Shown here piece by piece: positions 1 to 64,000 of a stretch of 64,000 bases of DNA. Source of the DNA: Gemmatimonadales bacterium (GTDB lineage Bacteria > Gemmatimonadota > Gemmatimonadetes > Gemmatimonadales > GWC2-71-9). The translations under genes were made by a program, and so were the position numbers. Position 1 is the first letter of the stretch, and every line of letters begins with the position of its first letter. The notes below the pieces were generated by a model, which worked only from the letters and a program-made list of their open reading frames with translations, ran no database searches and was not told the DNA's origin. The stretch spans positions 10,635 through 74,634 of the forward strand of contig JBBDYB010000017.1 of the NCBI GenBank assembly GCA_040901965.1. The letters run 5' to 3'.

Positions 1-651
1 CCGCGCGACTCGACCGCGATCGTGGCGCTCACGGCCCGTCTCGCGCGTCGCGGCACCCCGCGGCCCATCGTCACGCTCGCCGAGCGCATCGGGGTGGGGG
101 GGAACGGGGGGAACGGGGGGAACGCGCGCCAGGTCACCGTAACCGCGTCGGGATTGTGGCGCTGGGCATTCCGCGGCGGCGCCGCGGAGGAAGCCTACCG
201 CGGTCTCGTTGCTGGCATGGTGGACTGGCTCTTGGGGGAGCGGGGAGCGAGGAGCAGGGAGCGGGCCGTTCCGGTGACGCTGGAGACTCCCAACGGTTTG
301 CCGCTCGTGTGGCGGTGGACGGGCGCGGACGAACCGCGTCCGCTCGCGATCACGCTCGAAGGCGAGGGCTCTGATACCTTGCGGTTCGACGCCGCCGGCC
401 GCGCCGAGCTCTTGCTGCGGCCCGGAGTCTACCGCTATGAGCTGCGGGGCGGACCGGAGCGGGGGGTGGTCGCCGTAGAAACGTACTCCGACGAATGGCC
501 TCCCCGACCCCCGTCGCTCGGGCCTCAGCCGGGGCAATCGCGCCCCCGGGTGACGTCGACGGGACTCCGGGACCGGTGGTGGCTGTTCGTCATTGCGATT
601 GCCGCGTTGGCAGCCGAATGGGCGTGGCGGCGGCGGCAGGGGCTGCCCTGA
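1..651 (+). CDS. Hypothetical membrane-anchored protein, 5' partial
   Basis: Frame open from base 1; C-terminal TM helix WWLFVIAIAALAAEWAWRRRQGLP; stop overlaps ftsY ATG (TGATG). Confidence 0.75.
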   Translation, partial: PRDSTAIVALTARLARRGTPRPIVTLAERIGVGGNGGNGGNARQVTVTASGLWRWAFRGGAAEEAYRGLVAGMVDWLLGERGARSRERAVPVTLETPNGLPLVWRWTGADEPRPLAITLEGEGSDTLRFDAAGRAELLLRPGVYRYELRGGPERGVVAVETYSDEWPPRPPSLGPQPGQSRPRVTSTGLRDRWWLFVIAIAALAAEWAWRRRQGLP

Positions 652-1508
652 TGGGACTGTGGGCCCGCCTGGCGCGAGTGTTCACCGGGGGCAAGGCCGA
701 CCGCGCTGCGCGCGAAGCAGCGGAGCGCATCCTGCTCGAGGCGGACTTCGGCGTCGCCGCGACCGACGAGATTCTCGACCGGTTGGGGCGCGGCGGTGTG
801 GATCAAGCCGCGCTGGAGCGGCTGGTGGCCGAGCTGCTGGGGGCGGGGGGGGGGGCTCCCGCCGTGCCGCTCGCGCGCGCCGCGCGGCCGCCGACGGTCG
901 TCCTCGTGTTCGGCGTCAACGGCACGGGGAAAACGACCACCGTCGCGAAGCTCGCCCACCGGCTGAAGCGTGAGGGGCGCAGCGTGTTGCTTGCCGCGGC
1001 GGACACGTTCCGGGCGGGAGCCACCGAGCAGCTCGAGATCTGGGCCCGCCGGCTGGATGCGCCGTTCGTGGGGGCCAGCTCCGGCAAGGGAGCCGATCCG
1101 GCGGCAGTCGCGTTCGACGCGGTGGAAGCGGGCGTGGCCCGCGGCCTCGATACCGTACTGGTGGACACGGCGGGGCGACTCCACACCGATGACCGGCTGC
1201 GCGAGGAGCTGAAAAAAGTCGTGCGCGTCGTGGGGAAGCGCCACGTCGACGCCCCGCATGAATCGCTGCTCGTGCTCGACGCGACGATCGGTCAGAACGC
1301 CGTGCAGCAGGCGCAGGCGTTCGCCGCCGCGGTGCCGCTCACCGGGCTCGTCATCACCAAGCTCGACGGGACCGCGAAGGGCGGCAGCGTGGTCGCGTTG
1401 CGCCGCGCCGTCCCCGCTCCAATCCGGTTTCTGGGCACCGGTGAAACCCTTGATGACCTCGAGCTCTTCGATCCCCGGCGCTTCGCGCACCGCCTGGTGA
1501 GCGGGTGA
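651..1508 (+). CDS. ftsY: SRP receptor FtsY
   Basis: GVNGTGKTTT, AADTFRAGA, DTAGR, TKLDGTAKGG, GTGE motifs. Confidence 0.97.
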   Translation: MGLWARLARVFTGGKADRAAREAAERILLEADFGVAATDEILDRLGRGGVDQAALERLVAELLGAGGGAPAVPLARAARPPTVVLVFGVNGTGKTTTVAKLAHRLKREGRSVLLAAADTFRAGATEQLEIWARRLDAPFVGASSGKGADPAAVAFDAVEAGVARGLDTVLVDTAGRLHTDDRLREELKKVVRVVGKRHVDAPHESLLVLDATIGQNAVQQAQAFAAAVPLTGLVITKLDGTAKGGSVVALRRAVPAPIRFLGTGETLDDLELFDPRRFAHRLVSG

Positions 1509-3568
1509 ACCTCCAGCTCAACGCGCCGGTCAAGTTCCTCAAGGGCGTCGGCCCCAAGCGCGCCGAAGCGCTTGCCCGCCTCGGCATCCGCAGCGTCGGC
1601 GATCTGCTCTACCACGTGCCCTTTCGTTATCTCGATGCGACCACCGTGACACCACTGGCACGCGCCAACGTCGGTAATGAAGTGACGTGCGTGGGGCGCG
1701 TGGTGAACACCGGCGTGCTGCCCACCCGGCGCGGGCTGCGCGTGTTCCGCGCCGTCCTCAAAGACGACAGCGGCCTGCTCGAGTGCGCCTGGCCCGGCCG
1801 GCCCTTCCTCGAGCGCCAGATCAAGAAGGGACAGCTGCTGCTCGTCACGGGGCCCGTGCGCTATTACCACGGCAAGCAGCTCGTGCCGCACGAGTTCATC
1901 GTCCTCGCCGAGGACGGCGACGAGGCCGATGAAAAGGGGCTGGTGTTGCCCGTGTATCCCGCCACGGAAGGTCTCACTCACCGCCAAATCCGCGCGCTCG
2001 TGCAACAGCACCTCGATGCGCTCCTTCCCATCGTCATCGATCCCCATCCGGCCGCCTTTCGCGAGGCGCACGGCCTGATTGAGCTGCGGCGCGCCCTCGA
2101 GCTGATGCATCGGCCGAAGCACGTCGCCGAAACCGAGGCGGGCCGGCGCCGCCTGGCCTTCGACGAGCTGTTCGACCAGCAGCTGGTCCAAGCCCGGGCG
2201 CGCCATCTGGCGAAGCGATCGCGCGCGGGCATCACGTTCCAGCTGAAGCGCGAGCTGACCACGCGTCTGAAGGACCACCTGCCGTTCGAGCTGACGGGAG
2301 ACCAGCGCCACGCCGTGCGGGAAATCACCGATGACATGACGGCGCCGCTCCGCATGCATCGTCTCCTGATGGGCGACGTCGGCACGGGCAAGACGGTCGT
2401 AGCGCTGTTCGCCATGCTGCTCGCCGCTGAAAACGACTATCAGGCGGCGATCATGGCGCCGACGGAGCTGCTCGCCGAGCAGCACGGCGCGACCTTGACG
2501 CGGCTGCTCGAGCCGCTCGCGATCCGGCCGGAGCTTCTGCTCGGCCGGATGAGCGCCGCCGAGAAAGCGGCGGCCCGAGAGCGCATTGCCGCCGGCGGGC
2601 CCCGGCTCGTCGTCGGGACGCACGCGCTGATTCAGGAATCGGTCACGTTCCAGCGGCTGGGCCTGGCGGTGATCGACGAGCAGCACCGCTTTGGGGTCGA
2701 GCAGCGCGCCGCACTGGTCGAGAAGGGGGACGCCCCCGACGTGCTGCTCCTCACCGCCACGCCGATTCCCCGCTCCCTCGCCCTGACGTTGTACGGCGAC
2801 CTCGACGTCACCCAGATCCGCGAGCGGCCGCCGGGCCGCGGCGAGGTGAAAACCGCCCTGCGGACCGACGCCGCACGGGCCAAGATCTACGAATTCATCA
2901 GGAGCGAGGCCGCCGCGGGTCGGCAGGCATACGTGATCTATCCGGTCATCGACGAATCGGAGCGGGCGGATCTCAAGGCGGCCACGACGATGGCCGAAAA
3001 GCTGGCGAAGACGTTCGCCGAGCTCCGCGTCGGGCTCGTGCACGGACGGATGAAGGCCGACGAGCGCGACGCCACGATGCGCGCCTTCCGCGACAACAGC
3101 GTGAACATCCTGGTCGCGACAACCGTGATCGAGGTGGGAATCGATGTGGCAAACGCGACGGTGATGCTCATCGAGCATGCCGAGCGGTTCGGGCTTGCGC
3201 AGTTACACCAGCTGAGGGGCCGTATCGGGCGGGGGGTCGCGGCGGGCCACTGTATCCTGCTGTCCAACGTGCCCGAGGCGGCGCCGCGGCTTCAGGCGTT
3301 CTGCGACACGAGCGACGGCTTCATCATCGCCGAACTCGACTTGCGGCAGCGGGGGATGGGCGAGCTCGCGGGGGCGCGGCAATCGGGCGGCGTGCCGTTG
3401 CGGTACGCGAACCTCGAGACCGACCTGCCGCTGCTCGAGGCCGCGCGCCAGGCGGCCGGCGCGATGATCGCGAGCGACCCCGCCCTCGAACGGCGCGACC
3501 ATGCCGCCTACCGCGAGCGGATTGTGGCGCGCTATGAGCGGGGCTTCGAACTCTTCCGGGTGGGTTAA
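1505..3568 (+). CDS. recG: ATP-dependent DNA helicase RecG
   Basis: LKGVGPK N-terminus, GDVGTGKT, DEQHRFG, TATPIPR, QLHQLRGRIGRG. Confidence 0.97.
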   Translation: MNLQLNAPVKFLKGVGPKRAEALARLGIRSVGDLLYHVPFRYLDATTVTPLARANVGNEVTCVGRVVNTGVLPTRRGLRVFRAVLKDDSGLLECAWPGRPFLERQIKKGQLLLVTGPVRYYHGKQLVPHEFIVLAEDGDEADEKGLVLPVYPATEGLTHRQIRALVQQHLDALLPIVIDPHPAAFREAHGLIELRRALELMHRPKHVAETEAGRRRLAFDELFDQQLVQARARHLAKRSRAGITFQLKRELTTRLKDHLPFELTGDQRHAVREITDDMTAPLRMHRLLMGDVGTGKTVVALFAMLLAAENDYQAAIMAPTELLAEQHGATLTRLLEPLAIRPELLLGRMSAAEKAAARERIAAGGPRLVVGTHALIQESVTFQRLGLAVIDEQHRFGVEQRAALVEKGDAPDVLLLTATPIPRSLALTLYGDLDVTQIRERPPGRGEVKTALRTDAARAKIYEFIRSEAAAGRQAYVIYPVIDESERADLKAATTMAEKLAKTFAELRVGLVHGRMKADERDATMRAFRDNSVNILVATTVIEVGIDVANATVMLIEHAERFGLAQLHQLRGRIGRGVAAGHCILLSNVPEAAPRLQAFCDTSDGFIIAELDLRQRGMGELAGARQSGGVPLRYANLETDLPLLEAARQAAGAMIASDPALERRDHAAYRERIVARYERGFELFRVG

Positions 3569-3589
3569 CCCCGGGGCGCAGCCCCGGGG
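3564..3589. repeat. Palindromic element between convergent genes (possible terminator)
   Basis: CCCCGGGGC-gca-GCCCCGGGG; shares GTTAACCCCGGG with the palindrome at 17587. Confidence 0.6.
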
Positions 3590-3593
3590 GACA

Positions 3594-4073
3594 CTAAAAC
3601 GTCAACCGTAGACCCAGGAGCGCGCCGTCCCCTGAGGGTTCGACGGTAACTCGCAGAGGGGAGAACGGAATGTTGTCCGGCCCTTCCCGTCCCGGATGCA
3701 GATCCAGAATGAACAGCGCCGCGGTCACGAGCAGGCTGGCCTGGGCACCCAGGATCCGGCGATTGGCGCGGCGGTCGAACATCTGCGAGCTCTGGTAGAA
3801 GAGCTCGGCGTCGCTGCGCAGGTAGCGGCCGTCCGCGCCGAGGGCGCAGGCATCCTGGGCGGAGTGGCAGATCGTCAGCAGCGCATCCCAATCGCGGCGT
3901 GAGAAGCGGTGCTCGCGGGCAGCCATGAAGGTGAACGCCACGGTCGCGCCCGCGGTCAACCATTTCCCGTAGTGCACGGCCGGCTCGCGCCACGTGGGTC
4001 GCGGCGCTTGCGCCGTCACAGGCGCGGCGGTCGCGAGGATCAGGAGAGCGAGGATACCGGCGGTGCGGGTCAT
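3594..4073 (-). CDS. Hypothetical exported/membrane protein
   Basis: Sec signal peptide, two hydrophobic helices, C-terminal LGLRLTF; start overlaps upstream stop. Confidence 0.75.
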   Translation of the reverse strand: MTRTAGILALLILATAAPVTAQAPRPTWREPAVHYGKWLTAGATVAFTFMAAREHRFSRRDWDALLTICHSAQDACALGADGRYLRSDAELFYQSSQMFDRRANRRILGAQASLLVTAALFILDLHPGREGPDNIPFSPLRVTVEPSGDGALLGLRLTF

Positions 4074-5212
4074 CGGTAACTATGAATATTGCCGCGCCCG
4101 GCGACCACCACCACCTGGCGGTCGCGCACGAGCGGCGGCTCTTCGATGGGACCCACGACCTGCGCCCGCCACAGGATGTTGCCGCTGGCGCGATCCACGA
4201 GCAGCACCTCGCCGCTGACGCTCCCCACCAGCACGCCGGAGACGAGCGGCGTCGGCCCCGCCGTCGCCACGATCCCGAGCGCGTGACTCGCCGCGCCCTC
4301 GGGTGCATCCGCCGGAATGATCCACAGCCGTCCGTCGCGCGCCACCACGTAGAGCGTGTCGCCGGCGAGCGCCGGCGCGCCGTAGACGGCGTCGCCCGCG
4401 GGACGGTCCCAGCGGACACTCCAGGTTGCGAGATCGATCGCCACAACTCGGCCGCTCATCGTCGCGAGATAGAGCCGGCGGCCGTCCGTCGCCGGCGTGG
4501 CCAGGACGCTGCCCGGCGTGGGGAGCCGGCCGCGCACGACGCCCGTCTCGCGGTCCAGCAGATACAGCGTGTCGGCGGTCGTGGCGACGGCAAGGCCGTA
4601 GGGCGTGGGCACGGGTCCCGCGCGGACCGCGCCGTTGAGCGCGCGCCGCCACTGCACCCGGCCCCGTTCCGGCTCGAGCCGGAGCACGGTGCCCTCCTCC
4701 GTTCCCGCGTACAGCGCGTCGCTGTCAAAGGCGAGCGGTGCCACCACGCTCCCCACGCGGGTGCGCCAGATCTGCTTCCCGTCGCGCAGCCGGATTGCGT
4801 ACACGCGGCCGTCGGGTTGCGCCTCGGTCGCCACGTAGAGGCGGTCCTCATCGAGCAGGGGACCAGCCCGGATCGTGCCGTCAATGCGCGATCGCCACAG
4901 GATGTCGCCGCTCGCGCGATCCACTAGGACGACGTAGCGGTCGGCGGTGCCGACGGCCACGATCGCTTCGCCGAGCGCCGGGCTGCCCCGCACCGCGCGG
5001 CCCACGCCGGCGCGCCACAGGGGACGGGGATCGGGGTTGAGTGTTTCGCCGGCGCCGGCATCGTGGCGAGCGTTGCCGAGATACGCGGGCCAGCCGATCT
5101 CCTGGCGGACCGGCCCCGGTTTCACGACCGGCACGCATGCCGCCCCTGCCGCCATCGCGTTGACAGCCCAAAGACCCGCCACTAGTATGCCGCGCCTATG
5201 CCGGAACGTCAT
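4070..5212 (-). CDS. PQQ-like beta-propeller lipoprotein (BamB-like)
   Basis: Repeated xDxxxGxxxW propeller blades; signal MTFRHRRG...GAAC lipobox; start 5212, alternative 5155. Confidence 0.8.
   Translation of the reverse strand: MTFRHRRGILVAGLWAVNAMAAGAACVPVVKPGPVRQEIGWPAYLGNARHDAGAGETLNPDPRPLWRAGVGRAVRGSPALGEAIVAVGTADRYVVLVDRASGDILWRSRIDGTIRAGPLLDEDRLYVATEAQPDGRVYAIRLRDGKQIWRTRVGSVVAPLAFDSDALYAGTEEGTVLRLEPERGRVQWRRALNGAVRAGPVPTPYGLAVATTADTLYLLDRETGVVRGRLPTPGSVLATPATDGRRLYLATMSGRVVAIDLATWSVRWDRPAGDAVYGAPALAGDTLYVVARDGRLWIIPADAPEGAASHALGIVATAGPTPLVSGVLVGSVSGEVLLVDRASGNILWRAQVVGPIEEPPLVRDRQVVVVAGRGNIHSYR
5160..5188 (+). promoter_or_regulatory. Sigma70-type promoter for asnS
   Basis: TTGACA(5160-65)-17 bp-TAGTAT(5183-88), 9 nt before the asnS ATG. 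Confidence 0.7.
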
Positions 5213-6520
5213 TGGATCGAGGAGCTGCCCCAGCTCGCGGGAGGGGGAGGGGGAGGGGGAGGGGGGCAGACGGTCGTCGTGCGCGGCTGGGTGGTGACCA
5301 CCCGGTCGAGCGGCAAGATCGCCTTCGTCGTGGTGCGGGACGGCACGGGCTACCTGCAAGCGGTCCTCTCCAAGAAAGACGTGACGTCGGACGTCTGGGA
5401 TGCGTTTGGGAAACTTACCCAGGAGACGTCCCTCGAGGTGACGGGCTCCGTACGCGCTGATGCGCGCGCCCCTGGTGGGGTGGAGCTCCAGGCGACCGAC
5501 CTCAAGACCATCGGGCCGAGCCACGATTTCCCGATCACGCCCAAGGAACATGGCACGGCGTTCCTGTTCGAGCACCGGCACTTGTGGCTGCGGTCGAAGC
5601 AGCAGGTGGCGATCGCCCACGTCCGCCACGAGGTGGTGCAGGCGATCCGGGACTTCTTCTACGAGCGGCACTTCACGCTGGTGGACACGCCGATTCTGAC
5701 CGGCTCGATCGGCGAGCACGCGGGCACGCTGTTCTCCACCGACTACTTCGACCTGGGGAAGGCCTACCTCGCGCAGACCGGCCAGCTCTACGTCGAGGCG
5801 GCCGCGGCCGCACTCGGCAAAGTCTACTGTTTCGGCCCCACGTTCCGCGCCGAGAAGTCCAAGACCCGCCGCCATCTCACCGAGTTCTGGATGGTGGAGC
5901 CCGAGGTGGCGTGGAACGATTCCGACGCGAACATGCGGCTCCAGGAGCAGTTCGTCTCGTATATCATGGCCCGCTGCCTGGAGCGCCGGAAGGCCGACCT
6001 CGCCGAGCTGGGGCGTGACCTCGCGCCATTGGAGCGCGTCACAGCGCCATTCCACCGCATCTCGTACACCGACGCCGTGCAAAAGCTCAAGGACCTCGGC
6101 GCCGACATCGAATGGGGCCGCGACCTGGGCGGCGACGACGAGACGCTGCTCGCCAAGCAGTACGACCGGCCGGTCTTCGTGTTCAACTATCCCCGGGCGG
6201 TGAAGGCTTTCTATATGAAGGAGAATCCCGCCGATCCGCGGACGGTGCTGAACAACGACTGCCTGGCGCCGGAAGGGTATGGCGAGATCATCGGCGGCAG
6301 CCAGCGTGAAGACGACTACGACAAGCTGCTCGCCCGCATTCGCGCGGAAGGGCTGCCCGAAGAATCGTACTCGTGGTATCTCGATCTCCGTAAGTACGGA
6401 ACCTTCGTGCACTCGGGGTTCGGCCTGGGTGTCGAGCGCACCGTCGCGTGGATCTGCGGCATCCCGCACATTCGGGAAGCGATCGCATTTCCGCGGACGC
6501 TGTACCGGCTGTGGCCGTAG
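5198..6520 (+). CDS. asnS: Asparagine--tRNA ligase
   Basis: OB fold, FGPTFRAEKSKTRRHLTEFWMVEPE, GEIIGGSQRE, HSGFGLGVER. Confidence 0.95.
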   Translation: MPERHWIEELPQLAGGGGGGGGGQTVVVRGWVVTTRSSGKIAFVVVRDGTGYLQAVLSKKDVTSDVWDAFGKLTQETSLEVTGSVRADARAPGGVELQATDLKTIGPSHDFPITPKEHGTAFLFEHRHLWLRSKQQVAIAHVRHEVVQAIRDFFYERHFTLVDTPILTGSIGEHAGTLFSTDYFDLGKAYLAQTGQLYVEAAAAALGKVYCFGPTFRAEKSKTRRHLTEFWMVEPEVAWNDSDANMRLQEQFVSYIMARCLERRKADLAELGRDLAPLERVTAPFHRISYTDAVQKLKDLGADIEWGRDLGGDDETLLAKQYDRPVFVFNYPRAVKAFYMKENPADPRTVLNNDCLAPEGYGEIIGGSQREDDYDKLLARIRAEGLPEESYSWYLDLRKYGTFVHSGFGLGVERTVAWICGIPHIREAIAFPRTLYRLWP

Positions 6521-6566
6521 AGGACGAATCACCCGCACAGATTCCACTCGAATAGCCCAGCCGTTA

Positions 6567-6652
6567 CGTTCCCATGCTGAAGCATGGGCCCGATACGGCA
6601 CTGCCCTTCAAGGGCAGTGAATTCTCGGGCCCACCCCTTCAGCGTGGGAACG
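6567..6652. repeat. REPIN-like nested inverted repeat
   Basis: Stems 6567-82/6637-52, 6585-93/6625-33 and 6599-6607/6611-19. Confidence 0.75.
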
Positions 6653-6662
6653 GGGGCAGAGC

Positions 6663-7871
6663 ATGCCGGAGCCGGCGGTTTTCGGACAGCACGAATCCAA
6701 CACCCTCGCGCAACTCCGCGACGTGGCGAGCCGCGCGGCCCGCGCCGCGCTCATGGCCGACGGGCACTTGGGCTACGTCATGCCGATCGGCGGCGTGGCG
6801 GCCTATCGCGACCAGGTGTCGGTCGTGGGCGTGGGATTCGACATCGCCTGCGGTAACGCCGCGATCCGCACCGACCTCACTCGGCCGCAGATCGAGAATC
6901 GGCTCGGGGAGATCGCGGACGAGATTCAGGCGTCGCTCTCGTTCGGTGTGGGCCGGAAGAACCGCGCCGACGACGCGCCGGTGGACGATCCGTTGTTCGA
7001 GGATCCGGCGTGGGAAGCCGTCCCCGACCGCCACGAGCGCGACCGGCTGCGCGTCAAAGCGCGCGAGCAGCTGGGGACCGTCGGCAGCGGTAATCACTAC
7101 GTCGACGTCTTCGCCGATGAAGAGGAACGCGTCTGGGTCGGCGTCCACTTCGGCTCGCGTGGGTTCGGATTCGGCGTGGCGCACGGGTTCCTGGCCTTGA
7201 GTCAGAACCGGGCGTGGGGCGAGCGGGTGCCAGAGCGCGAGACGCTGCTCGACGTGCGCGCTCCGGTGGGCGACGCCTATTGGCAGCTCATGAATCTGGC
7301 CGGCCGCTACGCCTACGCGGGACGCGAGTGGGTGGCGCGCAAGGTCGTGTCCATCCTCGGCGGCCGCGAGATCGAGCTGGTGCACAACCACCACAACTTC
7401 GCGTGGGTGGAAGAGCACGGCGGCGAGCGCTTCTACGTCGTGCGCAAGGGCGCGACCCCGGCGTTCCCGGGCCAGAAGGGCTTCGTCGGCGGCTCGATGG
7501 GCGATGACGCGGTGATCATCCAGGGCGCGACCGCGGCCGATCCCGCCGTCCGTGAGCTACAGGCGCGCGCGCTTTACTCCACCGTGCACGGCGCGGGCCG
7601 TGTGATGAGCCGTACCGCCGCGGCGGGCAAGCGCACGCGCAAGGGCAAGGTGCTCAAGCCGGGCGCAATCTCGCGCGAGATGATGCACGACTGGGTGAAG
7701 CAGAAGGGTGTGCTGCTGCGGGGCGGCGGCACGGATGAAAGTCCGCACGTCTATCGCCGGCTGCCGGACGTGCTCAAGGCTCAGGGCGCGACGGTGGACG
7801 TCCTGCACACGCTGCGGCCGTTGGTCGTCGTGATGGCCGGTGCGGACGAGTTTGATCCGTACAAGGATTAA
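6663..7871 (+). CDS. rtcB: RtcB family RNA ligase
   Basis: DIACG, GTVGSGNHY, VHFGSRG, HNHHN, VRKGAT, STVHGAGR, DESP motifs. Confidence 0.95.
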   Translation: MPEPAVFGQHESNTLAQLRDVASRAARAALMADGHLGYVMPIGGVAAYRDQVSVVGVGFDIACGNAAIRTDLTRPQIENRLGEIADEIQASLSFGVGRKNRADDAPVDDPLFEDPAWEAVPDRHERDRLRVKAREQLGTVGSGNHYVDVFADEEERVWVGVHFGSRGFGFGVAHGFLALSQNRAWGERVPERETLLDVRAPVGDAYWQLMNLAGRYAYAGREWVARKVVSILGGREIELVHNHHNFAWVEEHGGERFYVVRKGATPAFPGQKGFVGGSMGDDAVIIQGATAADPAVRELQARALYSTVHGAGRVMSRTAAAGKRTRKGKVLKPGAISREMMHDWVKQKGVLLRGGGTDESPHVYRRLPDVLKAQGATVDVLHTLRPLVVVMAGADEFDPYKD

Positions 7872-7962
7872 GAGGCGTGACACGGCGTAGAACTGCGTGA
7901 AAATGCGTACCCGCCTTTTTGTTTCACCCCTCCTAAATCGCCTTCCTGGGTTAGGGTTAGGA

Positions 7963-8930
7963 ATGCCTGCTGGATCACTGGTAGCGTCGCTGCGTGCTGC
8001 CCTACGGTTGCGGCATTACAGCATGCGCACCGAGGAGTCGTACGTCGGTTGGGTGCGGCGGTTCGTCAAAAGCTCAGGCATGCGTCATCCGCGCGAGCTC
8101 GGCCCGGGCGATGTGAGCCGGTTTCTCTCTCACCTCGCGGTCGAAGCGAAGGTCAGCTCGTCCACGCAGAATCAGGCGCTGTCGGCGCTCGTCTTCCTCT
8201 ACAAGGAAGTGCTGGACGTGCCCGTGGGGTGGCTCTCGGCGCTGGTGCGTGCGAAGCGGCCCCTTCGAGTGCCCGTCGTGTTCACGAGAGACGAAGTACG
8301 CCGTGTGTTGGCGCGATTGCGGGGTCGTGGCACGCTGGCGTTGGTCGCGGGGCTATTGTACGGGACGGGCATGCGGCTGCTCGAGGGGCTGCGCCTGCGC
8401 GTCAAGGATATCGATTTTGGCAAGAATGAGATTGTCGTGCGTGGGGGCAAGGGCGATCGCGACCGGATGACCATGTTGCCGGAGCGCCTCAAAGGGCCAT
8501 TACTCGAGCACATCGCCGAAGTTCGCATGCAGCATGAGCGCGACGTTGCCGAGGGTGCGGGTTGGGTAGAGCTGCCCGGTGCGCTCGATGCCAAGTATGC
8601 GAATGCGGGCCGAGAGTGGGGGTGGCAGTGGGTTTTTCCGCGACGCGCATGTACGAGGATCCCCAGACCGGCCAGCGCCGGCGCCATCATCTGCACGAGA
8701 CCACGGTGCAACGCGCCTTCAAGGAAGCGGTGCGAGCCACGGGCATTGCGAAGCCCGGCAGCTGCCATACGTTGCGCCATTCCTTCGCGACACACCTGCT
8801 CGAGGCGGGCTACGATATTCGGACGGTCCAGGAGCTGTTGGGCCACCGCAGCTTGAATACCACGATGATATACACGCACGTGCTCAATCGTGGTGGCCGA
8901 GGAGTGCAGAGCCCAGCGGATACGCTCTGA
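7963..8930 (+). pseudogene. intI: Integron integrase with a 1-nt frameshift near 8640
   Basis: HYSMRTEESY, STQNQALSALVFLY, GMRLLE, GKGDRDR, integron-specific insert [52 protein letters not shown], split over two frames. Confidence 0.93.
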
Positions 8931-8998
8931 TATTGCGTTTAGGCTGACCAGCCCATTTCGTTGAGTGGTGCCGGAGAGTCCCAGATAGGGAGGCAAGC

Positions 8999-9043
8999 AT
9001 GAAACACCAAACGTTTAAGACAGTTCAGTCCAATTATCGTTAG
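8999..9043 (+). CDS. 14-aa attI leader peptide MKHQTFKTVQSNYR (ORF-11-like)
   Basis: SD AGGGAGG 8987-93, ATG 8999, stop TAG lies in the G/TTAG crossover. Confidence 0.55.
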   Translation: MKHQTFKTVQSNYR

Positions 9044-9045
9044 AC
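9010..9045 (+). other. Putative attI site, crossover G9039/T9040
   Basis: GTTAGAC core; GTTAGACCGCGC is the exact reverse complement of GCGCGGTCTAAC at the end of cassette 1; no attC hairpin upstream. Confidence 0.75.
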
Positions 9046-9062
9046 CGCGCAACTTCCCTCTC

Positions 9063-9091
9063 TTGTGGTGTACATACATAGTATGTACATT
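9063..9091 (+). promoter_or_regulatory. TA cassette promoter with overlapping operator
   Basis: TTGTGG-17 bp-TACATT; perfect IR TGTACATAC-ata-GTATGTACA at 9069-9089. Confidence 0.7.
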
Positions 9092-9096
9092 GATCC

Positions 9097-9393
9097 GTGG
9101 CCGAGCTCCGTTTCGAATGGGATCCAACCAAGGACCAGGCCAATCGGCGGAAGCATAAGGTCTCATTTCAGGAGGCCGAGAGCGTCTTCGCCGATGAACA
9201 CGCGCGCTTATTGGACGATCCTGAGCACTCTGAGGATGAGGAGCGGTTCATACTCCTGGGCCTCAGCTCACGGTTCCGCGTTCTCGTGGTGGTACACACC
9301 CACAGAGGGGACGAGGACGTGATACGGATCATTTCGGCGCGGAGAGCCTCGAAGGCGGAGCGCACCTACTACGATGCGAGGTGGCAACGATGA
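9097..9393 (+). CDS. brnT: BrnT family toxin (ribonuclease)
   Basis: FEWDxxKxxxNxxKHxVSF..A..VF, HSxxEER, IRIISARRA. Confidence 0.92.
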   Translation: MAELRFEWDPTKDQANRRKHKVSFQEAESVFADEHARLLDDPEHSEDEERFILLGLSSRFRVLVVVHTHRGDEDVIRIISARRASKAERTYYDARWQR

Positions 9394-9653
9394 GACGCGA
9401 ATACGATTTCTCCAAGTCCCGGCCGAACCCCTATGCCGAGCGACTGAAGGAGTCTGTGACGATCCGGCTGGACACGCGGGCTTTGAAATACTTCAAGGAG
9501 CTATCAGCGACCAGCGGGATTCCTTACCAGACCCTGATTAATCTTTACCTCCGTGATTGCGCGGCGACGGGGCGCAAATTGGATCTTCAATGGAAAGCGC
9601 CGAAGCGTGCGCGGTCTAACAAGCGCTTGAAGCTGGCGGCGCGCGTAGATTAA
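9390..9653 (+). CDS. brnA: BrnA-type antitoxin (RHH/CopG-like)
   Basis: MRREYDFS..NPY, VTIRLD, YFK, GIPYQTLINLYL; ATGA overlap with the toxin. Confidence 0.88.
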   Translation: MRREYDFSKSRPNPYAERLKESVTIRLDTRALKYFKELSATSGIPYQTLINLYLRDCAATGRKLDLQWKAPKRARSNKRLKLAARVD

Positions 9654-9703
9654 GGAATGAGTCTTTTGTCAGCGCGCCGCAGCTTAAGCGCGATCCGTTA
9701 GGC
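9614..9703 (+). other. attC site 1 (90 bp)
   Basis: GTCTAAC...GTTAGGC; arms cgctt[g]aagctg[g]cggcgcgc / gcgcgccgcagcttaagcg with two extrahelical bases. Confidence 0.93.
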
Positions 9704-9723
9704 GGCTACGCGGCGAATAGACC

Positions 9724-9909
9724 ATGGCCACTAAGCATGTGATTCTCTTCAGCGTCGTCACACTCGTCGTCGCTTGCGCTCACGGCCCGATCAGCACCGG
9801 TCACCTCCTGCGTCCCGGCCCCGCCCTTATCCTCGATGGTGCAGTGCTCTCATGTCATGTCGGGAGCACCGCTCCGGGGCCCGTGGGCCAACGGGATCGC
9901 CGCAGCTGA
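9724..9909 (+). pseudogene. Truncated lipoprotein at the start of cassette 2
   Basis: Signal peptide with lipobox VVAC, then the frame degenerates. Confidence 0.5.
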
Positions 9910-10333
9910 TCTCGACCGGAGCGAGGTAACGGCCAACGACCTGGACGGCGCGGCGTTCTTCGGGCTGCGCATGGCCTCAGGCGCCGTGTTCCGGCCGGTC
10001 TCGATGACGGGCAACAGCCTTCGCAACAACCGGATCACCCGCTCCGCCAGCGCCGGCATGTTCGTGCACTCGGCGTGCGCCAACACGTTCGCTGGCGACA
10101 ACCTGACCAGGAACGTGTCGAACGTGGGCGCGATCTTCGACGAGGCAACCGGCGCGAACACGTTCCTAGGCAACCAAACGGTCGTGATCGACAACGGCGA
10201 CTTCGACTGCGACGGCGACGGCGTCGTGGACCCGAACGGGATCACTGGGCCGGGCCTTGTCCGGCGCGGCGTGGCACTCGGGCCACCGGAAGCCAGCGCC
10301 GTCGGCGCGGCGAACGGCAAGGCGCTCAGATAG
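9852..10333 (+). pseudogene. C-terminal fragment of a right-handed beta-helix protein
   Basis: Asn-ladder repeats (GNSLRNNRI, ANTFAGD, ANTFLGN) and DCDGDG motif; no clear N-terminus. Confidence 0.55.
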
Positions 10334-10564
10334 AGAGGGAACCTGGGCCAGGCCGGCTCTGCGTCGCCGCCCGGCCCAGTGCCTGCGCCATAGCCTTTTC
10401 AACTCCTCGATCTCATGGAGCTTCGGGAGCAGCGCGCGCGGTCGGGGGGAGCAGGTCGACCACGACCTCCTTGAATTGAATCTGGCAGAATCGGATCTCT
10501 TGCTGGGCTCAGCGCCAGGTCTGGCCAGATCGGGGTACCAACGGCGATCGGAACCTTTCGCGCT

Positions 10565-10694
10565 ACCTAACGAGCGAATGGACCTGACGGCGCGGCAGCC
10601 TCCTCAACGTGGTATGTTAGTCCATGTGGCGCGCGACGGGGGACATGGATAGCCCCGGTGGCCGCGCCGCAGATCATTCGCGAATCCGTTAGGC
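10565..10694 (+). other. attC site 2 (130 bp)
   Basis: ACCTAAC...GTTAGGC; arms cgaatg[g]acctg[a]cggcgcggc / gccgcgccgcagatcattcg. Confidence 0.9.
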
Positions 10695-10698
10695 AGCC

Positions 10699-11109
10699 AT
10701 GACTACTGGATGGGCATGTCCAAAGTGCAAGCGCCGGTTTACACGAAAGAACCAGCGCCACGCTTGCGGTACAGGGGACCGCGCCGAGGTTCTCCGGAAT
10801 AGGCCACCTGAAATTGTCGAGCTCTTTGCCGCTTTGGAAACGTTCGCCAAGGCGCTCGGGCCAGTGGAATTCGTGACGCGCGAACGATATGTATTGCTTC
10901 GAAGCAAGCGCATTTTTGCCGACTTAGTCATCATGTCCGACGCCCTGCGACTCGCAATCCACCTATCGAGGAAGGTGGAGAACAAACTATTCATGAAGAT
11001 CGGCTCAAATCGGAGACAAGTGACACATGTCGCCAAGCTGCGGAGTATGGAAGATCTCGAAATCATGAAACCGTTCTTGCGCGAAGCTTATGAATACTCG
11101 ATCGCATAG
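10699..11109 (+). CDS. DUF5655-like protein with N-terminal zinc ribbon (cassette 3)
   Basis: WACPKCKRRF..NQRHAC; ATG 10 nt after the crossover; lower GC. Confidence 0.75.
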   Translation: MTTGWACPKCKRRFTRKNQRHACGTGDRAEVLRNRPPEIVELFAALETFAKALGPVEFVTRERYVLLRSKRIFADLVIMSDALRLAIHLSRKVENKLFMKIGSNRRQVTHVAKLRSMEDLEIMKPFLREAYEYSIA

Positions 11110-11118
11110 AGAGCGGGC

Positions 11119-11889
11119 CTAGGGCCTCTTCTTCACTTCTTCCCACAGCTTGTCCAGCGCGTCCAAACTTGCCCTGCCCATTTCCAATCCGCGCTCCTCA
11201 GCCAGCTTCTCGACTTGCTCGAAGCGTCGCTGGAACTTGGCGTTGGCGCGCTCCAACGCCTGATTGGGCTCGATGCCGAGCTTGCGGGCGAGATTGACGG
11301 CCGCGAACAGCAGGTCGCCGATCTCCTCTTCGACCCGCTCCCTGCGTCCCGCTCCCTGTTCCTTTTCGAGCTCCGCCGTTTCTTCTTTTACTTTGTCCAT
11401 CGGCCCCTTCGCATCGGGCCAGTCGAACCCGATACCGGCGGCGCGCTCCTGGAGCCGATAGGCCATGAGCAATGGGGGAAGCGTGGGCGGCAATCCCGCG
11501 AGCGTACCCCGCTTGCCGCCGGTGCGCGGCTCGCGTCGCTTCGCGAGCTCCCAGCCCGCGTGGTCGCTCAGGCTCACGCGCCCGTCGCCGAACAGATGGG
11601 GGTGCCGGCGCCACATCTTTTCCTCGAGCGTCCGCGTGATCACTTCGGCGTTGAACTGCGAGCGCTCCTCGCCGATCACGATTTGAAACGCGAGATGCAG
11701 GAGCAGATCGCCCAGCTCGTCGCGCATCGCTTCGGGGTCATCGGTCTGGATGGCTTGGTCGAGCTCGAGTGCCTCCTCGACCAGGTAGGGGCGGAGCGTT
11801 TGCGGATTCTGCGCGCGGTCCCAGGGACACCGCAGCCGTAGATCGCGCACGAGTCCGAGAGCACGTCCAAGCGCTGAATCGCCTTGCAT
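11119..11889 (-). CDS. mazG: Nucleoside triphosphate pyrophosphohydrolase MazG
   Basis: CPWD..Q, EE..E, ELGDLL, GFDW, EEIGDLLF tandem domains. Confidence 0.95.
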   Translation of the reverse strand: MQGDSALGRALGLVRDLRLRCPWDRAQNPQTLRPYLVEEALELDQAIQTDDPEAMRDELGDLLLHLAFQIVIGEERSQFNAEVITRTLEEKMWRRHPHLFGDGRVSLSDHAGWELAKRREPRTGGKRGTLAGLPPTLPPLLMAYRLQERAAGIGFDWPDAKGPMDKVKEETAELEKEQGAGRRERVEEEIGDLLFAAVNLARKLGIEPNQALERANAKFQRRFEQVEKLAEERGLEMGRASLDALDKLWEEVKKRP

Positions 11890-11935
11890 TTAGCCTCCGC
11901 GCGGGGTATCATACCCGCGCCTGTGAGCGTGTCAA
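11884..11935. promoter_or_regulatory. Bidirectional promoter mazG/alr
   Basis: Plus strand TTGCAT-17-TATCAT; minus strand TTGACA-16-TATGAT; the -10 hexamers overlap at 11907-13. Confidence 0.6.
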
Positions 11936-13014
11936 TGAGCGGGAAGGGCGGCCCTCCCCGAGCTTGGGTGGAAGTGGACGTGGGTGCCCTCGTCGACAAC
12001 GCCCGCACTGTGGCCCGCGTCGCGGGTACGCGGCTCCTCCCCGTCGTCAAAGCTAACGCGTACGGGGTCGGAGCCGTCGCTGTGTCTAGGGCCCTCGAGC
12101 AGGTCGATCCCTGGGGGTTCGGTGTCGCGACGATCGAAGAGGGCGCCGAATTGCGCGCCGCCGGGATCACGCGACCGATTCTCGTCTTCATGCCGACGCG
12201 CGCCCAGCTGTTCAGCGAATATGACCGGCACCAACTGACGCCGGCCCTCGGCGACGCCGGCAGCATCCTCGAGTGGACGGCGCGCGGCGAGCGTCCGTTT
12301 CACATCGAGATAGATACCGGCATGGGCCGAGCCGGGGTGCGGTGGGATGAAATCGACGGGCTGGGGGAGGCGGTCGACACGCCTTCGCTGGAAGGATGCT
12401 ATACGCACTTCCACTCCGCCGACCGGGACGACGGGTCGGCCGAGCAGCAGCTCGAGCGATTCCTGGGGGCGGTGGGTCGGCTGCCGCGAAAGCCGGTCCT
12501 GCTGCACGTCGCGAACAGCGCGGCGGCGCTACGCGGGGCCGCTTTCGCGTTCGATTTGGTGCGACCCGGCATCTTCCTCTATGGAGGATCGCCAGGCGAG
12601 GGATTGCCCCAGCCGCGGCCGGTCGTGAGCGTGCGGGCTCGCGTGTTGAGCCTGCGGCGCGTGCGCCAAGGGGAAAGCGTCAGTTACGACGCGAGCTGGC
12701 GCGCGCCGCGGGATTCGGTGGTCGCGACGCTCGGCATTGGGTACGCCGATGGGATTCGGCGCAGCGTGGGCGTCAGCGGCACGTCGAACGTGTTGTTGCG
12801 CGGCAAGCGCTGTCCCATCGTTGGGGTCGTGCAGATGGACATGTCGCTGGTCGAGACTGGGACAGTGGAGGTGCAGGTAGGAGACGTCGCCACGCTCGTC
12901 GGGGAAGAAGCGACGCAACGCATCACCCTGGGCGAATTCGCGACGTGGAGCAATGAGCTCCCGCATGAGCTCCTCACCGGACTGGGGCCGCGGCTGCCGC
13001 GGGTGTATGCGTGA
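11935..13014 (+). CDS. alr: Alanine racemase
   Basis: VVKANAYG, IDTGMGR, ANSAA, VRPGIFLYG, GYADG. Confidence 0.95.
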   Translation: MSGKGGPPRAWVEVDVGALVDNARTVARVAGTRLLPVVKANAYGVGAVAVSRALEQVDPWGFGVATIEEGAELRAAGITRPILVFMPTRAQLFSEYDRHQLTPALGDAGSILEWTARGERPFHIEIDTGMGRAGVRWDEIDGLGEAVDTPSLEGCYTHFHSADRDDGSAEQQLERFLGAVGRLPRKPVLLHVANSAAALRGAAFAFDLVRPGIFLYGGSPGEGLPQPRPVVSVRARVLSLRRVRQGESVSYDASWRAPRDSVVATLGIGYADGIRRSVGVSGTSNVLLRGKRCPIVGVVQMDMSLVETGTVEVQVGDVATLVGEEATQRITLGEFATWSNELPHELLTGLGPRLPRVYA

Positions 13015-14186
13015 ACCGGGGCGCGGGACGCGCGGCGATCATCGTGCTGGATGGGCTCGGCATCGGACCGGCGCCCGATACGGCGGCATACGGCGACGCG
13101 GGATCGGATACGCTGGGGAACGTCGCCCGCGCGGTGGGCGGGTTGCGGCTGCAGAACTTAGAAAAGCTGGGTCTCGGCAAGGATCGGCCCATCCCCGGTC
13201 TTGCGCCCGGGGTCAGTCCCACCGCAGCGCACGGGATAGCCCAGCCGACGTCGGCAGGGAAGGACAGCATCACGGGCCACTGGGAGATCTGCGGTGTCAT
13301 TCTGAAAAAGGCGTTTCGTACGTATCCGACCGGCTTTCCAAAGACGCTGCTCGACGAGTTCGCCGGGCGCACGGGGCGCGGGTGGCTGGGGAACACCGCG
13401 GCGTCGGGCACCGCGATCCTTGCCGACCTCGGCGCGGAGCACCAGCGCACGGGCAAGTGGATCGTGTACACGTCCGCCGATTCGGTCTTCCAGATCGCGG
13501 CGCACGAGGCCACGGTGCCGCTCGACGAGCTGTACCGGGCGTGCACGGTCGCCCGCGAGATGCTGATGGGGGAGCACGCGGTGAGCCGGGTCATCGCCCG
13601 GCCGTTCGAGGGCGCGCCCGGGGACTACCGCCGCACGGTGCACCGCAAGGATTTTTCGATCGCGCCGGTGGGGACCACGCTGTTGGATCGGCTCGCGGAA
13701 GCCGGCGTGCCACGGATCGGCATCGGCAAGGTGGACGACTTGTTCGCGGGCCGGAACATCACCAGCGAGCACACGCCCACGAACGGCGATGCCTACCGCC
13801 TGATCGAGCGGGCGCTCGAGACGCTCGATACGGGGTTCGTGTTCGTGAACGTGATCGAATTCGACCAGACGTGGGGGCACCGGAACGACGTGGCGGGGTT
13901 TCATCAGGGACTCAAGGAGCTGGATGCCTGGCTGCCGCGCCTCGTCGCCCGGCTGCGGCCGGACGACGTGGTGATGCTCACGGCGGATCACGGCAACGAT
14001 CCCACCACGCCATCCACCGATCACTCGCGCGAAGTCGTGCCGGTTCTGGTGCTGGGGCCCAAGGTCAAGCCGGTGGCGCTGGGGACGCGGCGGACGTTCG
14101 CCGACCTGGGGCAGACGGTGGCGGAATACTTCGGCGTGAAGCCGCTCGCGGCCGGCACGTCGTTCCTGGGGGAGGTAGCGGCGTGA
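13011..14186 (+). CDS. deoB: Phosphopentomutase
   Basis: LDGLGIG, GKDSITGHWE, YTSADSVFQIAAHE, GHRND, TADHGNDPT..TDHSRE. Confidence 0.95.
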   Translation: MNRGAGRAAIIVLDGLGIGPAPDTAAYGDAGSDTLGNVARAVGGLRLQNLEKLGLGKDRPIPGLAPGVSPTAAHGIAQPTSAGKDSITGHWEICGVILKKAFRTYPTGFPKTLLDEFAGRTGRGWLGNTAASGTAILADLGAEHQRTGKWIVYTSADSVFQIAAHEATVPLDELYRACTVAREMLMGEHAVSRVIARPFEGAPGDYRRTVHRKDFSIAPVGTTLLDRLAEAGVPRIGIGKVDDLFAGRNITSEHTPTNGDAYRLIERALETLDTGFVFVNVIEFDQTWGHRNDVAGFHQGLKELDAWLPRLVARLRPDDVVMLTADHGNDPTTPSTDHSREVVPVLVLGPKVKPVALGTRRTFADLGQTVAEYFGVKPLAAGTSFLGEVAA

Positions 14187-14569
14187 CGGACCTAACGGCG
14201 CGGGCCCGGGACGCGATGCGCCACGCCTGGGCGCCCTACAGCAACTTTCACGTGGGCGCGGCGATTGAAGCGGCCGACGGCAACGTATACGTGGGCTGCA
14301 ACGTCGAGAGCGCGTCCTACGGCCTGACGATCTGCGCGGAGCGTATGGCCCTCGGCGCCGCGGTCGTGGGCGGGGCGCGGCAGCTGGCGCGGATCGTGGT
14401 GACGACCGACGTGGATCCGCCGGCCGCGCCCTGCGGCGCCTGCCGGCAGCTGTTGGCCGAATTCGGCTTGAGCCTGGAAGTGATCGCGGTCGGCCCGACG
14501 AGCGAGCGGCGCTGGACCCTGGCCGCGCTGCTGCCCGATGCCTTCACGAAGGAGACACTCGACCGGTGA
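14183..14569 (+). CDS. cdd: Cytidine deaminase
   Basis: APYSNFHVGAA, GCNVE, ICAER, PCGACRQ. Confidence 0.95.
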   Translation: MTDLTARARDAMRHAWAPYSNFHVGAAIEAADGNVYVGCNVESASYGLTICAERMALGAAVVGGARQLARIVVTTDVDPPAAPCGACRQLLAEFGLSLEVIAVGPTSERRWTLAALLPDAFTKETLDR

Positions 14570-15870
14570 AGCGACTTGCCTTGATTCTCCTGCTCGGCGC
14601 CTGCACCGAGCAGGTCACGGCCCCGGGCGTGTGCCCAAACTTCTGTCCGGGCGGGGCGATCGACATCAAGGACACGATCTTTACCGACGTGATCGAGCGC
14701 GATTCCGCGTTCCGCGGCTATCTCCGCGCGGACCAGGCGGACGCGATGACCGTCGCCGACATCCCGGGCGTCGTGGACAGCCGCGCCATTTTCCGGCTGA
14801 CCTTCTTGGATCCGCGCGTGACGCCGACGCCGGGCGATACGACGACCGTCCCGATCAGCGTGGACTCGGCGCGGCTGCGCGTGCAGATCGTGCGGCGCGA
14901 CAGGAACTCCGCGAACCTGCGGCTCAACTTGTACCGGCTGCCGAGCACGGTCGACTCCGCCTCGACGTTCGCCCAGCTCGACCCGGATTTCAGCGGGCCG
15001 GTCATTGATAGTGTCAACATCAGCGATCTCCTCGCGCGTCCGCCGATCGGCGACACGGCGACCGTGCGCATCTGGGGCGATACGATCCGCACCGACTCCG
15101 CCGGCCACACATTGCAGATCGTTCGCGCCGACTCGTCGCTCGTCCTGTATTTCGACCTGGACACGACGCAGGCGCCGTTCGTCGCGGCCGATTCGGGGAG
15201 GCTCGGCTGGGGTGTGCGGGTCGCGGCGGATTCGCTCGCGAGCGCGGCCCTGGGGGCGAGCGGGATCAGTTTCACCGACCGCGATCCCCTGATCCGGTGG
15301 TTCTATCACTACCCGATTCCCGACACCCTCGCGGCCCCGGACAGCGTCGTGCACACCAGCTCCCAGCGCGCGACCTCGTTCGACAGCTTTGTCTTCGATC
15401 CGCCCCATCCGCCACTCGATGACAACCTCACGGTCGGCGGCGCGCCGTCGGCACGCAGCCTGCTGCGCGTGGCGATGCCCGCGTTCCTGCACGACAGCTT
15501 CGACGTCGTGCGTGCGACGGTGATCCTCGTCCCGGTAGCGGCCGTGGTCGGCGCCCGGGGCGATTCGTTCGTGGTGCGGGCGCGCCCCGTTCTGACGGAT
15601 CTGGGCGCCAAGTCTCCGATCAGCCCGGCGGCTGCCTTCTATGGAGGGGCAACGATCCGCATCGGATCCGCGGATACCGTGCGCATCGAGTTGTCGGACC
15701 TGATCCGCGCGTGGGCGCTCGATACGAGTGCCACAACCGCGTTCATGCTGGACCAGTTGCCTGAGGCGGCGTCGTACACCGAGATCCGGTTCTATTCGTC
15801 GCGCACTCCGGCGTTCCGGCCGGCGTTGCACGTGACCTACGTCAAGCGCTTCCCATTCGGGACACCATGA
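14566..15870 (+). CDS. Hypothetical lipoprotein
   Basis: MKRLALILLLGAC lipobox; beta-rich body; translationally coupled. Confidence 0.8.
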   Translation: MKRLALILLLGACTEQVTAPGVCPNFCPGGAIDIKDTIFTDVIERDSAFRGYLRADQADAMTVADIPGVVDSRAIFRLTFLDPRVTPTPGDTTTVPISVDSARLRVQIVRRDRNSANLRLNLYRLPSTVDSASTFAQLDPDFSGPVIDSVNISDLLARPPIGDTATVRIWGDTIRTDSAGHTLQIVRADSSLVLYFDLDTTQAPFVAADSGRLGWGVRVAADSLASAALGASGISFTDRDPLIRWFYHYPIPDTLAAPDSVVHTSSQRATSFDSFVFDPPHPPLDDNLTVGGAPSARSLLRVAMPAFLHDSFDVVRATVILVPVAAVVGARGDSFVVRARPVLTDLGAKSPISPAAAFYGGATIRIGSADTVRIELSDLIRAWALDTSATTAFMLDQLPEAASYTEIRFYSSRTPAFRPALHVTYVKRFPFGTP

Positions 15871-16997
15871 ACAAGACGGGCGGACGGTCTGACGGCCTGA
15901 CGGCCGGCAAGGCGGTGGTGGCGGCGCTCATCCTGGCCGTCGGGCCGTCCGGCCGCCTGGCCGCCCAGGACTCTCAATTCGGCATCCGCGGTCTCGGCAC
16001 TCCAGGCAAGTGGGAGAGCGTGCGCGCCCGGGCCACCGGGGGCGCGTTCGCCCCGTTCGACGCGTTCTCGCCGCTGCTCGACGCCTCGATTGCCGACGTC
16101 CGCCGCATGACCGCGGGCGTCACCGGCGCGACGTCGTGGCGCTCGGTGAGCGCCGGGGGGACGGACGCATCGCTGCGCGGCTCGCGCTTTCCGGCACTGG
16201 TGATCGCGGGCCCGCTGACCCAGCGGATTGTGATCGGTGGGGGCTTCGCGACCTATCTGGACCGGACGTTCGGCATCACGACGCGCGACACGATCGACCT
16301 GCGGGGCGTGCCGCAGCCGATCACCGACGAGATCCGGAGCGACGGGGCCATCTCGGATCTGCGCCTCGCGCTCGCGGCCCGCGTGCATCCCAGTTTCGCG
16401 GTGGGCGTAGGGTTCCACCTCATCACCGGCTCCACGCGCGTGGTCGCGATCCGGCGCTTCGACGATACGACCTACCGCACGTCTACGGCGCGCGACGAGG
16501 TCGCGTACGAGGGCCTGGGCGGGTCGGCGAGCGCGCTGTTCGACCTCAACGCCGACCTCCGCGTCGCTGGCTGGGTCCGCTCCGACTCAAAACTGCGCGC
16601 CGACCTCCGCGGCCGCACGACGGCGGAGGACGATCTGCCGCTGTCGTTCGGTGGCGGCGTGCGCTGGAGGGCCGGCGCGCAGGCAGCCGTCGCGGGTGCG
16701 GTGGCATGGCGCAAATGGGCGGGGGCGGGGCCGAACTCGCATGACACGTTCAACTGGTCGCTGGGTGCGGAGCTGGGCTCGGCCGGCTTCCCCATCCGCC
16801 TGGGCGTGCGCGGCGGGCAGCTCCCGTTTGGCATCGGCACGACGCCCACCGAGTTCGGTGTCGCTGCCGGGCTCGGCAGGCAGTTCTCGGGGGGCCGCGG
16901 ACGGCTCGACTTCGGCCTGGAGCGGCTCGAGCGCAAAGGCAGCGGCTTGACCGAGCGCGTGTGGACGTTCCTCCTGGGGCTGACCGTGCGGCCGTGA
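15867..16997 (+). CDS. Putative outer-membrane beta-barrel protein (FadL/PorV-like)
   Basis: Signal peptide, alternating amphipathic strands, C-terminal FLLGLTVRP. Confidence 0.7.
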   Translation: MNKTGGRSDGLTAGKAVVAALILAVGPSGRLAAQDSQFGIRGLGTPGKWESVRARATGGAFAPFDAFSPLLDASIADVRRMTAGVTGATSWRSVSAGGTDASLRGSRFPALVIAGPLTQRIVIGGGFATYLDRTFGITTRDTIDLRGVPQPITDEIRSDGAISDLRLALAARVHPSFAVGVGFHLITGSTRVVAIRRFDDTTYRTSTARDEVAYEGLGGSASALFDLNADLRVAGWVRSDSKLRADLRGRTTAEDDLPLSFGGGVRWRAGAQAAVAGAVAWRKWAGAGPNSHDTFNWSLGAELGSAGFPIRLGVRGGQLPFGIGTTPTEFGVAAGLGRQFSGGRGRLDFGLERLERKGSGLTERVWTFLLGLTVRP

Positions 16998-18256
16998 ACG
17001 TCTATTTCCATACGTTCGGTTGCAAGGCGAATCAGTACGACACCGACGTGGTTCGCCAGGCATTCACCGATCGCGGCGCCGTGATCGTGGCCGATCCCTC
17101 CTTCGCCGACCTGGCCGTTATCAACTCCTGCACCGTCACCCACGAGAGTGAAGTCAAGCTGCGCCGCCTGGTGCGGCATGTGTCCCGCGTGGGAACGGCG
17201 GAGACCATCGTGATGGGCTGCGCCGCCGCCCTCGATGACGGTGCGATCGCGGCGCTGCCGTCGGTGCGGGCGGTGGTGGCGAACGCGGAGCCCGGTGCCG
17301 TGCTCCGTGCAGCCGGCGTATCGTCCCCCCTCTCCGCGACGCGGAGAGGGGGACAGGGGGTGAGGTCAGGGGGAACGATGGGGAAACACCGGGCCCTCCT
17401 GAAGATTCAGGACGGCTGCGATGAGCACTGCACGTTCTGCGCGACGACGATCGCGCGCGGAAACAATCGCTCGCGGCCGGTCGAGGAGCTGGTCCGAGAA
17501 GCGCGCGCCACGGGGGAGAACCACGCCGAGATTGTGTTGACCGGTGTGCATATCGGGACGTACGGGCAAGACACGGCGACGGGTGCGTTAACCCCGGGCT
17601 GGCAGCCCGGGGTTAACAACACCCTGGGCAGCCTGCTCACCACTCTGGTTGGGGCGGTCCCCTCCGTCCGTTTCCGTCTCTCCTCTATTGAAGCCACCGA
17701 AGTGGACGACACGCTTGCCCGGCTCCTCATCGAAGCGCCGCGGCACGTCGCCGCGCACCTGCATGCGCCGCTGCAATCAGGGTCGAATCGCGTGCTGAAG
17801 CGAATGGGCCGGCATTGGTACACGGCCGAGTCGTATCGCGCGCGCATCGAGTGGCTCGCCGAGCGGATGCCGATATTCGGCCTCGGCGCCGATGTCATTG
17901 CCGGTTTCCCGGGCGAGACGGATGCAGATCACCACGCCTCGCTCGCGCTGTTACACGACTTGCCTTTCACGTATTTGCATGTCTTTCCCTTCAGCGTTCG
18001 TCCGGACGCGCCTGCCGCGAAGCTGTCGGGGCAGGTCGCCCCCGACGTACTCCGCGAGCGGGCGCGCGCGCTGCGAGAGCTGGGCGAAGCGAAAGCCGCT
18101 GCCTATCGCGCGCGGCGCCGCGGACAGCAGGGCGACGCCGTGGTCTCGGGCCGGCAGGGAGGCCGGGTCGAGGTTGTCACAGAGGATTACCTGTCGGTTT
18201 ATCTTGGTAGCGACCAGTGGGACGGGCGTCCCCGCTTCGAGGTGACGGTGGACTGA
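16994..18256 (+). CDS. mtaB: MtaB-type tRNA methylthiotransferase
   Basis: TFGCKANQYD, NSCTVT, KIQDGCDEHCTFC radical SAM motif. Confidence 0.85.
   Translation: MNVYFHTFGCKANQYDTDVVRQAFTDRGAVIVADPSFADLAVINSCTVTHESEVKLRRLVRHVSRVGTAETIVMGCAAALDDGAIAALPSVRAVVANAEPGAVLRAAGVSSPLSATRRGGQGVRSGGTMGKHRALLKIQDGCDEHCTFCATTIARGNNRSRPVEELVREARATGENHAEIVLTGVHIGTYGQDTATGALTPGWQPGVNNTLGSLLTTLVGAVPSVRFRLSSIEATEVDDTLARLLIEAPRHVAAHLHAPLQSGSNRVLKRMGRHWYTAESYRARIEWLAERMPIFGLGADVIAGFPGETDADHHASLALLHDLPFTYLHVFPFSVRPDAPAAKLSGQVAPDVLRERARALRELGEAKAAAYRARRRGQQGDAVVSGRQGGRVEVVTEDYLSVYLGSDQWDGRPRFEVTVD
17326..17365. repeat. REP-like palindrome inside mtaB
   Basis: CCCCCTCTCCGCG-a-CGCGGAGAGGGGG followed by GGGGGTGAGG tail. 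Confidence 0.75.
17587..17617. repeat. Second palindrome inside mtaB
   Basis: GTTAACCCCGGGCTG-g-CAGCCCGGGGTTAAC, perfect 15-bp arms. Confidence 0.8.
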
Positions 18257-19602
18257 TGCCACGCGTGTACATCGAGACCTACGGCTGCCAGATGAACGTC
18301 TCGGACTCCGAGCTGATGTTCGGGGTGTTGGCGCGTGAGGGATACGTGCGCACCGAGGATCCGGCCGACGCCGACGTGTTGCTCGTGAACACGTGCGCCG
18401 TGCGCGAGCACGCGGAGCAACGCGTGCTGGGCCGGATGGGCGAGCTCAAGCGCTACAAGCGGCCAGGGGGGGGAGCCGGGGGAGCCGTGCTGGGCGTGGT
18501 CGGCTGCATGGCGCAGCGGCTCGGCCCCAAGCTGCTCGAGCGCGTCCCGCAAGTGGATCTCGTGATTGGGCCCGACGGCTACCGCGGCCTCCCCGAATTG
18601 ATCGCCCGTGCCAGGGACGGCGAGCGCGCCGCCGAGGTCGCGTTCAAGAGCTGGGAGCACTACGAAGACGTGCCGCCGGTGCGCGGCGACCAGGCATCGG
18701 GGGGCGCGTTCGTGACGGTGCAGCGCGGCTGCGATTATCGGTGCACGTTCTGCATCGTTCCGATGACGCGTGGCCCGGAACGGAGCCGCAAGTTGAGCGA
18801 CGTAGTGCATGAGGTGACTCGCCTCGCCGCCCTAAGCACCACCGAGGTCACGCTCCTTGGCCAGACGGTCAACAGCTATCACGACGGCGAGCACGACTTC
18901 GCCGACTTGCTCCGCGCCGTGGGCACGGTCCCGGGGATCCGGCGCGTCCGGTTCACGTCGCCGTACCCCACGGACTTCACCGCTCGCGTGCTGGCGGCCA
19001 TGGCCGAAACGCCCACCGTGTGCGAGCACGTGCACCTGCCGGTGCAGAGCGGCAGCTCGCGCACGCTCAAGCGGATGCTGCGACGTTACGACCGCGAGCG
19101 GTATCTCGAGGTCGTGCAATCCCTCCGGGACGCCGTTCCCGGGATCGCGCTGTCGACCGACATCATCGTCGGATTTCCCGGCGAGACCGAGGACGAGTTC
19201 GCCGAGACGCTGTCGCTCGTTGAGGCAGTCGGCTTCGACGACGCCTACACGTTCAAGTACTCGGTGCGGGAAGGCACGCCGGCGGTACGCATCAAGGACC
19301 ACGTGGCCGAAGCGGTCAAGACCGAGCGGATCGGGCGGCTCATCGCGCTCGTGCGCCGCGTGGCGAAGCGCAAGAACATCGCCCTCGTCGGCACGACCCA
19401 CGAAGTGCTGGTCGAAGGGCAGGCCAAGCGCGGCGGGCTGCTTCAGACCCGCACCCGCACCAACAAGATCGCGCTCCTCGAGGGTCCGACCGAGTGGATC
19501 GGGTCGTACCGCCATGTACGGCTCACGGGCACGACGGGGTCTACGTTCACCGCGTGGCCCCTCGATCAGCCGACACGGGAGCTCGCCAGCACGTGGGCGT
19601 GA
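18256..19602 (+). CDS. miaB: tRNA methylthiotransferase MiaB
   Basis: TYGCQMNVSDSE, NTCAVRE, GCDYRCTFC, LLGQTVNSY, TRAM domain. Confidence 0.95.
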   Translation: MPRVYIETYGCQMNVSDSELMFGVLAREGYVRTEDPADADVLLVNTCAVREHAEQRVLGRMGELKRYKRPGGGAGGAVLGVVGCMAQRLGPKLLERVPQVDLVIGPDGYRGLPELIARARDGERAAEVAFKSWEHYEDVPPVRGDQASGGAFVTVQRGCDYRCTFCIVPMTRGPERSRKLSDVVHEVTRLAALSTTEVTLLGQTVNSYHDGEHDFADLLRAVGTVPGIRRVRFTSPYPTDFTARVLAAMAETPTVCEHVHLPVQSGSSRTLKRMLRRYDRERYLEVVQSLRDAVPGIALSTDIIVGFPGETEDEFAETLSLVEAVGFDDAYTFKYSVREGTPAVRIKDHVAEAVKTERIGRLIALVRRVAKRKNIALVGTTHEVLVEGQAKRGGLLQTRTRTNKIALLEGPTEWIGSYRHVRLTGTTGSTFTAWPLDQPTRELASTWA

Positions 19603-19877
19603 CCAACGTGACGTCCGAGGTTGTGCACCGCGAGTACCAAGGCCTGCGGGACAGACTTCCCAAGTTTTGCGGGTGCGACACCTGCCACGGCGACGTGATC
19701 GTGTACGCCCTCAATCGCCTCTCGCCGCATTATGTCTCCACCCGCCAGGGGGAGATCCTCACCGGGCTGTCGCTCGCCACCGATCAGGAAAAGGCGAAGC
19801 TCGACGTCGCGCTGCTCGAAGGGTTCCGCAAGGTCGCCATGGCCCCCCGCTGCGGAGCGAAGCCCGTCCAGCTGTAA
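19599..19877 (+). CDS. ComFB family protein
   Basis: CGCDTCxxDVxxYALNRLSPHYV signature and C-terminal V..APRC; GTGA overlap with miaB. Confidence 0.8.
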   Translation: MTNVTSEVVHREYQGLRDRLPKFCGCDTCHGDVIVYALNRLSPHYVSTRQGEILTGLSLATDQEKAKLDVALLEGFRKVAMAPRCGAKPVQL

Positions 19878-19891
19878 CGTGAGGCGGGCAG

Positions 19892-22099
19892 GTGCGCCCG
19901 CCGATTCTCTGGATCACGATAGCGTTCGGCGCCGGGCTGTTTGCGGCGTTGAATCCGTACGCCGTGCGCAGTGCGCCGTACGCCGGACTGCCGGTGCTCC
20001 TTGGCGCCGTGGTGCTACGGCGTCGCGCACCGCTCGGCGCAGCATGCGGCGTGATGCTCGTGGCGGGCGGATGGTGGGGGGCGAGCGCGGTCCGTGAACG
20101 CAACGCGACGTGCGCTGGGCGATGGAGCAGGGAGCAGGGAGCGGGGAGCGGTAAGGCCGCAATCGTGCGCCTCCTCGATCCTGTGGCCGCACGCGGCGGT
20201 CTTGTGGAGGGTGACGTTGAAGGGGGATGCGGCGGCCCGCTCACAATCCGCTGGCCCCAGGGGTACGCGGCTCGCGGCGGCACGACCTGGGTGGTCGCCG
20301 GACGCTTCCTTGGCGACGCGCGGCGAGGCGTGCTCGTTGCCCGCCGTCTGCGGCAGCTCGATCCCGAGCCGCGAGGGCGCGGCGCGCTGCGGGACCGCGT
20401 CGCCGAACGGAGCCGGCAGTTGTTCGGCGCGCGCGCGCCGCTCGTGGATGCGCTCGTCATCGCGCGCCGCGCCGAGCTCGACGCCGAGCTGCGCGAGCGC
20501 TATACGCGCTCCGGGCTCGCGCATCTGCTCTCCATCTCCGGGCTGCACGTCGGCTTCTTCGCGGTCTGGCTCGGGGCACTGCTGGGACGCTTGCACCTGT
20601 CCGCTGGGCGGCGCTGCGCCGTTTCTACCGCGGTGATGCTCACGTACGTCTGGCTGCTCGGCTTCCCGGCACCCGCGACCCGGTCGGCCGCGATGCTGGC
20701 GCTGCTCGACGTCGCCAAGCTGCGCCAGCGCGTGGTCGCGCCGCGCGGGCTGGTTTCGTTTGCGGCGCTGCTGGTGATGCTGGCCGATCCGTGGGCCGTG
20801 CAGTCGATCGGCGCCTGGCTGTCGGTCACTGCCGTCGCGGCGGTGATCTGGGCGGGCCGAGCGACGGAGCGCAGCCCCAAGGCGGTGCGCCTGCTCGCGC
20901 CCGCGGCGGCCGCGACACTGGTCACCGCCCCGATCACGGCCTACGCCTTCGGCACCGTGGCGCCCATCGGCGTGATCGCGAACGTGGTGGCGATTCCGCT
21001 GGCGGGACTCGCGGTGCCGGGCCTGATGGTCGCGCTGCTGCTCTCGTCGAGCCTGCTCGCCGCCGGATCGGGCCTCTGCCTTGCGCTGCTCGATCTCGTG
21101 GCCCGCGGCGCGGCGGCGCTCCCCGGCGGCCATGTCATCATGATCGCCGGTTGGCCCGCAGCGGCTCTCTGGACCGGCGTGCTCGTCCTCGCATGGTGGT
21201 TGTGGAACACGCCGCGCCGCCGGTGGGTGATCGCGGCCCGGCTTGCCTTCATCGGCGCTATCCTTTCATGGACGGCGTCTTTCGCCGCCTTTCGCCGCCT
21301 TTCTGAGTGCCGTTGTTTAACCGTACATTTCCTGGACGTCGGCCAGGGCGATGCCGTCGCGTTACGGAGTCCCGCGGGCCGCTGGATTCTGGTGGACGGC
21401 GGGTCGCGTGGTCCGCAGGGCGACGCCGGCCGCCGCGTCGTGGTGCCGTTTCTTCGGCGGCACGGCGCCAGACAGCTCACCGCGATCGTGGCGACGCATG
21501 CGCACGCGGATCATTTCGGCGGCCTGCCCGCCGTGCTCGATGCGTTCGATCCGGTGTTCGTCCTGGAGCCCGGGGCGCCGGTGCCCGATGCGGGTTATCT
21601 CGGGTTCCTGGGGGCGGTGGAGAGCGACGGAGCAGAGTGGCGGCCCGCGCGGCGGGGCGACCGCCTCGAGCTGGATGGCGTAACGGTCGACGTTCTCAGT
21701 CCCGACTCGGCGTGGGCGGCGGGGCAGGTAGACATCAACGAGCAGTCAGTGGTGCTGCTCGTGACGTACGGCCCGACGCGGCTGCTCCTCACGGGCGATG
21801 CGGGATCGCCGACCGAGGCCCACCTGGCCGGCCGGGTCGGGCGGGTGACGCTGCTCAAAGTGGGGCATCACGGCTCGCGCACCGCCACCTCGGACCGCTG
21901 GCTCGCCGAGCTGCGGCCCGAGAGTGCCGTGATCAGTGTGGGCGCGAAGAACCGCTACGGCCATCCTGCACCCGAAGTGCTCGAGCGACTTCGGGCGCAT
22001 GGGATCGCGGTGCTCCGCACCGACGAGCGCGGCACGATCACCTTCACCTTTGGTATCGAGGGCACGCGTGCATACACCGACGTCGGTCATCACGATTGA
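19892..22099 (+). CDS. comEC: DNA uptake protein ComEC/Rec2
   Basis: [12 protein letters not shown] helices, [23 protein letters not shown]. Confidence 0.95.
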
Positions 22100-23084
22100 G
22101 CGGTTCATCATGGAGCAGGAGCGGCTCTACCCGGAAGCCACGGGCGAGCTGTCGAACTTGCTCTATGATCTCTGCCTTGCTGCCAAAATCATCTCGCGCC
22201 AGGTGCGCCGCGCCGGCCTCAGCGACATCCTCGGCGAACAGGGGACGATCAACGTCCAGGGCGAGCTGCAGCAAAAGCTCGACGTGTTCGCCAACGAGAC
22301 GGTGCGTCACAGCGTTCAGCACACCGGCCGCGTGTGCGTCATGGCGTCCGAGGAGGACCCCGAGCCGGTTCCGGTGCCGATCCGCGAGGACCGCCGCGGC
22401 GGCAAGTACGTGCTGTTGTACGATCCCCTCGACGGCTCGATGAACATCGACGTCAACGTCTCGATCGGGACGATCTTTTCGATTCATCGCCGCACCGTCA
22501 CCAAGAAGGGCCCCGGGACGCTCGCCGACTGCCTCCAGAAGGGACGCGCGCAGATCGCGGCCGGCTACATCCTGTATGGGTCGAGCACGATGCTCGTGTA
22601 TACCACGGGCAAGGGCGTGCACGGCTTCACGCTCGATCCCACGATCGGCGAGTTCCTGCTGTCGCATCCTGACATCCGCTCGCCTGAGGTGGGGAAGTAT
22701 TACAGCGTGAACGAGAGCCACTGGAACAAGTGGACCCCGGGGATCCAGCGCGTGGTGGGCGCATTCAAGAACGGTGACGGCGGCAGGGTGGAGGCAAAGA
22801 ACGCGCGCTACATCGGCTCGCTCGTCGCCGACTTTCACCGCAACCTGATGTCGGGCGGGGTCTTCCTCTATCCCGCCGACACCGGGTCGCCGGACGGCAA
22901 GCTGCGGCTGCTGTACGAGGCGGCGCCGCTGGCGTTCGTGATCGAGCAGGCGGGCGGCGCGGCGATCGACGGCCAGCGCAACATCCTCGACATCAAGCCC
23001 GCGACGCTGCACCAGCGTACGCCCCTCATCATCGGCAGCAAGCAGGACGTGGCGTTCGCGCAGTCGGTGCTCTCGGAGAAATGA
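22068..23084 (+). CDS. fbp: Class 1 fructose-1,6-bisphosphatase
   Basis: [37 protein letters not shown]. Confidence 0.95.
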
Positions 23085-24628
23085 CGGCCGAGCGGTCGTA
23101 CTACGGGCCCGAGGACTGGCGGGGCGATCCCGCCACGGATCTCGGCGCGCCGGGCGAAGCGCCGTTCACGCGCGGTGTCCACCCCACGATGTACCGCGGC
23201 AAGCTGTGGACGATGCGCCAGTACGCCGGATTCGGGACCGCCGAAGAGACGAACGCCCGCTTCCGGCATCTCCTCGACGCCGGCCAGACCGGCCTGTCGG
23301 TGGCCTTCGATCTCCCCACCCAGATGGGCTACGGCTCGGATCACGGCATGGCGGAGGGGGAAGTGGGGCGCGCGGGGGTGGCAATCGACAGTATCGAGGA
23401 CCTCGAGCGGCTGTTCCACGGGATTCCGCTCGACAAGGTGTCCACGTCCATGACGATCAACGCCACGGCCGCGATCCTTCTCGCGATGTACATCGCCGTG
23501 GGCGAAGAGCAGGACGTGCCGCTGACCAAGCTGCAGGGCACGCTCCAGAACGACATTCTCAAGGAGTACATCGCCCGCGGCACGTATATCTATCCGCCCG
23601 AGCCGTCGCTGCGCCTCGTGGCCGATATCTTCCGCTTCACGTCCGCGGCCAGGATGAGCTTCAATCCGATCTCGATCTCCGGCTATCACATGCGCGAGGC
23701 GGGCGCGACCGCCGTGCAGGAGGTGGCGTTCACGTTTGCCAATGCGCTGGAGTATGTGCGCGGTGCGCGGTCCGCAGGGCTCGCAGTGAACGATTTTGCG
23801 CCGCGCCTATCCTTCTTTTTCGCGGCGTATACTGATCTCTTCGAGGAGATAGCCAAGTTCCGCGCGGCGCGGCGGCTGTGGGCCCGGCTCATGAAAGAGA
23901 AGTTCAACGCCGGCGACGCCGCCGCGCGGCTGCGGTTTCACACCCAGACGGGGGGCGCCACGCTGACGGCGCAACAGCCGCTCAACAACGTCGTGCGGGT
24001 GGCGATCCAGGCGATGGCGGCCGTGCTCGGCGGCACCCAATCGCTCCACACCAACTCGTTCGACGAAGCGCTGGCGCTCCCCACCGAGCGGAGCGCGACG
24101 CTGGCGCTCCGGACCCAGCAGCTGCTGGCTCATGAGACCGGCGTCCCGGACGTGGTGGATCCCCTCGGCGGGAGCTGGTACCTCGAGACGCTGACGGACA
24201 AGATCGAGAAAGAGGCCCGAAAGGTCGTGGAGGAGGTGGAGGAGCGTGGAGGGGCGGTCAAGGCGATCGAGCGCGGGTTCTTCCAGGAAGCGATCGCCCG
24301 CAGCGCCTACGAGCAGCAGCGCGAGGTCGAGGCCCGGCAGCAGATCGTCGTTGGGGTGAACGAGTACGTCACAGGCGAGCCCGTGCCCCCAATTCCCGCC
24401 CCGGACTACACCAAGCTGGCCGAGGCCCAGCGAAAGCGCGTCACCGCGCTGCGGAAGCGGCGAAAAGCCGCGAGCGTAAAGCGAACGCTGGGAGCGCTGG
24501 AGGCTGCGGCGCGGGCGCCCGCGGCGCCGCTGATGGAGCCGATTCTCGAGGCCGTGCGTGCGCGCGCGACGCTCGGTGAGATCAGCGACGTGTTGCGGGC
24601 CGCTTGGGGGACGTACCAGCCGAAATAG
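23081..24628 (+). CDS. Methylmalonyl-CoA mutase catalytic subunit (no B12-binding domain)
   Basis: [44 protein letters not shown]. Confidence 0.92.
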
Positions 24629-24681
24629 ACGGGCGGACGGCTGACGGGCGGCAAAAAACTAGTCAGCCCGTCAGCCCGTCC
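24628..24681. repeat. GACGG-octamer repeats in inverted arrangement between convergent genes
   Basis: gacgggcg gacggct gacgggcg ... gtcagcccgtcagcccgtcc. Confidence 0.6.
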
Positions 24682-26119
24682 ATATCAGCACCGCCACTGT
24701 GATCACGACCGCCGCCGCGATGTCCATCCACACGCCCGCCCGCGCCATCTCGCCGCTCGTTACCGCGCCCGTCCCATAAGCCAACGCGTTGGGCGGCGTC
24801 CCCACCGGCAGCATGAAGCCGAGGGCCGAGCCGAGTGCCGCGGTCGCCATCAAGGGGAGGGGTGACATGGCGACGGCCGGGGCGAGTGCCGCCATGATCG
24901 GCATCGCCATCGCCGCCGTGGCGGTGTTAGACGTCAGCTCCGTCAGCAGGACGAACAGTAGCGCGACGGCGCCGATCACGAGGACTGGCGGCGCGCCGCG
25001 CAGCCCCTCGAGCTGGCGGCCGATCCATTCCGAAAGCCCGCTCGCGCCGAATGCCTCCGCCAGGGCCAATCCGCCGCCGAACAACACGAGCACACCCCAG
25101 GGAATCCGCTCGGCGGATTCCCAGTCGAGCGTGAAGCGCCGCTCGCGGATCGCGACCGGGCAGACAAACAGCACCACGGCGGCGCCGATGGCGATGCCGG
25201 CGTCGGAAAGGCCGGGCAATAGCTGCGCCAAACCGGGGAGACTGACGGCACCGAGCGTTTTGGGCTCGCGGAAGACCCAGCTCAGGGCGGCGAGCGCCAG
25301 CACGGCCACGGTGATTCGCTGCCCCGCCGTCCACGGCCCGAGGCCGGCGCGTTCGCGCGCGACGAGATCGCGGACGCCCGGCAGCGAGCCGCGCAACGGG
25401 AACAGCACGCGCACGAGCAGCAGCCAGCACGTGATCAGGAGTACCGCGGCGATGGGGAGGCCAATCGCCATCCATTCGGCGAAGCCGACGGGCCGCCCCT
25501 GCACTCTGCCGGCTGCGGCTGCGAAGATGGCCATCGGCGGCGTGCCGATGAGTGTCGCCACGCCGCCGATGGATGCGCTGTACGCGACGCCGAGCGTCAA
25601 GGCACGGCCGAGCGGCGCCGAGTCCTGCGGGGCTTCGCGGCGGGCGAGCGCGAGGACCGCGCTCGCGAGCGGCAGCATCATCACGGCGGCGGCCGTGTTG
25701 GAGATCCACATGCTGACGAAGCCGGTCGCCAGCATCAGGGCCAGCACGAGGCGGGGCGGGTCGGTGCCCACGGCGCCGATGACGGCCAGGGCGAGGCGGC
25801 GGTGCAGCTGCCAACGCTCAGTCGCGGCGGCGAGAAAGAAGCCGCCGAGGAAGAGGAAAATAATCGGGTCGGCGTAGGGGCGGGCCGTCTGCTCGATGCG
25901 GAGCGGCGTGATCAGCGGCAGCAACGCCAGCGGCAGCAGCGCGGTGACGGCGAGCGGCAGGACCGCGGTAAGCCACCAGACGGCCATCCAGGCGGCGAGT
26001 CCCGCCACCGCGTGGGCAGCAGGTGGCATGCCGGCAGGGGCGGGCAGCAGCCACAGGAGTCCCGCGACCGCCGGACCGACGAGAACAGGGGCCCAGGTGC
26101 GCACAGACGCGAAACGCAT
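24671..26119 (-). CDS. SLC13/DASS family di/tricarboxylate or sulfate transporter
   Basis: SMWISNTA, GTPP, TELTSNTA, PVGTPPNA; many TM helices. Confidence 0.93.
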   Translation of the reverse strand: MRFASVRTWAPVLVGPAVAGLLWLLPAPAGMPPAAHAVAGLAAWMAVWWLTAVLPLAVTALLPLALLPLITPLRIEQTARPYADPIIFLFLGGFFLAAATERWQLHRRLALAVIGAVGTDPPRLVLALMLATGFVSMWISNTAAAVMMLPLASAVLALARREAPQDSAPLGRALTLGVAYSASIGGVATLIGTPPMAIFAAAAGRVQGRPVGFAEWMAIGLPIAAVLLITCWLLLVRVLFPLRGSLPGVRDLVARERAGLGPWTAGQRITVAVLALAALSWVFREPKTLGAVSLPGLAQLLPGLSDAGIAIGAAVVLFVCPVAIRERRFTLDWESAERIPWGVLVLFGGGLALAEAFGASGLSEWIGRQLEGLRGAPPVLVIGAVALLFVLLTELTSNTATAAMAMPIMAALAPAVAMSPLPLMATAALGSALGFMLPVGTPPNALAYGTGAVTSGEMARAGVWMDIAAAVVITVAVLIWTG

Positions 26120-26167
26120 CGGGGCGAGAAGATACCGCGTTCCTCGCTGGTGTGCCTATGTTTGGGA

Positions 26168-26560
26168 ATGATCCGTGTCGTCCGTCTCGGCACGCTACGC
26201 GCGCCGGCCGAGGGGCTGCGTCTCGGCACCGTGCGGCGGCCGCCGCGCGGGGTGCGCAAGGCCGACTATGCCCGACGCGACTATTTCGATGTGTGGCTGC
26301 CGGAGCTCGCGCCGAGCGCCGCATTGTTCTCTTGGGTGCGTTCCCGGCCGCTGACGGATGCGCGCTGGCGCACGTATGCTCGCCGCTACCGCGCCGAGAT
26401 GCAGCGCCCGGCGCCGCAGCGCCTGCTGGGCCTGCTCGCTGGGCTCTCGTCGCGCGCGGACTTCTCGGTGGGGTGCTATTGCGAGGACGAATCGCGGTGC
26501 CATCGGTCATTGCTGCAGGAGCTGCTCGTCGAAGCGGGGGCGACGGTTGAGAGGCGTTAG
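26168..26560 (+). CDS. DUF488 family protein
   Basis: VRRPPRGVRK, WLPELAPS, YRAEM, CYCEDE.RCHRS. Confidence 0.85.
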   Translation: MIRVVRLGTLRAPAEGLRLGTVRRPPRGVRKADYARRDYFDVWLPELAPSAALFSWVRSRPLTDARWRTYARRYRAEMQRPAPQRLLGLLAGLSSRADFSVGCYCEDESRCHRSLLQELLVEAGATVERR

Positions 26561-26643
26561 GGTGGGTGGTTGCGGCCGGGTGGGCCGAAGCGATCGCCGC
26601 ACTACTGGGCGATTGCCACGGCCATGGTTTTGGGCCTCCTGAC

Positions 26644-27267
26644 ATGATTCCCGCCGCGGAGGCGCTGGAACGCTTGCGAGACGGGAACCGTCGCTTCGTC
26701 TCCGACGTCCGGAGCCGCGATTCCATCGCCAGCCAGGCGCGCCGCAGCGCGTTGACCGCCGGCCAAGAACCGTTTGCCATCATCCTCGGATGCGCCGATT
26801 CGCGCGTGCCGGCAGAGATCGTCTTCGACCAGGGCCTCGGCGACCTCTTTGTTATCCGTGTCGCGGGGAACATCGTTGCGCCGTCGCAAATCGGCAGCGT
26901 CGAGTTCGCGGCGGAGCGGTACGGTACACGGCTGGTCGTGGTCCTTGGCCACTCCCGCTGCGGGGTGGTGCTCGCCACCCTCGACGAGCTGCGGCGCCCC
27001 ACGGAAAGCCAATCGCGCAATCTGCGCTCGATCGTCGACCGGGTGCGGCCGTCCGTGGAAGCGCTGCTCGCGACGCAACGCAATCACGACCCCGAGACTC
27101 TGGTGCGGGATGCGGTGCGGGCCAATGTCCGCGCCTCCGCGAGCCAGCTGCGACACGGCTCCGAAGTTCTGGAGCAGCTCATCCTGAGCCAGGGTCTCGT
27201 CGTCGTAGGGGCCGAGTACTCGTTAGAGACCGGAATCGTTGACTTTTTCGACAGCGTACATGGCTAG
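26644..27267 (+). CDS. Beta-class carbonic anhydrase
   Basis: GNRRF, GCADSRV, VIRVAGN, GHSRCG. Confidence 0.93.
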   Translation: MIPAAEALERLRDGNRRFVSDVRSRDSIASQARRSALTAGQEPFAIILGCADSRVPAEIVFDQGLGDLFVIRVAGNIVAPSQIGSVEFAAERYGTRLVVVLGHSRCGVVLATLDELRRPTESQSRNLRSIVDRVRPSVEALLATQRNHDPETLVRDAVRANVRASASQLRHGSEVLEQLILSQGLVVVGAEYSLETGIVDFFDSVHG

Positions 27268-27270
27268 CCG

Positions 27271-27366
27271 ATGACGGCGCGCGAGTTCCGCAGCATCGCC
27301 TTGAGCCTGCCCCAGGCGATCGCCTGGGGTAACCGGGCTCCGAAGCGCCTTGCGGCGCAGCTGTAG
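27271..27366 (+). pseudogene. Internally deleted MmcQ/YjbR-family remnant (31 aa)
   Basis: MTAREFRSIALSLPQAI joined directly to AWGNRAPKRLAAQL. Confidence 0.6.
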
Positions 27367-27387
27367 CCAAACGTCCTAGGAGGCCTC

Positions 27388-27795
27388 GTGTCCGCCATTC
27401 CGTTCGAGCTTATTGTCGGTATCGGGATCGGGCTCATCGTGGCGTGGCTGTATTCCCTGGTGTGGAAAGGGCGCTACACCGCCGCGATCCGCCAGGATGC
27501 GGTGCAGCGCAGCCTGGCCGTCACGGCGGGGAAGGTCCACGAGCAGCTGATCCCGTATCTCCCGGAGTTCGGGTATAACCCCAAGGACGCGCGCTTTCTT
27601 GGGAGCCCGGTGGATCTGGTCGTGTTTGACGGCCTCGCAGAGGGCCAGGTGCGCCGGGTCGTCTTTCTCGAGGTCAAGACGGGCGGCGCGCCGTTGACCA
27701 GCCGGGAGCGGCAGCTGCGCGATGTCGTCGAGGCTCGTGAAGTGGCGTGGGCCGAGCTCCGCGTCGCCAGACTATCCGCGGATGGTGGCGCATGA
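27388..27795 (+). CDS. Membrane-anchored Holliday-junction-resolvase-like PD-(D/E)xK nuclease
   Basis: N-terminal TM; GKVHEQLIPYLP.F..NP.DARFLGSPVD.VVFDG, FLEVKTG. Confidence 0.85.
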   Translation: MSAIPFELIVGIGIGLIVAWLYSLVWKGRYTAAIRQDAVQRSLAVTAGKVHEQLIPYLPEFGYNPKDARFLGSPVDLVVFDGLAEGQVRRVVFLEVKTGGAPLTSRERQLRDVVEAREVAWAELRVARLSADGGA

Positions 27796-27916
27796 CACAG
27801 GGAGCGCGTCATAGACGGCGGCCGACCGCCCCCCCCTGATCCCGTAGCACCATAATCACTGAGCCGCCGGCGCACGCTGGTGCATGCGCGGCGGCAACAG
27901 GAATCGGGCGCAGCAG

Positions 27917-28249
27917 TTACTTCACTACGGTAGTCGTATCTTTCCGTCCGGCGGCGACTGCCAGCAAGATGATCAGGACGAGCGCGATCACACCGATCGC
28001 GATCCACATTGGCTGCGTGTACCAGGCGCCGCGGTCATCTGTCTTGATATCCACTTCCACCTTCGGATCCTGGGTCAGCACGGCCGCGACCATGTGAGCG
28101 GCTGGCGCGGCCGGCGCGGCCGGCGTGATCGAGACCGCCGTCAGTGTCGGAATCACGCCGGCAGACTGATAGGGCGCGGCTTGAGCTACGGTCGCGGTGG
28201 CCAGCACCAAGGCCGCCGCGGTAGTCACGATCTTCGTGGCGAATCGCAT
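27917..28249 (-). CDS. Small exported protein with C-terminal TM helix
   Basis: Signal peptide ending AQA; WYTQPMWIAIG TM helix. Confidence 0.75.
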   Translation of the reverse strand: MRFATKIVTTAAALVLATATVAQAAPYQSAGVIPTLTAVSITPAAPAAPAAHMVAAVLTQDPKVEVDIKTDDRGAWYTQPMWIAIGVIALVLIILLAVAAGRKDTTTVVK

Positions 28250-28503
28250 TGTGTGTACTCCAGATGGTGTCTAGGAATCCCCGGGGATCGGGCATTCGCT
28301 CGCCAGTAATACTCCGCGCTGCCCGCGTCGGATCACCCTTTGTGGAATTAGTTCCGCTCGCGGCGCGGATTACACCCGATTCACAAGGCCTACATGCAGA
28401 GGAAAGCGGAGGATCGGCGTGAGAGAATCAACCATCGGAATCACCGAAGAGAGTCAGCTCAATACGATCGTGCGGGTCGTCACGACGGTGGAGTATTCCT
28501 CCG

Positions 28504-28767
28504 GTGACGCCGTCGCCACGCGTGCTGATCATCGACGATGACCTCGCGTTCCGGGAGTCGCTGACCAAGCATCTCGACCTCGCCGGTTACGACGTTCGGC
28601 AGGCCGCCAACGGCGACACCGGGATCAGCGCCTTCGAGCACAATCCCACGGACGTCGTCCTCGTTGACATCTTCATGCCGGGGCAGGGGGGTCTGCACAC
28701 GATCGACCGGCTGCGGCGCCGCTGGCCCGAGGCCAAGATCGTGGCGGTCTCCGGATCACTTTCTTGA
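28504..28767 (+). pseudogene. Truncated response-regulator receiver domain
   Basis: VLIIDDD, VDIFMP, AVSG, then stop before the conserved Lys strand. Confidence 0.7.
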
Positions 28768-28860
28768 TAAGCCATTCGAGGCTGCTACATTGGTGGCGCT
28801 GGTCGCTGCACTCCTGGGGGTCAGGGACGGCTAACGGGCAGCCGAAACGGGGGGCGACAC

Positions 28861-29031
28861 ATGCGGGACATCATCGCCGGCGTAGTGCTCATTGCTATCG
28901 GCTTCGTGTTGGGCGGTTCAGTTTTTCTGGGCGATTTCAGCATCACGAGCATCATCTTCGACGGCCTCGGCGTCGTGTTCATCATCATGGGGCTGGTGAA
29001 GATCCTCAAGAACCGGCAGCCCGCTGCCTGA
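28861..29031 (+). CDS. 56-aa two-TM membrane protein (absent from the ORF track)
   Basis: MRDIIAGVVLIAIGFVLGG...GLVKILKNRQPAA; G-rich RBS; genome-like codon use. Confidence 0.65.
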   Translation: MRDIIAGVVLIAIGFVLGGSVFLGDFSITSIIFDGLGVVFIIMGLVKILKNRQPAA

Positions 29032-29034
29032 CCG

Positions 29035-29217
29035 ATGGACGCGGCCGCGGCGGCGGCGGCGTGCATCCCCAATATCGGCCCGCGGGAGCGCCGCCAGCAG
29101 CTCCGGTTCGGCGTCATCGCGTTCGGCGTCCGTGTGGCGATCGGGGCCCTCCTGGTCGCCACCGGCGAGCTCCTGCCGCCTGCTGCCTGCTGTGCGTCTG
29201 TGCGTCTCGTCGTGTAG
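29035..29217 (+). pseudogene. Probable truncated small membrane protein
   Basis: CIPNIGPRERR..RFG N-terminus and one TM, then low-complexity tail. Confidence 0.4.
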
Positions 29218-29246
29218 GTCCGCGCCGTTGCACTAGATTGCAAATC

Positions 29247-29474
29247 ATGCCGACGCGCCGCCAGACCTACGAAGCCGACGAGAACACCGTCACCTTCGAC
29301 CCGGACGTCTGCATCCACGCCGGCGTGTGCGTCGGCGGCCTCCCGGACGTCTTCGATATCACGCGCAAACGTTGGATCCGCCCCGAGCTGCAGCCGCCGG
29401 ATGTCGTGGCGGCGCAGGTGCTGAAATGCCCGTCCGACGCGCTGCAATTCGTGCGCAAGCCAAAACCTCATTAG
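29247..29474 (+). CDS. YjdI-like (4Fe-4S)-binding protein
   Basis: CIHAGVC...PDVF...WI.P...CPSDAL. Confidence 0.85.
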   Translation: MPTRRQTYEADENTVTFDPDVCIHAGVCVGGLPDVFDITRKRWIRPELQPPDVVAAQVLKCPSDALQFVRKPKPH

Positions 29475-29483
29475 GTTGTGCGG

Positions 29484-29783
29484 ATGCCCACGTATGAATA
29501 CAGGTGCCCCGCCGGGCACCTGTTTGAGAAAACATTCCCCCGCATCACGAGCAAACGCCACGCGCCTTGTCCGGTCTGCGGCAAGCGCGCGGAACGGCTG
29601 ATCTCGGGCGGGGCAGGAGTCCATTTCAAGGGCTCCGGCTTCTACGCGACCGACTACAAGCGGCCCGCGGGAACGACGGAGAAGGCCGACACGACGGCGG
29701 AGAAATCCGAGAAGACCGACAAGGCCGAGAAGTCCGCCGGGTCGCAGCCGAAACCCAAAAAAGACTCAAGCTCCGACAAGTGA
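29484..29783 (+). CDS. FmdB family zinc-ribbon protein
   Basis: MPTYEYRC..GH.FE, CPVCG, FKGSGFYATDY. Confidence 0.9.
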   Translation: MPTYEYRCPAGHLFEKTFPRITSKRHAPCPVCGKRAERLISGGAGVHFKGSGFYATDYKRPAGTTEKADTTAEKSEKTDKAEKSAGSQPKPKKDSSSDK

Positions 29784-31420
29784 AGGCCCACGACATCCTC
29801 CGCGCGGCCCTGACGCGGGCGGCGTCGCAACTTGGCGCGTCCGCAGACGACATCACGATCGAGCGGCCTCGCGACCCCGCGCACGGCGACGTCGCCACCA
29901 ACCTCGCTCTGACGCTCGCCAAGACACTCCGCCAAAAGCCCCGCGTCGTCGCCGAGCGGCTGGTCGCCGCCCTGGAGCTGCCGCCCGGCCTTGTCCGAAA
30001 GACGGAGATCGCGGGACCGGGCTTCATCAATTTCTTTCTGGCCGGTGAGCAGGTGGTCGGCGTGCTGCCCGGGATCCTCGCCGCGGGGGTCAACTACGGC
30101 AAGACCGACGTCGGCAGGGGCGCCAAGGTCAACGTCGAATTCGTGTCCGCCAACCCGACCGGCCCGCTGCACGTCGGTCATGGGCGCGGTGCCGCTCTGG
30201 GCGACGGCATCGCGGCGCTGCTCGAGTGGACCGGCTGGAACGTGACGCGCGAGTTCTATGTGAACGACGCCGGCACCCAGATCGACAAGATGGCGCGGTC
30301 GCTGTGGGCCCGCGTGCAACAGCTGGCCGGCCGGGCGGCCGAAATCCCCGAGGGCGGCTACCACGGCGAGTACCTGAACGCGCTGGCGGAGGGCATCCTC
30401 ACGAAGGAAGGCAAGCGCTTCGCCGATCTTCCGGAGGCGGAAGGCGTGCGCCGCTGCCGCCAGATCGGCGTCTTCTCCCAGCGCGCCGAGCAGGACGAGG
30501 ACCTGCGCGAATTCGGCGTGCGGTTCGACGTCGTGTCCCGGGAGTCGGAGATCTACGAGCGGGGCCTGATCGATGCCACGCTCGCCGAGCTGGCCGCGAA
30601 GCGCCACACGTTCGAGGAGGAAGGGGCGCTGTGGCTGCGCACGACCGCGTTCGGCGACGACAAGGATCGTGTGCTCCGCAAACGCGATGGGACCTACACC
30701 TATCTCGGGCCCGACATCGCGTATCACCGCGACAAGCGCGACCGGGGCTTCGTGAAGGCGATCGACGTCTGGGGCGCGGATCACCACGGCTACATTCCAC
30801 GGATGCGCGCCGCGCTTCAGGCGCTCGGGCTTCCGGACGACTTTTTGCACGTCGAGATCGTGCAGCTCGTGCGCGTCATGCGGGGCGGGGAGGAGGTCCG
30901 CTTCTCCAAACGCTCGGGCGATTTCGTCGCACTGCGCGATCTCTTCCAGGAGACCGGCGTGGACGCGGCGCGCTACTTCTTCCTGATGAAGCGGGGGGAC
31001 TCGCAGTTCGTCTTCGACGTGGACCTCGCCAAGAGCCAGACCGAGGAGAATCCGGTCTTCTACGTGCAGATGGCGCATGCCCGCATGACCGGCATCTTCC
31101 GCGTGGCGGCGCGCGAGCCGGAGTCGATCCGCGCCGAGGGCGTGGATCTGGCGGTCCTGACCCACCCGGAAGAGCTCGAGCTGGTGAAGGAGCTGGCCGA
31201 CTTTCCGGAGGCCGTCCGGCGCGCCGCGGCCGCCGCCGAGCCCCACCGCATCACCGGGTACCTCGAGGGGCTGGCCCGGATCGCCCATGCGTGGTATCAC
31301 AAGTACCGCGTGCTGGGCGAGCCCGAGGAGGCGGCCCGGCTGGTGCTCGCGCGGGCGGTGCAACAGGTCCTGGCGAACGGTCTCACCCTCTTGGGGATTC
31401 GCGCCCCGGAACGGATGTAA
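29780..31420 (+). CDS. argS: Arginine--tRNA ligase
   Basis: EFVSANPTGPLHVGHGR, GDDKDRV, WGADHHGY, NPVFYVQMAHAR. Confidence 0.97.
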   Translation: MKAHDILRAALTRAASQLGASADDITIERPRDPAHGDVATNLALTLAKTLRQKPRVVAERLVAALELPPGLVRKTEIAGPGFINFFLAGEQVVGVLPGILAAGVNYGKTDVGRGAKVNVEFVSANPTGPLHVGHGRGAALGDGIAALLEWTGWNVTREFYVNDAGTQIDKMARSLWARVQQLAGRAAEIPEGGYHGEYLNALAEGILTKEGKRFADLPEAEGVRRCRQIGVFSQRAEQDEDLREFGVRFDVVSRESEIYERGLIDATLAELAAKRHTFEEEGALWLRTTAFGDDKDRVLRKRDGTYTYLGPDIAYHRDKRDRGFVKAIDVWGADHHGYIPRMRAALQALGLPDDFLHVEIVQLVRVMRGGEEVRFSKRSGDFVALRDLFQETGVDAARYFFLMKRGDSQFVFDVDLAKSQTEENPVFYVQMAHARMTGIFRVAAREPESIRAEGVDLAVLTHPEELELVKELADFPEAVRRAAAAAEPHRITGYLEGLARIAHAWYHKYRVLGEPEEAARLVLARAVQQVLANGLTLLGIRAPERM

Positions 31421-31422
31421 GC

Positions 31423-32343
31423 GTGGGTCTGCTCGTCGTCGGCTCGATTGCCCTCGATTCGGTCATCACGCCGTTCGGCGAAACCGCGGACACGCTCGGC
31501 GGCGCCGCGGTCTTCTTCGCGATGGCCGGTGCGGTGCTCCACCCCGTGCAAGTCGTCGGCGTCGTGGGCAACGACTTCCCCGAGGCGCACCTCACGGCGC
31601 TGGCGGCGCGGGGCGTGGACTTGGCGGGCGTCGAGCGGATGAAGGGCGAGTCGTTCCGCTGGAAGGCCCGCTACTCGTACGACCTCAACAGCCGGGAGAC
31701 CCTCGAGACCCGCCTCGGCGTCTTCGCCGATTTCCGCCCCCGGATCCCCGACAAGTTTCGCAGCGCCCAGTACGTCTTTCTCGGCAACATCGACCCTGAG
31801 CTGCAGCTCAGCGTGCTGGATCAGGTGAAGCACCCTAAGCTCGTCGCCTGCGACACGATGAACTACTGGATTCAGGGGAAGCGCGACGTCCTGCTCGAAC
31901 TGCTGCGGCACATCGACATCCTGATGGTGAACGACTCCGAAGCACGCGAGCTGTCCGGCGATTGGAACATCTACCGGGCGGCGCGCTGGATCCTGTCGCG
32001 CGGCCCCAAGATGGTCGTGATCAAGCAGGGGGAGCACGGCGCTCTGCTCGTCGATCAGGACACGGTGTTCAAAGTCCCGGCCTATCCGCTCCAGGAGGTG
32101 TTCGATCCCACGGGAGCGGGGGATGCGTTCGCCGGCGGTTTCATGGCGCATGTCGCGCGCAGCGGCGACATCGCCTTCTCCAATCTGCGCCGCGCCATGG
32201 TCTATGGGTCGGCCATGGGCTCGCTCGCGGTCGAGGCCTTCGGCGTGCAGCGCCTGGAGCAGGTGACGCTCCAGGAGGTGCAAGCGCGCGTGAAGGCGTT
32301 CCGCGATCTCGTGCACTTCTCCCTCGACGGCGAGGACCAGTGA
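31423..32343 (+). CDS. PfkB family carbohydrate/nucleoside kinase
   Basis: VGSIALD, LGG, DPTGAGDAFAGG. Confidence 0.9.
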   Translation: MGLLVVGSIALDSVITPFGETADTLGGAAVFFAMAGAVLHPVQVVGVVGNDFPEAHLTALAARGVDLAGVERMKGESFRWKARYSYDLNSRETLETRLGVFADFRPRIPDKFRSAQYVFLGNIDPELQLSVLDQVKHPKLVACDTMNYWIQGKRDVLLELLRHIDILMVNDSEARELSGDWNIYRAARWILSRGPKMVVIKQGEHGALLVDQDTVFKVPAYPLQEVFDPTGAGDAFAGGFMAHVARSGDIAFSNLRRAMVYGSAMGSLAVEAFGVQRLEQVTLQEVQARVKAFRDLVHFSLDGEDQ

Positions 32344-33383
32344 CCTCGGCCGACCGCTACGCCGCCGCCGGCGTCCGCCTCGACGCCGCCGATGAGGCGA
32401 AGCGCCGCATCGGCGACCTGGTCCGCACCACGCGGACGCCGCTGGCTCTGGGACAGATCGGCGGTTTTGGGGGGATGGTGCGCGTGCCGGAGGGATACAA
32501 GAAGCCCGTGCTCGTGATGTCCACGGACAGCGTCGGCACCAAGGTGCTCGTCGCCACGGCGGCCGGCGTCCACGACACCGTGGGCGAGGACCTCGTCAAT
32601 CATTCGGTCAACGACATCCTCGTGCACGGCGCCGCGCCGCTCGCCTTTCTCGACTACATCGCGACCGGCAGCCTCGTGCCCGATGTCGCGGCGCAGATCG
32701 TGACCGGTGTAGCCCGCGGATGCCGCGCCCACGACATGACGCTGGTGGGCGGTGAGACCGCGCAGATGCCGGACCTGTACGAGTCGGGTCATTACGACCT
32801 GGCGGGCACGATCGTGGGCGTCGTGGAGGAAGACAAGGCGCTGCACGGCGACCACGTACGTTCCGGCGACATGCTGATCGGCTACGCGTCCACCGGACTC
32901 CACACCAATGGCTACACGCTCGCGCGGAAGATCGTATTCGAGTGGCTGAAGCTGGGGATCGACGACCTGTTTCCCGAGACCGAGCAAACCGTCCGGCAGA
33001 TCCTGCTCGCCGTGCACCGCAGCTATGCGGCCGCCATCAGGCCCGTCCTCGGCAGTCTGCATGCTCTGGCGCACATCACGGGCGGAGGGATTCCGGGGAA
33101 CCTGGTGCGGGTGCTGCCGCCGGGATCCGAAGCCGTCGTGGACGCGGGGAGCTGGCCCTGGCCGCCCTTGTTTCGCGTCCTGATGCGGGCGGGCCAGGTC
33201 ACCCGCGATGAGATGCGCCGCGTCTTCAACCTTGGGGTCGGCATGATCGCCGTCGCGGCGCGGGACGACGTCGACGCCGCCGTCCAGGCCGCGGAGCGCG
33301 CCAAGGTGCCCGCGTGGATCATCGGCGAGATCCGCGGCGGCACAGGGGCCGGCAAGCCGGTCGTGCGATTTGAAGAGAGATAA
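32340..33383 (+). CDS. purM: AIR synthetase PurM
   Basis: YAAAGV, IGGFGG, TDSVGTK, GGETA, GLHTNGY, AHITGGG, FNLGVG. Confidence 0.95.
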   Translation: MTSADRYAAAGVRLDAADEAKRRIGDLVRTTRTPLALGQIGGFGGMVRVPEGYKKPVLVMSTDSVGTKVLVATAAGVHDTVGEDLVNHSVNDILVHGAAPLAFLDYIATGSLVPDVAAQIVTGVARGCRAHDMTLVGGETAQMPDLYESGHYDLAGTIVGVVEEDKALHGDHVRSGDMLIGYASTGLHTNGYTLARKIVFEWLKLGIDDLFPETEQTVRQILLAVHRSYAAAIRPVLGSLHALAHITGGGIPGNLVRVLPPGSEAVVDAGSWPWPPLFRVLMRAGQVTRDEMRRVFNLGVGMIAVAARDDVDAAVQAAERAKVPAWIIGEIRGGTGAGKPVVRFEER

Positions 33384-34476
33384 CGGGCGGGAGGCCCCCG
33401 CCATGCGCCGCGCGCTCGAGCTGGCGTGGCGGGGATGGGGGCGCGTCGCCCCCAATCCGCTGGTGGGTGCCGTCGTGCTGCGCGGCGATGAAGTGGTGGG
33501 CGAAGGATGGCACGCCGAGTTCGGCGGCCCCCACGCGGAAGTGCAGGCGTTGCGCGCCGCGGGTGAGAAGGCGCGGGGCGCCACTCTGGTCGTCACGCTC
33601 GAGCCGTGCGCGCATCAGGGGAAGACCCCGCCGTGCACCGACGCGATCCGCGCCGCGGGGATTCGCCGCGTCGTGGCCGCGGTGCGGGATCCCGATCCCG
33701 AAGCGCGCGGCGGCGTCGAGATCTTGAAGCGGGCCGGGATCGAGACGCAGGTCGGGCTGCTCGCGGAGGAAGCGGCGGCGCAGAACGCCCCCTTCCTCGC
33801 CACCCGGCTCCAGACCGAGCGCCCCTTCGTGGCGCTGAAGCTCGCGACCTCCATCGACGGCCGCATCGCCGACGCGCGCGGCCAGTCGCACTGGATCTCG
33901 GGCCCCGAAGCCCGCGACCACGTGCACTGGCTCCGCGCCGGCTTCGACGCGATCGGCGTCGGCGGCACGACCGCCCTCACGGACAATCCCCAGCTCACGG
34001 TGCGCGGAGGGATCACGCCGCGCAAGCCGCCGGTGCGGATCGTCTTCGACCGGCGCGCGATGTTGAACTCGGGCGTGTCCCTGGTCCAGACGGCGCGCGA
34101 GGTGCCCACCTGGGTGGTCGCCTCGCCCGAGGCACCCGCGGCGAACGTGTCGGTGCTCGAGGGCAACGGCGTCCGCGTGTTCCGTCCCGAAGCGCTCGCC
34201 CAGGCGTTCGCGCAACTCCGCCTCGCCGGGATCCAATCGTTGTTGTGTGAAGGGGGAGGGGCGCTCGGCGCAAAGCTGCTCGCCGACGGGTTGGTGGACC
34301 GGCTGTACTGGGTCCAGGCGCCCGTCTGGCTCGGCGAAGCCGCCGTTCCGGCGTTCCCGGGTGTGCCCACGTTTCCGCTCGCCGAGGCGCCGCGCTGGGT
34401 CGCCGTGGAGCGCCGGCCATTGGGGTCTGATACATTATTGGTATTGGATCGGCGACTATGTTTACCGGAATCATAG
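33370..34476 (+). CDS. ribD: Bifunctional deaminase/reductase RibD
   Basis: PNPLVGAV, HAE, TLEPCAH.G.TPPC, SIDG, EGGG; start 33370 or 33403. Confidence 0.95.
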   Translation: MKRDNGREAPAMRRALELAWRGWGRVAPNPLVGAVVLRGDEVVGEGWHAEFGGPHAEVQALRAAGEKARGATLVVTLEPCAHQGKTPPCTDAIRAAGIRRVVAAVRDPDPEARGGVEILKRAGIETQVGLLAEEAAAQNAPFLATRLQTERPFVALKLATSIDGRIADARGQSHWISGPEARDHVHWLRAGFDAIGVGGTTALTDNPQLTVRGGITPRKPPVRIVFDRRAMLNSGVSLVQTAREVPTWVVASPEAPAANVSVLEGNGVRVFRPEALAQAFAQLRLAGIQSLLCEGGGALGAKLLADGLVDRLYWVQAPVWLGEAAVPAFPGVPTFPLAEAPRWVAVERRPLGSDTLLVLDRRLCLPES

Positions 34477-35045
34477 ACGCGGTGGGACGGGTAGCTGCGG
34501 TCCACCGGAACAACGGCGCAGAACTGCGCATTACTGCGCCGTTTCGCGCCTTGAAAAAGGGTGAGAGCATCGCCGTCAACGGCGCGTGCCTCACGGTCGA
34601 GCGCGTTGTGAAGGGTGGATTCACCGTGCACGCCGTGGCAACCACGATCGGCCGCACCCTGATCGGCGACTGGGCCAAGGGGCGGACCGTGAACTTGGAG
34701 CGCGCGCTGCGCGCGGGGGACCGCTTGGGCGGGCATTTCGTGCAGGGGCACGTGGACGGCGTGGGAACGGTCGCGCGCGTCACGATGCAAGGCGATGCCC
34801 TGTTGCTCGACATCCGGTTGCCGCGCGACGTCGCGGAGACGACGGTGTTGCACGGTTCGATCACGGTGGACGGTGTGAGCCTGACCGTGAACGCCCTGCC
34901 GGAGCCCGGCGTTATGCAGGTGTCGCTCGTGCCGTTCACGCGGGCGCATACGACGTTGGGACGCGTGGCCGCCGGCGAGCGGGTGCACGTCGAGGCGGAC
35001 GTCCTGGGAAAGTACGTGAGGCAGCTATGCCGTTCGGCAAAGTAG
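34458..35045 (+). CDS. ribE: Riboflavin synthase (alpha chain)
   Basis: MFTGII, SIAVNGACLT, GGHFVQGHVD, DGVSLTV. Confidence 0.95.
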   Translation: MFTGIIDAVGRVAAVHRNNGAELRITAPFRALKKGESIAVNGACLTVERVVKGGFTVHAVATTIGRTLIGDWAKGRTVNLERALRAGDRLGGHFVQGHVDGVGTVARVTMQGDALLLDIRLPRDVAETTVLHGSITVDGVSLTVNALPEPGVMQVSLVPFTRAHTTLGRVAAGERVHVEADVLGKYVRQLCRSAK

Positions 35046-36232
35046 AGCAAGCGATCGCGGATATCCGCGCGGGCAAGCTCGTCATCGTGGCCGATGACGA
35101 GCGGCGCGAGAACGAGGGCGATTTGGTCGGCGCGGCCCAGAAGGTCACCGCCGAGATGATCAATTTCATGGCGACGCACGCGCGCGGCCTCATCTGCGTG
35201 CCGCTCACCCCCGCGCGCTGCCAGGCGCTGGCGTTGCCGCAGATGACCGAGCACAACTCCGAGTCCCACGAGACGGCGTTCACCATCAGCATTGACGCCG
35301 CCGCCCGCTTCGGCGTGACGACCGGCATCTCGGCGGCGGACCGCGCCGCCACGATCCGTGTGGCGATTGATCCGGCGACCGTGCCGGGCGACCTGCGCCG
35401 CCCCGGCCACGTCTTTCCGCTGCGCGCCCGCCCCGGTGGCGTCCTGCAGCGGGTCGGCCAGACCGAGGCGAGCGTCGATCTGGCGCGGCTCGCCGGCCTC
35501 TATCCCGCCGGCGTGATCTGCGAGATCCTGAATCCCGACGGCTCCATGGCGCGCCGCGCCGACCTCGAGCGCTTCGCCGAGCAGTACGGCCTCACGTTCA
35601 TCACGGTCGCCCAGCTCGTCGCCTACCGGCTGGCGCACGAGCGCCTGGTGCATCGCGTCGCGGACGCGCGCCTCCCCACGCCGTTCGGCGAGTTCCGCAT
35701 CATCGGCTACAAGAACGACGTGGACGCCGCCGAGCACGTGGCGCTGGTCTACGGCGACGTCGCGGGCAAGCAGCGGGTGCTGGTGCGGATGCACTCGAAG
35801 TGTCTCACCGGGGACGTGTTCGGCTCGGCGCGCTGCGACTGCGGCTGGCAGCTGCACAGCGCCATGCGCATGATCGCCGGGGAAGGCGCCGGCGTCATCG
35901 TGTACCTCGATCAAGAGGGGCGCGGGATCGGGCTGCTCAACAAGCTCAAGGCCTACGAGCTGCAGGACGCGGGGCACGACACCGTCGAGGCGAACGAGAA
36001 GCTCGGCTTCAAGCCCGACCTCCGGAACTACGGCATCGGCGCGCAGATCCTGCTGGACATCGGCCTGTCGTCGATCCGCGTGCTGACCAACAATCCGATG
36101 AAGCTGGTCGGCCTCGAGGGATACGGGTTGGAGATCGTCGAGCGCCTGCCGATCGTGCCGGCACCCTCCGACGAGAACCGATCCTATCTCGACGTGAAGC
36201 GGGACAAGCTCGGCCACTTCCTTACTCACTGA
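35027..36232 (+). CDS. ribBA: DHBP synthase / GTP cyclohydrolase II
   Basis: DDERRENEGD, RPGHVFPL, RMHSKCLTGD..S.RCDCG, QEGRGIGL, TNNP. Confidence 0.97.
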   Translation: MPFGKVEQAIADIRAGKLVIVADDERRENEGDLVGAAQKVTAEMINFMATHARGLICVPLTPARCQALALPQMTEHNSESHETAFTISIDAAARFGVTTGISAADRAATIRVAIDPATVPGDLRRPGHVFPLRARPGGVLQRVGQTEASVDLARLAGLYPAGVICEILNPDGSMARRADLERFAEQYGLTFITVAQLVAYRLAHERLVHRVADARLPTPFGEFRIIGYKNDVDAAEHVALVYGDVAGKQRVLVRMHSKCLTGDVFGSARCDCGWQLHSAMRMIAGEGAGVIVYLDQEGRGIGLLNKLKAYELQDAGHDTVEANEKLGFKPDLRNYGIGAQILLDIGLSSIRVLTNNPMKLVGLEGYGLEIVERLPIVPAPSDENRSYLDVKRDKLGHFLTH

Positions 36233-36233
36233 C

Positions 36234-36704
36234 GTGCCTGCGCGCTCGTCCAGCCGCCAGCGCCGTGTGGCGGTCATCGTGAGCCGCTTCCATGAGAATG
36301 TCACCACCCGCCTGCTGGAGGGGGCGCGCGATGCGCTGCGCCGGGCCGGCATCGCCGACGCGCAGGTCGACGTCGTGTGGGTGCCCGGCGCGTTCGAGCT
36401 GCCGGTGGCGGCGGAAACCGCCGCCGCGAGCCAGCGGTATGCGGCGATCGTCGCGTTGGGCTGCGTGATTCGCGGCGAGACTGCGCATTTCGACTACGTG
36501 GCCGGCGAAGCCGCGCGCGGGCTCGGGAACGTGGCGCTCGCGCACCAGATCGCCGTCGGCTTCGGGGTCCTCACTACCGAGACGGAGATTCAGGCGTTGG
36601 CGCGCGCCGGCGGCGTGGTCGGCAACAAGGGCGCCGAGGCGGCCGAGGCGGCGCTCCAGACCGCCGACGCGATCGACCGGCTCCGTGCAGCGCCCCGAGA
36701 CTAA
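36234..36704 (+). CDS. ribH: Lumazine synthase
   Basis: SRF, VPGAFELP, GCVIRGETAHF, GNKG. Confidence 0.95.
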   Translation: MPARSSSRQRRVAVIVSRFHENVTTRLLEGARDALRRAGIADAQVDVVWVPGAFELPVAAETAAASQRYAAIVALGCVIRGETAHFDYVAGEAARGLGNVALAHQIAVGFGVLTTETEIQALARAGGVVGNKGAEAAEAALQTADAIDRLRAAPRD

Positions 36705-37098
36705 GGCGCGCGCGCGCGCCCTGCAGCTCCTCTACGCGTGGGAACTCTCAGGCGAACCGTCGATCGAGACGGTCGTGGCCCGCGTCGCCACGATCTACGG
36801 TGGAGCCCCGAAAGGGTATGACCGGGGCGCCGACCTTGCGGCCAAGGCGGTGGCGGGGCGGCCGGAGTTCGACCGCCGCGTCAAGGATGCCGCCGAGCAC
36901 TGGCGCCTCGAGCGGGTCGGGCTCGTGGAGCGCAACATTCTCCGGTTGGCGCTGGCCGAGCTCGATGAAGCGGTGACCCCGTCCCGCGTGGTGATCGACG
37001 AAGCGGTCAAGCTCGCGCACTGGTTCGCGGGCGCCAAGGCGCCCGCCTTCATCAACGGCGTGCTCGACGCGGTGGCTCGTGAGTCCGGAGCCCTGTGA
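36685..37098 (+). CDS. nusB: Transcription antitermination factor NusB
   Basis: ARALQLLY, W.LER...VERNILR, FINGVLD. Confidence 0.93.
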   Translation: MQRPETKARARALQLLYAWELSGEPSIETVVARVATIYGGAPKGYDRGADLAAKAVAGRPEFDRRVKDAAEHWRLERVGLVERNILRLALAELDEAVTPSRVVIDEAVKLAHWFAGAKAPAFINGVLDAVARESGAL

Positions 37099-38213
37099 GG
37101 ATCCTGCTCGTCAACTGGAACGACCGCCAGAACCCACAGGCCGGCGGAGCGGAGATCCACCTCCACGAGCTGTTTGGTCGCATCGCGGCCTGGGGACATG
37201 AAGTGGACCTCATCACGAGCGGCTGGCGGGAGGCGTCGCCACACGCCGAGCTCGACGGCATGCGGGTCCTGCGGGTAGGGAACCGCCACAGCTTCGCGCT
37301 GCGGGCGCGCGGGGCGGTGCGGCGGGCGCTGCGGCAGCGGTCCTACGACATCGTGGTGGAGGACATCAACAAACTCCCCTTGTTCCTTCCTACTCTCACG
37401 TCGTTGCCGTTTGTTGCGGTCGTACCTCATCTGTTCGGTGCGACCGCGTTTGCCGAAGCGAGTCTCCCGGTAGCGGCGGTCGTGTGGGCCTCCGAGCTGC
37501 CGGTTCCACGGGTGTACCGGGAGGCGGGATTCCACGCGATTTCCGAGAGTACGCGGGACGATCTCGTGCGGCGCGGAGTAGCGGGGGAGCGGATCGTCGT
37601 GATCCATCCGGGCGTCGACGCGACCTGGTATTGCCCGGATCCGGCGACGCCCCGCGCCACGCGGCCGACGTTCTTGTACCTGGGTCGGTTGAAGCGTTAT
37701 AAAGGAGTGGAGATCGCGCTGCGGGCGCTCGCGGCGGCCCGGGAGCGCTATGGGGACATTACGCTCGACATCTGCGGGCAAGGGGACGATCGGCCCCGGC
37801 TGGAGCGCATTGCGCAGGCGCTTGGGCTGGGCGACGCGGTTCGCTTCCTCGGCTTCGTGGCCGAGGACGAAAAGCGCCGGCTGCTCCGCCGAGCGTGGGC
37901 GGTGGTATTCCCAAGCCCCAAGGAAGGATGGGGTATCACGAACGTCGAAGCGGCTGCGTGCGGCACGCCGGCACTCGCGTCCGACAGCCCGGGCCTGCGC
38001 GAATCGGTGCGCCACGGCGTGACCGGGTATCTGGTGCCCCACGGCGATTGGCGGGCGCTGGCCGATCGGATGCTGGCGTTGGCCGGGGATCCGGAGCTGG
38101 TCGCGCGGCTGGGCCGGGCCGCGCGGGGCTTCGCGGAGGGGTTGTCGTGGGAGGCGGCCGCGCGCGCGACCGCCGCTCACTTCGAACGAGTCATCGCTGA
38201 ACGGGGAGGTTGA
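37095..38213 (+). CDS. GT4 family glycosyltransferase
   Basis: GGAE, GRLKRYKG, EGWGITNVEA. Confidence 0.9.
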   Translation: MRILLVNWNDRQNPQAGGAEIHLHELFGRIAAWGHEVDLITSGWREASPHAELDGMRVLRVGNRHSFALRARGAVRRALRQRSYDIVVEDINKLPLFLPTLTSLPFVAVVPHLFGATAFAEASLPVAAVVWASELPVPRVYREAGFHAISESTRDDLVRRGVAGERIVVIHPGVDATWYCPDPATPRATRPTFLYLGRLKRYKGVEIALRALAAARERYGDITLDICGQGDDRPRLERIAQALGLGDAVRFLGFVAEDEKRRLLRRAWAVVFPSPKEGWGITNVEAAACGTPALASDSPGLRESVRHGVTGYLVPHGDWRALADRMLALAGDPELVARLGRAARGFAEGLSWEAAARATAAHFERVIAERGG

Positions 38214-38216
38214 TTC

Positions 38217-38540
38217 ATGCGCATCACCATCACCGCCCGCCATGTTGAGATGGACGACGACTTGCGCGCGCACGCCAGTGACCTGGTGCAGAAGCTCGCC
38301 AAGCTCGCGAAGCGCGCGCACCACGCGCAGGTGATTTTCACCGAGGATCACGGCGAGGCGGGCGTGGAAATCCAGCTGCACGTGCCCCGCGGGCGCATTC
38401 ACGTCGGCAAGGCGGAGGCCTCCGATCATGCCTCCGCCCTCGATCTCGCGATCGCGCGCGTGAAGCGGCAGCTGCTCGACGAGAAGGAGGCGCCCCGTCC
38501 GCGGCGCCGGCCATCCTCCCAGGTGCGCGGGGTGCGGTGA
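38217..38540 (+). CDS. hpf: Ribosome hibernation factor HPF/RaiA family
   Basis: MRITITARHVE, ALDLAI.RV.RQL; upstream of hprK. Confidence 0.8.
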   Translation: MRITITARHVEMDDDLRAHASDLVQKLAKLAKRAHHAQVIFTEDHGEAGVEIQLHVPRGRIHVGKAEASDHASALDLAIARVKRQLLDEKEAPRPRRRPSSQVRGVR

Positions 38541-39541
38541 CCGAGTCTGCGGCGTCCCCGCTCCCGCCGCCGCCGCGGCTCAAGGTCCGGGACCTCCTGG
38601 CCAGGAAGGGCGACCCGTTGCAGCTCGAGCTGCTGACGGGCGACGTCGGGCTCGATCGCGAGATCCCCTCGCCCGAAGCGTCCAGCCCCGGCCTGGTCCT
38701 CGCCGGTTATACGGCGCGCTTCACCGGCACCGACCGGATCCACATTCTGGGCGAGACCGAAATCACGTATCTGGCCTCGCTCGACGCCAAGGCGCGCCGC
38801 AAGTCCATCGAAGCGTTTTTATCCTATCAGCTGCCGTGCGTGATCATCAGCAAGGGCCAACAGGCGCCGGAAGAGCTGGTGACGCTGGCGCGCGAGCAGG
38901 GCATTGCGGTGATTCGCACGCGCCTCAAGACGGCGGAGTTCTACCGCCGGCTGAAGCCGTTCCTCGACGACGCATTCGCGCCCCGGACCACGATCCACGG
39001 GTCGCTCGCCGACGTCTTTGGCGTCGGGCTGCTGTTCCGCGGCCGCTCGGGAATCGGGAAGAGCGAATGCGTGCTGGACCTGGTCGAGCGCGGCCACCGC
39101 CTCGTGGCCGACGACGTCGTGCACATCACGCGGCGCGGCAACGACGTGCTCATCGGCCGTGGGCACGAGATCTCGCGTCACTACATGGAAATCCGCGGCG
39201 TGGGCCTGATCGATATCAACGCCCTGTTCGGCATCCGCTCCGTGCGCCAGCAGAAGCGCATCGAGGTCGTCGTGCAGCTCGAGGATTGGGACAACACGCG
39301 CGAGTACGACCGCACCGGGCTCGACGGCCAGGAGACCGAGCTGCTCGGTGTCTCGTTGCCGCTCGTCACCGTGCCGCTGAACCCCGGCAAGAACCTCACG
39401 GTGGTGTGCGAAGTCGTCGCCATGAACCACCTGCTGCGCTACAGCGGCGTCGATTCCGCGAATGCGTTCAACGAGCGGCTCATTCGCCGCATGCGCGAGA
39501 AGGGCGAGCTGCAGCGGTATCTGGAGGAGGACTATGAGTGA
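38537..39541 (+). CDS. hprK: HPr kinase/phosphorylase
   Basis: HG, GRSGIGKSE, LVADD, MEIRGVG. Confidence 0.96.
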   Translation: MTESAASPLPPPPRLKVRDLLARKGDPLQLELLTGDVGLDREIPSPEASSPGLVLAGYTARFTGTDRIHILGETEITYLASLDAKARRKSIEAFLSYQLPCVIISKGQQAPEELVTLAREQGIAVIRTRLKTAEFYRRLKPFLDDAFAPRTTIHGSLADVFGVGLLFRGRSGIGKSECVLDLVERGHRLVADDVVHITRRGNDVLIGRGHEISRHYMEIRGVGLIDINALFGIRSVRQQKRIEVVVQLEDWDNTREYDRTGLDGQETELLGVSLPLVTVPLNPGKNLTVVCEVVAMNHLLRYSGVDSANAFNERLIRRMREKGELQRYLEEDYE

Positions 39542-39929
39542 TTCTCGTCCGAACGGATCGCTGTTGGGAGTGATCGTGTCGCATGCGGCCGTCGCGCAGG
39601 CGCTCGTCGCCGCCGTAGCGGCGATCACGGGGATCGAGGGCGTTCTCGTCCCCGTGTCGAACGAAGGCTGCGGCACCGAGGCGCTGGCCGAGCGACTGCG
39701 CCAGGCGGTGGGGAAGGGGCCCGCGGTGCTGTTCGTGGACCTCCCGGGCGGCTCCTGCCTCACCAGCTCGGCGCGCTACGCCAAGCAGCACGCCGACGTC
39801 GCCGTCGTCACCGGGGTCAATCTCGCCATGCTGCTCGACTTCGTCTTCCACCGCGACATCCCCCCGGCGGACGCCGCGCGGCGTGCCGTCGAAGCGGGCG
39901 GCAAAGCTATCCGCGTCACCGGCGCATGA
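39534..39929 (+). CDS. PTS mannose-type EIIA
   Basis: IVSH, VDLPGGS, TGVNLAML. Confidence 0.85.
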   Translation: MSDSRPNGSLLGVIVSHAAVAQALVAAVAAITGIEGVLVPVSNEGCGTEALAERLRQAVGKGPAVLFVDLPGGSCLTSSARYAKQHADVAVVTGVNLAMLLDFVFHRDIPPADAARRAVEAGGKAIRVTGA

Positions 39930-40399
39930 GCCTCGCGCTTTACCGCATCGACGACCGCCTCATTCACGGCCAGGTGGTCGTGGGTTGGGGGCAGCCGCTC
40001 GATTGCTCCTTCATCGTCCTCGTGGACGACGAGGTGCGCGGGAGCGACTGGGAGCAGGACCTCTACCGCATGGGCGTGCCGCCGCACATCGAGGTGGTCT
40101 TTGCATCGGTGGATGAAGCGGCGGAAAAGATGGCGGTGTGGGAAGCGGATCAACGGGTCGGGATCCTGCTCGTCGGCGATATCGATACCGCGGCGGCGCT
40201 CGCCACGCGTGCCAATCAGGTCAAGCGCATCAACGTCGGGGGCATCCACCACCGCGCCGGCCGCAGCGAGCGGCTGCGATACGTCTACCTGACCGATGAC
40301 GAGGCGGCCAAGCTGCGCCAGCTGGCGGCGCGCGGCATCGACGTGAGCGCCCAGGACGTGCCCTCGGCCCGTGCCGTGCCGGTGGGGGAGTTCACGTGA
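39926..40399 (+). CDS. PTS mannose-type EIIB
   Basis: RIDDRLIHGQV, INVGG. Confidence 0.93.
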   Translation: MSLALYRIDDRLIHGQVVVGWGQPLDCSFIVLVDDEVRGSDWEQDLYRMGVPPHIEVVFASVDEAAEKMAVWEADQRVGILLVGDIDTAAALATRANQVKRINVGGIHHRAGRSERLRYVYLTDDEAAKLRQLAARGIDVSAQDVPSARAVPVGEFT

Positions 40400-41082
40400 G
40401 CCTGCCCATCGAGGTCGCGATCGCGCTGCTCGTCTGGGGCACGTTGGTCGGCGTGGATCTGGTGAGCCTGCCGCAGATGATGATCGCCCGGCCCCTCGTC
40501 GCCGGAACCGTGGCCGGGGCCATTCTCGGGGACATCGAAACCGGGCTCAAGCTCGGCGTCGTCTTCGAGCTGCTGCAGTACGACATCCTCCCCGTCGGCG
40601 CCGTGCGCTATCCCGAGTACGGCCCCGCGACCGTCGCCGCCGTCGCCACGGCGCACGCGTCGGCCGGCGTGCTGGGATTGGGCTTGGGCGCACTGGTCGG
40701 CCTCGTCACGGGCCTCATCGGGGGCATCTCGATTCATGTGCTGCGGCGCTGGACGTCGAGCATCGTGCACGCGGCTGCCGCGACGCTCGAATCCGGGGAC
40801 GCCCGTGCGCTGGTACGCCTGCATGTCGGCGCCATGCTGCGCGACGGGCTGCGCGCCGCGCTGGTCACCGCCGTGGGCTTGTGCCTCGCATGGCTGGCGC
40901 GGCCGTTGCTCGGCGGCGCGCTGTCGCCCCGCGACGCCACGCTCCTCGCCGTGGCGGCGGTCGCGGCCGCGCTGGCGGCGGGAGCCGCGGGTACGCTGCG
41001 GCTCGTGGGCCGGGGTCGCAATCTCGCGTGGTTTGCCGCGGGGCTGGGCGGCGGAATCGGGGTGGCAGCATGGCTGCCGTGA
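40396..41082 (+). CDS. PTS mannose-type EIIC
   Basis: RPLVAG..G..GD...GL, PVGA; TM helices. Confidence 0.85.
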   Translation: MSLPIEVAIALLVWGTLVGVDLVSLPQMMIARPLVAGTVAGAILGDIETGLKLGVVFELLQYDILPVGAVRYPEYGPATVAAVATAHASAGVLGLGLGALVGLVTGLIGGISIHVLRRWTSSIVHAAAATLESGDARALVRLHVGAMLRDGLRAALVTAVGLCLAWLARPLLGGALSPRDATLLAVAAVAAALAAGAAGTLRLVGRGRNLAWFAAGLGGGIGVAAWLP

Positions 41083-41810
41083 GATTCCCGCTTGCCCGCG
41101 CGCTCCTGCGGCTGTTCGCGGTGCAGGGCTCCTACAACTACGAGCGGATGCTCGGCGTAGGCGTCGGGGTCGCCGAGGAGCCGTTGCTGCGGGACCTCGC
41201 GGACGGCCGGTATGGCCCAGCCGTCGCGCGTGGCGCGCATTTCTTCAATGCGCATCCGTACTTGATCGGCCTGGCGGTCGGCGCCGCCGCGCGCGCCGAG
41301 CACGAGGGTGCGACGCCCGACCAGGTCGAGCGGCTGCGGGAGGCGCTGTGCGGCCCCCTCGGCTCGCTCGGCGACCGCCTCGTATGGGCGGGATGGTTGC
41401 CGTTCCTCTCCGGGCTGACGCTCGCTGCCGTCGCGCTCGGCGCCAGGTGGTGGGCCGTCGCGGCATTCCTCGTCGTGTACAACGTCGGCCACGTCGCGCT
41501 CCGCTGGTGGGCCCTGCGGGCCGGGTGGGCGTACGGCACCCGGGTGGGGGTAGCGCTCCACAGTCCGGTCCTTCAGAAGGCCGCGGCGGTCCTCGGCCCC
41601 GCGATGGCCTGTGCGGTCGGCGCCGCCTTGCCGCTCACCGCGGAGTACCTCGCGGCGCCGTTCGCGGCGACGTGGGCCCGCGTGGCGCTGGCGGTGGCCG
41701 CCGCGCTCGGCTTCCTCGCGCTGCGGTGGCGCGCCGGCCGCCTGACCGGCCTGCAGCTCGGCCTCGGCCTCTCGGCCGCCGCGCTGGCTGTGGGATGGCT
41801 ATGGCCGTGA
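41070..41810 (+). CDS. PTS mannose-type EIID
   Basis: QGSYNYERM, FFNAHP, GPLGSLGD. Confidence 0.9.
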   Translation: MAAVRFPLARALLRLFAVQGSYNYERMLGVGVGVAEEPLLRDLADGRYGPAVARGAHFFNAHPYLIGLAVGAAARAEHEGATPDQVERLREALCGPLGSLGDRLVWAGWLPFLSGLTLAAVALGARWWAVAAFLVVYNVGHVALRWWALRAGWAYGTRVGVALHSPVLQKAAAVLGPAMACAVGAALPLTAEYLAAPFAATWARVALAVAAALGFLALRWRAGRLTGLQLGLGLSAAALAVGWLWP

Positions 41811-42106
41811 TCGAGCGCGAGGCCCGGATCGTGAACCCGCTGGGGATGCATGTCCGCCCGGGGGCGGAGTTCGTCAAGGTCGCGAACCGCTTCAAGTCCG
41901 CGGTCGAAGTCCGCAAGGACGACGCCGTCGTCAATGGCAAGAGCATCCTGGGGATGATGACGCTCGCCGCCGAGTGCGGCTCGTCGATCCTGATCAAGAC
42001 CAACGGCGACGACGCGGAGGAAGCGATGGCCGCGCTGCTGGCGCTCGTCGCGGACGGCTTCCACGAGATGCACCTGAAGATGGACGCGAAGGAAGGGGAC
42101 GCGTGA
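41801..42106 (+). CDS. ptsH: Phosphocarrier HPr
   Basis: GMHVRP (His15), GKSILG (Ser46). Confidence 0.93.
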   Translation: MAVIEREARIVNPLGMHVRPGAEFVKVANRFKSAVEVRKDDAVVNGKSILGMMTLAAECGSSILIKTNGDDAEEAMAALLALVADGFHEMHLKMDAKEGDA

Positions 42107-43905
42107 GCGACCGGCTGCTCAAGGGCATCGGCGTCTCGCCCGGCATCGCGATGGGGCCCGCGGTGGTCGTGCGGTGGGCGCTCCCGGAGGTGCCACATCG
42201 CGTGGTGCCGCGCACGCACGTCGAGAAGGAAGTGCGCCGTCTCCGCGCGGCCCTCAAGGACGTCAAGCGGCAACTCACCGAGTTGCGCGCCCATGCGGAA
42301 GACCGGGCCGGGGTGGACGAGGCGCGCATCTTCGACGCGCAGATCCTGATGCTCGAGGACAAGGAATTCATCGGCGGCGTCGCCGAGCTGATCCGCGAGA
42401 ACCATCTCACGGCCGAGAAGGCGTTCGAGTTCAAGACGCTGGAAGTGCGCGACCTGTGGACCGCCGCGGGGAATCCGCTCCTCAAGGAACGGCTGGCGGA
42501 CATGACGGGCGTGGCGATCCGCGTGATCCGCCACCTGATGCACCGCGGCGGCGATGACGTGTGGGAGGGAATCTCCGACCCCTCGGTCCTCGTGGCCCGG
42601 GAGCTGTCGCCGGGACTGACGGTCCAGCTCGATCGCGAGCACGTCGTCGGTTTGATCAGCGAGGAAGGCACGCGCACCTCGCACGCCGCGATTCTCGCGC
42701 ACTCGATCGGGATCCCCGCCATCTTCGGCCTGCGGGGCGCCATCGCGCGCATCGCCCCGGGCACGAACCTGATCCTCGACGGCACGCGCGGCACGGTGCT
42801 CCTCGACCCGACCCCTGACGAAGTCGCGGCAGCGGAGCGGACGGACGCGCGGCGGCGCGAGCTGGCGGCCCACCTGGAGAAAGCGGTGGCGCAGCCGTCG
42901 CTCACGCTCGATGGCGTGCACGTCGCGCTGCGGGGCAACGTGGACCTCCCCGACGAGGTCGAGGCGGCAAAGGCCCACGGCGCCGAGGGCGTGGGACTCC
43001 TCAGGACCGAATTCCTGATCACCGGACACAGCGTGCTCCCGTCCGAGGACGAGCAGGCGGCGTACTACCGCCACGTCGGCGAGGCATTTCCTGGTGATCC
43101 GGTGGTGATCCGGACGTACGACCTCGGGGGGGACAAGTTCCCCGCGCCCTTCCGCGGCCCCGCGGAAGCGAACCCGTTCCTCGGCTGGCGCGCGATCCGC
43201 GTCTGCCTCGACGAGCCCGAGATGTTCCGCACCCAGATCCGCGCCGTGCTGCGCGCGGCCGTGACCGCGAACCTGCAGCTCATGATCCCGCTCGTCACGC
43301 GGCTCGACGAAGTCGAGCGCACGCGCGAAATGGTGGGCGAGGAAGCCGCCCGCCTCGAGCGCGCGGGCGTGGCGGCGGCCAAGACGGTGCCCATTGGCGT
43401 GATGGTCGAGACGCCCGCCGCGGCCGTCATGGCCGACCGGCTCGCGGAAATCAGCGATTTCCTCAGTGTGGGAACGAACGATCTCACGCAGTACACGCTC
43501 GTGGTGGACCGCGGCAACGCGCGCCTCGCCGACCGCTTCACGCCGCACGACCCGAGCGTGCTGCGGCTCCTCAAGCTGGTCGCGGAGGCGGCGCGCGCGG
43601 CGGGCAAACCCGCGAGCGTGTGCGGCGAGATGGCGTCCGAGCCGCTGTCGGCGTTCCTGCTGGTCGGCCTCGGCTACGAGACGCTGTCGGTCGCGCCGCC
43701 GGCGCTGCCGCTCATCAAATGGCTGATCCGCCAGGTCAGCACCGCGCAGGCCCGCGCCGCCGCCGACGCCGCGCTCGCGGCGCGCTCGGCGGAGCTGGCA
43801 CTCGATATTCTGCGCTTCGCGCTCGCCGAAGCGGTGGATCTTTCACTCCTCGATCCCGACGCGCGGTTGCCCGCCGGGCGGCGCTCGGGTAGTTTGAAAC
43901 TCTAA
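42103..43905 (+). CDS. ptsI: PTS enzyme I
   Basis: [44 protein letters not shown]. Confidence 0.96.
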
Positions 43906-43924
43906 CGACCCCAACGACCAAACT

Positions 43925-46473
<2,549 letters not shown>

Positions 46474-46493
46474 TGGGAGGGACCGGCGGAGCG

Positions 46494-46994
46494 ATGCTGC
46501 AGGTGCGGGTCGCCCATCTGGGGCTGGACCGCACCACCAACACGCCGGTGGTGATTCTCCAGGAACAGGAAGGCGAGCGGGTGCTGCCGATCTGGATCGG
46601 GCCCGCGGAAGCGAGCGCCATCGCGATGGAGCTGGCGGGCGTCAAATTCTCGCGCCCGCTGACGCACGACCTCTTGAAGCAGGTCATCGTCGGGCTGGGC
46701 GCCGAGCTGCGCAAGGTCATCATCTCGCAGGTGAAAGACAACACGTACTTTGCCGAGCTCCACATCTATCGCGGCGATACGATCATTCAGGTGGACGCCC
46801 GCCCGTCGGACTCGATCGCGCTGGCGCTGCGGCTGAAGGCGCCGATCCTGACGAGCGAAACCCTGCTCGAGCTGACCTCCGTGGACACCGGAGAGGGCGG
46901 GATCCAGCCCGGCGCCGGTCCGCTCGACCCCGACTCCCTCAAGTCCTACCTCCAGAACCTCGATCCTGAAGATTTCGGCAAGTTTACTCCGTAG
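46494..46994 (+). CDS. Bifunctional nuclease (DUF151) family protein
   Basis: LPIWIG..EA, RPLTHDL, DARPSDSIALA. Confidence 0.92.
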   Translation: MLQVRVAHLGLDRTTNTPVVILQEQEGERVLPIWIGPAEASAIAMELAGVKFSRPLTHDLLKQVIVGLGAELRKVIISQVKDNTYFAELHIYRGDTIIQVDARPSDSIALALRLKAPILTSETLLELTSVDTGEGGIQPGAGPLDPDSLKSYLQNLDPEDFGKFTP

Positions 46995-47940
46995 CCTCCT
47001 GATCGTCTCGCTCGGCGCCCCGCTCGCGCTTGCCGCACAGACGGTCAGCGTGAGCGGACGAGTGCTGCGCGGCGGACGCGACACCGTCCCGCTGCCGAAT
47101 GCGTGGGTGGTTCTGCACCGTGTGACGCGGGAGGGGGGTGGGCCGCTGGACTCGGTGCGCACCGATGCCCGCGGACGCTACCGGATCCCGCTGCGCGTAG
47201 ACGATACGACCGAGGTCTACGTTGTGAGCGCGTGGTATGACAGCCTCGCCTATTTCTCGCTGCCGCTCAACGTCGTCGGCCGTCCCGCGGTCCACGTCGA
47301 AGACATCGTCGCTTTCCCGACCATGACGACCGGACCGCCGATTCGCCTCGCGCGGCGGCTCGTCACGATCGCGCGGCCGGGCCCCGATGGGACGCGCGAG
47401 GTGCTGGAGATCCTCGAGCTCGAGAACACCGGCTACACGACGCGGATCACGAAGGACACGCTCGTGCCCACCTGGGCAGGACGTGTGCCCGACGTCGCCG
47501 GCCAATTCCAGGCCGGGCAGGGCGATATCTCCCCCGAGGCGATCGTCTTCCGCAACGACAGCGTGCACGTCCTGGGGCCGATCCCGCCGGGACCGCCGAA
47601 GCAGCTCAGCTACGGCTACTCGCTTCCCGCGAGCGCGCGCACGCTGGTGCTGCCGATCGATCAACCCACGGTCGAGCTGAATCTGCTGATCGAGGATACG
47701 GCCGCGGTCGTGACGGTCCCCCCCCCCGGGGTAGAGTCGCTCGGCGTTCAGGAAATCGAGCAGCGACGCTTCGCGGCATATCGCGCGGGGCCGCTCGCGG
47801 CCGGAGACCGAGTCGAGATCACGCTGCCGCGCGGCGCGTTCCGCGCGCAGATGGTCCTCCCGTACCTGATCGCGGTGCTCGCCATGGTGATGGTGGCAGC
47901 GCTGGTTTGGGCCTTGCGAAAGAGGCCCGCGGCAGCCTAG
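46966..47940 (+). CDS. Exported protein with Ig-like/carboxypeptidase-regulatory domain and C-terminal TM anchor
   Basis: VSGRV, TDARGRY; the signal peptide is complete only from CTG 46966 (first canonical start is GTG 47050). Confidence 0.7.
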   Translation: MKISASLLRSLLIVSLGAPLALAAQTVSVSGRVLRGGRDTVPLPNAWVVLHRVTREGGGPLDSVRTDARGRYRIPLRVDDTTEVYVVSAWYDSLAYFSLPLNVVGRPAVHVEDIVAFPTMTTGPPIRLARRLVTIARPGPDGTREVLEILELENTGYTTRITKDTLVPTWAGRVPDVAGQFQAGQGDISPEAIVFRNDSVHVLGPIPPGPPKQLSYGYSLPASARTLVLPIDQPTVELNLLIEDTAAVVTVPPPGVESLGVQEIEQRRFAAYRAGPLAAGDRVEITLPRGAFRAQMVLPYLIAVLAMVMVAALVWALRKRPAAA

Positions 47941-47955
47941 ACTAGTTTCCAGTTT

Positions 47956-48137
47956 CGCGAACGGGGATCTACGGAAGCCGGTGCAAGTCCGGCGCGGCCC
48001 CGCCACTGTAACGGGCATCGATGTTGATGTAGGGGCACAGCATGCTGTGCCCCTACACGCCGACGGTTGGGCCACTAGGTCTGATCCTGGGAAGGCCACC
48101 GCCGTTCGCCCGAAGCCAGGAGACGTCTTCGTTCGCG
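47956..48137 (+). ncRNA. Cobalamin riboswitch
   Basis: GGAAgccGGTGcAAgTCCggc..CCCCGCCACTGTA, GCCACT..GGGAAGGC, B12 box AGCCAGGAGAC; closing stem 47956-67/48126-37; upstream of btu genes. Confidence 0.9.
48028..48057. repeat. GTAG-type REP palindrome inside the riboswitch
   Basis: Perfect 30-bp palindrome TGTAGGGGCACAGCATGCTGTGCCCCTACA. Confidence 0.85.
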
Positions 48138-48180
48138 CCACCGGTTGGTTCCCTCGCGGGAGGGATGGTGGGCGCGTTCG

Positions 48181-48212
48181 CCCATCTCCATTTCCCAGGA
48201 GGTGGGTTTTTT
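48181..48212 (+). terminator. Riboswitch expression-platform terminator / SD sequester
   Basis: CCCATCTCC-loop-GGAGGTGGG plus T6, just before the ATG at 48216. Confidence 0.75.
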
Positions 48213-48215
48213 CGT

Positions 48216-49088
48216 ATGCGCCGCCTGCTGCTGTGGTCATTGCTCCTGGTCGCCTGCCGGCCATCGGGCCGTCCGGCTGCCGGGCCGGCGCTGACGGACG
48301 CCGCAGGCCGAACCGTCCCTCTCGCTCCGCCCGCCCGCCGCATCGTGTCGCTGCTGCCGTCATTTACCGAGATTCTGTTCGCGATCGGCGCGGGCGATCA
48401 CCTCGTGGGACGGACCGCCTGGTGCGACTATCCACCCGCCGCGCGGGCCGTGCCGAGTGTCGGCGACGGCATGCCGCCGAACGTCGAGGCGGTTGCCGCG
48501 CGGAAGCCCGATCTCGTCGTGCTGTACCACTCCGGCCCCAACGTCACGGCCGCGGGACAGCTTGCGCGTCTCGGGATTCCCGGGGTGCTGCTCGACTTGA
48601 ACCGGCTGGAGGACCTCGCCCCCGCGGCCCGCGCGCTCGGCCGCTTGACCGGGCGCGAAGCGGCGGCGGAGTCGCTGGCGGCAGCGATGGACAGCCTTGC
48701 GGCACGGCCGCCGCCGCCCCCGTTCACGTCCATCGTGTTCGTCGTCTGGGACAATCCGCCGATCATCATCGGGCGCGGCAGCTACCTCCATCAGCTCGCG
48801 GCGCTCGCCGGGGCGCGCAACGTCTTCGACGACGTCACGGTGCCGTCCGCGCAGGTCTCCCTCGAGACGATTGCCGCGCGGAACCCCGAATGGGTAGCCG
48901 TGCTGTCAGACTCCGCCGCACCGCCGGCCTTCGCCGCGCGCCGTGAGTGGCGAGCGGTGCGCGCCGTGCGCGACCGCCGGTTCCTGCTGCTCGCGGGGTC
49001 TCTGTTCGGCCGGCCGGGACCGCGCTCGTCCCAGGCGGTCGCCGAGCTGCGGGCCCGGCTCGAGGGACGAGGGGTGGCCCCGCGATGA
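48216..49088 (+). CDS. btuF: Cobalamin ABC transporter substrate-binding lipoprotein
   Basis: Lipobox LVAC, RIVSLLPS.TE, CDYP, RPGPR; riboswitch context. Confidence 0.85.
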   Translation: MRRLLLWSLLLVACRPSGRPAAGPALTDAAGRTVPLAPPARRIVSLLPSFTEILFAIGAGDHLVGRTAWCDYPPAARAVPSVGDGMPPNVEAVAARKPDLVVLYHSGPNVTAAGQLARLGIPGVLLDLNRLEDLAPAARALGRLTGREAAAESLAAAMDSLAARPPPPPFTSIVFVVWDNPPIIIGRGSYLHQLAALAGARNVFDDVTVPSAQVSLETIAARNPEWVAVLSDSAAPPAFAARREWRAVRAVRDRRFLLLAGSLFGRPGPRSSQAVAELRARLEGRGVAPR

Positions 49089-50026
49089 GGTGGATGCTGC
49101 TCGGCACGGTGGCCGTGCTCGCGCTCCTCGCGAGCGTGGTGCTGGGACCGGCGGCGGTGCCGCTCAGCGAGCTCGGCCGCTCCGACATCGTCTGGAACCT
49201 GCGCGCCCCACGCGCAGTGCTCGCCTTCCTCGTGGGCGGGTCGCTAGGCGTCGCCGGCGCCGGACTGCAAGCGCTGGTCCGCAACCCGTTGGCAGATCCC
49301 TTCCTGCTGGGCCTATCGGGTGGGGCGGGGTTGGGTGCGGTGATCGCACTCGCGCTCCATCTCACGGGTCCCTGGGTCCTGCCGCTCGCGGCGTTTGCCG
49401 GCGCGCTCGCCGCGCTTGGCCTCGTGTACCGGATGGGACTCGTCGGGGGCGCCGCGCTCGACCCTCGCATCCTGCTGCTCGGCGGCGTGGCGGTGGGCGC
49501 CTTCGCCGCCGCGATCACGACGGCGATCGTGTCGCTCGCGGACGCCGCGGAGCTCCGCAACGCCTTTCTCTGGCTGTGGGGCGGACTCTCGGCAGCATCC
49601 TGGGATTCCGTGCTGCTGCTGGTCCTCTACGCCCCCGTCCCGCTCGCGGTCCTGCTCGCCGCCGCGCGCCCGCTCGATCTGCTCGCGTTAGGCGAAGAGC
49701 CGGCACGCTACCTGGGCGCGGACGTGGAAGCGGTGAAGCGACGCGTCTATCTCGCGGCCTCCCTCCTCACCGCCGCCGCCGTCGCCGTCTCCGGCGTGAT
49801 CGGTTTCGTCGGCCTCGTCGTCCCGCACATTGCCCGGCTTGCCTGGGGCCACCGCCACCGGTCACTCCTGCCCGCGGCGTTCATCGGAGGCGGCGCGCTG
49901 CTCGCCATCGCGGATACGCTCGCCCGCACCGTCGTGGCGCCGCGCGAGCTTCCCGTGGGCGTCGTGACGGCACTGATCGGTGTGCCGGTGTTTGCGCTGC
50001 TGTTGCGACGCTGGACGATCGCATGA
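49085..50026 (+). CDS. btuC: Cobalamin ABC transporter permease (FecCD family)
   Basis: RNPLADP..LG, GEE.A..LG, IGFVGLVVPH. Confidence 0.88.
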   Translation: MRWMLLGTVAVLALLASVVLGPAAVPLSELGRSDIVWNLRAPRAVLAFLVGGSLGVAGAGLQALVRNPLADPFLLGLSGGAGLGAVIALALHLTGPWVLPLAAFAGALAALGLVYRMGLVGGAALDPRILLLGGVAVGAFAAAITTAIVSLADAAELRNAFLWLWGGLSAASWDSVLLLVLYAPVPLAVLLAAARPLDLLALGEEPARYLGADVEAVKRRVYLAASLLTAAAVAVSGVIGFVGLVVPHIARLAWGHRHRSLLPAAFIGGGALLAIADTLARTVVAPRELPVGVVTALIGVPVFALLLRRWTIA

Positions 50027-50832
50027 GCGCGGCGTCACCGATTCTGCGCATGCGCGACGTGCGCTACCGCTATCCCGGCGCGTCCCAGGATGCGCTGGCC
50101 GGCGTGTCACTCACGGTGGGACCGGGGGAGTTCCACGCGGTCCTCGGGCCGAACGGCAGCGGCAAGACGACGCTGGTCCGGCTGGCGCTGGGGGCCCTCA
50201 TCCCGGCCGGTGGGACATCAGAAATCCTGGAACGCCCGGCCCGCGCATGGCCGCGTCAAGAGCTGGCGCGCGTCGTGGGGGTCGTGCCGCAGCGCGAGGA
50301 CAATCTGTTTCCTCAGCGGGTGCGTGAGACGGTACTCCTCGGTCGGTACCCGCACCTCTCGTTGTGGGGAAAAGAGCGGCCCGAGGACCACGCCGCAATC
50401 GAGCGCGCGCTCGCGGCCTGCGACGCGACGCAGCTCGCCGATCGCTGGGTGTGGACGCTCTCGGGCGGCGAGTATCAACGCGTCCGCGTGGCCCGAGCGC
50501 TGGCCCAGGAGCCGCGCCTGCTCGTGCTCGACGAACCCGCCGTCTCGCTCGACCTGCGCCACGAGATGGCGCTGTTCGAGCTGGTGCGCGGGCTGGTCGA
50601 CCGGGTGGGATTGGGCGTCTTGATGATCACGCACGACTTGAATCTCGCCGCCCGCTACGCCGACACGGTGCTGCTGCTGTCGGAAGGACGGCCGGTGGCC
50701 GCCGGCGCGCCTGCCGACGTCCTCACCCGCGAAACCGTGGAGCGTGTCTTTTCCTGGCCCGTCACCATGCAGTCAGTGGACGGCCGTCCCCAAATGGTGC
50801 CTCTCCGTCAACCGAAGGAGCCCGTCGCATGA
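50023..50832 (+). CDS. btuD: Cobalamin ABC transporter ATPase
   Basis: GPNGSGKT, LSGGE.QR, LDEP, HDLNLA. Confidence 0.88.
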   Translation: MSAASPILRMRDVRYRYPGASQDALAGVSLTVGPGEFHAVLGPNGSGKTTLVRLALGALIPAGGTSEILERPARAWPRQELARVVGVVPQREDNLFPQRVRETVLLGRYPHLSLWGKERPEDHAAIERALAACDATQLADRWVWTLSGGEYQRVRVARALAQEPRLLVLDEPAVSLDLRHEMALFELVRGLVDRVGLGVLMITHDLNLAARYADTVLLLSEGRPVAAGAPADVLTRETVERVFSWPVTMQSVDGRPQMVPLRQPKEPVA

Positions 50833-52757
50833 ACGTCGCGCTCGTCGTGCTCGCCCTCACGACACAGCAGCCGCAGGATACGATCGTCCTGAAGCCGGTC
50901 GTCGTGACGGCGACGCGGATTCCGGTGCCGGCTGTTGTCGTGGCGTCCGCTGTCACCATGATCCGGGGCAGCGACCTCCAGGCGCGGGGAATTCGGACCG
51001 TGGCGGAGGCGTTGCGTGGGGTGCCAGGCACCACCGTCGTGGAAACGGGGAGCTTCGGCGGCCAGACATCGCTGTTCATGCGCGGCGGTGAGAGCGACTA
51101 CGTGAAGGTGTTGCTCGACGGGGTGCCGCTGAACCGGGCGGGCGGGGGGATGGACCTGGCGCATCTCACAACGGACAACGTGGATCGGATCGAAATCGTC
51201 CGGGGACCGGCGAGCGTGCTGTACGGCTCCGACGCGACGACGGGGGTGATCCAGATTTTCACGCGCACGGGACAGGGAGCCACTCGCGTCGGAACGGAGC
51301 TGCGCGCCGGCACGTACGGATCTATTCAGGGCGCCGCCGACATGGCCGGTGGCACCAGCCGGGTCGGGTATTCCGTGCGTGCGTCCCGCTTCGCCTCGGA
51401 TGGTCTGTATCCGTACAACAATCAGTACCGCAACACAGTCGTGAGCGCGCGCATCTCCGTCACCCCCGATGACCGATCCGACGCCAGCCTCACCTACCGC
51501 TACGGCGACGACATCTATCATATCCCGACGAACCCGGCGGGCGAACCCGCGGACTCGAATCAGCGCAGCGCGGAGCGGGGCCCCGTCATCAGCCTCGCGC
51601 TCGGTCGCGTGATCGGGAGTCACGTCGAGGCGCGCGTCGTCGCGGCGCTGAATGAGGCACGCGTTTACTTCAACAATGAGCCCGACTCCCCAGGCGAAGA
51701 TGGGACGTTCTGGAGCCGGGATTACCTGCGCCGGGCCACGGCCAACGCGATGCTCACGTGGCGGGCGCGGGAAACGTTCACCGTGACCAGCGGGGTCGAG
51801 TTCGAGGACGAACGGCAACGCGGCAGGAGCGAGTTCAGCGCCTCGTTCGGTACGTTCCCCGACTCCATCGCCGTCCAGCGCTGGAACGCCGGGTACTTCA
51901 TGCAAGCGGTCCTCGGAGTCGCGCAGCCGGTCGCGATCACGGTGGGCGGACGGCTGGACGACAACTCGCAGTTCGGCACTCACGGCACCTATCGTGTCGG
52001 CCTCGTCTTTCACCCGCGGGATCAGACGCGGCTGCGTTTCTCCGCCGGCACCGGGTTCAAGGAGCCGACGTTCTTCGAGAACTTTGCGCGCGGCTTCGTG
52101 CAGGGAAATCCGGACCTCGATCCTGAGCGCTCGCGCAGCTGGGAAGCCGGGCTGGAACGCACGCTCGCGGCCGGCCGCCTGTCGGTCGCCGTGACCTACT
52201 TCAACCAGCGGTTTCGCGACCTCATCGAGTTCACGTTCACGCCGCCTCCGGGGGATCCCAACTACTTCAACGTCGCCGGGGCGGTCGCGAATGGCGTGGA
52301 GGCGGAAATCACGGGAACCGTCGCCACCGGCGTCGTCGCCGTTGTCCGCTACACGTACCTGCACACGCGGGTTGTGGAGCAGGGGCTGGACGGCGGCCCC
52401 AGCGGCCAGTTCCTCGCCGGCCAGCCGCTGCTCCGGCGGCCCGCGCACACCCTCGTGCCCGAGATTACCGCGACGCTGGGGGACAGAGCCCGGCTGACGC
52501 TGGGCGGACGTTGGGTGGGGGAGCGCGCCGACCTGGCGTTTCCCCCCGGCGGAGCCCAACGCGTGACGCTCCGCGCGTACACCCGCGTGAATCTCTCGGC
52601 GGAGTACGACTTCCGTCGTCCCGGATCGCGCGGGCCGGGCCTCGTGTTGACGGGCAGCGTTCAGAACGCGCTCGACGACCGGTCCGAGGAGATCGCGGGG
52701 TTCCGGCCCCGCGGCCGCACGGTGCTCATCGGCGGACGCGTCACGTTTGGCCTCTGA
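50829..52757 (+). CDS. btuB: TonB-dependent receptor, probable BtuB
   Basis: VVVTATR, plug MRGGESD..LLDG, RIEIVRGPAS.LYGS; riboswitch context. Confidence 0.85.
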   Translation: MNVALVVLALTTQQPQDTIVLKPVVVTATRIPVPAVVVASAVTMIRGSDLQARGIRTVAEALRGVPGTTVVETGSFGGQTSLFMRGGESDYVKVLLDGVPLNRAGGGMDLAHLTTDNVDRIEIVRGPASVLYGSDATTGVIQIFTRTGQGATRVGTELRAGTYGSIQGAADMAGGTSRVGYSVRASRFASDGLYPYNNQYRNTVVSARISVTPDDRSDASLTYRYGDDIYHIPTNPAGEPADSNQRSAERGPVISLALGRVIGSHVEARVVAALNEARVYFNNEPDSPGEDGTFWSRDYLRRATANAMLTWRARETFTVTSGVEFEDERQRGRSEFSASFGTFPDSIAVQRWNAGYFMQAVLGVAQPVAITVGGRLDDNSQFGTHGTYRVGLVFHPRDQTRLRFSAGTGFKEPTFFENFARGFVQGNPDLDPERSRSWEAGLERTLAAGRLSVAVTYFNQRFRDLIEFTFTPPPGDPNYFNVAGAVANGVEAEITGTVATGVVAVVRYTYLHTRVVEQGLDGGPSGQFLAGQPLLRRPAHTLVPEITATLGDRARLTLGGRWVGERADLAFPPGGAQRVTLRAYTRVNLSAEYDFRRPGSRGPGLVLTGSVQNALDDRSEEIAGFRPRGRTVLIGGRVTFGL

Positions 52758-53637
52758 TAGCGGGGCCTCGCTTCGCATCGTCTCGCTCCTGCCGAGCGCC
52801 ACGGAGATCGTGTGTGCGCTCGGCCTCGGCGAGCGCCTCGTGGGGATTTCCCACAGCTGTGACTACCCTATGGACGTCATCGACAAGCCGCGCGTGTCCC
52901 GCCCGCATACGGAGTTCGGCGGACTCGCGAGTGCGGAGATCGATCTGGCGGTCCGTCGCGCGCTGCGGGACTATGGCAGCGTGTACGAGATCGACGTGGC
53001 GGGCATCGGCGCCCTCGCGCCCGATCTCGTGCTGACCCAGGGCATCTGCGATGTCTGCGCGGTGCCGGAGCACCAGGCGGTGGCGGCTCTCGCGGGACTG
53101 CCGTCGCCGCCAACGGTGCTTACGCTGGACGCGCATGATCTTCCCGCCATTCTCGCCGGCATTCGCGACGTCGGCCGCGCGGCCGGCGCCGAGCAGCGGG
53201 CCGACGCGTGTGTCGCGAGTATCGAGCGACGCATCGCGGCCGTTCGCGAGCGTGTGGCCGGTCGTCCCCGGCACCGCGTGCTCGCGCTCGAATGGCTCGA
53301 TCCGCCATATGCGCCCGGTCATTGGGTTCCCGAGCTCGTCGCGATTGCCGGGGGGGACCTCGTGGCGGGCGTAGCCCGACGCCCGTCGTACCGGGTGGAG
53401 TGGGACGAACTGCGTGACACCGATCCCGACGTCCTGCTGCTCATGCCGTGTGGGTTCAACCTCGAGGAGACGCGACGCGAGGCGGAGCGTTACCGCGATG
53501 TCTTGAGTGATGTCGCGCCTCGCGCGTTTGCTGCCGGCAGAGTGCAGTGTCTCGATGCGTCCGCGTACTTCAGCCGCTCCGGACCCAGGATCGTCGACGG
53601 TCTGGAGATGCTCGAGACGGCTATATTGTCTCCGTGA
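52747..53637 (+). CDS. Second BtuF-like helical-backbone binding protein (no signal peptide)
   Basis: LRIVSLLPSATEIV, SHSCDYP, TQ.ICDVCAV, LEWLDP, MPCGF. Confidence 0.85.
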   Translation: MASDSGASLRIVSLLPSATEIVCALGLGERLVGISHSCDYPMDVIDKPRVSRPHTEFGGLASAEIDLAVRRALRDYGSVYEIDVAGIGALAPDLVLTQGICDVCAVPEHQAVAALAGLPSPPTVLTLDAHDLPAILAGIRDVGRAAGAEQRADACVASIERRIAAVRERVAGRPRHRVLALEWLDPPYAPGHWVPELVAIAGGDLVAGVARRPSYRVEWDELRDTDPDVLLLMPCGFNLEETRREAERYRDVLSDVAPRAFAAGRVQCLDASAYFSRSGPRIVDGLEMLETAILSP

Positions 53638-54422
53638 GCCTCGTCTCCACCTCCGCTGTCGTCCTGAGAACCTACCGCTACAGCGAGACGTCGAAGATCG
53701 TCCGCCTTGCGACGCGCGAGCTCGGCGTCCAGAGCGCGATCGCGAAGGGCGTGTTGCGCAAGCACAGCCCGTTCGGCGCGGCGCTCGAAACGTTGAGCGA
53801 GGGTGTCGCCCAGCTCTACCACAAGGAAAGCCGCGAGCTCCAAACGCTGGCGTCGTTCGACGTGATCTCGCTGCGGCGCGATCTGGCGGGGGACGTGGGG
53901 CGATTCGCCGGCGCCGCGGCGCTCGCCGAAGTGATGCTCAAGATGGCGCCGCCCGCGCCGCTCCCCGCCGCCTACGAGGCGCTGATTCAGGGCCTCGACG
54001 CCCTCGTCGTCGCCGCGCCCGCACACGCCGACGCCGTGGCCGTGCGCTGGCTGTGGCTGCTCGTCGGCGTGCTCGGCTTCGCCCCACAGCTCGACGCGTG
54101 CGTGCGCGACGGCAATGCCGTCTCCGGGACCGTCGCGTTCAGCGCCGGCGAGGGCGGCGTGCTGTGCGCAAGCTGCGCCGGCCAGCAACCTCCCACCCGC
54201 CTCCCGCCCCGGGCGTACGGCGATCTGCTGGCCCTGACCAACGCCCGCGCGGCGTTACCCGCGCTCGACGCGGCTCACGCCGCCGCGCACCGCCGTCTGG
54301 TCGCCCGCTTCATCCGCCACCACCTGGGTGAGGCGGGAAAAAACGGAGCGGGAGAGAAGTTGAGCGCCATGGACATCTGGGAACGCCGCGCGTGGGTCAC
54401 TCCACCCCCCGTCGCTTCGTAG
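53634..54422 (+). CDS. recO: DNA repair protein RecO
   Basis: VVLR...YSETSKIV, AKG, GFAPQL..CxxD, GGVLCxxC. Confidence 0.9.
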   Translation: MSLVSTSAVVLRTYRYSETSKIVRLATRELGVQSAIAKGVLRKHSPFGAALETLSEGVAQLYHKESRELQTLASFDVISLRRDLAGDVGRFAGAAALAEVMLKMAPPAPLPAAYEALIQGLDALVVAAPAHADAVAVRWLWLLVGVLGFAPQLDACVRDGNAVSGTVAFSAGEGGVLCASCAGQQPPTRLPPRAYGDLLALTNARAALPALDAAHAAAHRRLVARFIRHHLGEAGKNGAGEKLSAMDIWERRAWVTPPPVAS

Positions 54423-56272
54423 TCGGCACCGCCGGCCACATCGATCACGGCAAAACCGCGCTGGTGAAGGCGCTCACCGGCGTGGACACCGATCGCTGGG
54501 AAGAAGAGAAACGCCGCGGCATCACCATTGATCTCGGCTTCGCCCCGCTGGCGCTCGGTGACGGTCTCCAGGCAAGCGTCGTGGACGTCCCGGGACACGA
54601 GGGCTTCGTCAAGAACATGCTCGCGGGCGCCACGGGGATCGACGTCGCTCTGCTCGTCATCGCCGCCGACGAAGGCATCATGCCGCAAACCGAAGAGCAC
54701 CTCGCGATCGTCGAGCTGCTGGGCGTGCGGCGCGGTATCCCGGTGGTGACGAAGCGGGACCTCGTGGACGCCGAGTGGCTGGGGCTGGTTCGGGCGGAAG
54801 TGACCGAACGCCTCGCGTCCAGCCGGATCCGCTGGGACGATCCCATCGCCGTTTCGGCGTTGACGGGCGAAGGGCTCGACCAGCTGCGGGCGGCGCTGGC
54901 CGGGGTCGCGGGTGATCTCCGTGAACGGCCCTCCGCAGACCTGTTCCGGCTGCCGATCGACCGCGTGTTCGCGGTCGCGGGCGCGGGCACGGTCGTGACC
55001 GGATCTACGTGGAGCGGGACGGTGACGGTCGGCGACAGCGTGCGCCTGCTTCCGTTGGGCCGCGACGCACGAATCCGATCCATCGAGGTCCATGGACAAA
55101 CGGCAGAACAGGCGGCACCCGGGCGTCGGACGGCGCTGGCCCTGGTGGGCGTGTCCAAGGAGGAGCTCGAGCGCGGCCATGTCGCGATGACGGGCGCCGG
55201 CTGGGCCCCGACCACGACGCTCGACGTCGCCCTGGAGCTGCTTCCGGGTGCGCGCAAGCCGCTCGCCGTGCGCACCCGCGTCCGCGTGCACCTCGGGACG
55301 GCGGAGGTGTTGGGGCGCGTCGCCCAGGTGCGCTCCATCGCCCCGGGCGAACAAGGAGTCGCGCGACTGCTGCTCGAGCGGCCGCTCGTGGCCCGCGGGG
55401 GGGACCGCTTCGTGCTGCGCAGTTTTTCTCCCGTGACGACGATCGGCGGGGGCGTGGTCCTGGATCCGTTTCCCCCCAAGCGGCCGCGCGTGTCCGAGCG
55501 CGGCCTGGCCGCCGGCCAACCACCCGGCGAGCGGCTCGCGCGCCTGGTAGAGGAGGCGGGACTCGCGGGGCTGTCGCTCCCCGCCGTTCCCGTGCGCCTC
55601 GGCATCCTGCCAACCGACGTCGCGGGTGCGGTGGCGGCGGCCGGGAAGGGCGTCCTGGCGGTGGGCGATGTGCTCGTAGCCAGGCGGGCGCTTGCGACCG
55701 AGATCGAGCGGTTGGCGGCGGTCGTGGCGTCTCACCACGACACGCACCCCCTCGATCCAGGCCTGTCGCTCCAGGCATTGCGGGCGGCTGTGAAGGCGCC
55801 GGCTGTCGTTCTCGATCTGCTGGTGGACCACGGCGTGAAGAAGCAGGCGTTCGAGCTGGCGGAGGGGGGCGCCGCCGTTCGCCGGCCAGGCTGGAAAGCG
55901 GCGCTGAGCGCGCGGGCCGGAGATGCGGGCGGGCGGCTCGCCCAGCGCCTGGCGGACGCCCGTTGGCAGCTCCCTACCGTGTCGGAGCTGGAGCGGGAAT
56001 TCGCGGATCCTGCCGTGCCGGCCCTGCTGGCGCATCTGGCACGCGAGGGGGCTGTGGAGCGGGTAGATCAGGACCGTTATGCCGTGAAACAGGCGCTCGA
56101 GGAGTTTCGTCGGGCCGTCGAGACCACGCTGCAGGAGCTGGGCTCGGCGACCCCCGCGCAGTTTCGGGATCGGCTCGGGTTGACGCGCAAGTACTTGATT
56201 CCGCTGCTGGAGTGGGCGGACCGGCGGGGGATCACGAGCCGCCAGGGAAATACCCGGGTCCTCCGCGCTTGA
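54392..56272 (+). CDS. selB: Selenocysteine-specific elongation factor
   Basis: GTAGHIDHGKT, EEKRRGITIDLGF, DVPGHE, C-terminal winged helix LTRKYLIPLLE. Confidence 0.96.
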   Translation: MGHSTPRRFVVGTAGHIDHGKTALVKALTGVDTDRWEEEKRRGITIDLGFAPLALGDGLQASVVDVPGHEGFVKNMLAGATGIDVALLVIAADEGIMPQTEEHLAIVELLGVRRGIPVVTKRDLVDAEWLGLVRAEVTERLASSRIRWDDPIAVSALTGEGLDQLRAALAGVAGDLRERPSADLFRLPIDRVFAVAGAGTVVTGSTWSGTVTVGDSVRLLPLGRDARIRSIEVHGQTAEQAAPGRRTALALVGVSKEELERGHVAMTGAGWAPTTTLDVALELLPGARKPLAVRTRVRVHLGTAEVLGRVAQVRSIAPGEQGVARLLLERPLVARGGDRFVLRSFSPVTTIGGGVVLDPFPPKRPRVSERGLAAGQPPGERLARLVEEAGLAGLSLPAVPVRLGILPTDVAGAVAAAGKGVLAVGDVLVARRALATEIERLAAVVASHHDTHPLDPGLSLQALRAAVKAPAVVLDLLVDHGVKKQAFELAEGGAAVRRPGWKAALSARAGDAGGRLAQRLADARWQLPTVSELEREFADPAVPALLAHLAREGAVERVDQDRYAVKQALEEFRRAVETTLQELGSATPAQFRDRLGLTRKYLIPLLEWADRRGITSRQGNTRVLRA

Positions 56273-56298
56273 CAGGGGTGAAGGACGGTTCCTAGGTT
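56269..56298 (+). promoter_or_regulatory. Possible sigma70 promoter
   Basis: TTGACA-18 bp-TAGGTT. Confidence 0.4.
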
Positions 56299-56380
56299 GA
56301 GAGTAGCAGACATCTGACGCGCCCACAGAGCAAACAAGGAGAGCGGTCTAACGCATCTTTACGTTCGCGAGGAGTCGGGG

Positions 56381-56827
56381 ATGAAGCGGTATGCCTGGGC
56401 AGTGCTGGGCGGTGCGCTCGGGCTTATGGCGGTGGGAACAGGGCAGGTGCCAGGACAGGGGCCTCCACCCCCTCCCGCGCCAGTCGAGCTCAAGCAGAAC
56501 TACCCGAACCCCTTTAATCCGGCGACCACGATCCCGTTCACGCTGCGCGGCGATCTGTTTGCCTCTGGTCACCGGCCGAAGGTGTCGCTGAAGATTTACA
56601 ACGTGCTGGCGCAGCTCGTGGCCGTGCCCATTTTGCAGGGCACCGGCGAAGCGCTGTCGGACCTCGAGCTGAATTGCAGCGCTGGGGCCGCGGGCGTCTG
56701 CGCGTTCAACGCCTACTGGGACGGCACGGTCCTGAACACGGGCCGCGAAGCCGCCTCCGGGATCTACATTTACCAGCTGATCGTCGACGGGCGGCGGTAC
56801 ACCAAGAAGATGATCGTGATGAAGTGA
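56381..56827 (+). CDS. Exported stand-alone FlgD-Ig / T9SS type-A sorting-domain-like protein
   Basis: Signal peptide; QNYPNPFNP.T.I.F, LKIYNVL, WDG, SGIYIYQL, TKKM. Confidence 0.8.
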   Translation: MKRYAWAVLGGALGLMAVGTGQVPGQGPPPPPAPVELKQNYPNPFNPATTIPFTLRGDLFASGHRPKVSLKIYNVLAQLVAVPILQGTGEALSDLELNCSAGAAGVCAFNAYWDGTVLNTGREAASGIYIYQLIVDGRRYTKKMIVMK

Positions 56828-56835
56828 GGTAATGG

Positions 56836-56873
56836 ACCGCCCCGGCGCCGCGAGCGCCGGGGCGGTTTGCTTT
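56836..56873 (+). terminator. Intrinsic terminator
   Basis: 13-bp stem ACCGCCCCGGCGC/GCGCCGGGGCGGT then TTGCTTT. Confidence 0.7.
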
Positions 56874-56897
56874 CAGCGTAGTCGCGAGGAGGCCGTC

Positions 56898-57743
56898 ATG
56901 AAAACGTTCACGTTCGCCGCCGCACTGCTCGTTCCCGCCATGTTTCTCGCCGCCGACGCACGCTTTACGCCGCTCTCCGCCGACGCGGCTGAGACCGCGC
57001 GGATCCGCGCCCATCTCGCACAGGTCGAGCAGGAGCTGCGCCGCACGGACATCTCGGCATGGTCGCCGGCGCAGCGCCTGGCGCGCGCGCGCCATCTCGA
57101 TGTGCTGCACGCTTACTGGGTGCGCGGTGTGTTTCCGAAGAACACCGACTTCCCGGGGGAGCGCGTCCCCTATTTTATCGATCGCGTGGGCACGCGCTGC
57201 GCAATGGCGCAACTGATCGAGCAGTCCGGACACGGCGCGTTCGTGGCGCGCGTGGCCGCCACAAAGAACAACGCGCGCATCCGGCAGCTGGAGCACGATC
57301 CCGAGCTCGTCGCGTGGCTCGAGGAAAACGGACTCACCGCCGCCGAGGCAGCGCGCATTCAGCCGCAGTACTGCGGAGAGCCCGGGGCGGTGGGATGTAT
57401 CGATGCCCCTTCGAAGGAAAGGGCTGCTGTGGCCGCGAGCCTCAGCGCGGGAACGACCTTGTGGGGCTTGGCCGGAACCTCGAGCGCCTGGTTCGCTCCG
57501 GTGGGCATCGGGAGCGGTCTTTTTGGCCTGATTTCCGGGACGGTGCACCTGACTGAAACAGGGGGCGAGCGCACGTTGGGAGTAGTGAGCGCCGGTTTTG
57601 GAGCTACTGCCCTGTACCTCGGGATCAGATCTCTCGTAACTGGCGGTGCGGAGCCTCCGGCGCCCGCACCCGTGCCCGTAGCGTCCCTCGTCCCATGGAC
57701 GGGCCCTCAGGGGTCCGGGTTGGCATTGCGCATCCGTTTCTAA
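56898..57743 (+). CDS. Hypothetical exported protein
   Basis: RBS GAGGAGG; signal peptide; FPKN..PYFID..GTRCA motif; C-terminal Gly-rich helices, ends LRIRF. Confidence 0.8.
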   Translation: MKTFTFAAALLVPAMFLAADARFTPLSADAAETARIRAHLAQVEQELRRTDISAWSPAQRLARARHLDVLHAYWVRGVFPKNTDFPGERVPYFIDRVGTRCAMAQLIEQSGHGAFVARVAATKNNARIRQLEHDPELVAWLEENGLTAAEAARIQPQYCGEPGAVGCIDAPSKERAAVAASLSAGTTLWGLAGTSSAWFAPVGIGSGLFGLISGTVHLTETGGERTLGVVSAGFGATALYLGIRSLVTGGAEPPAPAPVPVASLVPWTGPQGSGLALRIRF

Positions 57744-57780
57744 CGCCGTACAACCGGCGACGGGTCAGCAATCAAATCGT

Positions 57781-57808
57781 GTAGGGGCACGGCATGCCGT
57801 GCCCCTAC
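57781..57808. repeat. GTAG-type REP palindrome
   Basis: Perfect 28-bp palindrome GTAGGGGCACGGCATGCCGTGCCCCTAC. Confidence 0.85.
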
Positions 57809-57901
57809 GTCGTTTCGACCCATCGACCCATCGTCCCATTCCATTCGTCTGTCATTTCGGCATCTTTCGGCGGCACGCCGGTTGCCCTCTGGGGGGGCAC
57901 T

Positions 57902-60535
<2,634 letters not shown>

Positions 60536-60561
60536 ACTGCGTGCGCAGTGCGCGGTGAGCC

Positions 60562-61047
60562 GTGCGCGGTAAGACGCCGCACGCCGACATTGCCGGAATG
60601 CTATCAGCGCTGGAGCTTGCGCGGCGCGCCGCTGCTTTGGACGAAGTCCCGATCGGGGCGATCGTGATGCGCGGCGACGGGATCGTTGCGGAGGCGCATA
60701 ACGAGACCGTCGCCCGCAGAAATCCCACGTTTCACGCCGAGCTGCTCGTCATCGAGCGAGCGCTGCAGAGGCTCGGCACTGATAGACTCGACGACTGCAC
60801 GCTCTATGTGACGATCGAGCCGTGCGCCCAGTGCGCCGGCGCGATCGTGCTGGCCAAGGTGGGACGGTTGGTGTTCGGCGCCTACGACGACAAGGCGGGC
60901 ATGTGCGGATCGGTGGGGGACCTGGTCCGGCATCCGCGGCTCAACCACCGCGTGGAGGTCGTCGGCGGGGTGGAGGCCGAGGCTTCCGGGGCACTGATCA
61001 GGGAGTTCTTCGCAGCGCGGCGCCCAGCGTCCCAACGGCCTCGGTGA
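60562..61047 (+). CDS. tadA: tRNA adenosine deaminase
   Basis: EVPIGA, HAE, EPCAQC, LNHR; start 60562 or 60598. Confidence 0.9.
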   Translation: MRGKTPHADIAGMLSALELARRAAALDEVPIGAIVMRGDGIVAEAHNETVARRNPTFHAELLVIERALQRLGTDRLDDCTLYVTIEPCAQCAGAIVLAKVGRLVFGAYDDKAGMCGSVGDLVRHPRLNHRVEVVGGVEAEASGALIREFFAARRPASQRPR

Positions 61048-62173
61048 GTTGCGCGTCGGTCACATAGGGAGCCGGCCCCAGCCTGAGCACAGCCCCCCGA
61101 TAATCCGTCATCACCCCGCGCTCCTTGAGCTGCGTGTGGAGTCGCGCCGCGTGCGGCGTGCGCAGCGCCAGAAACCCGCCGATGTCCTCGAGCGGCACCG
61201 TGCGATCGCGGTCGATCACCTTCGGATCGGCGTCGAGCGCGTCAAACTCCCTCGCCAAGAGACCCACCTGATGCCGGCTCAGTTCCCGTAGCTTCTCGGG
61301 CGTGAGGGCTTGCTCCTCGAAGAACTTGAACACCGTTGCCGCGCGGTAATGACTGGCCGGATCGTACGTCGCGCCCGCAAATCGCGCCGGCCCGGACCCA
61401 TAGTCCACTCGACCCCTCGAGGCGGCCTGTGTCAGATCCGTGAACTCGCTGAACCACCCCGTGACCACCGGTCGCAGGACACCGTCAGGCGGCATCCGCA
61501 GGAATCCATTCCCGCCACCCAGCTGGCAGTACTTGTAGCCGCCCCCCACGATGTAGGCGCCCTCGAGCCGTTCTTGCTGCAGCGAAAACGGGACGACGTT
61601 GAGCGCGTGATAGGCGTCCACGAGCAGCTCCGCCCCCTGGCGCTTCGCCGCGGCCAACACGGCGCGGAGATTCGGGACGATGTGCGCGTTGCCGTACAGC
61701 ACCGCCGAGACGAGCACGGCGGCCGTGCGCTTGTCCACGGTCCTCGCGAGCCGCTCGGCGAGCGTCGCGGCCGGCAGGGCCGCCACCTTCACGACCTCGA
61801 TCCCCTCCTCGGCCACGCGATCGAGCTGGCGGCGAATCGTGTGGAACTCGCCGTCCGTGGTGACGAGGCGGGGCCGGGAGCGAAGCGGCAGGGCAGAGAG
61901 GAAGCGGACGACGAGCTCGTGGGTGTTTGCGGCGAGCGCTATCCGCTCGGGTGCGTCGCCGAGCAGGCGCGCGAAGCCCCGCCGCACCGCGTCCGCTTGC
62001 GCGAACGCCCGCTCCCACATGTCGTCTACGAGCTCGGCGGCGTCGAGCCAGGACTGCCCCTGCGCTTCAAATCCCGCATCCGGCCAGGCTTGATGGGAAT
62101 GCCCGGTCAACAGGATCCGCTGCGTGACGCGAAAGCGGCTGTAGTGCGGCGCCAGCTGGGCCGGCTGTATCAC
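60998..62173 (-). CDS. kynU: Kynureninase (PLP class V)
   Basis: LTGHSHQAWP, DAYH, GGGYKY, GWF, GATYD; adjacent to TDO. Confidence 0.85.
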   Translation of the reverse strand: MIQPAQLAPHYSRFRVTQRILLTGHSHQAWPDAGFEAQGQSWLDAAELVDDMWERAFAQADAVRRGFARLLGDAPERIALAANTHELVVRFLSALPLRSRPRLVTTDGEFHTIRRQLDRVAEEGIEVVKVAALPAATLAERLARTVDKRTAAVLVSAVLYGNAHIVPNLRAVLAAAKRQGAELLVDAYHALNVVPFSLQQERLEGAYIVGGGYKYCQLGGGNGFLRMPPDGVLRPVVTGWFSEFTDLTQAASRGRVDYGSGPARFAGATYDPASHYRAATVFKFFEEQALTPEKLRELSRHQVGLLAREFDALDADPKVIDRDRTVPLEDIGGFLALRTPHAARLHTQLKERGVMTDYRGAVLRLGPAPYVTDAQLTEAVGTLGAALRRTP

Positions 62174-62955
62174 AACTCGGAGCGGATCGCCCAGAGGTCG
62201 GGGAATGCAGGTTGATTCAACGTCGTGAGCAGGTATTCAGCACCTGCAGAACCTCCAGTTCCTGCCTTTGTGCCGATTGTCCTCTGCACCATCTTCACAT
62301 GCCGGTAGCGCCATTCCATGAAGCCCTCATCGAGATCTACCAACCGCTCGGCGATCTGCGCCACGGTCGGGTTCTTCCGGTACACGTCCACCAGGATCCG
62401 CTGCACCTCCGGCGCAGGCTCGAGCGGCTGGGTGACATCGCGCGTCAGTAGATCCTTCGGCACCGGATAGCCGTTCGCCGCCAGATAATGAAGGAAGGCG
62501 TCCCACAGCGTTGGTTGGCTAAACCGAGCCTCCACGCGCTTGCGGTGCTCGCTTCCCTCGGGGTACCGATCCACGGCCGACCGGCGTTTGCCGCCCAGCA
62601 CGAACTCGATTTCCCGAAACTGATGCGACTGGAAGCCGCTCCCCGACTCAAGCCGGTCGCGGAAGGCGAGGAAGTTGAGCGGCGTGATCGTTTCGAGTAC
62701 ATCAATCTGCGCAACTAATGTCTTGAGGATGGTTAGGATGCGCTTCAGAGTGGCAGCTGCGAGGGGCGTGTCGCTGGCGCGCAGCACCGTCTGGAGGTAA
62801 TCCAGCTCGTGCAGCACCTCCTTGAACCACAGCTCGTACACCTGATGGATGATGACGAACAGCGTCTCATCATGCTCGAGCACACCGGGACGCGGTTGCT
62901 GAAGCGAAAGCAACGCATCGAGCTGTAAGTACCTGGAGTAGGTAACTGGCATCAT
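62170..62955 (-). CDS. kynA: Tryptophan 2,3-dioxygenase
   Basis: Y..YL.L..LL.LQ, HDE.LF.IIHQ.YELWFK, SGFQS.QFR, WRYRH, GTGGS. Confidence 0.95.
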   Translation of the reverse strand: MMPVTYSRYLQLDALLSLQQPRPGVLEHDETLFVIIHQVYELWFKEVLHELDYLQTVLRASDTPLAAATLKRILTILKTLVAQIDVLETITPLNFLAFRDRLESGSGFQSHQFREIEFVLGGKRRSAVDRYPEGSEHRKRVEARFSQPTLWDAFLHYLAANGYPVPKDLLTRDVTQPLEPAPEVQRILVDVYRKNPTVAQIAERLVDLDEGFMEWRYRHVKMVQRTIGTKAGTGGSAGAEYLLTTLNQPAFPDLWAIRSEL

Positions 62956-62962
62956 TGATCCT

Positions 62963-63037
62963 GGGAGCAGGGAGCTGGGAGCAGGGAGCAGCAAAGCGGC
63001 GAGTCGTACTGCTCCCCGCTCCCTGCTCCCGGCTCCC
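62963..63037. repeat. Inverted pair of (GGGAGCN)x4 heptamer arrays
   Basis: Four units at 62963-90 and four inverted units at 63010-37. Confidence 0.85.
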
Positions 63038-64000
63038 TCATGGTCGCGGCCGATACTTATCCAACGTTGCATACGGATCCGGCCAAGCAAGCGGACAGCC
63101 TTGCTCGTAGGCGGCGTGGCGGGTCCAATAGGGATCCCAGAGATGCGCGCGCGCCAGCACGCATAGATCAGCGCGCCCCGCGGCGAGGATCGTGTTCACG
63201 TCCTGATACGAGGAGATGTTGCCGACGGCCATCGTGGCGATTCCCACTTCGTGGCGGATCCGATCGGCGAACGGCGTCTGGAACTGGCGGCCGTACTGCG
63301 GCTTCGCGTCCGCGACGGTCTGGCCCGCCGACACGTCGGTGATGTCGCAGTCGTGCGCCTTGAGCAAGCGGGCCACGTCCACGGCGTCGGCGGGCTGCAT
63401 CCCGCCCGGCGCCCAGTCCACGGCCGATATCCGCACCGACATCGGCTTGTGGGCCGGCCACATGGCGCGCACGGCGTCGAAGACCTCCAGCGGGAACCGC
63501 ATCCGGTTCGCGAGCGAGCCGCCGTAGGCATCGGTGCGCTTGTTCGTAAGCGGCGAGATGAAGCTGGCCAGCAGGTAGCCGTGCGCGAAGTGTAGCTCCA
63601 GCAGATCGAACCCTGCCGCGTTCGACATCTCAGCGGCGCGCACGAAGTCTTCCTTCACCTGATCCATGTCGGCGCGCGTCATCTCCTTGGGCACCTGGCT
63701 GTGCGGATAGTATGGAAGCGGAGAAGCGGAAATAATCGGCCAGTTGCCCGCGGGGAGCGGCTCGTCCATCCCCTCCCACATCCGCTGCGTCGAACCCTTG
63801 CGGCCGGCATGGCCCAGCTGGATCGCGATCTTAGCCCAGCTGTTTGAGTGTACGAAGTCTACGACTCGTTTCCACCCTTCTACATGCGCCGGGGAATACA
63901 TGCCGGTGCACCCGGGCGAGATGCGGCCCTCCCGCGAAACATCCGTCATTTCAGTGAAAACCAGGCCCGCTCCGCCGATCGCGCGGCTGCCGAGGTGGAC
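63038..64000 (-). CDS. C-terminal OYE domain of a probable salicylyl/anthraniloyl-CoA monooxygenase-reductase, 5' end outside the window
   Basis: [44 protein letters not shown]. Confidence 0.8.

Follow-up and report, generated by a model that had tools for sequence, protein, structure and literature searches.

A leader-like reading frame ending at the cassette-borne stop in the attI site of a Gemmatimonadales integron

The integron and its cassettes

The stretch of 64,000 nucleotides analyzed here, referred to as the window and used for all positions below, contains a small integron in the chromosome of a soil bacterium of the Gemmatimonadales type; the integrase gene intI and the cassettes are all on the + strand. 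The orientation of intI is therefore that of the cassettes, and the "inverted" integron type proposed in an earlier sequence-only reading of this DNA was borne out. The intI gene (7963 to 8930, + strand) matches the NCBIfam model TIGR02249 in two different frames, with its N-terminal part (residues 2-218) at 272 bits against a cut-off of 265 and its C-terminal part (residues 222-315) at 150 bits; the frame shifts after 8637 in the assembly. Alignment with two intact paralogues from the same genome places the missing base at WVFP|ATR, just after 8637, and this one-base frameshift is a feature absent from the earlier reading. We aligned contigs of four public DNA runs (X1, X2, X5 and X8) to positions 7900-10800 and found an extra C after 8637 in the contigs of X2, X5 and X8, which come from three other studies, where it closes the alignment gap. 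The contig of X1, probably the source sample of the window, repeats the window including the frameshift. The break is thus specific to one population or sample.

The genome (G000; 2.69 Mb in 22 contigs) encodes three integron integrases, each with an attI site downstream. The two loci outside the window, L002 and L001, are located at C17:82876-83811 and C22:57264-58205, respectively; two of the three integrases sit on the contig of the window. An integron integrase match at E<=1e-60 was obtained in 258 of 401 sampled genomes of the order, a tally that takes in G000 and three unpublished genomes (G201, G358 and G090), the latter three entering the analysis through this count alone. No terminator-like site was found between intI and attI, a consensus promoter scan returned a single match, ahead of intI, and called none in attI, and an Rfam scan of 7800-11400 at E<=1 gave no match. 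A look-up of public runs containing this stretch listed none of RNA.

The first cassette (9040 to 9697, + strand) encodes a BrnT/BrnA toxin-antitoxin pair, with brnT at 9097-9393 (PF04365, 8.7e-29) and brnA at 9381-9653 (PF14384, 4.6e-7), followed by attC1 at 9614-9703, of which the last 6 bases belong to cassette 2. The second cassette (9698 to 10688, + strand) carries a gene for a beta-helix protein at 9836-10333 (PF13229, 3.7e-5) and attC2 at 10565-10694. Both attC sites are imperfect palindromes of the form RYYYAAC ... GTTRRRY whose bottom strands fold into long imperfect hairpins, at -25.4 kcal/mol (z -3.4) for attC1 and -34.6 kcal/mol (z -3.5) for attC2. The third unit (10689 to 11115, + strand) begins with TTAGGCAGCC and continues with an ATG at 10699 and a DUF5655 gene that extends to 11109 (PF18899, 1.4e-14). 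No closing attC was found for it, and the region 11060-11180 folds no better than shuffles (z +1.2). Three cassette units had been described earlier; all three do start with TTAG (at 9040, 9698 and 10689), and only two of them are cassettes closed by an attC. It was also confirmed that the ATG of the third unit lies 6 nt past its own TAG with no Shine-Dalgarno sequence (SD) ahead of it.

Two observations were made within the cassettes. A perfect palindrome at 9070-9088, GTACATAC-ATA-GTATGTAC, lies 9 nt ahead of the GTG start of brnT and is likely the BrnT/BrnA operator, so that this cassette would own its promoter; the present first cassette probably has a promoter of its own. The gene of cassette 2 looks split, as a 61-codon ORF at 9724-9909, whose start resembles a signal peptide with a lipobox, overlaps the beta-helix ORF in another frame, which could reflect a frameshift or a wrong start.

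A short reading frame across the attI crossover

The attI site was located with a position weight model anchored on GTT, covering 16 positions and using a threshold based on shuffles; a version with 22 upstream positions missed other types of attI. The consensus of the model over the scanned loci is CnGTCnAATnnnnGTTAGGC. In the window the predicted simple site (9028 to 9045) is composed of GTCCAAT (9028-9034), a spacer and the core GTTAGAC (9039-9045), which lies 108 nt past the intI stop, with the predicted crossover between G9039 and T9040. The sequence thus places a putative attI by intI with a GTTRRRY exchange point, and among the 266 related loci in which the integrase stop is followed by 60 nt or more, 144 gave a call for a homologous box; the 122 loci without a call were left out of all counts. 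Further upstream, at 9013-9021, lies the integrase-box-like repeat GTTTAAGAC, identical in 9 of 10 sites of the window's lineage (L143 differs), which we take to be bound by the integrase by analogy with the repeats of attI1. A palindrome at 8938-8957, with two half sites resembling integrase boxes (GGCTG AC CAGCC), is conserved across the lineage and has a putative function only. Half sites of this kind, TTAGGCTG AC CAGCCTAA, occur directly 3' of the intI stop in the window and in loci L009, L011, L093 and L157, with both arms altered in L011 (TTATGCTG .. CAGCATAA), and the palindrome may represent an additional site for integrase binding, or one resembling attC, in attI regions of this kind.

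Between the palindrome and the core, the window contains an SD-like AGGGAGG (8987-8993), a 5-nt spacer (CAAGC) and an ATG (8999-9001) that opens a frame of 14 codons on the + strand (8999 to 9043) with the peptide MKHQTFKTVQSNYR, terminated by the TAG at 9041-9043. Sequence and translation both agree with what had been claimed for this arrangement. The TAG occupies positions 3-5 of the core GTTAGAC; if strand exchange takes place between G9039 and T9040, the cassette carries the entire stop codon together with the final base of the CGT codon. We expressed SD strength as the energy of the duplex formed with the 16S tail of this genome, which replaced the longest match to AAGGAGGTGA, and the window segment GATAGGGAGGC (8984 to 8994, + strand), which includes AGGGAGG and was defined in a right-aligned alignment of the lineage, reaches -12.2 kcal/mol. 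In 5000 shuffles of the 108-nt spacer between intI and attI, with the last 20 nt kept, dinucleotide shuffling produced an in-frame ATG combined with an SD of <= -12 kcal/mol in 0.24% of cases and mononucleotide shuffling in 0.4%, figures that were computed after the fact. In the relatives, the place of AGGGAGG is occupied by an integrase-type box, (G/A)ATAGGCAG or ATTAGGC/ATTAGAC, and the SD-like sequence may therefore have appeared incidentally as that box changed.

Contigs from the other samples are informative about the crossover itself. One contig of X2 and one of X8 match the window to exactly position 9043 and continue with unlike sequence, a contig of X5 ends at 9043, and an X2 contig that carries cassette 1 begins at 9038. 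The break of continuity between samples falls at the predicted crossover, and the match of X2 and X8 up to 9043 means that the alternative first cassettes there also begin with TTAG. The SD-like sequence and the reading frame are unchanged in near-identical strains, with 0 other letters over 8524-9043 in the X5 and X8 pieces. Contig cover over cassette 2 is absent or nearly so in X2 and X5, where a joint from 9686 to 10686 was observed with 8 other letters. The summed contig depths of the attC1 type are in the thousands in all four runs, which means that this attC family is very common in the soils and sediments sampled. A decayed integron as the cause of the SD-like sequence was ruled out, as X2, X5 and X8 keep the intI base and at least two of them show other sequence after 9043.

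The layout recalls ORF-11 of the class 1 attI1 site. According to the section of a review that deals with this ORF (PMC8876359, reporting Hanau-Berçot et al. 2002), ORF-11 has a GGAG 8 bp before its ATG and overlaps the crossover; the inserted cassette supplies its stop codon, in most cases TAG, from positions 3-5 of GTTRRRY, and the ORF, which lies 2-62 bp upstream of the first cassette, exerts its effect by translational coupling. Set against that section, the match in layout claimed by the earlier reading, including the cassette-supplied stop, was substantiated: in both cases a short ORF, whose ATG follows an SD in ORF-11 and an SD-like run in the window, lies in attI on the cassette-sense strand. 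It extends across the crossover to a stop at core positions 3-5, and the first cassette gene follows after a few to tens of bases. The same section also means that a cassette-supplied stop is not new, so that the novelty would be a second, unrelated attI of the same design. The two differ in length (14 codons in the window and 11 in ORF-11), in the position of the integrase gene, which is upstream on the same strand here and divergent in class 1, and in the SD, which here is confined to this strain lineage, in a host that uses few SDs. The likeness to attI1 is claimed for layout and core only, and for none of the boxes GTCCAAT, GTTTAAGAC and ATAGGCAG. Two other attI1 ORFs are described in the same source: ORF-17 ends inside attI1, independently of a cassette stop, and ORF-18 is a run-on form that arises with cassettes devoid of the stop, the leader then extending into the cassette 5' end (PMC8876359). 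For the latter a parallel exists here, as 27 of 123 related first cassettes have no stop at that place.

To our knowledge, ORF-11 has so far been described for the clinical class 1 integron alone. Our literature search, which covered main texts and few subscription journals, turned up no ORF of this type in other integron classes. The group of inverted integron-integrases (Treponema and others) was called paraphyletic by Cury et al. 2016 (PMC4889954), in a passage that is itself silent on attI ORFs; the arrangement studied here occurs in Gemmatimonadota, Rokubacteria, Acidobacteria and other MAGs. We tentatively regard the 14-codon ORF as a translated leader analogous to ORF-11 that would hand ribosomes to the first cassette, a reading that is quite possible although far from secure.

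Conservation in the lineage and among related integrons

The earlier rationale, that cassettes without an SD need a device to deliver ribosomes, proved to be weak reasoning for this host. The 16S tail of the genome does carry CCTCC; among 510 long ORFs with an unambiguous ATG, an SD of <= -12 kcal/mol was present at 2.2% of starts versus 0.8% of internal sites, and one of <= -8 kcal/mol at 15.5% versus 12.2% in the control. The motif GGAGG-N3-9-ATG is not enriched in the window (13 occurrences versus 14.3±4.4 in shuffles). Almost all genes of this genome start without an SD, so an SD-less cassette is not handicapped here and, by the same reasoning, the lack of an SD in the relatives is scarcely informative on the use of their conserved ATG.

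The lineage of the window was defined as ten distinct attI sites (the window itself, L291, L218, L219, L220, L290, L237, L233, L236 and L143), with IntI proteins 76-90% identical to that of the window where identity was computed. The ATG is located exactly 14 codons before the core TAG in all ten. Within columns -66 to -29 of the alignment only 6 of 38 are invariant and three of these are the ATG, while the 4 bases before it and the 9 after it vary. The SD is not conserved in the lineage: the other nine sites range from -3.1 to -9.2 kcal/mol, against -12.2 in the window, and -8 kcal/mol is reached at 16% of all positions in these spacers. Conservation in homologous attI sites, on which the earlier proposal had been made to depend, therefore holds for ATG and frame in the lineage and fails for the SD, and it fails also in a close lineage of seven distinct sites (lineage C), which has a TAA eight codons up and no start in the leader frame, and in L239, which likewise has no start in that frame. 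A coding signature in the variable codons 2-4 was considered and dropped, as a stop-free frame in 10 sequences is expected about 1/3 of the time anyway (an estimate). Five relatives (L291, L290, L237, L233 and L236) offered both sufficient cassette sequence and a listed ORF; their first-cassette ORFs begin 8-27 nt past the TAG, and inspection by eye of the bases printed ahead of them revealed no SD. In L143 the first-cassette ORF is led by GTG and begins at 9 nt.

The conserved ATG might be something other than a start codon, namely a signal at the DNA level such as a sequence bound by the integrase or by a host factor, or an element of the cassette promoter. Boxes of the integrase type flank it on both sides, its distance from the core does not vary, and no clear coding pattern follows it (the third base of codon 3 is invariant and the first two vary). 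A candidate cassette promoter can be picked out by eye, with TTGAGT at 8961-8966, 17 nt and GATAGG, although its -10 part matches the sigma-70 consensus poorly; over window positions 8961-8989 and the lineage relatives, the GATAGG box sits 9-10 nt ahead of the ATG, and the TTGAC-like hexamer 17 nt before the box is semi-conserved (TTGACA in L218). The consensus scan, however, called no promoter there, and only three bases are conserved, which spell ATG in the sole frame that is open to the core TAG. In sister lineages, moreover, the ATGs of this frame stand elsewhere: 5 codons before the TAG in L009, L157, L093, L011, L226, L223 and L107, 10 codons in L100 and 16 codons in L215. Since a start codon fits this shift in position better than a fixed DNA motif does, we consider a DNA-level signal improbable.

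The other attI sites of the genome differ from one another. In L002, a paralogous attI outside the window, GGGAGGGGTGGGGAG is followed by ATG ACT CAG TCG ATT AAT AGT TAG, an ORF of 7 codons that ends at the TAG of GTTAGGC and has a G-rich SD of -14.5 kcal/mol; an in-frame ATG with an SD of <= -12 kcal/mol was obtained in 2.7-5.3% of 5000 shuffles of this site (post hoc, last 20 nt kept). L001, the third attI of the genome, has no start in the leader frame, and its first cassette begins with TTCTAT. In L066/L146, L158, L170, L057 and L210 we observed ORFs with a strong SD and ATG outside the leader frame; they continue past the core into the cassette and might be leaders of the run-on or fusion kind.

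For the family as a whole, we compiled 80 loci from species genomes (Gemmatimonadota, Rokubacteria, Acidobacteria and others) and 29 new ones from an order-wide search, together with 100 regions fetched by coordinate and 80 metagenome loci; the alignment for the locus search was built on two intact integrase paralogues. Over 123 unique attI sites, an ATG was present in the open stretch of the leader frame in 52 (41.9±4.0 in shuffles, a value reached by 3 of 300), compared with 28 in the second frame (25.7±3.9, reached by 97 of 300) and 8 in the third (10.6±2.7, reached by 257 of 300). Counting only ATGs preceded by an SD of <= -8 kcal/mol gave 16 in the leader frame (8.6±2.4), 8 in the second (4.5±2.0) and 2 in the third (2.0±1.3), and the share of ATGs with such an SD is alike across frames (29% of 69, 27% of 33 and 18% of 11). 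Because the relatedness of sites inflates these unclustered counts, the variable part was grouped by single-linkage clustering into 90 clusters, over whose representatives an in-frame ATG occurred 37 times versus 31.6±3.7 in shuffles, a value reached by 53 of 500 and not significant. The leader is therefore not a conserved trait of this integron clade, and at most it is lineage-specific and recurrent. The stop itself requires no particular explanation: T-R-R in the core is a stop codon for 3 of 4 purine pairs (TAA, TAG and TGA) and thus comes free with the core consensus, and a stop was found there in 96 of the 123 first cassettes (TAG in 95 and TGA in 1).

These results bear directly on the view that the ORF is incidental, that is, that the boxes leave the frame open, the core supplies the stop, an ATG and a purine run appeared by drift and translation is irrelevant. 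The lack of significant enrichment over the 90 clusters agrees with it, as do the unconserved SD with SD-like runs equally common before ATGs in all frames, the lineage C sites and L239 with no start in the leader frame, the SD-poor genome and the ease with which the frame acquires a start (24% of shuffles of the window spacer yield an in-frame ATG). It accounts poorly for an ATG retained without change in 10 of 10 lineage sites although its flanks vary, and for the presence in two of the three attI sites of one genome of ORFs with a strong SD and ATG in the leader frame, each improbable alone. We regard an incidental ORF as possible, if somewhat doubtful.

A possible role in translation of the first cassette

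If the ORF is a translated leader, attI would be transcribed either by read-through from intI or from a promoter yet to be mapped, and ribosomes would start at the ATG at 8999, helped in this strain by the strong SD. They would then cross the integrase-binding boxes and halt at the TAG brought by every cassette that begins with TTAG, so that terminating ribosomes would find themselves a few to a few tens of bases before the start of the first cassette gene and could restart there. Translation of the leader might also keep that stretch of the mRNA unfolded. In the window the first gene of the present array, brnT, starts 53 nt past the leader TAG, behind the 9070-9088 palindrome. Transcription, translation and a gain for the first cassette are what we infer from this arrangement.

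Use of the ATG as a start codon is argued for by its invariance in the lineage, by the shifting ATGs of the same frame in sister lineages and by the second leader with SD and ATG in the genome. The unconserved SD, the lineages lacking a start, the non-significant count over the family, the SD-poor host and a first cassette that would be self-sufficient argue that the role is modest, lineage-specific or absent. A lineage-specific analogue of ORF-11 with a putative function is plausible.

A translated leader could alternatively serve a regulatory purpose, such as attenuation, sensing through ribosome stalling or protection of the mRNA, instead of handing over ribosomes. The section of the review on ORF-11 ties it to aminoglycoside-inducible attenuation (PMC8876359), and in the predicted RNA fold the SD pairs with CUUCCCUC at the 5' end of cassette 1 (8987-8993 with 9053-9060). 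This fold is no better than those of shuffles (z -0.26), however, its pairing partner is specific to the cassette, and the peptide sequence is dictated by the DNA-binding boxes, which together make a regulatory role highly improbable.

Returning to ribosome hand-over, leaders that end at the core stop have lengths of 14, 16, 10, 7 and 5 codons in different lineages, with two examples among the attI sites of this genome. It is conceivable, but in our judgment rather unlikely, that such ORFs arose repeatedly and independently in environmental chromosomal integrons and provide a general hand-over of ribosomes, also in SD-poor phyla.

The question concerns how promoterless cassettes with very short 5' ends are translated across the vast environmental pool of integrons. 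If the ORF is incidental, the result would mean that a core-site consensus with a stop in one frame readily yields ORF-11 look-alikes. A conserved, cassette-terminated leader in this distant lineage, if true, would suggest a role of attI in translation beyond class 1 integrons and would be a concrete and testable element of it.
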